Part shown: piece by piece, positions 1 through 32,000 of the stretch | Layout: every line of letters begins with the position of its first letter | How positions within the stretch are numbered: the first letter of the stretch is position 1 | Assembly (NCBI GenBank): GCA_951812855.1 | Contig: OX638337.1 | Coordinates: 300,001 to 332,000 of the forward strand | Length of the DNA: 32,000 nt | Direction of reading: 5' to 3' | From: an uncultured Lentisphaeria bacterium | Lineage (GTDB): Bacteria; Verrucomicrobiota; Lentisphaeria; JABSQK01; JAJFLO01 | Program-made: the position numbers and the translations under genes | The notes under the pieces: generated by a model | Databases searched by the model: none | Seen by the model: the letters and a program-made list of their open reading frames with translations, nothing else | Told to the model about the DNA's origin: nothing

Positions 1-2
1 GT

Positions 3-296
3 ATGATGCTGATGATGGATACTCAAAATGAAATTACAGGTCCCATAAATCTTGGAGACCCATTTGAATTTAGCATCAAAGAATTAGCTGAGAAAATTAT
101 TCAATTAACTGGATCAAAATCAAAATTAATTTTTAAACCGCTTCCGCAAGATGACCCGCAAAGGCGAAAACCGAATATTGAGAAAGCTAAATCTATTTTG
201 AACTGGACTCCAATGATTGAATTGGACGAAGGGTTGGGTAAAACAATTACCTATTTTGAAAGAGAAGTAAAAAAAGGCAATTTTTCAATTGCCTGA
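3..296 (+). CDS. UDP-glucuronate decarboxylase / NAD-dependent sugar epimerase-dehydratase family, C-terminal fragment (5' end lies outside the window)
   Basis: The ORF is open to the window edge. The tail NLGDPFEFSIKELAEKI...PLPQDDPQRRKPNIEKAKSILNWTP...LDEGLGKTITYF matches the conserved C-terminus of UXS-type SDR decarboxylases (recognised from memory). Confidence 0.7.
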   Translation: MMLMMDTQNEITGPINLGDPFEFSIKELAEKIIQLTGSKSKLIFKPLPQDDPQRRKPNIEKAKSILNWTPMIELDEGLGKTITYFEREVKKGNFSIA

Positions 297-418
297 AGCA
301 TCGAGTCGCAGTATATTGGGCGTTTTGATTTTAAATCATCGGAAAAATGGTAACTGTATAAATGTTGATTTACCATAACAAACTCACTTTAAAGTTGTAA
401 GCATTAGGAGCAATAGAT

Positions 419-844
419 ATGGCGGTAAGACTAAGGCTACGTCGAACAGGAACTAAGAATAAACCATGTTATCGCATTGTAGCAGCGGATGGTCGCAGTC
501 CCAGAGATGGAAAATTTATTGAAGTTATCGGGTTTTATGATCCAAGGCATCAGGATGAAAAAATTAATTTGGAACGTGCTGAATATTGGATAAATCATGG
601 GGCACAACCCTCCAATACCGTTGCGGATGTTATAAAAAGGGCGAAAGATCCCTCAGCCGGTTCTCTGAAAACTCCAGAGAAGAAAAAGGTTTCCAAGGAT
701 AAAGCTGGCGAAAATAAAGCGTCTGAAGTAGCAAAAGATGAATCAACTCAATCAGATGGCGAAGAAAAAAATACATCCACAAACGAAACTGATAATTCTT
801 CTGAAAAATCAGATTCTCCTCCTAAAGAAGCAGCTGAGGTCTAA
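419..844 (+). CDS. rpsP: 30S ribosomal protein S16 with a long K/E/S-rich C-terminal tail
   Basis: N-terminus MAVRLRLRRTGTKNKPCYRIVAADGRSPRDGKFIEVIGFYDP is the canonical S16 signature. AGGAG lies 8 nt upstream of the ATG. Sits in rpsP-KH-trmD-rplS synteny. Confidence 0.95.
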   Translation: MAVRLRLRRTGTKNKPCYRIVAADGRSPRDGKFIEVIGFYDPRHQDEKINLERAEYWINHGAQPSNTVADVIKRAKDPSAGSLKTPEKKKVSKDKAGENKASEVAKDESTQSDGEEKNTSTNETDNSSEKSDSPPKEAAEV

Positions 845-1034
845 AGTAGGCAAATTCAAGAATGTTATGGCTCGAACATGGTGTTCCAACAGCAATCACT
901 AAAAGTATTTGATTGAAAAGAACACCATAATTATCTTCTCTAATACAGTTACCTTTCCCGTACAGCGAAATAATGTTGCAACAATCAAAATTGTTAGTTG
1001 TACACCGTTGACTTAACCTATTAATCAGGGGTAA

Positions 1035-1385
1035 TTGTATATGGTAAAAGCTTTACTTAGCAGATTTTTTGGTAAAATTCTAAATAAATCAGGACCAAAA
1101 GTAAATACGTCGGGCAACACTGACGATCACGGTAACGGCCGTGTTTCCGTAAACCTTCCAAGATTTGTCGAATTTGTAGTAAAATCACTCGTTGACTGCC
1201 CGGATGAAGTATCAATTGAATCAACTCAGGATACAAATGGCAATGTGATTAAAATTTCATGTAAGAAAAATGAAATTCGCAAAGTCATTGGAAAAAATGG
1301 GAAAACAATAAATTCAATTAGATCACTTGTCCGTGGAGCAGCGAAGCGTGATAATAAAAATGTCAGTGTTGTTGTTGTTGAATGA
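1035..1385 (+). CDS. KH-domain RNA-binding protein (YlqC/UPF0109 family) with an N-terminal extension of about 40 aa
   Basis: Core FVEFVVKSLVDCPDEVSIES...IKISCKKNEIRKVIGKNGKTINSIRSLV contains the KH GxxG loop (GKNGKT). Conserved position between rpsP and trmD. Its stop overlaps the trmD start (ATGA). Confidence 0.75.
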   Translation: MYMVKALLSRFFGKILNKSGPKVNTSGNTDDHGNGRVSVNLPRFVEFVVKSLVDCPDEVSIESTQDTNGNVIKISCKKNEIRKVIGKNGKTINSIRSLVRGAAKRDNKNVSVVVVE

Positions 1386-2065
1386 CAATGAGAATTGACA
1401 TAATTACCTTATTTCCTGCTGTTTTTGAACCTATTTTTACTGCATCAATCATTAATCGGGCCCAGTTAAAAAAATTGGTGCAAATTAATGTAATTGATTT
1501 ACGAGAATTTACTCACGATAACTACAGAACCGTAGATGACCGGCCTTACGGAGGTGGTGCCGGGATGATCTTAAAACCAGAACCCTTATTTGAAGCCGTA
1601 GAATCTCTGCGTACAAATGAGAGTTATATCATCCTGCTGTCGCCCCGGGGAAAAACATTTCATCAATCAAAGGCAAAAGAACTGATTAGTTATCCGCATT
1701 TAATTTTACTTTGCGGTCACTATGAAGGCGTCGATGAGCGTGTAAGATCAGCATTGATTGATGAGGAAATATCGATTGGAGATTACATTTTAACAAATGG
1801 GAATTTGCCATCAATGATCGTTACTGACGCTATTATCAGACTTATTCCCGGCGTCCTGGGCAGCGATGAGTCTATTATTGAAGAATCGTTTAATAATGAC
1901 CTGCTGGAATATCCCCAGTACACACGACCCGCGAATTATAAGAATATGAAGGTGCCTGAGGTTCTACTTTCAGGTGATCATCAACAGATTAAGAAATGGC
2001 GACAAAATCAGGCACTTTCACAGACTGAAATTAAGCGGCCGGATTTGCTTAACAAGAACAAATAA
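1382..2065 (+). CDS. trmD: tRNA (guanine37-N1)-methyltransferase
   Basis: MRIDIITLFP...VDDRPYGGGAGMILKPEP...LLCGHYEGVDERV...ISIGDYILTNGNLP are TrmD signature blocks. The start could instead be the second ATG at 1388. Confidence 0.95.
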   Translation: MTMRIDIITLFPAVFEPIFTASIINRAQLKKLVQINVIDLREFTHDNYRTVDDRPYGGGAGMILKPEPLFEAVESLRTNESYIILLSPRGKTFHQSKAKELISYPHLILLCGHYEGVDERVRSALIDEEISIGDYILTNGNLPSMIVTDAIIRLIPGVLGSDESIIEESFNNDLLEYPQYTRPANYKNMKVPEVLLSGDHQQIKKWRQNQALSQTEIKRPDLLNKNK

Positions 2066-2283
2066 AACAAGTTAAGATAGATTTTTTTTTTCGTTTCTAA
2101 CAGTTAAGTTACTAAAAACTCATTTACCATTTTGATTAATGAAGTATAGTGCCGTCTGATTTTTCAGTATATCAGAAGAAATTTATCGTAATGGATATTA
2201 AGATTTCCGTATGGTGCTTTTGGGAATAAAAGACTTAAGAAATAATATCAACTAATGGATTTAGGATTAAAGGAGACTTATAG

Positions 2284-2643
2284 ATGAATGTTCTTGACAA
2301 AATTAATAAAGAACAGTTAAAAACAGATATTCCAGAATTTAGTGTTGGAGATACCGTGAAAGTTCACGTGCTGATTAAGGAAGGGGAAAAAGAACGCATT
2401 CAAATATTTACTGGAACAGTGATAGCCAAAGACCATGCCGATATAAACGAAACATTTACGGTGAGACGATTAATAGATGGATTGGGCGTTGAACGTGTAT
2501 TTCCGTTACATTCTCCAAGAATTGCAAAGATTGACGTTATCACAAAAGGGGATGTGCGAAGAGCAAAATTGTATTACCTCAGAGATCGTGTTGGCAAAGC
2601 AGCCCGAGTCAAAGAAAAGATTAGGGGTTCGTCCTCAAAATAG
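2284..2643 (+). CDS. rplS: 50S ribosomal protein L19
   Basis: [34 protein letters not shown]...TFTVRR...[18 protein letters not shown] is classical L19. AAGGAG RBS upstream. Confidence 0.95.
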
Positions 2644-2645
2644 GA

Positions 2646-3299
2646 ATGGATCCTGAATCGCCAGACAGCTATAAATTCGAACGTGAAATTCGTGATCAAA
2701 ATTACAGGAATATAATAGGTATAGATGAGGTTGGCCGCGGGCCGTTAGCGGGTCCGGTCGTTGCTGCAGCCGTGATTATTCCGACTGGCTTGTTAATTCC
2801 CAATTTAACAGATTCCAAAAAACTTTCCCACTCACAGCGGTTCGCTGTATATAACAAATTAAAAGAAAATTCAAACGTCATTTTTTCAATCGCTGAAATT
2901 TCATCTCAGGTTATTGATAAAATTAATATCCTCCGGGCAACACATCTGGCAATGAAAAAGGCAGCGGAGAAAATCCGTGTTAAAAAGCCATATATTTTGG
3001 TTGATGGACTGTGCGTTCCTAATTTACCCTATCCCAGTAAGAATATAATCAAAGGTGATACAAAAAGTGCCAGTATTGCAGCAGCAAGTATCATTGCAAA
3101 AATATATCGCGATAATTTGATGATGGAGTTTGATAAAAAATATCCGGAATATGGATTTGCAAGCCATAAGGGATACGCAACCAAAAAGCATCTTGAAAAC
3201 TTATCGCATTTCGGGCCGTGCCCCATTCACAGAGTGTCGTTTTCCCCTGTATCTCAATTGGCTGTTAAAAAACCGGCTCAAGGCATATTACCGTTATAA
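2646..3299 (+). CDS. rnhB: ribonuclease HII
   Basis: IIGIDEVGRGPLAGPVVAAAV (catalytic DE motif), LTDSKKLS and SIAAASIIAK blocks. Sits 2 nt after rplS. Confidence 0.9.
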   Translation: MDPESPDSYKFEREIRDQNYRNIIGIDEVGRGPLAGPVVAAAVIIPTGLLIPNLTDSKKLSHSQRFAVYNKLKENSNVIFSIAEISSQVIDKINILRATHLAMKKAAEKIRVKKPYILVDGLCVPNLPYPSKNIIKGDTKSASIAAASIIAKIYRDNLMMEFDKKYPEYGFASHKGYATKKHLENLSHFGPCPIHRVSFSPVSQLAVKKPAQGILPL

Positions 3300-3319
3300 G
3301 AAGTTAATATTCTGGAATA

Positions 3320-4306
3320 ATGCACGTCTATCTTTCAAATAGTACTGACATTTTTACACATTTAGCACGCGAGGAATATTTGCTGAATAATTTATCTCCG
3401 GAACAGCGAATTCTATATATTTGGAAGAGTCATGATGCAATTGTAATAGGGAAAAACCAGAATCCCTGGAAAGAATGCCTTGTTAATGATGCCCGGGAAA
3501 AAGATATTAGCATTGCACGCAGACTGTCCGGAGGGGGAACAGTATTTCATGATGAAGGGAATCTTAATTTTTCGTTTATCAGCTATCAGCACAATTACAA
3601 TTTTGACAGTCAAATAAACGTCATTAAAAAGGCATTGCGACACTTTGCATTGCAATTGAAACTCCAAAAAAATAATATTTTAACAATGAATGGTAAAAAA
3701 TGTTCCGGCAATGCCTTCTGCCATCGTAAAAATCGATCTCTACATCACGGGACATTGCTTATAAATTCTAAGTTAGACCGAATTAATCATTATTTACAGC
3801 CTTCAATTAACTCTATAAAAACTCACGCAATAGAGTCAAATCCGTATCCGATAATAAATTTAACAAAACTAAATGACAGTCTCACTTTTGATAAAGTAGC
3901 TGAGCAAATTATTGCTGAATTTTGTAAGTCTGATTCATCGCCTGAGATTCATTATGTTGACAAAGAAGGGGTTGGGGATAGCTCTTTAAATATATTGTCT
4001 CAAAAATATCGTTCGAAAGATTGGATATTTAACGAAACTCCTCGTTTTGTAATGAGTTTAAGAAAATGCTTTTCCTGGGGTATATTTGATACAGAAATTC
4101 AATTTAATAAAGGACAAGTTGTAACTATTAAAATTGACTCTGCCGGATTAGATAAACACGTGATTAAGACTATGGAGGAAACATTGACCCATTTACCATT
4201 TGATTCGAATAAACTGTCTAATGCCTTAAGTGCCATGAAAACACCGATTGATTATCAATCACACGTCAGTGATATTTCCAGATATATAAAACTAAACCCG
4301 TTCTGA
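3320..4306 (+). CDS. lplA: lipoate-protein ligase A
   Basis: RRLSGGGTVFHDEGNLNFSF and KKCSGNAFCHRKNRSLHHGTLL (the lysine-containing lipoyl-AMP binding block) are LplA/BPL_LplA_LipB signatures. The 328 aa length fits LplA. Confidence 0.85.
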   Translation: MHVYLSNSTDIFTHLAREEYLLNNLSPEQRILYIWKSHDAIVIGKNQNPWKECLVNDAREKDISIARRLSGGGTVFHDEGNLNFSFISYQHNYNFDSQINVIKKALRHFALQLKLQKNNILTMNGKKCSGNAFCHRKNRSLHHGTLLINSKLDRINHYLQPSINSIKTHAIESNPYPIINLTKLNDSLTFDKVAEQIIAEFCKSDSSPEIHYVDKEGVGDSSLNILSQKYRSKDWIFNETPRFVMSLRKCFSWGIFDTEIQFNKGQVVTIKIDSAGLDKHVIKTMEETLTHLPFDSNKLSNALSAMKTPIDYQSHVSDISRYIKLNPF

Positions 4307-4340
4307 TAATTATCGCTGTAATACAAAAAATAAATCAAAT

Positions 4341-4978
4341 TGTGTTCACATTCGGGGGAATCGTCTCTGTTTTACCTGTTTTGTGACTCTTCTTTTGCGG
4401 GTGCGTGTCAGTAAAATTTAGAATCCCTTTTCTTCCCGAAATTAAATGAATTCAGGGTACAATTATCAGATAATAAGCGAACTAAATATAAAATTCTGAT
4501 AATTGATATTGCCGGAATAATAACATCTGGAAGCAAAAAACGATTTAGCATCTTACCAATGACAACACCCGATCACATAAAATCAATCCTTGACAAAGCC
4601 AGCCAGGACAAGTGGATAAAAGCCATCATTCTGAGGATCGATTCACCGGGTGGAGAAGTAACTGCAACAGATTTAATTTATTACGACATCAGGCAGTTTA
4701 AGGAACAAAAAGGAATTCCTGTATACGTCAGTTTAACGGGAGTTGCATGTTCCGGTACATATTATATCGCATGTGCTGCAGATAAAATCTATTCATATTC
4801 ATTGTAAAAAGCACTGTATGTCTGGGGTTATTTCACATCTTGATAATCCACAGGTCCGGTTCATATTCTAAGCATGCCCGTAAGAAAATTGAGGTTCGAT
4901 GTAAACAATCACGAATCATCTTAAAAACAAGACCCCCACAGGGAAACAAAAACCAGAAAATTGAAAAACATTCGCTAG
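4341..4978 (+). pseudogene. sppA: signal peptide peptidase SppA (36K type) remnant, fragmented by an in-frame stop, frameshifts and deletions
   Basis: Fragments in three frames:
- TM-like VFTFGGIVSVLPVL, then TGA at 4383, then LFFCGCVSV.
- Frame switch to KILIIDIAGIITSGS...IKAIILRIDSPGGEVTATDLIY...VYVSLTGVACSGTYYIACAADKIYSYSL, stop at 4805-4807. This is the SppA/ClpP-fold core.
- The expected GSIGV catalytic-Ser block is missing or garbled (MSGVISHLDN in another frame).
- A further remnant, KLRFDVNNHESS*KQDPHRETKTRKLKN, resembles KLGV.V..IKSG.yKD..P.R..T.EER.LL.
The total span of about 640 bp compares with roughly 900-1000 bp expected. Confidence 0.6.
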
Positions 4979-5034
4979 AGAATATATTAACGGTAATTCG
5001 AAGAAATTATATAATCCATAAGGAGAATTTTTAC

Positions 5035-5739
5035 ATGATTAACAGAATATTATTACTTACGGTTGTATTATTTTCAGCTACTTCTTTTAGCCAGATACTC
5101 AGTTTTGATGAAGTAAAATTTGAATTGGGTGACATTGATGACCTGTCACCAATAAGCCGTGAGGTTCATTACAAAAATACAGGTGATAAAGAACTGTCAA
5201 TCGAAAGAATAAAAACATCCTGTGGCTGTACCACCAGTAAACTTGAAAAAAAAGTACTGCTGCCAAATGAATCCGGAATGCTGACAGTCACCTTCGATCC
5301 AGCTGGGAAAAAAGGTAAACAGATTAAAAATATCACATTTATCAGTAATGATATTAACGATAAGAATAAAATCATTTCCTTTACCGCCAATATTATACCC
5401 GTAATTAATCTCGCTCCAAAGCGGATAGAGTTTGAGTTAGATCAATCTGGAAAAAGCTATGAGAAAAATGAAGAAATGTTCGTCATAGAAAACCTCGGGA
5501 AAGATCCGATTGTAATTAAAAGTATAACAGGCAATAGTGAAAATTTTATTGTAAAGGATCCAAAAATCACCACGGTTGAAGTAGGTGGAAAACTAAACAT
5601 TTCAGTAAGTATCAAGCCCGGATTTATTCCAGATAAATACACATCCACTAATATAAAAGTCAATGTTAAGATTGGCGAACAATCAGCGACTCGGTCAGTA
5701 CGCGTTGTTGCCAGACCACTGCTCGTTTCTCAAAAATAG
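5035..5739 (+). CDS. DUF1573 domain-containing secreted protein (two Ig-like modules)
   Basis: I place the start at the ATG at 5035, preceded by AAGGAG and followed by signal peptide MINRILLLTVVLFSATSFSQ. FKNTGD-like block HYKNTGDKELSIERIKTSCGCTTS is the DUF1573 hallmark. The 5' part of track ORF 4840..5739 overlaps sppA debris. Confidence 0.75.
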   Translation: MINRILLLTVVLFSATSFSQILSFDEVKFELGDIDDLSPISREVHYKNTGDKELSIERIKTSCGCTTSKLEKKVLLPNESGMLTVTFDPAGKKGKQIKNITFISNDINDKNKIISFTANIIPVINLAPKRIEFELDQSGKSYEKNEEMFVIENLGKDPIVIKSITGNSENFIVKDPKITTVEVGGKLNISVSIKPGFIPDKYTSTNIKVNVKIGEQSATRSVRVVARPLLVSQK

Positions 5740-5782
5740 GGTTCAGATAATATTCCTCTGTCAGACACCGGAAAATGATAAA

Positions 5783-6574
5783 TTACTTATTCCACCAATC
5801 AGACTCTTTCTCCCAGGGATTTTGAGGTTGAATATCTCCCCCATCGTCATTTCCTAACAATGTCTGTCTCATTAATTGGAAGTTAATCATACCTAAACTT
5901 AAGAAAATTATGACAGTAAACCAAATATTTATCCGGCTACTGAAAAAATTGGAAATTAATCCGATAATTATCAGAAAAAAAACAATAATGCCGGTGACCA
6001 GCATTGAGATTTTAAACGTTAATATTCGGCTTTCCCAGGGTTTCTTAATCGATATGAGTTCTTCCATAATCTGCCCACCGTCCAGAGGATAAACCGGAAC
6101 CAGATTTAACAAACTCCATAATAAATTTATATTGACCAAATATGTCAGCGTCATTGCAAAAAACGAACTAACGTCACCTATAGAGGAAAATTTAAGTATC
6201 AGGCATGCCAGTAAACACATAATGAAACCTGCTCCCGGGCCAGATAACAGCTGAATAATAAACTGGTTGCGTTTTAGTTTTGTACGGCTGATTGTTACCC
6301 CGCCCATGCCGTAAAGAACAATTTTTACGTCAGTTGCCCCAAAATACCGTGCTGCCACTGCATGCCCCAACTCATGGACTAAAACGGACAAAAAAAGACA
6401 AAACATAACGTTAAAATTACGAATAAGTGTTGCGTTATCATTCCAGGCGATAAAAATAATAATCAACCAGAACCAGGGATTAATACGAACTGGTATCATA
6501 TTCCAAATCTTGAAGTTTATATCATACCGAGTTTTTTGCGGGTTTAGAAACACCTGTACCCCATTATCTGTCAA
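5783..6574 (-). CDS. site-2 protease family (peptidase M50) membrane metalloprotease
   Basis: HExxH motif in a TM helix (LVHELGHAVAARYFG) plus the second metal-ligand block NLVPVYPLDGGQI. Multiple hydrophobic segments. Confidence 0.8.
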   Translation of the reverse strand: MTDNGVQVFLNPQKTRYDINFKIWNMIPVRINPWFWLIIIFIAWNDNATLIRNFNVMFCLFLSVLVHELGHAVAARYFGATDVKIVLYGMGGVTISRTKLKRNQFIIQLLSGPGAGFIMCLLACLILKFSSIGDVSSFFAMTLTYLVNINLLWSLLNLVPVYPLDGGQIMEELISIKKPWESRILTFKISMLVTGIIVFFLIIIGLISNFFSSRINIWFTVIIFLSLGMINFQLMRQTLLGNDDGGDIQPQNPWEKESDWWNK

Positions 6575-6674
6575 TCATTCAGGAAGTGAATTTTTATAAC
6601 ATTATTCATTGGACGAAGTTGCTTCTATTGCACACAACTAATCGACATAAACCATTTATCCGCAGCTGTGACTA

Positions 6675-7133
6675 TTAATAAAAATTGACGTGATGATCAA
6701 TTAAATCACCATTCTTATACACTAGTTTCCCTGAAAAGAAACGATGATCTTTAAGCCATTCAAGAAATAAAAAATCACCTTCCCATAAGTTCAAATTAGA
6801 GATGTTATTATCGTCTACCCATTGAAGATGTCCTTCTGGAGAGTCGATTAATTTACCCGAAAATTGGTTTGCGAGGAATACAAACACATACCAATCTTCA
6901 TTTTTAGAAAATTTTGGAAATGTCAAATGCCCTTTTAATACCGGGTATTTGATTGTCAGTCCAGATTCCTCATATACCTCTCGAATGATACAATCTTCCG
7001 GCGTTTCTCCCGGGTTCAACTTTCCACCTAAACCATTCCACTTCCCATTATGGATATCATTCTTCTTTTTAATTCGATGGAGCATGAGTGTTTTATCATT
7101 TTCTTTGATATAACAAAGTGTGGCAAGTTTCAT
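6675..7133 (-). CDS. Nudix hydrolase (MutT/8-oxo-dGTP diphosphatase-like)
   Basis: Nudix box GKWNGLGGKLNPGETPEDCIIREVYEESGL (Gx5Ex7REUxEExGU). Confidence 0.8.
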   Translation of the reverse strand: MKLATLCYIKENDKTLMLHRIKKKNDIHNGKWNGLGGKLNPGETPEDCIIREVYEESGLTIKYPVLKGHLTFPKFSKNEDWYVFVFLANQFSGKLIDSPEGHLQWVDDNNISNLNLWEGDFLFLEWLKDHRFFSGKLVYKNGDLIDHHVNFY

Positions 7134-7257
7134 GTAAAAAACCTCTGATTGAGAAATTTGTTTCGAGAAAATTCATGGATTATCGAAAAAATCTATTACG
7201 TAAACCTTCTAAGGATATTCGCCCATGCATTGAGAACTGAAAATAAACTGAGAACAT

Positions 7258-8178
7258 TTATTCAGAAAAAAGTGCTTCACAGAACACTTTGGCATTAAAT
7301 ATCTGAATATCAGATTCTTTTTCACCAAGACCAACAAACTTTATCGGCAGCTTAAATTCATCGTGAATAGCAACAACAACACCGCCTTTACTTGTTCCGT
7401 CTAACTTAGTTATACATAATCCATTTATATCTGCACTGGATTGAAACATTTTAGCTTGCTGCAAGGCATTTGTTCCTGTAGAACCATCCACAACCAACCA
7501 TGTTTCATGGGGTGCGTTACTAATCGCTTTTTGAATAATACGTTTTATTTTTGCAAGTTCATCCATTAAGCCCTTTTTCGTATGTTGTCGACCCGCAGTA
7601 TCAATAATCAATATATCCGATTTTCTTGCAGTCGCTGCATGTACAGCATCAAACGCTATGGATGCCGGATCAGCACCATATTTCCCGGAAATCACCTGAC
7701 AACCCGTACGTTCTCCCCAGATTTTCAATTGTTCAATTGCAGCAGCTCTGAATGTATCACATGCTGCAAGGAGTACTGATTTGCCCTCCTGTTGCCACAT
7801 GTTCGCGAGTTTTCCAGTTGTTGTCGTTTTTCCGCTGCCATTTACCCCGACCATTAAGATAACGGTTGGTCCGGATTCAGCATAAACCACTGGCGTTTCA
7901 CAATCATCAGACAAAAATACGTAAAGCAATTGTTTCGTGCATTCAATGATATCAGATGTTGTATGAATGACTCCTCTCTCATACTGTTCCTTTATATATT
8001 CGACAATTCGCCGGGTTACCTGCACTCCCAAATCGGTTCTAATTAATGCTTCCTCAAGTTGTTCATAGTCGATTTTATCCCAGGATTCAGCGGCACCGAA
8101 AACTGATTGGATATTACGAACTAACAGCGTCTTACTTCGTTGAAGGCCGGATTTAAATTTAGTATATATCGTTTCCAT
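7258..8178 (-). CDS. ftsY: signal recognition particle receptor FtsY (short form, no acidic A domain)
   Basis: NG domain motifs VGVNGSGKTTTTGKLA (G1), DTAGRQHT (G3), TKLDGTSKGG (G4) and FVGLGEKESDI. Confidence 0.95.
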   Translation of the reverse strand: METIYTKFKSGLQRSKTLLVRNIQSVFGAAESWDKIDYEQLEEALIRTDLGVQVTRRIVEYIKEQYERGVIHTTSDIIECTKQLLYVFLSDDCETPVVYAESGPTVILMVGVNGSGKTTTTGKLANMWQQEGKSVLLAACDTFRAAAIEQLKIWGERTGCQVISGKYGADPASIAFDAVHAATARKSDILIIDTAGRQHTKKGLMDELAKIKRIIQKAISNAPHETWLVVDGSTGTNALQQAKMFQSSADINGLCITKLDGTSKGGVVVAIHDEFKLPIKFVGLGEKESDIQIFNAKVFCEALFSE

Positions 8179-8327
8179 CGTTTTTAATTATACTGCCCGG
8201 TATTCATACAAAATCTCAGAAGTCGTTTTATTTTATGGAAAAAGGTAAGTATTATAACTGGAATCAAACTGTGTTTTTCCCAAAAATATATCGATTTAGA
8301 ATCCACTTCTATATCGATCACAGGAAT

Positions 8328-8783
8328 TCAGTTAATCTCTTTTTTATTAATATTGTCTAAAATACCATTCACAAACTTACCTGAATCATCACCACCAAAC
8401 ACTTTTGCTATTTCAATTGCTTCATTGATACTGACGGCCGGCGGGATCTTTTCGTGGTAAAGAATTTCATAAATTGCAATTCGCAGGATATTTCGGTCAA
8501 CGACTGCCATTCGTTCAATACGCCAATTTTGTGCACATTTAATTATTTCATCATCTATATTGGCCAATTCTTTTTTAACTCCATTGACGATGGATTCTGC
8601 GACGCCTCTAATCTTATTCGTTTCTTTTTTGCCCAGGTTATTTTCAAGTTTAGCGATTTGCTCACAAAAATACTCAAGCAAATCGTGATCAAATGTGTCT
8701 TCAGTAATATCAAGTTGATATAATAACTGCAGTGCCCATTCTCGTGCTTTTCGTTGAATCGGTATTATATTTTTAATTTTCAC
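8328..8783 (-). CDS. nusB: transcription antitermination factor NusB
   Basis: [15 protein letters not shown]...[21 protein letters not shown]...[31 protein letters not shown] is the NusB pattern. Sits in ribH-nusB synteny. Confidence 0.9.
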
Positions 8784-8916
8784 AAGGGGGAATACACATT
8801 ATTTGCATAGATGATTAATAACTGAAAATCGTGAATAAGCTTGTTGCCATTTAGGGAAATGAAATCAGATTAAGACTTAGATTCTGTTGCGCAGCATTAA
8901 ATAATATACAGTCTGG

Positions 8917-9393
8917 CTACAGCTGCTTCATTAAATTAGCCATTTCTATTGCACATTCAGCTGCTTCCGTTCCTCTGTTACCAACTTTTGATCCGCTGCG
9001 TTCTATCGCATGTTCAATAGTTTCTGCAGAAACTATTCCAAATATTATCGGCAATGAATTTTTCATTCCGATTTCAGCAAGTCCACTTGTAACCTGGCCG
9101 GTGATAAATTGTGCATGCGATGTCGCTCCCTGAATCACGACCCCGAGAGCAATGATAGCGTCAAACTTTTTACTTTCAGCTAATCGTTGAACCACTAAAG
9201 GGATTTCAAATGATCCCGGCACCCAACATACAGTAACATTATCAGGCTCACCTCCATGCCGGGTTATACAGTCTACTGCACCATCTAAGAGTTTTGTTAC
9301 AAAAAAATCATTAAACCTGGCACAAACGATACTGAACTTTAGATTTTCCGCCTGAAGGCTGCCTTCAATAATATTTGATGAATTTATTTCCAT
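8917..9393 (-). CDS. ribH: 6,7-dimethyl-8-ribityllumazine synthase
   Basis: FSIVCARFNDFFVTKLLDGA...WVPGSFEIPLV...DAIIALGVVIQGATSHAQFI...GIVSAETIEHAIERSG are RibH signature blocks. Confidence 0.95.
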   Translation of the reverse strand: MEINSSNIIEGSLQAENLKFSIVCARFNDFFVTKLLDGAVDCITRHGGEPDNVTVCWVPGSFEIPLVVQRLAESKKFDAIIALGVVIQGATSHAQFITGQVTSGLAEIGMKNSLPIIFGIVSAETIEHAIERSGSKVGNRGTEAAECAIEMANLMKQL

Positions 9394-9544
9394 TATAATT
9401 CTACCTTGATTTTACCAAAATTTGATTGACCTGAGAAAAATTGAATTGAACCGGAAAGTTGTAAAATTCAGCCATACTTTAACACCTGTCAGCAAATTTT
9501 TCTGTTTAAAACCTTTGAACTCAATCGTATTTTAGATTTGATCA

Positions 9545-10741
9545 TTAAAGAAGGTGACCCAATCGTTTCTTTTTAGTTTTTAAATAAAATTCATTTTGAA
9601 CTTTTGGCTGGATAATAATTGGAATTCGATTATTTATGTTTATACCGAATTCACTTATATCCGATAACTTGGTTGGATTGTTTGTTAATAATCGAATATT
9701 ATCAACCTCCAGATCTTTCAAAATTTGTGCAGCGACACTGTATTCTCTCATATCCGGGGGAAAGCCAAGTTTTTCATTTGCTTCAACGGTATCCAATCCC
9801 TGTTGATCTTGAAGAGTATATGCTTGAATTTTCTTGATTAATCCAATTCCCCTTCCTTCCTGTCGCAAATAAATTAATATTCCTTTACCCCCTTTTACAA
9901 TTTGTCTCAATGCAAATTCAAGTTGATCTCCACAATCACATCGGGCTGAATGAAAAACATCACCCGTCAAACATTCACTGTGAATTCTGACGAGAACATC
10001 ATCCTGATTTTCGATTTCACCATAAACCAGTGCTATATGTTCCTGTCTATCGACTTTTGAGATATAACAGTGCAGGTCAAAATCATTATCCGCATAGCGA
10101 GTTGGCATTTTCACTGTTCCCGTCTTTTTAATGAGACGTTCATGTTTTTGACGAAAACCGATAAGCTGTTTAATAGAACACCATTTTAGCCTATGCTTTT
10201 TCACAAATTTATCTAAATCAGTCAACCGGGCCATTGTACCATCATCATTCATGATTTCACATATGACACCTGTTTCATTGCAGCCGGCTAATCGTGCAAG
10301 ATCAAGAGCAGCTTCGGTGTGTCCTGGTCTTTCCAGTACCCCCCTCTCACATCCGATAAGCGGGAAAACATGACCCGGAAAATCAAAGTCCTCTCTTGAG
10401 GCAGTTGGTTTCGAAAGCAAATTAATTGTTCGAGCTCGGTCTGCTGCTGAAATTCCTGTCGAAATATCTCTGGCCGCGTCAATGGATATGGTAAAGGCGG
10501 TATTAAATTTATCCTGAGTAACTGCCATTTTTGATAAATCAAGCTGTGCAGCTTTTTCTCTGGTAATGGGTGCACAAATTAGACCGCGACCCCATTTTGC
10601 CATAAAATTTATAGTGTCCGGAGTCGCTTTATCCCCGGCCATAATGAGATCACCTTCATTCTCTCTATTTTCATTATCCACAACAACAACGATTTTGCCG
10701 CTATGAATATCACTAATTACTTCTTCAATCGTATTAAACAT
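9545..10741 (-). CDS. ribBA: bifunctional 3,4-dihydroxy-2-butanone-4-phosphate synthase / GTP cyclohydrolase II
   Basis: DHBP synthase half: [17 protein letters not shown]...GLICAP...RPGHTEA. GCH-II half: [23 protein letters not shown]...[14 protein letters not shown]. Confidence 0.95.
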
Positions 10742-11088
10742 GTTAATTCCCTGAAATGAATCTCGTCTGTATGGATGAATTACATTTCCAATTTTATTCT
10801 AATCCTGTAGAATTGCACACTATAGTTTTATTAGTATACTTGACCAGCGTGGTAAAATACAAATATATAAAAATTGAATTTAATGAGTCAAATTTTTAGC
10901 ACTATCACTTTTATAACATTCAATCACGAAATATCTATATATTTTATTAGCACAATCAAATAAATAAATTTTTTCCCTGTAGCCGTTGAAGGCCAAAACC
11001 TGATTATTTTAAAGACATATTGTTGGAAAACAAATTGATTGGTTGTACTATCTAACGAATAATTTTAGGGGGAAGATAACTACAGTAA

Positions 11089-12399
<1,311 letters not shown>

Positions 12400-12415
12400 C
12401 ATTGTGTGAGTAAAA

Positions 12416-13099
12416 ATGAATAAAAAAAATAATTCTGTGCCTGACTGGGATAACTGTGATAATTGGAGAGAATGCGACTGGGAAAACGCGTTAAAATATA
12501 GCGATGACCTGGCATCTCAATATTTTCACATGCTTGAACAATACAGCGACCTGCCTTATGCCGAAGATCTGATCGCTAAAAAATTGAACGAAAAAAACAT
12601 GGTACCCTGCGACCATGTTTTTGGCGATTATGAATGGTACACAGATTCAAAAGAACAGGACGATTTTGACGATGATTTTATTGATCCTGAAGTCGAAATC
12701 GGGGGAAGCCAGCCTGGCGATTCATTGTTTTATGAAACAAGTCCAATATATCAGAAAGCAAGCCAGATTACTCTGGGCTGGTGCAACGTCCTGTCATCAG
12801 TGTTGAGCCCTGACGACAGGTTTCGGGGGCTTAATGTTCTCTTTCATATGGGGAGAATGTTGTCATTTATTTCTTTAAGTATTTCTGATGGCACTTATGA
12901 ACATATCAATGGGAACATGATATTTACAAAACGAGCATTAAACCTGGTTAATCAAATATTGGGCGAATTGAAGAAAATGGAAAAAAAATGCTCCCGATAT
13001 ACCACAGTATTTGATATCGTCCAGAAACACCTCCTTGAATGTCATGATCTGCTCATTGATTATTTATTGGAATGTAAAGACCGGCAAAAGAAAGGCTGA
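12416..13099 (+). CDS. hypothetical protein with an acidic, Trp/Cys-containing N-terminal half; no family recognised
   Basis: A 227-aa ORF starting 16 nt after eno on the same strand. No motif I can name. The coding call rests on length, position and composition only. Confidence 0.5.
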   Translation: MNKKNNSVPDWDNCDNWRECDWENALKYSDDLASQYFHMLEQYSDLPYAEDLIAKKLNEKNMVPCDHVFGDYEWYTDSKEQDDFDDDFIDPEVEIGGSQPGDSLFYETSPIYQKASQITLGWCNVLSSVLSPDDRFRGLNVLFHMGRMLSFISLSISDGTYEHINGNMIFTKRALNLVNQILGELKKMEKKCSRYTTVFDIVQKHLLECHDLLIDYLLECKDRQKKG

Positions 13100-13176
13100 T
13101 ACCCGAATATGCTGTCAATCCTATTTTTATACCGTCTTCCCACCCCGACAAAACCCCATTCAGTTCAGTATAACCA

Positions 13177-14157
13177 ATGATAGTTTCCATTATTAAATCC
13201 TGTAAAATATGTTGTCTTCTTCTTATCACTGTTCTGACGTCATTTGAAAGTATTGCAGAATTCTCGATTCGATCCCAAAAAATTGGAGGTACAAATTTTT
13301 TATATCTTCATGATGTTGCAAACTATTTCGGATTGAATATTAGGGGACAGAAGAAAAACTATTCGGTCTATTCTGATCAGCATAATATCAAAATTACTCT
13401 GGGAAGCAGAAAATTTTCGATAAATTCTATCGTTGCATATTTTGCAAATGCTCCACGATTAAGCAAAAATGTTTTACTGATTTCAGAACCCGATATGACA
13501 CTGTTTATTGACCCTATTTTAAGACCAAATGGTCTGCCTCAGCATTCAATTAATCGGATTGTGATCGATCCTGGTCATGGGGGGAAAGATAAGGGCGCAA
13601 TTGGAGACCGGTATCTTGAAAAAAATATTAACCTGTCCATTTCTAAGTATCTGGCGGCGATGCTCGAGAAAAAGGGATATAATGTTTTATTGACTCGACA
13701 TAATGATTCCTATATCTCGCTCAAGAGACGAGGTAACATTACACGAGAGTTTAATGGCGACTTATTCATCAGTGTTCACTGTAATGCCGTGACTCGGTCC
13801 AATGTCAGTGGTGTTGAATCCTATATTGTAACTCCCAAAGGTCTCCGGTCGACTGGAAAAACCCGCATTCAGTCGAAAAATGTCTCGGGAAATCGATTCG
13901 ATAAATTAAATGCCCGATTCGCGTTTGAGCTTCACAAGCGGATATTATCGGTAACAAACTCCATTGACCGTGGAATTAAGTATAACAGGTTTCAGGTTTT
14001 AAGAGAAGCAAGTTGTCCAGCAATTTTAGTAGAAACGGGATTTCTGTCAAATCCAGGGGAAGAAAAAGCATTGGCAAATTCATCTTACCAGAAAAAGATT
14101 GCCATAAGTTTAGCTAATGGCGTAATTGCTTTTCATAATGCGTTAAATAACAATTAA
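13177..14157 (+). CDS. N-acetylmuramoyl-L-alanine amidase (Amidase_3 family) with an N-terminal accessory domain
   Basis: IVIDPGHGGKDKGAIG...NINLSISKYL...LTR..D..ISL..R...........LFISVHCNA...GVESYI...ILVETGFLSNPGEE are Amidase_3 (AmiA/B/C-type) zinc-ligand blocks. Hydrophobic N-terminal signal. Confidence 0.85.
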   Translation: MIVSIIKSCKICCLLLITVLTSFESIAEFSIRSQKIGGTNFLYLHDVANYFGLNIRGQKKNYSVYSDQHNIKITLGSRKFSINSIVAYFANAPRLSKNVLLISEPDMTLFIDPILRPNGLPQHSINRIVIDPGHGGKDKGAIGDRYLEKNINLSISKYLAAMLEKKGYNVLLTRHNDSYISLKRRGNITREFNGDLFISVHCNAVTRSNVSGVESYIVTPKGLRSTGKTRIQSKNVSGNRFDKLNARFAFELHKRILSVTNSIDRGIKYNRFQVLREASCPAILVETGFLSNPGEEKALANSSYQKKIAISLANGVIAFHNALNNN

Positions 14158-14345
14158 CCAGAATTCCGAACAAACTGTCCCGAACGGAAAATTTTTGTCA
14201 ACTCTACATTATCCAGAGTCTGTCTTATAAAATGTAACATACTTGAGTTAAGTAAGATGTGACCCGGATTATATTGTTATGCACAGTAATAATTGGTCAT
14301 AATGTCTAAAAATAACAATTATAATCAAAAAAGAGGGCCACATGT

Positions 14346-14619
14346 TTAGAAACTGTTATACCCTTCCAGCCTGAACTTGTCACTGCAATACCAAACGTTG
14401 TCAATAATAAAGAGTTTACTCAATATTGTCGGGATAATTTTACAAGAATTATTACGTGGTTTAAGTCGTCGGTCAGCCGGGAACTCAACTATCGGCACAG
14501 ACATATTGCCCGGGCAGTTTTGCCACACATATGGGTATTGGCCCGGTTGCCAAAAACTCAGCAAGAACATTCAGCAAAATCGGCGTAAACGGTTTGACCG
14601 AACATTGGACGTTCAACAT
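14346..14619 (-). pseudogene. candidate decayed PII nitrogen-regulatory protein (glnB/glnK-like) remnant; needs one frameshift and carries internal deletions
   Basis: Frame A, from the ATG at 14619: MLNVQCSVKPFTPILLNVLAEFLATGPIPICVAKLPGQ. E. coli GlnB for comparison: [39 protein letters not shown]. The Met, [IV]4, [IV]8, KPF9-11, K34 and G37 are co-linear.
Frame B: VPIVEFP resembles YMVDFLP, SC resembles TC, TIL resembles TII, SKLFIIDNV resembles GKIFVFDVA, and KFRLEG resembles RIRTGE.
The T-loop and the TGKIGDG block are largely missing. The GlnB sequence is recalled from memory and no alignment statistics were computed. Confidence 0.4.
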
Positions 14620-14784
14620 AGACAAAACCAACGACTTTAAAAATGGTAATAACAGTGAAATTCCCGATTTTTTATGAAAGGATCTCTTCGGTAGACTTAA
14701 AAATTGATAATCGTAACAGGACAGTCTAAAATTAAATCTGATCATTATTGAAAATCAGCTTTTCCAAGACAAGCTCTAAGTAAT

Positions 14785-17700
14785 ATGAAATTTGATTCCA
14801 ATCAAGAAAAGGAAATATCGACATTATTTTCCAAGCTGCCGGATAATATGGGTCACTGTGCGGACAGCCTCAAGTCCCGACTTCATGAACTCTTTTCATG
14901 TAAATTATTAGAAGCAGATAAGCGAAAACAATTATCTTACCACCTAGTGGAAATTTTGCCCCAACTGCCGGACCCGGTTCAAGCTTCAACTTTGTTATCA
15001 ATTCTATTTCAACGGATTGATTCAAAAAAAGAATTTACATTTATTTTCACTGAACATGTTCTGCACCAATTGTTAGCATTATTTTCGTTTTCAGGGAATT
15101 TTTCTAATTTCATTCTAAAATATCCCAATACGATAAATAGTATTTTCCCGATCGAAAAGGAATCTCTCAAAGATGTTTCCGACAGATACAATAAAATTTT
15201 AGACCAACCAGAAAACGATCCAAAAAAATGGCTGCGACTGTTCAAAGCAAGGGAATTTATAAAAATTGCCTTAGGCGATTATTTAAAATTCGATAATTTC
15301 CAGGAGTCGACGCATAAAATTTCGATGGTGGCTGATATCTGTTTGCAAAAAGCATTGGATTTTGCTGACATTAATAATTCTGATATTGCAATCATGGCAA
15401 TGGGGAAACTGGGCGGTTTCGAATTAAACTACAGTTCGGATATTGACTTACTGTTTGTAGGCAATAACAGACTAAGTTCCGACGAGATTTATCAATTGCA
15501 AAAAAAATTAGTCAACTTCCTTCATCTCATCACCCAATCAACAGAAGACGGTTTTGTTTTTCGAGTTGACAACCGATTACGACCAGAAGGCTCTACCGGA
15601 TCGTTACTTAGAACATTAGAACACTACCTTGAATATTACCAGAAACGCGGTGCACAATGGGAATTTCAAGCACTGATAAAAGCACGATACAGCGGTGGTT
15701 CCAAAGCTGTAGCTGATGAATTCATTAAATCCACCCGTCCTCTTGTTTACAATACAACAATTTCATCTGAAGAATTGCTGCAGAGTGTACGGGACATGAA
15801 ACGTAAAATAGAAACCTGCCTCGTCAGTAAAAATAAGACAAATAAGAATGTAAAATTAGGCAGAGGTGGAATCAGAGATATTGAATTCATTGTGCAGTTT
15901 CTACAATTACACCATGGCCGAATTAACAAGAATCTAAGAGTGGCTGATACTCTCACAGCAATACAGAGATTGTCTGCACATCGTATAATTAAGACTGAAG
16001 AAAAAAATGTTCTTCAGCGAGAGTATATTTTTCAGAGAAAACTTGAGCATTGTCTGCAAATGACTGATAACCTCCCGGTACGTCAATTACCCCGGGACTT
16101 CAAAATATTGGATATACTGGCCCGGAAATTAGGCAAAAAAAACTCGAAAACCAAATCTGCGGCATTGCAATTGGAAACTCAATATCATAATTCCACACTG
16201 AAGATTCGTAATATCTTCAATAATTTTTTTAATACGACGATTGAGTTCCTTGAGAAGAAAAAAATTGTAAGAGAAACCTGCCCAGAAATTAAATCAGATA
16301 TTCTAAACAATCACTTTACACGGTTAGAGAGTGATTATTTTTTAAAATTCAATGTTAATGAAATTATTCAACACATTCACATGATTAGTCACTTATCACC
16401 AAATCAGCTATGCGATGTCAGTGTAGAAAAAGTTAAAGATATTACCAAAGTCACAATCGCAGCCTTTGATTATATTGGTCAGTTTGCCAAAATATGCGGG
16501 CTTTTTTCCGCTTACGGTCATAATATTGAAAATGGAGAATCATTTACCTATTCTGCACCGGCAAAAAAGAGTGCACTTGAAAAAAACACATTTTATCGAA
16601 GACCTGGAAAACGTTATTATTCTCTTAAATCTCTCCCCGAAAAAAATCATTTTGATGAACGAAAAATTGTTTGTGTTGCGAACCTGAAACGCAATTCCTC
16701 CGCCAGAAAAGAAGATGTATCATGGAATGATTTTCAAAGAGAATTAGAAGAGTTACTAACACTTCTGCGTGATCAAAAACACGATGAAGCAAGTGAACGA
16801 ATTACGTTACGGGTAATTAGTTCGCTAAATAAAAATCCTGAAAAGAATGAGATATTACGGGCACTGCCGCCTATTTTTTATACCTTCGACAACAACTCTG
16901 ACCAACAGTACACCATTCTCGAAATCGTCAGTCCAGACAAAGTACTGTTTCTCTTTGACTTTTTTAATGCATTGGCAATTAAAGGTTATTACATCGGAAA
17001 AGTAGAATTTCAAACCATACAGGGAACACTTCGGGATCGATTATTTCTGACAACAAAAAATGGTAAAAAAATCATTTCTGAAAAGAAAAAAAGAAATCTT
17101 AGACAAACCATGACAATGATCAAACAATTTTCCCAGTTCCTTCCATATGCACCGAATCCATTACTGGCATTAAAACAATTTAATGATTTACTCGAATGCT
17201 CACTGGAAGTAAAACAAAAAGGTATGATTCCAATCATTGAACAAGAAGATATCATGGAAGCACTGGCCAGAATTTTGGGAACCAGTTCATTTCTGTGGGA
17301 GGATTTCATTAGAATGCAGCATGAAAATCTTTTACATTTACTTGATGATGCAAGTCAGCTCGATAAACCACATGATCCCATAGAACTTGGAAACGTGCTT
17401 AAAAAGCAACTGAGTCAGTGCAAAAATCACAAGTCTTTTGTCAAAGTACTCAATGAATTCAAGGATAAAGAAATGTTCAGAATTGATTTGCGCCACCTCA
17501 CCCGCCGCATAAAACATTTCCGTGATTTCTGCAAAGAACTAAGTGATTTGGCTGATATTGTAACAAATGAAGCTTATTTCATTGCACTAAAGTACGTAGA
17601 AGAAAAAATGAATTGCAAGGAACCCGGTTTGTCAGGAATCTATGCCCTGGGAAAATGGGGCGGAAGGGAAATTGGCTATGCATCTGATATTGAAATACTA

Positions 17701-18471
17701 TTTATCTGGGACACCAGTGAGGATGAAAAGAATACTCATTTAACATTTTATGAACAGACTGCTCAAATAATGACACAATGTATTAAAACCAAGCAGGACG
17801 GGATTTTTGAACTTGATTTCCGATTAAGACCTGGAGGTAAAAATTCATATCTGACAACGTCCTGCAACCGATTTACAAACTATTTTTCTCAAGATGGCGA
17901 GGCTGATTTTTACGAACGTCAGGCCTTAATAAGGTTACGGCCTGTAGCAGGCAAAAAAAATCTGCACCGAAAAATAGAAAACCATCGCTTAAGTTATGTT
18001 TTTGGTTCTCTGCCGATAAATATAGATAGAATCAGCCACCTGAGGACACGACAGGAAACCGAATTAGTGCAAGCACAAAATATCAATGCAAAATTTAGTG
18101 CCGGAGGGTTAGTTGATGCAGAATATTATATCCAGATTTTACAGATGAAATATGGCAGTAAACACAAAGATATTCGCAGCACAAATACGCTTATAGCTGC
18201 AAAAGCATTAAAAAGACATAAAATTATCAGTCCGGAAGATTACAACAGATTGGACGAGGGTTACCGGTTCCTTCGTGCACTCATTAACGGGTTAAGGATC
18301 GTTCGGGGAAACGCAAGAGACCTTGTTATCCCTCCACCTGATTCTCAAGAATTTCAGTTCTTAATAAGAAGATTGGAAAGTTTTGAACATCCTCCCGGAA
18401 TTGATGATGCCTGGCAATATATCAAATTGCAGATGCAGATTGTTCACCAACTTTTCAAGAGTTTAAGCTAA
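14785..18471 (+). CDS. glnE: glutamine synthetase adenylyltransferase / adenylyl-removing enzyme (GlnE) with an inserted GlnD-like linker and two ACT-like domains
   Basis: Two GlnE nucleotidyltransferase repeats: GKLGGFELNYSSDIDLLFV...FRVDNRLRPEGSTGSL...WEFQALIKAR, and GKWGGREIGYASDIEILFI...ELDFRLRPGGKN...YERQALIRLR. Each is followed by a GlnE helical domain (KLGRGGIRDIEFIVQFLQL and KFSAGGLVDAEYYIQILQM). The central insert is described in the findings. Confidence 0.9.
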   Translation: MKFDSNQEKEISTLFSKLPDNMGHCADSLKSRLHELFSCKLLEADKRKQLSYHLVEILPQLPDPVQASTLLSILFQRIDSKKEFTFIFTEHVLHQLLALFSFSGNFSNFILKYPNTINSIFPIEKESLKDVSDRYNKILDQPENDPKKWLRLFKAREFIKIALGDYLKFDNFQESTHKISMVADICLQKALDFADINNSDIAIMAMGKLGGFELNYSSDIDLLFVGNNRLSSDEIYQLQKKLVNFLHLITQSTEDGFVFRVDNRLRPEGSTGSLLRTLEHYLEYYQKRGAQWEFQALIKARYSGGSKAVADEFIKSTRPLVYNTTISSEELLQSVRDMKRKIETCLVSKNKTNKNVKLGRGGIRDIEFIVQFLQLHHGRINKNLRVADTLTAIQRLSAHRIIKTEEKNVLQREYIFQRKLEHCLQMTDNLPVRQLPRDFKILDILARKLGKKNSKTKSAALQLETQYHNSTLKIRNIFNNFFNTTIEFLEKKKIVRETCPEIKSDILNNHFTRLESDYFLKFNVNEIIQHIHMISHLSPNQLCDVSVEKVKDITKVTIAAFDYIGQFAKICGLFSAYGHNIENGESFTYSAPAKKSALEKNTFYRRPGKRYYSLKSLPEKNHFDERKIVCVANLKRNSSARKEDVSWNDFQRELEELLTLLRDQKHDEASERITLRVISSLNKNPEKNEILRALPPIFYTFDNNSDQQYTILEIVSPDKVLFLFDFFNALAIKGYYIGKVEFQTIQGTLRDRLFLTTKNGKKIISEKKKRNLRQTMTMIKQFSQFLPYAPNPLLALKQFNDLLECSLEVKQKGMIPIIEQEDIMEALARILGTSSFLWEDFIRMQHENLLHLLDDASQLDKPHDPIELGNVLKKQLSQCKNHKSFVKVLNEFKDKEMFRIDLRHLTRRIKHFRDFCKELSDLADIVTNEAYFIALKYVEEKMNCKEPGLSGIYALGKWGGREIGYASDIEILFIWDTSEDEKNTHLTFYEQTAQIMTQCIKTKQDGIFELDFRLRPGGKNSYLTTSCNRFTNYFSQDGEADFYERQALIRLRPVAGKKNLHRKIENHRLSYVFGSLPINIDRISHLRTRQETELVQAQNINAKFSAGGLVDAEYYIQILQMKYGSKHKDIRSTNTLIAAKALKRHKIISPEDYNRLDEGYRFLRALINGLRIVRGNARDLVIPPPDSQEFQFLIRRLESFEHPPGIDDAWQYIKLQMQIVHQLFKSLS

Positions 18472-19118
18472 TGCAAAAACGACGAGTTAAACGAAAACTG
18501 CCCCCCGGCTCAATTTTTATGATTTCATTAATGATGAAATCGATTTGTAAATCCTTAAGACTGTCAATCTCTGACTCGAATGGAGTATTCACGTGTACCT
18601 GGAACAAACCGACTATTTACATAGGCTGGCATAACCGATTGCTATGCCTCCCATATTTTCTCCCGATAACGTGCCGAAAAAATAATTTCGCGTTAACCAG
18701 CCAATCCAGAGATGGTGAATACATAGCCGACTATCTTAAATCCATAAACTTCCAAATTATCAGAGGATCGAGCAGTAGAGGTGGAATGAAAGCACTTATT
18801 CAATTAAAGAAACAACTAGAAAACGGTTCGTCCGTCATGATTGCAGTCGACGGCCCAAGAGGTCCGAAATACGAAGTCCAGCAGGGAGCAGCCTGGATTG
18901 CCTGCAAAACGGGAGCACCTATTGTTCCACTTAGTCTCAACACAAAAAAACATTGGAAATTAAAGAGTTGGGACAGTACTCAGATCCCGAAGCCATTTAC
19001 AGAAGCCGAATTAGTGGCAGGTGATCACTTTTATGTAGAATCTGACAATAAAAGTGAATTTGATTCCGCTCTTAAGACAATTAAGGAGAGACTAATGGAA
19101 ATTACGAACCTGGATTAA
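18471..19118 (+). CDS. DUF374 / lysophospholipid acyltransferase (LPLAT)-like family protein
   Basis: ALTSQSRDGEYIADYLKSINFQIIRGSSSRGGMKAL..L...L..G.SVMIAVDGPRGPKYEVQQGAAWIACKTGAPIVPL matches the DUF374 pattern (SxSxDGE...RGSSxRGG...DGPRGP). The ATG overlaps the glnE stop by 1 nt (TAATG). Confidence 0.65.
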   Translation: MQKRRVKRKLPPGSIFMISLMMKSICKSLRLSISDSNGVFTCTWNKPTIYIGWHNRLLCLPYFLPITCRKNNFALTSQSRDGEYIADYLKSINFQIIRGSSSRGGMKALIQLKKQLENGSSVMIAVDGPRGPKYEVQQGAAWIACKTGAPIVPLSLNTKKHWKLKSWDSTQIPKPFTEAELVAGDHFYVESDNKSEFDSALKTIKERLMEITNLD

Positions 19119-19194
19119 TCATAAATTTGTTCCAGCCTGATAATACACGACCTGAAATTGCCAGGTTATAATTTAGATTCACTTATTGTATCAC

Positions 19195-22100
19195 TTACTT
19201 ATCCCTTGCTCGAAAAATATTGCGTAAAGACGCCTCCCATTTTGGTTCCTGAATAGTTCCCGTTAATCGTCTTTCGAGTAAAATTACAAATGGATCAATG
19301 ACCTTCGGAAGCAATTTTGTAAATTGTCCGAAAAATGGTTTTAACGGTTCAGCTATGACCTGAAAATCAAGCAGGTGTGAACTCAGACCGTAATTCCCTC
19401 GTGCTGAAATCGCAATTAAATTACCATTTGTTCTAAAATCGGGCAATTCAACTTTCTCACCTTTAAAATTTAAATTGCTCTTAAAACTGGTGATTTTTCC
19501 CAGATCGTTTTTAGGTAATACTCTTCCAATTATCGCTTTACTGTTTAGCATACTCAAAAAATCTGATATTATAGGAACCTGCCACAGGTCTCCGTCATCC
19601 ACGATTATTTTTCCATTGCCATCGAATAGTACAACTGGGTTGCTATTATCAAAATCAACATCGATTTTACAACTTAATTTACCCGCTTTTATGTCTGAAT
19701 CTTCACCCTTTTGGTGGCTGATTAAATCACCAAAATTGACATCGAGAAATGTTAACCAGATTTTACCGGCTTCATCGGTGAAATTATATGAAATATCTCC
19801 GGTCGTCGTTCCACCAAACAGATTCCCGGTAATCCCGGTCAAGTTTAACTCATCAAATTCATTGACTATCGATGCAGTAATATTATTAACCGGAAAATCA
19901 TATACCTTATTCTTTTCTGAGAATATAGAAATTCTAACCATGTTATCAGATAGAATCCCTGAAGTTGTAACTGTATTAAATTCTGCCATAGGAATAACCG
20001 CTTTATCTAATTGATTTTGAAAAAGCCATGATGATCCCTGCTGGTTATAATTCCCTGTGACATTGGTACCGTTTAAATTACCCATCGAAAATTTCTTAAA
20101 CGAATAATCCCCGAAAATATCGTTATTATGATAAGTAATTCCCAGATTCAGATCAATTAACTCAGTATCTTCAAGACAAATAAATTGCGGTGTTGCCAGA
20201 TCTAACTGCAGCCTTCTATCTGTATAAGTGCTGTCAAACACAATATCATTACAAATCCCCTGAGTTGGATAATGAAAAAATTCGTTAGCGGCACCCGATA
20301 ATGAAAGATTTCCATTTTCTATAATACAACTGCTCTTAATATCTATTACGTGAAATGTTGCATTATCAAACGCTTCTTCTACAGTCAAATCAGCATCAAT
20401 TCGATCACCGTTTAGACTGAAATTCAATTTAATCGTTTCAAAGAGTGTCTGATACAACCGGGCATTCATTATTTCAGTGCTTGACGATAATGTTTTCCCG
20501 TCAAATTTACTTTCAGCAGTAATGCTGTCTGCCTTCCAGTCGTCGTATGACAGGGTGTTGGAATGGGATAAAATTGCAATTGATTGATCTTTGCAGATCC
20601 CCTCAAACAGGGAATCATTTATTTCAAATCCTAATCCATAAACTGATTTGGCATTTCCGTTTATGGTTGAGGCTTCTGATACAGATTCTATTTCTAAAAA
20701 CGCATTTTCAACAGTCCAGTCATTAAACTGACATGAGCGAATTTCAGCAGTCGTATTCGTTTGTAATTTATCAATATGTAATTTTGCGGTAAACTCATTG
20801 ATAAACACATTTTGACAGTCCAAATCACCCCCCTCCAGATCAATTGCAATATTCAAGCGAGGATCACCTTTTGTAAAGAATCTTCCCTGTGCTTTGACAG
20901 AAGGATTCTGATGAAAATAAAAACCACGTTCTATCAGGAAATTTTCCAGTTTAGGATTAAATAATTTAAGTAAAGACGGCGGATATAAATTACTTTCTAT
21001 ATCAAATAATAATTCACTTCTGCTGCCGTGTATCGCCAAGTGCCCGGATGCCGTTGTGTTTTTACTGACAATATCCCAATTATCGATTAAAATGAGAGAA
21101 TTTATATAATCAACGATTACGTGACCTGCAGCTTGTTCAACCGTTACACCATTATATTGAAAATTAGTCATCCGCACATCAGCATCAATAACCAGCCCAT
21201 GATTTGGAAATTTATTATTATAAACCAATTCAAGGTCAATATGAGGTTTATCTTTTTCGTTCCAATTGAACGGCATCCAAATATTCTTATAACTTTTTAT
21301 AAATCGTTCGTCATTGGTAAACGATGTTATAAAGTCTGGTTTACCATCGACAGTGGCCTGAATCATCAATTCTCCGGACTCAATATTAAATGTGCCATTC
21401 AGTAATATTTGAACATCAGATTCGAGTCGAATTATTGTATCCGAAAGTTCACACTGTTTGTCAAACAACTTTATCTGCCCGTTCATCGATGCGATCGTCT
21501 CATCCATTATCGTTATATTATTGACGTTTAGATCCATCACAATATCCCAATTGATTGGACTTGAAATCGGCGAAGGATTTAACCTTAATGTCGCAATAAG
21601 CGGCTTTTTCTTGAAAAGAGGAATAAATTCACTGTAATCTTTAAGTAGATTTGGAGAAATAACTTTGAGAATTTTATGTGGATAAGCCGTTAACGAAAAT
21701 TGACCGGAAATTTCCTCCCGCTCCAGATCCCAAATTGCTTCACCTCCAATATATTCCTGATTATCCATTTCCAGCTTTACATCTGAGATTGCCAGAATAT
21801 TCTGTGTGAAATCTCCTTTTAAGGTTAATTTCTCAATGTTTAGGCCTCGATATAAAAATTGATTGAAATTCACTCCCAACGATACACGACTGTCCAATAG
21901 ACGTGCCACCGGCAATTGAACCATTAGCGTAATTCCGCTTTGAGATAAATTACTGTCAGGATGGATAAATTGTTGAAATGAAGTTAATCCATTTGTTATC
22001 TCTTCAGAAATAAATGGAAGCCAATTATTACAGGTAAACGGGAGAAGTTTTATACGCTTCTGTTTCATTCTCAGCAATTCCTCATCGGTTGGTTTGATGA

Positions 22101-22596
22101 CATCGCCCTGAATGGTAATTTTAACCCCGCCAATAAAACCGGAAAAAGAGTCTATGCTGATTTTATCTTCAAAATTACGGAAGGCAAAATGGACATTCGT
22201 TAATCCCAAAGAATGATAACTATTATCTGCATTACGTTCAAACGGCACATGGAGATTACAGTTTTTACCATAAAGACTGGCAATAACAACGTCTCCTTTA
22301 ATTAAACGCCTCAACATTAATTTCAATTGAATTTTATCCGCAGTAACTATTGTTAACTGACTATGGCTATAATCAGTTATCTTAATGTCTTCTAAAGTAA
22401 TTCCGTCAATTAATCCAAAGCGAATATATTTGGCTTCTGCAGCGATCCCCTGATTTTGGATCTGGTCCCATATCCAGCTTTGAACGAATTGCGGCAACCC
22501 CTTCACCTGCCAGTAAAATAGAACAGATACAAAAAAAACTGCAGATAAAAAAAATATGAATATCAGCTTCTTAATTATTTTCATTTTCTGAATCAC
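19195..22596 (-). CDS. AsmA/TamB-like giant envelope protein (N-terminal membrane anchor, long beta-rich body)
   Basis: Single N-terminal TM helix (LIFIFFLSAVFFVSVLFYW). A 1133-aa repetitive beta-strand-like sequence. The C-terminal block NGNLIAISARGNYGLSSHLLDFQVIAEP...RRLTGTIQEPKW resembles AsmA-like C-terminal domains that end in a G-T-hydrophobic-x-x-P-K motif. Family recognised by overall pattern only. Confidence 0.6.
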   Translation of the reverse strand: MIQKMKIIKKLIFIFFLSAVFFVSVLFYWQVKGLPQFVQSWIWDQIQNQGIAAEAKYIRFGLIDGITLEDIKITDYSHSQLTIVTADKIQLKLMLRRLIKGDVVIASLYGKNCNLHVPFERNADNSYHSLGLTNVHFAFRNFEDKISIDSFSGFIGGVKITIQGDVIKPTDEELLRMKQKRIKLLPFTCNNWLPFISEEITNGLTSFQQFIHPDSNLSQSGITLMVQLPVARLLDSRVSLGVNFNQFLYRGLNIEKLTLKGDFTQNILAISDVKLEMDNQEYIGGEAIWDLEREEISGQFSLTAYPHKILKVISPNLLKDYSEFIPLFKKKPLIATLRLNPSPISSPINWDIVMDLNVNNITIMDETIASMNGQIKLFDKQCELSDTIIRLESDVQILLNGTFNIESGELMIQATVDGKPDFITSFTNDERFIKSYKNIWMPFNWNEKDKPHIDLELVYNNKFPNHGLVIDADVRMTNFQYNGVTVEQAAGHVIVDYINSLILIDNWDIVSKNTTASGHLAIHGSRSELLFDIESNLYPPSLLKLFNPKLENFLIERGFYFHQNPSVKAQGRFFTKGDPRLNIAIDLEGGDLDCQNVFINEFTAKLHIDKLQTNTTAEIRSCQFNDWTVENAFLEIESVSEASTINGNAKSVYGLGFEINDSLFEGICKDQSIAILSHSNTLSYDDWKADSITAESKFDGKTLSSSTEIMNARLYQTLFETIKLNFSLNGDRIDADLTVEEAFDNATFHVIDIKSSCIIENGNLSLSGAANEFFHYPTQGICNDIVFDSTYTDRRLQLDLATPQFICLEDTELIDLNLGITYHNNDIFGDYSFKKFSMGNLNGTNVTGNYNQQGSSWLFQNQLDKAVIPMAEFNTVTTSGILSDNMVRISIFSEKNKVYDFPVNNITASIVNEFDELNLTGITGNLFGGTTTGDISYNFTDEAGKIWLTFLDVNFGDLISHQKGEDSDIKAGKLSCKIDVDFDNSNPVVLFDGNGKIIVDDGDLWQVPIISDFLSMLNSKAIIGRVLPKNDLGKITSFKSNLNFKGEKVELPDFRTNGNLIAISARGNYGLSSHLLDFQVIAEPLKPFFGQFTKLLPKVIDPFVILLERRLTGTIQEPKWEASLRNIFRARDK

Positions 22597-22912
22597 GCAC
22601 GTATAATATCAATCAACCGGGTAATTGCAAAAGTCTGTTTGGATTCAATTGCTCATTACGACAAATATCTTAGATTGTACGTTCCTTTTCAAAATGAGAG
22701 TAGAGTGTTTGTCTGTTCCTAAATTAAAATTAGACAGCGGTAATCTTAGTCATCCGATACAGCCGTTTAGACAATTATCAGTCAAATTTGATTTTTAATA
22801 TAACCATTATTTAATCAGCAATTAAGTTGCTGTGTAATTTAAATTTTCTGCAAATAAAAAATTAAAGATTCATTCATAAACAACAACACAAATCAATCTG
22901 ATTAAACGTAAA

Positions 22913-23863
22913 ATTAAATTATTATTTTTAGGTTCCGGCAAGATCGCGGTACCAACCCTTGAAGCGATTTCAAGATTCGTAGATTTTGAATTGGTCAGCA
23001 GTGTCACACAGCCCGATAAACCTCAGGGTCGTAAACGGATTTTGTTACCAACACCAATTGGCAAATGGGCGGAAGACAATAGACTCAATATTTATAAGCC
23101 GGCGTCTGTTAATCATCCATCTTTTCTGGAAAATTTGCAATCACTTGGTTTAGATATCATTTTAGTATTCTCGTTCGGTCAAATTCTTAGTGAACAATTA
23201 CTTTCCATTCCAAAACTTGGATGCATTAACATTCACACATCGCTTCTGCCTAAGTATCGCGGAGCCTCCCCCATTTGTGCAGCAATAATGGCTGGTGACC
23301 CGTATACAGGCATATCCATAATGCAAATGGAAAAAGGTCTTGACAGCGGACCTGTATATCAGCAATTTGAAGTAAGAATAAGTAACAATATATATGCCCA
23401 TGAACTGGAATTGCAACTGGCAAATCTTGCTGCAGACAAAATTTGTGATTCGATCATAAACATCGTTAATGCAAAACTGGAAGCAGTTGCACAGGATAAC
23501 ACAAATGCCAGTTATGCAAAAAAAATAAAAAAAGAAGACGGGTTCGTTGTCTGGTCGCGTGACGCTAAGGATATAGAACGCCAAGTCCGTGCCTATTCAA
23601 ATTGGCCGGGTGCATGGTTTTTGCTTGAAATGCAAAATAAGCCAGGGAAGAAAATTATTATTACGGAAGCATCGGTAAAAGAATACAATTCTAAACTAAA
23701 TCATCCCCCGGGAACGATTATACAAGCAGATAAATCTGGATGGACAATAGCATGCGGGGCGAATGCACTGTCAATCAACAAATTAATCCCGGAAGGGAAA
23801 CGGGAAATGACCTCTGATGAATTTCTGACAGGAAACCCGATAACAATAGAAAGACGAATTTAA
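22913..23863 (+). CDS. fmt: methionyl-tRNA formyltransferase; start codon uncertain (non-canonical, somewhere in 22892-22913)
   Basis: KLLFLGSGKIAVPTLEAI...ELVSSVTQPDKPQGRKR...GCINIHTSLLPKYRGASPICAAIMAGDPYTGISIMQMEKGLDSGPV are Fmt blocks, including the HxSLLPxxRG formyltransferase motif. The conserved first beta-strand lies upstream of the track's TTG at 22991. Confidence 0.9.
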   Translation: MKLLFLGSGKIAVPTLEAISRFVDFELVSSVTQPDKPQGRKRILLPTPIGKWAEDNRLNIYKPASVNHPSFLENLQSLGLDIILVFSFGQILSEQLLSIPKLGCINIHTSLLPKYRGASPICAAIMAGDPYTGISIMQMEKGLDSGPVYQQFEVRISNNIYAHELELQLANLAADKICDSIINIVNAKLEAVAQDNTNASYAKKIKKEDGFVVWSRDAKDIERQVRAYSNWPGAWFLLEMQNKPGKKIIITEASVKEYNSKLNHPPGTIIQADKSGWTIACGANALSINKLIPEGKREMTSDEFLTGNPITIERRI

Positions 23864-23866
23864 TTT

Positions 23867-25567
23867 ATGAAACAAATTATTATAAACCGCGAACATCTCC
23901 AGACACGAGCTGCATTTGTCGAGGATGGTAAAATGGTTGAATACTATTTTGAAACCGGCGGTAAAGAACAAATAGTTGGTTCAATATACAAAGGAAAAAT
24001 CACAAATCTTGAACCCTCGCTGCAGGCAGCATTTATTGATCTGGGCTTAGAAAAAAATTCCTTCCTGCATTATTGGGATATGATTCCTGCTGCCACGGAA
24101 GTGTTAGAAGGAGGAAGCCGTAAAGACATAGATCACGAATACGATCAATTCATTAATAAAAATCAAGGCGGCGAACCTCAATTTAGCAGTTCCTTTATAC
24201 AGAGTATATCAAAAAAAATTAAATGTTTTTTAGGCACCGAAAAACCTGAGGAAAACATTAAAAAAAGAAAACATTCCGGTGGTTCAGGTAAGGGCAGATC
24301 ACAGGGGGGAGGTAAAAGTCAAAAACAAATAAAGTTTGATGCTGACGACATTCCTAAGAAATTCTCGGTAAACAGTAACGTCGTTGTCCAGGTAACTAAA
24401 GGTCCGATAGGGAACAAGGGCCCAAGGGTGACAACAAATTTGAGCATCCCGGGACGCTACGCAGTATTGCTGCCAAATTCAAATCATAAGGGTGTGTCCA
24501 GGCGAATTTCCGATCGTGCAGAGCGTGCTCGCATACGTGAAATGCTAAAAAAGATATCCCTGCCAAAGGACATTGGTATAATTTGCAGAACTGCAAGCAT
24601 TGGTCTTGATGAAAAATCTTTAAAATCAGATATAAGTATTATTCTGGAAAAATGGAAGAAATCACAGCAAATTATGCGTTCAAAGGAAGCCCCCTGCTGT
24701 ATTTACAAAGAACCAGATTTACTGGAAAAAACCATCCGGGATTCGCTTACTGATGGTGTTGATGAAATTATAGTGGATTCAAAAGATGCATACGACGACA
24801 TCCTTTCTTATATGAAACAACTTAATAAAAAAGATCAATCTCGAATTAAACTTTATGATAACCCGACATCCGTTTTTCAATACTATAAGCTGACCAATCA
24901 ATTTCAGCAGATTCATAAACGAAATATATTATTACCAAGTGGTGCAGAACTCTGTATAGATGAAACTGAAGCATTAATTGCAATTGATATCAACTCAAGA
25001 AAAAGCAGGAAGGGTAAAGATCATCCAGAAACGATCTTAAATACCAACCTTGAAGCTGCCGAAGAAATTGGAAGACAGCTGCGACTTAGAAATATTGGCG
25101 GACTGGTGATAATTGATTTTATCGACATGCGTTCAAAAAAGGATCGAATGGCAGTTTATCAAAAAATGCGAGAGGTTCTTGATAAAGACAGCGCTAAGAC
25201 AAAAGCATTGCAAATTTCCAGGTTTGGCTTACTGGAAATGACACGTCAAAGAGAGTATGAAAGTTTACAAGATGCGACGTTCAAAACATGTGACTACTGC
25301 AAAGGGAAAGGATTAATAAAATCGTCAATAACAATTAGTGTTGAACTGCAGCGTCAGCTCCAGGAAATTCTAAGAAGGAACAAAGGTAAAACGCCTGTTA
25401 AAGTAACCGTTCATCCTTCAGTATTGGCACGACTGAAAAAGGAGGATGGCCAGATTCTGAAAAGTATGGAAGAAAAATTTGGAGGTGATCTGGTCTTTAG
25501 ATCTGATCCCAATTTACACGAAGAAGACTTTAATTTTGTGAACCCGCTAACTGGAAAGAGTTTGTAA
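23867..25567 (+). CDS. rng: ribonuclease E/G family endoribonuclease with an expanded S1-domain insert
   Basis: S1 block IVGSIYKGKITNLEPSLQAAFIDLGLEKNSFLH...VVVQVTKGPIGNKGPRVTTNLSIPGRYAVLLP. Catalytic block CIDETEALIAIDINS...TNLEAAEEIGRQLRLRNIGGLVIIDFIDM. Zn-link-like CDYCKGKG. Confidence 0.85.
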   Translation: MKQIIINREHLQTRAAFVEDGKMVEYYFETGGKEQIVGSIYKGKITNLEPSLQAAFIDLGLEKNSFLHYWDMIPAATEVLEGGSRKDIDHEYDQFINKNQGGEPQFSSSFIQSISKKIKCFLGTEKPEENIKKRKHSGGSGKGRSQGGGKSQKQIKFDADDIPKKFSVNSNVVVQVTKGPIGNKGPRVTTNLSIPGRYAVLLPNSNHKGVSRRISDRAERARIREMLKKISLPKDIGIICRTASIGLDEKSLKSDISIILEKWKKSQQIMRSKEAPCCIYKEPDLLEKTIRDSLTDGVDEIIVDSKDAYDDILSYMKQLNKKDQSRIKLYDNPTSVFQYYKLTNQFQQIHKRNILLPSGAELCIDETEALIAIDINSRKSRKGKDHPETILNTNLEAAEEIGRQLRLRNIGGLVIIDFIDMRSKKDRMAVYQKMREVLDKDSAKTKALQISRFGLLEMTRQREYESLQDATFKTCDYCKGKGLIKSSITISVELQRQLQEILRRNKGKTPVKVTVHPSVLARLKKEDGQILKSMEEKFGGDLVFRSDPNLHEEDFNFVNPLTGKSL

Positions 25568-25811
25568 ACAAAATAGGTAGAAGTTCAATGATTGGTGAAG
25601 TAAAAATCTAAATATGCAGTATTTTTATTGTTTTTCTGTCTTTTTTTGAAATTGACGAGATTGTTTTTTGCATATTCCGAAATACTCAATTGATACATAA
25701 CGGGTATCTCTAAAAAAAGGAATTTTTTAGAGTTTGAGGTTTTAAGTTTCAGAATTATAGATTAACATTTTGTGATTTTTTTACTCAGAAATATTATTTA
25801 GGGGAACTAAG

Positions 25812-26711
25812 GTGATTTACGATAAAAATGGTGCGTTAATAAAGAGTGAAATAAAGCAACTGCCCGATCCTAAGCGTGGAAAAGTAAGAGACATCTATGA
25901 TCTTGATGATTCATTACTTTTCATTGCAACAGACCGCATAAGCGCATTTGACTGTGTTATGCCCAATGGAATACCGGAAAAGGGAAGAGTTCTTAATTCT
26001 CTTTCATTATTCTGGTTTGAATATTTTTCGACAGTTCCAAATCATTTAATTACAAATGATGTGGATCAATACCCTGACGTTTTAAGAGACTGTTCATCTG
26101 ACTTATCAGGCAGATCAATGTTAGTAAAAAAAGCTGATGTATTGCCTGTTGAATGTGTTTGTCGAGGATATTTGATCGGATCCGGATGGAAAGATTATCA
26201 ACAGACAAATTCAGTGTGCGGAATTCCTTTACGTGAAGGATATTCACTGGGAGCAAAACTCGATGAAAATATTTTCACACCGGCATTCAAAGCTGAAATG
26301 GGTGATCACGACGAAAATATAAGTTACAAAAAGGTTATTGAATTGGTTGGAGCTGATAAAGCAGAAATATTAAAGCAGAAAACAATCGACTTATATAGTG
26401 CCGCATCGGATTATGCTCTAACTAAAAACGTGATCATTGCTGATACCAAATTTGAATTTGGAGTTCATAACGGCGAAATAATATTAATCGATGAAGTATT
26501 GACGCCAGATTCAAGCCGATTTTGGCCGGCAGAATTATATAAAGAAGGTAAAAATCCTCCCAGCCTCGATAAACAATTTGTAAGAGACTACCTTGAATCA
26601 ATATCATTTAACAAATGTCCGCCTGCTCCGGAGTTACCTGATGATATTGTTGAAAAAACTAAAGAAAAATATTTAGAAGCCTATCTGACAATAACCGGAA
26701 AATCATTGTAA
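25812..26711 (+). CDS. purC: phosphoribosylaminoimidazole-succinocarboxamide (SAICAR) synthase
   Basis: GKVRDIYDLDDSLLFIATDRISAFD...VECVCRGYLIGSGWK...IIADTKFEFG...ILIDEVLTPDSSRFW...LDKQFVRDYL is the PurC pattern. Apparent GTG start. Confidence 0.92.
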   Translation: MIYDKNGALIKSEIKQLPDPKRGKVRDIYDLDDSLLFIATDRISAFDCVMPNGIPEKGRVLNSLSLFWFEYFSTVPNHLITNDVDQYPDVLRDCSSDLSGRSMLVKKADVLPVECVCRGYLIGSGWKDYQQTNSVCGIPLREGYSLGAKLDENIFTPAFKAEMGDHDENISYKKVIELVGADKAEILKQKTIDLYSAASDYALTKNVIIADTKFEFGVHNGEIILIDEVLTPDSSRFWPAELYKEGKNPPSLDKQFVRDYLESISFNKCPPAPELPDDIVEKTKEKYLEAYLTITGKSL

Positions 26712-26725
26712 AAAGAGAAATCAAT

Positions 26726-27667
26726 ATGTGTAATAAATTAAGTGTCTACACAATATTATTAGGTATTTCCCTGACATTAACAGGCACAGCATCTGCAGAA
26801 ATAGAGTGGAAACCTGAAGATGCCTGGCGAAAAAATAAAAAAAGTAAAACCTCAAAATATATCACACATGCTGAGTTTCATGAAAAACATAAGGAATATA
26901 AGTCAGCAATAAAGTTTTATAAAAAAATTGAGAAGCATTCAGTTAATCTTAATAATAAAGCTAAAGCCATCATTGCTCATGGCAGGTGTTTTGAGAAAAT
27001 GGGAAGAGAATGGAATGCCTATATTCAATATAAGAAAGCAGTTGATGAGTATTCAAATTATATTCCTTTCATCGAAATATTAAATAAAGAATTCTCAATA
27101 GCAAACAAATATGCCAAAGGTAAAAGAGATAAATTTTTGTTCTTTTCATTTTCCGCCTACGGTAAAGCGATCAAAATCTATGATCATATTACTCAGGCAG
27201 GTCCTTACGCACCGATTACCCCTGAAGCATTATATAGATCTGGATTACTTTCATTAAAAATTAAAGATTATAAAGAAGCAGCAGCCAATTTTTCAGAAAT
27301 AATCTCTCGTTATCCCGGGAGTAAATTTGTCGCAGATGCCAGAATTGATATTGCAGATACCCTGCTCAGAAATGCAGCCGAAGCTGATGGTGACGGATCA
27401 CTGGTTCGTCAGGCTCACAAACAATTAACTCTTTTTTTCAGCCTGAATAAGAATCATCCCAGAAATGAAGAAGCACAAAAATTATTAGACTTGGCGTTGA
27501 CTGACAAAGCAAAGAATTTATTATACTTGGGACAGTTTTATAGTCGTCCGTCTCATAAACGAATTCCTGCATCTAAACGGTATTTAAGACAGGTGATATC
27601 CGATTACCAGGAGACCGATAGTGCCAGATTAGCTGAAAAATTATTAACGATTATCGAAACAGAATAG
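26726..27667 (+). CDS. TPR-repeat outer-membrane assembly factor, BamD/YfiO-like
   Basis: Signal peptide (LGISLTLTGTASA/E). Helical repeats with the BamD-like block PEALYRSGLLSLKIKDYKEAAANFSEIISRYPGSKFVADARIDIADTL. No lipobox cysteine at the cleavage region. The family call is pattern-based. Confidence 0.5.
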   Translation: MCNKLSVYTILLGISLTLTGTASAEIEWKPEDAWRKNKKSKTSKYITHAEFHEKHKEYKSAIKFYKKIEKHSVNLNNKAKAIIAHGRCFEKMGREWNAYIQYKKAVDEYSNYIPFIEILNKEFSIANKYAKGKRDKFLFFSFSAYGKAIKIYDHITQAGPYAPITPEALYRSGLLSLKIKDYKEAAANFSEIISRYPGSKFVADARIDIADTLLRNAAEADGDGSLVRQAHKQLTLFFSLNKNHPRNEEAQKLLDLALTDKAKNLLYLGQFYSRPSHKRIPASKRYLRQVISDYQETDSARLAEKLLTIIETE

Positions 27668-27737
27668 AAATGCAGTTTATTCGATTCAGAGTTCAAAATT
27701 AATAAACTTATTGCTAAAATTCCAACCTGTGGACATC

Positions 27738-28292
27738 ATGAAACCAGCTCGTTTAATACATTTATTCTTCATCATCCTATCCATATTCGTATCATCTTGC
27801 AGCCACTACCGCTTAGTCAGGACAGATCAAAGTAAAATTCAATCGATCGCTATAGCTGAGCCAGATAATCACACCAATGAACCTCGGTTATCCAGCTACC
27901 TTAAAAATAATCTCGCAGAATTATTTACATTTGACGGGGGTATAAAGGTTGTAAGAAATACTAATCAGGCAAACTGCATTATTAATACTAAAATTTTATC
28001 CCTGGATACTCGAGGAATTGGTGAAAAACGGATGAGTTCAAATGATGATGATCAACGAAAATATCGATCAACAATATTCAGGACATCAGTAATTATTGAA
28101 TATGCTGTCTCATGTCCAAATGACAATTCTTCACTACATCAAACACATCGCATCACGGGTTATGCTGATTTTACAGAATTGGTTGACATTGATATTGTTC
28201 GAAAGGATGGATTAAACAGGGCAATCAATGATGCATGCTTAAAAATTGTAAATAATACTATCAACACCGATGAATTAACATCTGCCAGGTGA
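27738..28292 (+). CDS. LptE-like LPS-assembly lipoprotein
   Basis: I place the start at the ATG at 27738 (MKPARLIHLFFIILSIFVSSC, lipobox VSSC). The mature sequence CSHYRLV...IQSIAIAEPDNHTNEPRLSSYLKNNL...GGIKVV follows the non-proteobacterial LptE pattern (C-G/S-Y-x-L, then I..I.V..F.N.T.EP.L). Adjacent to the BamD-like gene. Confidence 0.5.
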   Translation: MKPARLIHLFFIILSIFVSSCSHYRLVRTDQSKIQSIAIAEPDNHTNEPRLSSYLKNNLAELFTFDGGIKVVRNTNQANCIINTKILSLDTRGIGEKRMSSNDDDQRKYRSTIFRTSVIIEYAVSCPNDNSSLHQTHRITGYADFTELVDIDIVRKDGLNRAINDACLKIVNNTINTDELTSAR

Positions 28293-28579
28293 ATCTGTAA
28301 ATTTTAATAAAATGGTATTTTAAAACCTTGCCATACCCGGCTAAAATTGAATCTCACCGACAGGTAAAATGATATGAGAAAGTCAGTCTATTCCTTATGC
28401 TGTAAGAAAAAGTTATATCACAGGAAACAGCCGAAGAACTAACATATAAAAATCAATACGTTATCTGTAATCATATTGATTTTTTTTCACACGTCTTATC
28501 GAATCTACAGTAAAATTTTTTGATGGGAGCCACACCAAAATTTTACCTTTTCTTTTAGAGTAATTTGCAGTTTCTATTT

Positions 28580-30070
28580 TTAAATATTTACCCTGCTCTT
28601 CAGGGTCAGCAAGCCAAATACAGTTAGTCCAAATGCATAAGCCGCTATAAAGAAACCAAATAGATATTTTTGTGTTTGGAAATAGAGAAGCAGGGTAATA
28701 AAACAATATAATCCAGATAATAACTCGATATATCCCGACTTAATATTATTTACTGCTATATATTGCCCGCGTTTCTTTTCAATGTTGCTACTGCCACTTT
28801 TGGGCGTACGAATAAAATCTGATTTTTCCCCTCTGATTCCTTCCAAAACAGCGTTGGCATTGTTTAAACACAACCCCGTCCCAACGACAAGCATTGCTGG
28901 AAAATGTGACAGTGAAAAGAAACCATTTTTAAGCACACATCCGCTGAGTGTATACATAATACAAGGAGCCACCGCAGCAAAAACAACTGTTGACCAGACT
29001 GCAGTCAGGATTAAATCAAATTCTGGCAACGGTGTCCATAACAACATTGGCATTGTCAGTATAAAGAGAATAGACATGAATAGTGAGACAGCATAATGAG
29101 TTAAATGTAAAAATGCCTCTGCTTTTTGCAGGATAGAAAATTTCTTGTCGGCAAATAATTGAGGCAAAATTTTTATTGCGGTTTCTATTGATCCTTTTGC
29201 CCATCGTTTTTGTTGACTTTTCAGAGCGGCAACGTTGTTTGGAACTTCCGCAGGACATTCCAAATCAAAGTCATATTGAATTTTATACCCCGCCATTTGA
29301 GCCCGATAAGATAAATCCAGATCTTCAGTCAAGGTATCACCTTGCCAACCTCCCCCATCTTTTATTGCTTCTTTTCTCCATATCCCTGCGGTACCATTAA
29401 AATTCATACATAAATTTGTATATCCTCTCGCCCCCTGTTCTGCAGTAAAATGACCATCAATACCAACACTTTGAGCACGAGTCAGCCAATTTTCTTTTTG
29501 ATTGTAATGCCCCCACCTTGCCTGAACGCAACCAATATCATCATGACCATCAATAAGCGCAACAGTTCTCTTTAAGAAGTGTTCCGGAATAATAAAATCC
29601 GAATCAAATATTGCAATATAATCACCTTTTGCCAAAGTTAATCCATGTGATAATGCACCCGCTTTAAAATCAATCCGGTCTTGTCTGCGAACCGCATAAA
29701 TATTAATATTATTACGTTGAACTTCGGTGATAGTTTCATTTATGAGATCAACGGTTTCATCTGTACTGTCATCGAGTACCTGTATTTCAAATCTATCATT
29801 GGGATAATCAATTGCCGCAACACTCCAAAGTAAACGGTGTACAACATCTAATTCATTATATATAGGCAACTGAATAGTGACAAAAGGATACTCATTACAT
29901 TCTCTATTGCGATTATAAACTTCAATCGTTTCATTGATTTTTCGACGTGCATTCTTCTGCTTCAGTATAAAAATTGCAATCATGATATAACAATGCAACC
30001 CATATACCATTAAACACAGTGTGCTTAATATATAGGAAGCGATTATAACAATATGAATGATATGGAACAT
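28580..30070 (-). CDS. membrane-integrated family 2 glycosyltransferase, processive type (CslA / cellulose-synthase / MGlcDG-synthase-like)
   Basis: D,D,D,QxxRW signature: IQVLDDSTDET, IAIFDSDF, TEDLDLSYR, QQKRWAKG. One or two N-terminal and at least 4 C-terminal hydrophobic helices. Confidence 0.85.
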   Translation of the reverse strand: MFHIIHIVIIASYILSTLCLMVYGLHCYIMIAIFILKQKNARRKINETIEVYNRNRECNEYPFVTIQLPIYNELDVVHRLLWSVAAIDYPNDRFEIQVLDDSTDETVDLINETITEVQRNNINIYAVRRQDRIDFKAGALSHGLTLAKGDYIAIFDSDFIIPEHFLKRTVALIDGHDDIGCVQARWGHYNQKENWLTRAQSVGIDGHFTAEQGARGYTNLCMNFNGTAGIWRKEAIKDGGGWQGDTLTEDLDLSYRAQMAGYKIQYDFDLECPAEVPNNVAALKSQQKRWAKGSIETAIKILPQLFADKKFSILQKAEAFLHLTHYAVSLFMSILFILTMPMLLWTPLPEFDLILTAVWSTVVFAAVAPCIMYTLSGCVLKNGFFSLSHFPAMLVVGTGLCLNNANAVLEGIRGEKSDFIRTPKSGSSNIEKKRGQYIAVNNIKSGYIELLSGLYCFITLLLYFQTQKYLFGFFIAAYAFGLTVFGLLTLKSRVNI

Positions 30071-30206
30071 TGTCAGGGTTTGAGATGATAGGTAAGGTAT
30101 AAGCAGTGATTAATTGATGATATGAATCCTTTGATTTCAGTCAGGATAAAAATCATCATTTTTTGTTCATCTCTTTAGCAGGAATTTTAAATTAACTATT
30201 TGCAAT

Positions 30207-31118
30207 TCAGCATTCACTGCACGAGGCACCGTAAGCGAAACATGAATAACACCGGTGATGGCCTAACATTACCCGAACTTTCATACTCTCATCCAATGTT
30301 TTTCCCAGATTATAGTTATTGTCATCATCAACTAAAGTGCATGCATAAATTCCTATTTCCCCATTTTTCTTCACTGCCATTTTACTGAAATTGCACATAA
30401 AGGAGTCTCGTTGATTTTGATTAAGACAGGTTGTCATACATTTCTCCGTAATCTGCGGAACATTTGGAATTGAGCCGGGCCGATGAAATTCTGGAAATAC
30501 GATGATGTGCAAATCTTCAGGAAGACCAACTGATTTGAATATTGGCAAATAGCTGTGATTAACTGCATTTACATCTTCGTTTTCAAGGCTCAAACGAGCA
30601 ATCGAAACATTAAACCCATAGCGATATAGTCGTCCCAATGTTTTCAGTGCTTTAATGAAATTACCTTTTCCTCTTGATTCATCATGTTTTTTTTCATCAG
30701 GGTGATCAAGACTAACTCTGAAACTAAGTGGATTGGCTTTTTCTCTTAGTGGAAGAATTTCACCAATCCGATTCATCAGAGGCTCTGCAGCATTGGTCAA
30801 AACCATACACGGACGATATGTTAATGCGCAGTCTAAAATTGACACAAATTCTGGGTTAACAAACGGTTCACCGCCTGTAAATGAAAATTTTTCTACTCCA
30901 AACTTTACTGCTTCATCTATTAATGGTTTTGCATCTTCTAATTCGATAGCGTTAATTCGATTATCACCCGGCTTCGAACCTTCCAGGCAAAAAGGGCATC
31001 TTAAATTGCAATTAGTTCCCGTGTGAAACCATAATTCCTTAAGGAGTTGTGGTTGTATATACCCTCGGGTATGTCCGTCGGATGTTTTTAACCAGCTATC
31101 GGTTTCAAGATGGTGCAT
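30207..31118 (-). CDS. radical SAM enzyme with a C-terminal Cys-rich (SPASM/ArsS-like) tail
   Basis: CxxxCxxC cluster motif GTNCNLRCPFCLEG. SAM-binding FSFTGGEPFVNPEF. C-terminal cysteines MCNFSKMAVKKNGEIGIYAC...HHRCYSCFAYGASCSEC (C-x2-C-x6-C-x2-C). The ATG overlaps the upstream FNR-like gene by 14 nt. Confidence 0.85.
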   Translation of the reverse strand: MHHLETDSWLKTSDGHTRGYIQPQLLKELWFHTGTNCNLRCPFCLEGSKPGDNRINAIELEDAKPLIDEAVKFGVEKFSFTGGEPFVNPEFVSILDCALTYRPCMVLTNAAEPLMNRIGEILPLREKANPLSFRVSLDHPDEKKHDESRGKGNFIKALKTLGRLYRYGFNVSIARLSLENEDVNAVNHSYLPIFKSVGLPEDLHIIVFPEFHRPGSIPNVPQITEKCMTTCLNQNQRDSFMCNFSKMAVKKNGEIGIYACTLVDDDNNYNLGKTLDESMKVRVMLGHHRCYSCFAYGASCSEC

Positions 31119-31776
31119 AAAAAAATACTTCCCTGTGAATTTTTGAAAAATCTACACCATTTTTTTCAAGCCACTCACTGACCTCATCGATCATTGCATC
31201 CAAACCACACAGGTAAAAGTGGAGGTCTGAATTTAACTTCAATGCTGGAAGAAAACCGGTAACCCGTCCACAATGATACTGGTGATCATTTTCTCTTGAT
31301 ACTGCGAGTTTAACCTCACATTGTGATTGCACCAGTTCTAACTCAAGAGCATCACAAACCCTTTTAACCCCGTATAAACAACACCCTGGAGGTCTTTCCG
31401 GGCACGAACGCATATAGGACAGAAATGGTGCGATTCCTGTTCCTGTAGCAATAAATATAAACGGGTCACCGGCTAAGTTTTGACCGGGTCGAAACCATCC
31501 GTAAGGCCTGGTATGAATGACGTGATCGCCTGCTTTGAGTTTGGATAACCAATTACTTAACTCACCACCGGGCAATTTTTGAATAAGAAGGCGAAGACCC
31601 GTTTCAGAGGTTCCTGACGCAATGCTATATGGACGAGATTGGGATTGATCTGCATTAAAAATTGAAATCGAATCACCCGGTTGAAATTCCATTTCGTTTC
31701 GTTCAATTATCAGTTCAAAGACAAGTGGAGATTTCCATTCAATCCGGACAACTGCTGATGAATAATTTACTTCCAT
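31105..31776 (-). CDS. ferredoxin-NADP+ reductase-family FAD/NAD(P)H oxidoreductase
   Basis: FAD-binding RPYSIAS (RxYS motif) and GGELSNWL. NAD(P)-binding FIFIATGTGIAPFLS. Late YLCG block. GAGG lies 8 nt upstream of the ATG. Confidence 0.85.
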   Translation of the reverse strand: MEVNYSSAVVRIEWKSPLVFELIIERNEMEFQPGDSISIFNADQSQSRPYSIASGTSETGLRLLIQKLPGGELSNWLSKLKAGDHVIHTRPYGWFRPGQNLAGDPFIFIATGTGIAPFLSYMRSCPERPPGCCLYGVKRVCDALELELVQSQCEVKLAVSRENDHQYHCGRVTGFLPALKLNSDLHFYLCGLDAMIDEVSEWLEKNGVDFSKIHREVFFYAPS

Positions 31777-31867
31777 TAATTTACCTCTGATCAGTAAAAC
31801 TTACAATTATTGCACATCGTGTGATCACTGCAAAATTATTACCTAAATTCCCGGTTTCATACTGTAA

Positions 31868-32000
31868 TCAACAACAGGATGCACCTGATTTTCCTTTTGA
31901 ACTATCCACGGAAGAATCAGGTCGGGAACAATCAAATAAACCATAATGGACCGAACGATCACCAATAATCTGAAAATGTTCCTTCAACCGTGTCCTCTCC
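31868..32000 (-). CDS. C-terminal 43 codons of a gene running off the window; resembles the C-terminus of arsenite S-adenosylmethionine methyltransferase (ArsM/AS3MT)
   Basis: My own translation of the minus strand gives ERTRLKEHFQIIGDRSVHYGLFDCSRPDSSVDSSKGKSGASCC*, with the stop at 31868-31870. The R[FL]..HF.[IV].GD.S.H[YF]G[IL]F..C block and the terminal Cys-Cys tail are features I recall from ArsM/AS3MT C-termini. The fragment is very short and the match is memory-based. Confidence 0.3.
   Translation of the reverse strand, partial: ERTRLKEHFQIIGDRSVHYGLFDCSRPDSSVDSSKGKSGASCC

Follow-up and report, generated by a model that had tools for sequence, protein, structure and literature searches.

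A Glutamine Synthetase Adenylyltransferase with a GlnD-Type Linker and Tandem ACT-Like Module between Its Nucleotidyltransferase Halves

The glnE gene of an uncultured Lentisphaeria bacterium encodes a glutamine synthetase (GS) adenylyltransferase in which a GlnD-type linker and a tandem ACT-like module are located between the two nucleotidyltransferase halves, an architecture that a first-pass annotation had proposed and that was confirmed by our analysis. Long-form GlnE proteins with this cassette represent a genuine variant of a known enzyme, one for which no published description was found, and are widespread in uncultured bacteria. With a probability of roughly 0.6, we read the protein as a bifunctional long-form GS adenylyltransferase (AT)/adenylyl-removing (AR) enzyme that carries a GlnD/ACR-type sensory cassette on its AT-type module and would thereby have its nitrogen signal built in.

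The gene lies in a window of 32,000 nucleotides, the whole stretch of DNA that was analysed (contig OX638337.1, positions 300,001 to 332,000), and all coordinates given here refer to this window. Its overall layout is as follows:

14785..18471, + strand: glnE open reading frame, 1228 aa, long-form GS adenylyltransferase/adenylyl-removing enzyme (from the ORF list, Pfam and NCBIfam)
14785..16236, + strand, residues 1–484: first module, AR-type, nucleotidyltransferase plus HEPN-like GlnD_UR_UTase domain (from GlnE equivalog models and BLAST)
15403..15450, + strand, residues 207–222: AR-module catalytic motif GKLGGFELNYSSDIDL (from a motif search)
16237..17112, + strand, residues ~485–776: GlnD-type sensory module, ~290 extra residues, boundaries uncertain by ~15 aa
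17113..18468, + strand, residues 777–1228: second module, AT-type by position and profile alignment, nucleotidyltransferase plus HEPN-like domain
17650..17697, + strand, residues 956–971: AT-module catalytic motif GKWGGREIGYASDIEI (from a motif search)

The open reading frame exceeds E. coli GlnE (946 aa) by 282 aa, close to the surplus of about 280 aa that had been estimated in the first-pass annotation. GlnE (PF03710, E 5.7e-75) and GlnD_UR_UTase (PF08335, E 6.6e-34) were each detected by Pfam in two stretches, with PF08335 following each of the tandem PF03710 repeats as in a two-module GlnE. The best NCBIfam matches are GlnE equivalogs, all of them under their cut-offs (PRK14109 with 438.9 vs 625 bits, PRK11072 with 376.4 vs 487 bits and PRK14108 with 308.5 vs 724 bits); by its sequence, the protein belongs to a divergent GlnE subfamily and is no equivalog by NCBI thresholds. 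As residues 86–481 align with positions 23–436 of the E. coli-type GlnE model and residues 818–1068 with positions 547–807, the extra sequence is placed between the two halves. Its upper limit was set by a profile-profile match of the repeat 2 start (~residue 777) to the repeat 1 start (96 %, E 4e-9), which is significant, whereas a pairwise Smith-Waterman alignment of both repeat starts is not. The narrower span initially proposed for the insert, 16312–17075 or residues 510–763, falls within the module thus delimited. A mis-assembled or mis-called fusion ORF was rejected and is next to impossible, as a near-identical copy is found on an independent 1.94-Mb contig (ERZ18545485 ptg000035c), an 87 %-identical copy in a Verrucomicrobia MAG, and the same segment in 111 full-length homologues of 1146–1270 aa.

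Both catalytic modules retain intact catalytic motifs as judged from the alignments. All 103 aligned homologues without a gap at the AR motif share its G, K, G, E, N, S, D219 and D221, and G956, K957, G959, G964, S967, D968 and E970 of the AT motif are invariant in 111 of 111 sequences, the long-form subfamily having D-x-E in this motif where E. coli has D-x-D. VDNRLRP is furthermore present in the first module and LDFRLRP in the second, so the catalytic carboxylate motifs occur in both modules and are invariant across the family. In three GlnE equivalog models, it is the N-terminal (AR) half to which the first module aligns, and its BLAST score is higher against the AR half of the E. coli enzyme (159 bits) than against the AT half (124 bits). 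The best stretch of the second module aligns with the C-terminal half of all three models; against the two E. coli halves it is tied in BLAST (80.1 vs 80.5 bits), and the family HMM gives 177 vs 169 bits. A fold search matched it to both ATase domains of E. coli (1V4A with TM 0.81, 3K7D with TM 0.65), slightly better to the AR domain, and as both are matched, AR and AT are not separated by fold. A short motif, ELN[YF] in AR vs ELGY in AT as in E. coli, is in line with the AT assignment. For the second module, AT over AR is favoured weakly, by the profile alignment and this short motif only.

The cassette between the modules is divided as follows, with secondary structure elements taken from an AF2 model and given in model numbering:

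16237..16389, + strand, residues 485–535: four-helix linker (helices 2–14, 20–29, 32–37 and 40–51)
16411..16770, + strand, residues 543–662: ACT-like domain 1 (strands 59–66 and 69–77, helix 82–92, strands 95–104 and 143–152, helix 163–178)
16468–16485, + strand, residues 562–567: ACT1 ligand-loop motif DYIGQF, putative ligand site
16549..16662, + strand, residues 589–626: basic/aromatic loop in ACT1 with FYRRPGKRYY, low confidence in AF2
16876..17148, + strand, residues 698–788: ACT-like domain 2 (strands 214–218 and 226–233, helix 238–248, strands 252–261 and 264–272, helix 282–304)
16936–16953, + strand, residues 718–723: ACT2 loop DKVLFL

Several sequence comparisons show the cassette to be homologous to the C-terminal region of the uridylyltransferase GlnD, at an identity of ~16–22 % to the E. 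coli protein. Searched alone against the NCBIfam GlnD models, it matches PRK05092 (E 3.9e-15, model positions 676–778 of 940) and TIGR01693 (E 5.6e-10, positions 615–844 of 850). BLASTP aligns insert residues 18–104 with E. coli GlnD 655–742 (E 1e-5), a stretch spanning the YF..H linker motif and ACT1, and hhalign of a 36-sequence family profile against E. coli GlnD returns a single co-linear match to 656–869 that includes ACT2 (87.8 %, E 3.3e-6). The three alignments to E. coli GlnD that had been drawn by hand during the first pass are thus reproduced by BLASTP, hhalign and the GlnD models. As a control, an HMM of the module matches E. coli GlnD (E 7e-10); it does not match E. coli GlnE (E 0.056, negative domain scores), which for the E. 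coli enzyme agrees with the earlier statement that canonical GlnE is devoid of ACT domains. The linker carries a conserved Y..F.......H motif common to the pre-ACT region of GlnD; BLASTP places this stretch on GlnD 655–700, and Y34, F38 and H46 (insert numbering) are at least 90 % conserved in our alignment. While the C-terminal linker and two ACT domains of GlnD are recovered by GlnD models, BLASTP, hhalign and the module HMM alike, a search of the 1228-aa protein for an HD domain, another GlnD feature, gave no match. On the whole protein, matches of the GlnD models are confined to a short stretch of the nucleotidyltransferase core and to the C-terminal region, with scores far under their cut-offs.

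The cassette is predicted to consist of two ACT-like domains. Its AF2 model (pLDDT 84.1, pTM 0.84) features a helical linker followed by two units in the order beta-beta-alpha-beta-beta-alpha, the topology reported for the ACT-like domains of GlnD, ACR and bHLH proteins (PMC10175843). Foldseek matches the model to the ACT-like domains of GL3 and maize R (prob 1.0, TM 0.70–0.76), to the N-terminal region of M. smegmatis L-GDH180 and the IlvA regulatory domain (prob ≥0.96), and more weakly to SerB2 (prob ~0.7). The structure prediction suggested at the outset thus yielded two ACT-like domains. A PDB sequence search with the insert profile returned nothing significant (best E 0.6), and no solved structure of the GlnD C-terminus was found. 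Within ACT1, the internal loop is predicted with pLDDT <50 at model residues 113–123 and 131–134; its length differs among relatives and the FYRRP motif is common to part of the family. The final helix of ACT2 extends into the start of repeat 2.

In GlnD and ACR proteins, the ligand is putatively bound at a D-x-x-G loop (PMC10175843). Compared with a D-R-P-G-L-L-type loop, DYIGQF of ACT1 keeps D and G, while in DKVLFL of ACT2 the G is replaced. Across the family, the ACT1 loop reads D-[YH]-x-G-E-[LF], its G being kept in 100 of 111 sequences and its first position being D or N in all 111; several pocket-lining positions are near-invariant across distant phyla, as seen for G572 (111/111) and D562 (D or N in 111/111). 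The ACT2 consensus D-T-x-G-F-L retains its Gly in 54 of 111 relatives, the residue being lost in the clade of the 1228-aa protein, which has Leu instead. Two Pfam ACT matches had been anticipated in the first pass. For ACT2 this held at a sub-threshold level, with ACT_ACR9_3rd on residues 700–778 (E 4.5e-5, 19.5–23.9 bits, under the 27-bit cut-off), while the Pfam scan of the 1228-aa protein gave no ACT1 match; no ACT profile thus reaches its gathering score in this protein. At the family level (E≤0.01), 31 of 36 inserts match ACT_ACR9_3rd and 15 of 36 match ACT (PF01842). Relatives, too, already have ACT matches in their precomputed Pfam annotations.

Far from being a singular chimera, as the protein first appeared, it belongs to a cassette-bearing family of at least 330 protein clusters (50 % identity, E≤1e-30). 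The source names of its members comprise Chloroflexi, Anaerolineaceae, Bacteroidota/Rhodothermia, Spirochaetes, Omnitrophica, Planctomicrobium, Verrucomicrobia and Lentisphaerales. Three arrangements occur: AR-ACT2-AT as in the 1228-aa protein, a split form with an AR gene and an ACT2-AT gene, and the circular permutation ACT2-AT-AR. Classification of 143 cluster representatives with custom HMMs assigned 36 to AR-ACT2-AT, 49 to ACT2-AT and 18 to ACT2-AT-AR, the remainder being 35 fragments without an AT-type module and five irregular calls. In every one of these representatives that has both, the ACT pair is directly N-terminal of the AT-type module, and because this also holds for the split and permuted relatives, the pair is best read from its position as a regulatory head that belongs to the second, AT-type module. 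The original description as an insert between the halves is therefore right as to position, while an N-terminal regulatory head of the AT-type module is the better description. The 744-aa ACT2-AT unit gives a predicted structure with pTM 0.79. Three split forms were examined in four loci, and each has a separate AR gene immediately beside it; in locus L015, for example, a 520-aa AR gene accompanies a 753-aa ACT2-AT gene. In one of the loci the AR gene is divergent, on the opposite strand, so split ACT2-AT genes as frameshift errors were rejected.

On the 3' side, glnE is followed by one further gene that was placed in its context:

18471..19118, + strand: DUF374 gene, start overlapping the glnE stop by 1 nt

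In the closest clade, DUF374 is conserved next to glnE, and it is also found 3' of a relative in another fetched locus (P0003 in L010); it probably stands outside the glnE system. No nitrogen-metabolism genes were found in the window, and Rfam and tRNA scans of the window were likewise empty, so that glnE has no glutamine riboswitch or comparable element nearby. Loci of relatives were searched for with an alignment of eight close sequences as query. Neither in the window nor in the loci of close relatives did family scans and tblastn detect glnA, glnB or glnD, and no glnD-like gene was present in any fetched locus (~20 kb each), the sole tblastn match of E. coli GlnD there being inside a relative's own GlnE gene (L008). 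Other relatives are linked to glnA: they adjoin GSI genes with the adenylylation-type tyrosine motif ...DKDIYDLP.... Furthermore, glnK-amtB adjoins the family member P0014, PII-Amt-GSI adjoins the L013 paralogue, and in L013, as a single case, the permuted paralogue is arranged head-to-head with a type III GS gene.

Compared with known systems, the long form shares with E. coli GlnE (946 aa; 1V4A, 3K7D) the tandem arrangement of two modules, each with a nucleotidyltransferase and a HEPN-like domain and probably with AR before AT, the G-K-x-G-G...S-D-x-[DE] and D-x-R-L-R-P catalytic motifs in both modules, a second-module fold like 1V4A and 3K7D, and, for its relatives, the link to glnA. It differs in the ~290-residue linker and two ACT-like domains that E. 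coli GlnE lacks, in scoring under the NCBIfam equivalog cut-offs, in the invariant D-x-E instead of D-x-D of its AT-type module, and in the approximately equal distance of this module from both E. coli halves. With GlnD it has in common the linker, ACT1 and ACT2 in co-linear order with GlnD 656–869, the predicted beta-beta-alpha-beta-beta-alpha ACT-like topology and, in ACT1, a D-x-x-G-type loop; unlike GlnD, it has no HD domain, its nucleotidyltransferase modules are GlnE-type, and the cassette is N-terminal of its partner catalytic module instead of at the protein C-terminus. Plant ACR proteins provide ACT_ACR9_3rd, the best Pfam model for ACT2, and in the Chlamydomonas alpha-amylase AMA2 a GlnD-like ACT domain confers glutamine activation on the unrelated enzyme to which it is fused (PMC11190351). 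AMA2 and ACR proteins have other catalytic partners and a eukaryotic or plastid context, whereas long-form GlnE has a tandem ACT pair with a GlnD-type helical linker. The best whole-cassette fold match is the N-terminal region of the M. smegmatis 180 kDa glutamate dehydrogenase (7JSR, 9HV0; Foldseek E 7e-5, prob 0.99–1.0), which also gives a weak profile match across the helical linker and one ACT-like unit; its sequence similarity is, however, not significant (E 0.87) and its catalytic domain is a different one.

In the mechanism that we propose, the cassette of four-helix linker and two ACT-like domains, fused to the N-terminus of the AT-type module, would bind a small nitrogen-status metabolite, most probably glutamine by analogy with GlnD and other GlnD-like ACT fusions. 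With the ACT pair occupied, adenylylation of GS by the attached module would be favoured, or deadenylylation by the AR module disfavoured. The nitrogen signal would thus be built in, while in Proteobacteria the same signal reaches GlnE via GlnD and PII-UMP; a contribution of PII is still possible. That the ligand is glutamine is inferred from these analogies. Points against our reading are the homology at ~16–22 % identity from which the ligand derives, the lost ACT2 Gly, the sub-threshold Pfam ACT scores, the weak distinction of AT from AR for the second module and the lack of nitrogen-metabolism genes in the window. According to reviews, glutamine already regulates the activity of canonical GlnE (PMC6490700), and as this enzyme manages without an ACT domain, the ACT pair may serve another purpose.

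The first-pass annotation went further and suggested that the three-protein cascade might collapse into a single polypeptide; in the strong form of this idea, the ACT pair would fully replace GlnD and PII in a PII-independent enzyme of organisms without glnD. We consider this doubtful, and as originally stated it is unsupported. The cassette is indeed homologous to that part of GlnD which is described as glutamine-sensing in PMC11190351 and PMC10175843 (citing Zhang et al. 2010), no glnD-like gene is seen in the fetched loci, and the source phyla differ from the Proteobacteria and Actinobacteria in which the literature found discusses GlnD. The missing glnD, however, refers to loci of ~20 kb and not to whole genomes, and in two loci PII genes directly adjoin family members, which removes the argument from absence, though an action of PII on GlnE is not thereby proven. 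That the ACT pair senses another ligand, such as another amino acid, 2-oxoglutarate or a nucleotide, appears unlikely. Such a ligand would fit two of the Foldseek matches, the regulatory domain of IlvA with bound isoleucine and the weaker SerB2, as well as the low identity to the GlnD ACT domains and the diverged ACT2 loop in the clade of the 1228-aa protein, but the only significant sequence matches at the family level are GlnD models and the GlnD-like ACR family, and it is to glutamine metabolism that the attached enzyme and all the genes beside relatives relate. A purely structural role of the cassette without small-molecule sensing, as a spacer, an oligomerisation surface or a docking surface for GS or PII, is more improbable still: the ACT1 D-x-x-G loop and several pocket positions are near-invariant across distant phyla, and a mere spacer would not stay on the AT-type module through gene fission and permutation. 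In favour of such a role are the plant bHLH ACT-like domains, which are among the best fold matches and are not known as ligand sensors, the loss of the ACT2 Gly in half of the family, and the central regulatory region that the E. coli enzyme, too, has between its halves (PMC12409994).

A literature search for GlnE or adenylyltransferase with an ACT domain found no description; to the question raised in the first pass whether the architecture had been described, the searchable literature thus offers no paper in which GlnE and ACT domains are brought together. The design is no new principle: as allosteric additions, ACT domains are common, and Pfam ACT annotations of the relatives pre-exist. 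Direct glutamine input would not be one either, canonical GlnE being glutamine-responsive according to the reviews. The long-form GlnE cassette nevertheless corrects the statement that the ACT-like fold is restricted to GlnD, plant ACR proteins and plant bHLH factors (PMC10175843).

The split form and the circular permutation are natural dissections that reveal the catalytic module to which the sensor belongs. As a tentative extension of our reading, which we hold to be possible, the linker-ACT-ACT-AT unit might be a self-contained metabolite-gated, presumably glutamine-gated, AMPylase that replaces the GlnD-to-PII-UMP branch of GS control in many non-proteobacterial phyla, a modular device with AR fused on either side or encoded by a separate gene. 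If true, the permuted paralogue beside the type III GS gene would imply that GSIII is possibly also controlled by adenylylation. The GlnD-PII-GlnE cascade is textbook bicyclic covalent regulation, described in the literature that we found for Proteobacteria and Actinobacteria. For other phyla, namely Verrucomicrobia, Lentisphaerales, Planctomycetes, Chloroflexi, Bacteroidota/Rhodothermia, Spirochaetes and Omnitrophica, a sensor-bearing GlnE offers a concrete, testable answer as to how GS adenylylation may be tuned.

The glnE ORF of the window contains two GlnE and two GlnD_UR_UTase stretches detected by Pfam, representing the normal GlnE framework, and its best NCBIfam models over the whole protein are the three GlnE equivalogs, although it scores below all three cut-offs (438.9 vs 625, 376.4 vs 487 and 308.5 vs 724 bits). 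The first-pass annotation had described the protein as about 280 aa longer than the E. coli enzyme, which is borne out by lengths of 1228 and 946 aa, respectively. In profile alignments, residues 1-484 fall on the N-terminal, adenylyl-removing (AR) half of the equivalog models and residues 801-1228 on the C-terminal, adenylyltransferase (AT) half. The second GlnE repeat begins at about residue 777 (profile-profile comparison, 96%, E 4e-9), where ...LPYAPNP..AL..F... pairs with ...LPQLPDP... of repeat 1, and the extra segment is therefore delimited to residues ~485-776. The previously suggested span, 16312-17075, falls within these limits.

Features of the glnE gene (window coordinates)
14785..18471, + strand: glnE ORF, 1228 aa
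16237-17112: extra segment, helical linker followed by ACT1 and ACT2
16549-16662: low-confidence loop in ACT1 of the AlphaFold2 model, residues 589-626, module positions ~105-142

By sequence comparison, the likeness of this segment to GlnD is real. Searched alone against NCBIfam, it matches the GlnD models PRK05092 (E 3.9e-15, positions 676-778 of 940) and TIGR01693 (E 5.6e-10, positions 615-844 of 850); besides these, only three weak matches were found (E 0.0013-0.043), two of them again GlnD models. The proposed alignments of linker and ACT1 were reproduced by BLASTP against E. coli GlnD 655-742 (E 1e-5), and that of ACT2 by hhalign, in which a profile of 36 segment sequences is co-linear with GlnD 656-869 (87.8%, E 3.3e-6). 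As a control, the module HMM matches E. coli GlnD with E 7e-10, while E. coli GlnE gives no real match (E 0.056, negative domain scores). Of the two Pfam ACT matches that had been expected, ACT2 was seen below the cut-off (ACT_ACR9_3rd, 19.5-23.9 vs 27 bits), whereas ACT1 was not seen. The ACT_ACR9_3rd model is matched by 31/36 family inserts and the classic ACT model by 15/36; ACR proteins are a plant family described as GlnD-like (PMC10175843).

A confident AlphaFold2 model of the module built with the 36-sequence alignment (mean pLDDT 84.1, pTM 0.84) shows four helices at module residues 1-51 and the two anticipated ACT-like units at 59-178 and 214-304, each predicted in the order beta-beta-alpha-beta-beta-alpha. 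This 'ACT-like' topology is reported for GlnD, ACR proteins and plant bHLH factors (PMC10175843). The top PDB fold matches in Foldseek are ACT-type domains, including the ACT-like domains of GL3 and maize R (prob 1.0, TM 0.70-0.76) and the regulatory domain of IlvA, with a weaker match to SerB2 (prob about 0.7); GlnD structures were absent from the PDB matches, and LAGLIDADG and other hits were set aside for their low probability. Over the whole linker-ACT-pair cassette, modelled over window 16237-17244, the closest structure is the regulatory region at the N-terminus of the M. smegmatis 180-kDa glutamate dehydrogenase, L-GDH180 (7JSR, 9HV0, 7A1D; E 7e-5), and residues 495-584 of 7A1D give a weak profile match over the same linker-plus-ACT stretch. 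Enzymes of nitrogen metabolism may share this cassette as a sensor module. The putative ligand site named in PMC10175843 is a D-x-x-G loop preceding helix 1. ACT1 keeps this loop (DYIGQF in the window GlnE, Gly in 100/111 relatives), while the ACT2 loop reads DKVLFL with Leu for Gly, the Gly being present in 54/111 relatives and replaced by Met in most of the closest ones. The low-confidence ACT1 loop lies between strands, has many basic and aromatic residues (…FYRRPGKRYY…) and differs in length among relatives, with the FYRRP motif common to part of the family.

Both nucleotidyltransferase modules retain their active-site motifs, GK.GG.ELNYSSDIDL in the first and GK.GGRE.GYASDIE. in the second, each intact, invariant in the family and followed by D.RLRP. 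Judged by similarity scores, the first module is clearly AR-like, being closer to the E. coli AR than AT half (BLAST 159 vs 124, HMM 316 vs 258 bits). The second is about equidistant from both halves: BLAST gives 80.1 vs 80.5 bits, its family HMM scores 177 vs 169 bits against them, and its fold matches the AR domain 1V4A with TM 0.81 and the AT domain 3K7D with TM 0.65. Its position, its best-stretch alignment in the three equivalog models and the ELGY vs ELN[FY] difference, which also separates the two E. coli GlnE halves, make it likely that this module is the AT.

The first protein search gave 111 homologues in the 1100-1300 aa range (1146-1270 aa observed), and the segment is present in every one; their source names are Chloroflexi, Anaerolineaceae, Rhodothermia/Bacteroidota, Spirochaetes, Omnitrophica and Planctomicrobium. 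Genomes closest to the window belong to Verrucomicrobia MAGs, with segment identities of 87%, 52% and 51% and OFTM167 as the nearest named one, and to a Lentisphaerales MAG. The window itself shares ~98.7% identity with a public 1.94-Mb metagenomic contig, ERZ18545485 ptg000035c (299 mismatches over 23.7 kb; three aa differences in GlnE, 14785-18468), and therefore comes from a strain or sample closely related to that of the contig. Searching 1.84 billion representatives with a profile returned 330 clusters with the cut-off at E<=1e-30 and 2884 with it at E<=1e-10, and 143 new cluster representatives were sorted by HMMs for the three parts.

Arrangements among 143 cluster representatives (ACT2, ACT pair)
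AR-ACT2-AT: 36/143, as in the window GlnE
ACT2-AT: 49/143, ~30 apparently full length (707-784 aa, module starting at residue ~12-48)
ACT2-AT-AR: 18/143, circular permutation (1236-1299 aa, plus partial proteins of 1179 and 926 aa)
ACT2 alone, AR-ACT2 or ACT2-ACT2, without AT-type module: about 36/143, fragments
Duplicate ACT2 or AT calls: about 4/143, irregular, mostly broken HMM matches

Split loci (AR-type gene adjoining an ACT2-AT gene)
L012, 6419-10241
L015, 265-4140
L016, 4387-8262
L014, 1-3848

Permuted genes (ACT-ACT, AT-type, AR-type)
L013, 8001-11780 and 12879-16646
L017, 8001-11825
L019, 2498-6208

Reading the ACT2-AT genes as frameshifts was rejected, as a separate AR-type gene of 512-520 aa adjoins each of three such proteins at four loci. 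In three of them it immediately precedes the ACT2-AT gene on the same strand, separated by 43-51 bp, and in L014 it is adjacent but divergent, on the opposite strand. With the ACT2-AT gene (746-759 aa) encoding linker, both ACT domains and an AT-type module, these pairs are true split enzymes. In L013, the third module of the second permuted paralogue is very divergent. In all cases, BLAST identifies the module after the ACT pair as equivalent to the second module of the window GlnE (225-313 bits, vs ~100 bits for the first module). Whenever a protein contains both parts, the ACT pair is directly N-terminal of the AT-type module, whereas the AR module is free in its position relative to the pair; this fixed placement is the strongest clue to function. 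The predicted structure of the 744-aa ACT2-AT unit of the window GlnE (pLDDT 85.8, pTM 0.79) fits a defined arrangement of both parts.

The genome context of relatives points to glutamine synthetase (GS). A type I GS (GSI) gene ends 167 bp upstream of one permuted member, which is set among GatCAB, carbamoyl-phosphate synthase and amidotransferase genes. One L013 paralogue adjoins GSI-PII-Amt; the other (8001-11780, +) stands head-to-head, 234 bp apart, with a type III GS (GSIII) gene (5673-7766, -; GSIII_N, Gln-synt_C and Gln-synt_C-ter domains), a single case which suggests GSIII as a possible further target. Both neighbouring GSI proteins carry an adenylylation-site type motif, ...PLDKDIYDLP..., whose Tyr corresponds to E. 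coli Tyr397. Two further relatives adjoin glnK-amtB (P0014) or lie near an amt gene (P0070). Within the 32-kb window, no glnA, glnB or glnD was found, and the neighbours are housekeeping genes only (enolase, ribAB, ftsY, amidase, DUF374, fmt, RNase E/G, purC).

Further features around glnE (window coordinates)
12416-13099, + strand: 227-aa acidic ORF between the enolase and amidase genes
14158-14784: 627-bp gap upstream of glnE
18471-19118: DUF374 gene, its first base being the last of the glnE stop codon
19195-22596, - strand: 1133-aa ORF with N-terminal hydrophobic segment, no Pfam family on record

The gap is unusually long for a compact window of ~36% GC and lacks any tRNA, Rfam match or family-matched ORF. 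A DUF374 gene likewise comes after the 52%-identical GlnE on a different contig of 1.6 Mb (L010, 13811-14464), indicating conserved synteny. The 227-aa ORF, in which Asp, Glu, Cys and Trp are abundant, has no match in Pfam or NCBIfam, and the only family match of the 1133-aa ORF is a weak, below-threshold one to a Leptospira-type GspN model (residues 10-104).

Alongside the architecture, homology, predicted folds, intact active sites, ACT-pair-to-AT linkage and GS context in relatives established here, we propose that the ACT pair would bind a nitrogen-status metabolite and that binding would favour adenylylation by the attached module. The ligand would most probably be glutamine, because the C-terminal ACT region is described as the glutamine-sensing part of GlnD (Zhang et al. 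2010, cited by PMC11190351 and PMC10175843), Chlamydomonas AMA2 responds to glutamine through a GlnD-like ACT domain (PMC11190351), and adenylylation by canonical GlnE is stimulated by high glutamine (PMC6490700). The earlier idea that the whole GlnD-PII-GlnE cascade has been condensed into a single polypeptide is unsupported as stated, since PII genes adjoin some members and canonical GlnE already takes glutamine input.

A full-text literature search found no description of a GlnE or adenylyltransferase with an ACT domain, and the ACT-like fold is stated to occur only in GlnD, ACR and bHLH proteins (PMC10175843). Precomputed Pfam annotations of many relatives already list ACT models, so the databases already record the raw fact. 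ACT-bearing GlnE forms a real, widespread and apparently undescribed subfamily with split and permuted forms.

Follow-up and report, generated by a model that had tools for sequence, protein, structure and literature searches.

We know of only two radical SAM (rSAM) enzymes that form carbon-arsenic (C-As) bonds, ArsS and ArsL. ArsS, the arsenosugar biosynthesis rSAM (seleno)protein, adds a 5'-deoxyadenosyl group to dimethylarsenite (10.64898/2026.04.29.721666; PMC13598754), in a reaction reported to be redox-neutral (PMC13598754). ArsL, an enzyme of arsinothricin biosynthesis, works with ArsM and binds As(III) through a C-terminal cysteine triad (10.1101/2024.02.01.577332; 10.64898/2026.04.29.721666); it has the canonical CxxxCxxC motif, yet cleaves a different bond of SAM (10.1101/2024.02.01.577332).

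Here we describe a locus from an uncultured Lentisphaeria bacterium that points to a putative third C-As rSAM family beside these two, tied to ArsM by adjacency and by gene fusions. The locus lies at one end of the window, by which we mean the whole 32,000-nucleotide stretch of DNA analyzed. The initial annotation had proposed an rSAM-plus-reductase module acting on a methylated metalloid, an interpretation that the sequence comparisons below support. We put the probability at roughly 0.6 that the rSAM protein is an ArsS-like C-As-bond-forming enzyme for which a dedicated NAD(P)H reductase does the priming, and the operon probably marks an unstudied route to carbon-arsenic compounds in anaerobic bacteria.

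Gene content of the locus and identity of the methyltransferase

The core of the locus consists of three co-directional genes on the minus strand (Table 1). The initial annotation had listed a partial reading frame, a 91-nt gap, a 223-aa flavoprotein of the ferredoxin-NADP reductase (FNR) type with the motifs RPYSIAS and GTGIAPF, and a 303-aa rSAM protein with the motif CNLRCPFC, the ATG of which overlaps the flavoprotein stop codon by 14 nt; the open reading frame list and a reading of the minus strand confirm all of these elements. The partial arsM frame ends in ...HFQIIGDRSVHYGLFDCSRPDSSVDSSKGKSGASCC, with its stop codon at 31868-31870. The arsM end and the FNR and rSAM reading frames are genuine genes rather than chance occurrences, because all three are present on the 1.94-Mb ENA contig, the rSAM protein has 3771 homologues, and its ATG matches the N-termini of 22 aligned homologues. 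The operon runs in the order YyaL-like thioredoxin-fold protein, ArsM, FNR flavoprotein, ArsS-like rSAM protein and then, possibly, a GT2 glycosyltransferase.

Table 1. Positions of the features of the locus, numbered from the first letter of the window
Feature	Position	Strand	Basis
3' end of arsM, 43 codons and stop	31868..32000	(-)	minus-strand reading and parent contig
arsM-FNR intergenic spacer, 91 nt	31777..31867	(-)	minus-strand reading of 31700-32000
FNR-type flavoprotein gene, 223 aa	31105..31776	(-)	ORF list; ATG at 31776
rSAM gene, 303 aa, remote ArsS homologue	30207..31118	(-)	ORF list; ATG at 31118
14-nt overlap of FNR stop and rSAM start (translational coupling)	31105..31118	(-)	ORF list
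Membrane GT2 glycosyltransferase gene, cellulose-synthase/PgaC type	28580..30070 (ENA start 30010)	(-)	ORF list, domain scans

A promoter and terminator scan of 28200-32000 returned nothing beyond the shuffled-sequence expectation, and promoter-like matches in the arsM-FNR region were no commoner than in shuffled sequence. The two gaps, of 91 nt and 196 nt, gave no Rfam match at E<=1 that would indicate a riboswitch or other RNA element. Among the window ORFs scanned we found no other ars gene, no TIGR04282 or TIGR04283 member (the arsenosugar glycosyltransferase genes) and no MTAP; the frames scanned elsewhere in the window encode housekeeping proteins (TrmD, lipoate ligase, FtsY, RibBA, enolase, amidase and GlnE), and an exact look-up of the enolase added no further sequence context. 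ArsM is the only marker of the ArsS cassette carried by the window and its contig.

The ArsM-like identity of the partial frame had been guessed from 43 residues, and recovery of the full-length gene from the parent contig (353 aa; L001:8848-9909) bears it out. The predicted protein matches Chlamydomonas ArsM (PDB 5evj) over residues 3-346 with 370 bits (E 1e-109) and CmArsM (PDB 4fr0) with 343 bits, and its cysteines C30/C31, C58, C153 and C203 align with the four conserved cysteine positions of ArsM, which we take to be C44, C72, C174 and C224 of CmArsM. It misses the curated NCBIfam cutoffs for ArsM (PRK11873, 197 bits, cutoff 263; AsSugarArsM, 127 bits, cutoff 400), and is less close to these bacterial models than to ArsM of the algal type, represented by the solved structures. 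Judged by these alignments, the upstream gene encodes a bona fide ArsM.

Relationship of the radical SAM protein to ArsS

The rSAM protein carries its cluster triad, C37/C41/C44, in CNLRCPFC and ends in ...HHRCYSCFAYGASCSEC, a tail that the initial annotation had likened to the Cys-rich tail of ArsS. This resemblance holds on alignment. Both proteins are approximately 300 aa long with an N-terminal CNLxCxxC cluster motif, and five C-terminal cysteines of the window protein (C242, C260, C290, C293 and C300) align with those of ArsS, including the tail CxxC-x6-C. BLASTP against the PGAP-annotated ArsS of Acinetobacter portensis gave only 25% identity over 307 columns (E 9e-11), and hhalign gave a probability of 97.3%. 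The aligned cysteine motifs (rSAM/ArsS) are FMC/VMC, YAC/YDC, CYSC/CYGC and GASC/GSSC, with HRCYSCFA-YGASC at the tail of the window protein set against DHCYGCTAGQGSSC in A. portensis ArsS. When 43 divergent representatives were aligned with ArsS, C37, C41, C44, C242, C260 and C290 were cysteine in all 44 sequences, and C293 and C300 in 42 of the 44. An additional cysteine, C227, is clade-specific and semi-conserved, and sets the window protein apart from ArsS.

The curated definitions of ArsS, by contrast, fail. The window protein scores 46.2 bits to TIGR04167 (cutoff 300), with residues 22-178 on model positions 3-157, and ten divergent family members reach at most 72 bits; DUF3641 (PF12345) gave no match even at E<=10 in the window protein, P0160 or a Roseomonas homologue, in the same search in which the PGAP-annotated ArsS scored 192 bits. 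Since both definitions fail, isofunctionality with ArsS is not guaranteed, and we classify the protein as a remote ArsS homologue lying outside the curated ArsS family. The refuting condition named in the initial annotation, a best match to an unrelated characterized rSAM subfamily, did not arise.

All NCBIfam matches of the rSAM protein lie far below their own cutoffs and are restricted to the rSAM core. The top model, that of the Rv1681 (MoeX) family (NF049973; 86.7 bits, cutoff 380), covers residues 28-175 with no match at the C-terminus; we know of no established function for this family. A role as a maturase of RiPPs or cofactors (SPASM families, MoaA, mycofactocin, NirJ and others) appears unlikely, as the scores of the maturase models, 27-61 bits on the core only, compare with cutoffs of 265-850, a Pfam scan found no SPASM domain, and the neighborhood survey saw no precursor-peptide-type genes around family rSAM genes. 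The top structural neighbors of an AF2 model of the protein are SkfB, SuiB, BlsE, MoaA and anSME, at TM 0.5-0.6. An ArsL-type enzyme is ruled out by architecture and tail motif: ArsL (NF040542) has approximately 440 aa, carries the cluster motif at residues 209-216 and ends in RCCLKC, whereas the window protein has its motif at residues 37-44 and the tail RCYSCFAxGASCSE, and ArsL is not among its top NCBIfam matches. The PDB sequence matches 9dfu, 9dfn, 9dgw and 9dfw, considered as possible arsenic rSAM enzymes, are fungal viperin-like enzymes according to their Foldseek descriptions; a literature search by these four codes gave no match.

The flavoprotein and its pairing with the radical SAM protein

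The domain content of the flavoprotein places it in the FNR superfamily, with Pfam matches to FAD_binding_6 (33.3 bits, cutoff 21.1) and NAD_binding_1 (34.5 bits, cutoff 22) and with RPYS and ATGTGIAPF motifs that are invariant or nearly so in an 18-sequence alignment. Among PDB entries it is closest to the reductase portion of BenC (1krh), with which it has in common the two-domain FAD/NAD(P)H module and the RxYS and GTGIAPF motifs; unlike BenC it has no [2Fe-2S] ferredoxin domain, nor was any other iron-sulfur domain found in it.

In the 80 genome loci carrying a family rSAM gene, on which our neighborhood counts are based, an FNR gene lies immediately 5' of the rSAM gene in 28, and in 24 of these 28 the stop and start overlap by 8-20 nt; the adjacency noted in the window is thus conserved in other genomes. 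It is also reciprocal. All six FNR relatives of at least 47% identity with sequence available downstream are followed by an rSAM gene, compared with 0 of 73 relatives at or below 36% identity. The flavoprotein subfamily was found only directly upstream of the family rSAM gene and mostly overlaps it, a pattern typical of subunits made in a fixed ratio. The 150 best representatives included no natural FNR-rSAM fusion; in P0185, the N-terminal 220 aa have no domain match and look like a gene-calling artefact.

In vitro reconstitutions of radical SAM enzymes usually lack the physiological reductant, and the locus offers a compact three-gene system (ArsM, FNR and rSAM) with a candidate for this role. 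Free FNR-type flavins are normally too weakly reducing for an rSAM cluster unless a ferredoxin or flavodoxin acts as mediator, which counts against our reading. The arrangement differs from the FNR/flavodoxin reducing system in that no flavodoxin or ferredoxin gene is adjacent and the reductase gene is translationally coupled to its presumed client. Dedicated or fused flavin partners are known for few rSAM enzymes, eukaryotic TYW1 being one example (PMC8941971).

The flavoprotein may instead serve as a reductase or oxidase of the substrate or product, or be merely a co-expressed general flavin reductase, with no donation to the rSAM cluster; it might, for example, act on organoarsenicals in the pentavalent or trivalent state, in the way that ArsH acts on MAs(III). 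This would suit a minimal 223-aa FNR module without an iron-sulfur domain, sized like the Fre/LuxG flavin reductases that are among its weak NCBIfam matches, and also the lack of need for a stoichiometric reductant in ArsS (PMC13598754). We nevertheless think it unlikely, although a serious competitor, given the restriction of the subfamily to the rSAM gene with an almost invariable stop/start overlap. Furthermore, in Desulfuromonadales the flavoprotein accompanies the rSAM protein even at loci without ArsM (TetR, an AhpD-like gene and Crp lie nearby, and ArsM only at L019), and P0174 is a direct fusion of the rSAM protein with a different flavoprotein.

Neighborhoods, fusions and possible chemistry of the family

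The rSAM family occurs in at least 585 species genomes, mainly of anaerobic PVC, Desulfuromonadales, Planctomycetota and candidate-phylum lineages. No curated model covers it, its members are annotated only as 'radical SAM protein', and our searches found no earlier description of it in the literature collection covered. Within the 80 loci, ArsM is near the rSAM gene in 31, a DedA-Pyr_redox (DedA-flavoprotein) fusion in 19, an ECF sigma factor in 15, DUF547 in 10, and an MTA-phosphorylase-like (MTAP-like) gene and a DUF2064-GT2 fusion in eight each; two of the latter fusions scanned score 215/220 bits to TIGR04282 (cutoff 134) and 248/257 bits to TIGR04283 (cutoff 182). At least one marker of the ArsS cassette is present in 47 loci. 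The canonical arsS cassette on an Acinetobacter portensis plasmid comprises ECF sigma, thioredoxin, arsS, DedA-FAD oxidoreductase, DUF547, TIGR04283, TIGR04282, methyltransferase and MTAP. At family level, the rSAM protein shares this cassette with canonical ArsS, the elements in common being an ArsM-type methyltransferase, TIGR04282/3, DedA-flavoprotein, DUF547, MTAP, ECF sigma and thioredoxin; what distinguishes the family is the dedicated overlapping FNR gene at about one third of its loci.

Gene fusions tie the same functions together. ArsM is fused N-terminally to the rSAM protein in P0122 and P0137 and C-terminally in P0123 and P0241 (Brocadiales), and the P0123 cluster includes a near-identical protein of equal length from the isolate Deferribacter thermophilus. 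A TIGR04282-rSAM fusion (P0160) and Pyr_redox-rSAM, metallophosphoesterase-rSAM and rSAM-HD domain fusions were also seen. In Omnitrophota, the rSAM gene stands between those for transaldolase and 6-phosphogluconolactonase.

In the ArsS-like reading that we prefer, for which we infer the substrate, the product, which bond of SAM is cleaved, and in what direction and to what target electrons flow, ArsM would methylate As(III) to methyl- or dimethylarsenite, and the conserved C-terminal cysteines of the rSAM protein would hold the trivalent arsenical. Its [4Fe-4S] cluster would reductively cleave SAM, and the SAM-derived radical would combine with arsenic to form the new C-As bond; this radical would most likely be 5'-deoxyadenosyl, as in ArsS, and the product then 5'-deoxy-5'-arsinoyl-adenosine. 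The coupled flavoprotein would pass electrons from NAD(P)H to the iron-sulfur center(s) of the rSAM protein, replacing the usual FNR-plus-flavodoxin chain, and in other genomes the nucleoside product may be handled by the MTA-phosphorylase-like enzyme and the TIGR04282/TIGR04283 transferases. Because ArsS chemistry is reported to be redox-neutral (PMC13598754), a stoichiometric coupled reductase is not obviously needed, and the role of the reductase is therefore put forward conditionally. The 35 of 80 loci with neither ArsM nor FNR within 8 kb of the rSAM gene also count against this scheme, as do the Desulfuromonadales and Omnitrophota settings described above and the lack of TIGR04282/3, MTAP and other ars genes among the window ORFs scanned.

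A module acting on arsenic by chemistry unlike that of ArsS is rather improbable in our estimation. The reaction could form another C-As bond, for instance by 3-amino-3-carboxypropyl transfer as in ArsL, or be net-reductive, where one electron per turnover might yield trivalent adenosyl-dimethylarsine for renewed methylation by ArsM; in either case the hard-wiring of a reductase to the rSAM protein would be accounted for. A dedicated overlapping FNR gene stands in contrast to the reported redox-neutrality of ArsS (PMC13598754), and the deep divergence from ArsS in identity, DUF3641 and C227 points the same way, as does the precedent of ArsL, in which a canonical CxxxCxxC accompanies cleavage of a different SAM bond (10.1101/2024.02.01.577332). 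However, the window protein has neither the RCCLKC tail nor the architecture of ArsL, and the recurrent neighbors and fusion partners act on nucleosides or nucleotides (MTA-phosphorylase-like, HD/YfbR-like, metallophosphoesterase and CofC-like TIGR04282 proteins), which fits an adenosylated product.

Several of the neighbors suggest a cassette that is not specific to arsenic, namely ECF sigma/anti-sigma pairs, MsrB, AhpD-like, DsbH-like and YyaL-like thioredoxin-fold proteins and MerA-like disulfide reductases. The module would then be an ECF-sigma-controlled response to thiol, redox or metalloid stress, its ArsM-type enzyme a broader metalloid/thiol methyltransferase and its substrate a species of sulfur, selenium or tellurium, or else a by-product of SAM. 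ArsM is absent from many rSAM loci, and Burkholderia plasmids have TIGR04282/3 and MTAP with no rSAM or ArsM gene within 7 kb, so that the 'arsenosugar' names of those families rest on association. We hold this explanation to be quite improbable in view of the in-frame ArsM-rSAM fusions, found in both orders and in several lineages, and of the window ArsM, with its 370-bit match to a structurally characterized ArsM and its four arsenic-binding cysteines. In addition, dimethylarsenite is the substrate of ArsS (10.64898/2026.04.29.721666; PMC13598754), the only characterized homologue that has this cysteine set.

The carriers of the ArsS-like rSAM family are largely anaerobic sediment and marine lineages, in which organoarsenic synthesis has barely been studied. 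Because the FNR-coupled clade is wired to an NAD(P)H reductase, we also propose, as a long shot, that it departs from plain ArsS chemistry and, in anaerobes, adenosylates methylated arsenic in a net-reductive reaction or alkylates it by another radical route. The trivalent adenosyl-dimethylarsine so formed would be methylated once more by the partner ArsM, which is fused to the rSAM protein in some genomes. If so, the clade would give genetic access to trimethylarsonio-ribosides, which have long been postulated as precursors of arsenocholine and arsenobetaine, and would be a rare case of an rSAM enzyme that has an NAD(P)H-flavoprotein activase to itself. We know of no biosynthetic genes for these compounds, nor, to our knowledge, is there an established account of the pathway beyond ArsS or of how arsenolipids, arsenocholine and arsenobetaine arise.

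A co-directional GT2 gene, absent from the gene list of the initial annotation, follows the rSAM gene in the window; it encodes 496 aa in its longest reading frame and 476 aa in the ENA gene call starting at 30010. The scan of 28200-32000 found no terminator-like site between the two genes, and GT2 is possibly co-transcribed with the rSAM gene; its membership of the module is uncertain. In four related loci (L004, L013, L015 and L035) GT2 lies 3' of the rSAM gene and shares its strand; in L026 and L027 it is on the opposite strand.

Organization of the module and identity of the methyltransferase

The ORF list and the sequence reproduce exactly the layout described in the initial annotation: the stop codon of the FNR-type flavoprotein gene (FNR) and the ATG of the radical SAM gene (rSAM) overlap by 14 nt, and upstream of FNR a 91-nt gap is preceded by the final 43 codons of an ORF ending ...HFQIIGDRSVHYGLFDC...GASCC*. 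A Pfam scan identified FAD_binding_6 and NAD_binding_1 in the FNR protein and Radical_SAM only in the rSAM protein. A terminator scan found no terminator-like site between rSAM and the downstream glycosyltransferase gene, whose start is ambiguous; the longest ORF (496 aa) begins at 30070, while the ENA call (476 aa) begins at 30010, from which its homologues align. The remaining window ORFs that were scanned are chromosomal housekeeping genes.

Features of the window with their coordinates
Feature	Coordinates	Strand	Description
rSAM gene	30207-31118	minus	303 aa; CNLRCPFC at C37/C41/C44; C-terminal tail ends HHRCYSCFAYGASCSEC
FNR-type gene	31105-31776	minus	223 aa; motifs RPYSIAS and GTGIAPF
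Membrane GT2 glycosyltransferase	28580-30010 (or 30070)	same as rSAM	downstream of rSAM
1133-aa ORF	19195-22596	minus	no Pfam match at E<=1e-5

An exact-protein look-up placed the window genes on a 1.94-Mb ENA contig (L001), where the methyltransferase has a full length of 353 aa. It matches Chlamydomonas ArsM (5evj; 370 bits, E 1e-109) and Cyanidioschyzon ArsM (4fr0; 343 bits) over the whole length, and the arsenic-binding cysteines conserved in ArsM have aligned counterparts in its C30/31, C58, C153 and C203. Despite falling below the bacterial NCBIfam ArsM cutoffs (197 bits vs 263), the protein is by homology a bona fide ArsM, as had been guessed from 43 residues. A gene for a 739-aa YyaL-like thioredoxin-fold protein lies directly upstream, ending 3 nt before arsM. 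Between this gene and that of a DsbH-like thioredoxin protein further upstream is wedged an 84-aa ORF (L001:6342-6596, ~2.3 kb past the window end), which matches ECF sigma region 2 only and looks like a truncated remnant; at this position related loci carry a full ECF sigma gene, often with a putative anti-sigma gene.

Relationship of the radical SAM protein to ArsS

No curated NCBIfam family claims the rSAM protein. Its top match is not an unrelated characterized subfamily; it is the uncharacterized Rv1681 family (87 bits vs a cutoff of 380), and the ArsS model TIGR04167 gives 46 bits vs 300, both in the N-terminal core only. Alignment with the ArsS that PGAP annotates on an Acinetobacter portensis plasmid gave 25% identity over 307 columns (BLASTP, E 9e-11) and an hhalign probability of 97.3%. 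The likeness of the Cys-rich tail to ArsS, noted initially, extends to alignable C-terminal cysteines (rSAM/ArsS: FMC/VMC, YAC/YDC and HRCYSCFA-YGASC/DHCYGCTAGQGSSC). When 43 divergent rSAM-family representatives were aligned with ArsS (n=44), 44/44 sequences had cysteine at the cluster triad and at C242, C260 and C290, and 42/44 had it at C293 and C300; C227 is cysteine in 27/44 and is lacking in ArsS. Canonical ArsS has a strong DUF3641 match (192 bits), whereas the window rSAM and two distant relatives have no match at all. The alignments and shared cysteines, taken with the sub-cutoff TIGR04167 score and the missing DUF3641, indicate that rSAM is a remote homologue of ArsS with identical cysteine architecture, outside the ArsS family as curated.

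The rSAM protein has 3771 homologues, with identities of 62-87% among the 120 best matches listed; entries with a source name are mostly plain 'radical SAM protein', and some JGI entries have generic MoaA- or AslB-type names. A pattern scan with one genome per species found the family in at least 585 genomes, its carriers including Lentisphaerota, Kiritimatiellota/Pontiella, Desulfuromonadales, Planctomycetota, Omnitrophota, Hydrogenedentota, some Gammaproteobacteria and Ca. Uabimicrobium; no prior description turned up in the literature searched. AlphaFold gave a high-confidence model (pLDDT 84, pTM 0.87); Foldseek found no close solved relative, the best matches being the SPASM/twitch-class SkfB, SuiB, BlsE and MoaA (TM 0.5-0.6). 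We conclude that rSAM is part of an unmodelled sister family of ArsS with a clade-specific dedicated reductase. On Marinobacter adhaerens HP15 plasmid pHP-187 (L083:9001-9886) there is an unannotated copy (54% identity) with neither ArsM nor FNR in its vicinity; its frame fails past ~residue 130 with several stops, marking it as a frameshifted pseudogene.

Conserved partners and natural fusions

In the best 80 genome loci of the family, ArsM adjoins rSAM on either side in 31, FNR lies directly upstream of rSAM in 28, and both are present in 14. The FNR-rSAM adjacency seen in the window is therefore conserved across genomes, and in 24 of the 28 loci the end of FNR and the start of rSAM share 8-20 nt. 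Other recurrent neighbours are a DedA-MerA-like flavoprotein fusion (19 loci), ECF sigma (15), DUF547 (10), AhpD-like (10), MsrB (8), an MTA-phosphorylase-like gene (8; one example scanned reached 273 bits with TIGR01694, barely below the 274.85 cutoff) and a DUF2064-GT2 fusion (8). The two examples of the latter that were scanned clear both models named 'arsenosugar biosynthesis glycosyltransferase': 215 and 220 bits with TIGR04282, whose cutoff is 134, and 248 and 257 bits with TIGR04283, whose cutoff is 182. At least one cassette marker (ArsM, DedA-flavoprotein or DedA alone, DUF547, MTAP-like or DUF2064-GT2) occurs in 47/80 loci. On the Acinetobacter plasmid, the cassette around canonical arsS is built from an identical parts list; the rSAM family thus fills the ArsS slot.

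The best solved relative of FNR is the reductase portion of BenC, minus the [2Fe-2S] domain. In a reverse test, in which metagenome contigs were scanned with the FNR alignment, rSAM was the next gene for 6/6 relatives of >=47% identity with downstream sequence and for 0/73 of <=36% identity. Together with the start/stop overlap, this argues that the FNR subfamily is a dedicated rSAM partner. A flavoprotein adjoining or fused to rSAM is a wider theme, other cases being the DedA-FAD oxidoreductase whose gene immediately follows canonical arsS and a Pyr_redox-rSAM fusion (P0174); the FNR type is confined to this clade.

We searched 1.84 billion representatives with a profile and scanned matches against Pfam and NCBIfam, which recovered natural fusions in the order ArsM-rSAM (P0122, P0137) and rSAM-ArsM (P0123, P0241), as well as TIGR04282-rSAM (P0160), metallophosphoesterase-rSAM (P0161, P0162) and rSAM with an HD/YfbR-like domain (P0169). 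The ArsM parts are 51-58% identical to the window ArsM; the isolate Deferribacter thermophilus encodes, in its RefSeq genome, a member of the P0123 cluster that is nearly identical to P0123 and equal in length, and the P0241 type occurs in Brocadiales. We take the ArsM-rSAM fusions as Rosetta-stone evidence that rSAM works in the same pathway as ArsM.

Proposed chemistry and divergent settings

The initial reading of the genes as an organoarsenical module with its own reductase found support in each of the computational tests it proposed, and we infer its chemistry as follows. ArsM would provide trivalent methylated arsenic, which the conserved C-terminal cysteines of rSAM may hold, as the C-terminal Cys triad of the arsinothricin enzyme ArsL binds As(III) (bioRxiv 10.1101/2024.02.01.577332; 10.64898/2026.04.29.721666). 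The rSAM enzyme would then add a SAM-derived radical to the arsenic, most likely 5'-deoxyadenosyl, since recurrent partners process nucleosides, and the flavoprotein would reduce the iron-sulfur centre(s) of rSAM with electrons from NAD(P)H. Since the ArsS reaction is reportedly redox-neutral (PMC13598754), a hard-wired reductase either serves as a primer or indicates that the chemistry here differs and is net-reductive.

A non-arsenic role for rSAM is possible, in view of loci without ArsM. In Desulfuromonadales (L005-L012, L017, L038) the FNR-rSAM pair lies with TetR, AhpD-like (CMD), Crp and DedA-MerA-like genes, and ArsM is absent within 8 kb. In Omnitrophota and similar loci (L040, L052, L053, L055, L059; L081 and L082 partly) rSAM sits amid pentose-phosphate genes; its flanks hold transaldolase, 6-phosphogluconolactonase and thiolase but no genes linked to arsenic or redox functions, a setting that the arsenic model does not explain.

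A Burkholderia thailandensis plasmid (L165) carries TIGR04283, TIGR04282 and MTA phosphorylase genes side by side, near ECF sigma/anti-sigma, thioredoxin/CcdA and DedA-FAD oxidoreductase genes, and B. glumae plasmids have the same genes under the matches. Neither rSAM nor ArsM is found within 7 kb of the L165 genes, so the 'arsenosugar' name of the TIGR04282 and TIGR04283 families reflects association only. In Kiritimatiellia (L030:3332-4180 and six related loci) a conserved 250-280-aa protein, with neither a Pfam nor an NCBIfam match, is encoded between the ECF sigma and rSAM genes and is probably an anti-sigma factor. Roseomonas haemaphysalidis plasmid p546-1 (L084:6013-12973) holds a 35%-identical rSAM relative in a different cassette, lacking an ArsM annotation, in the order TIGR04282, DUF547, a second rSAM of 459 aa, the 35% relative, a phosphonate-type ABC transporter and a metallophosphoesterase; the second rSAM is weakly TrsS/Tes-like.
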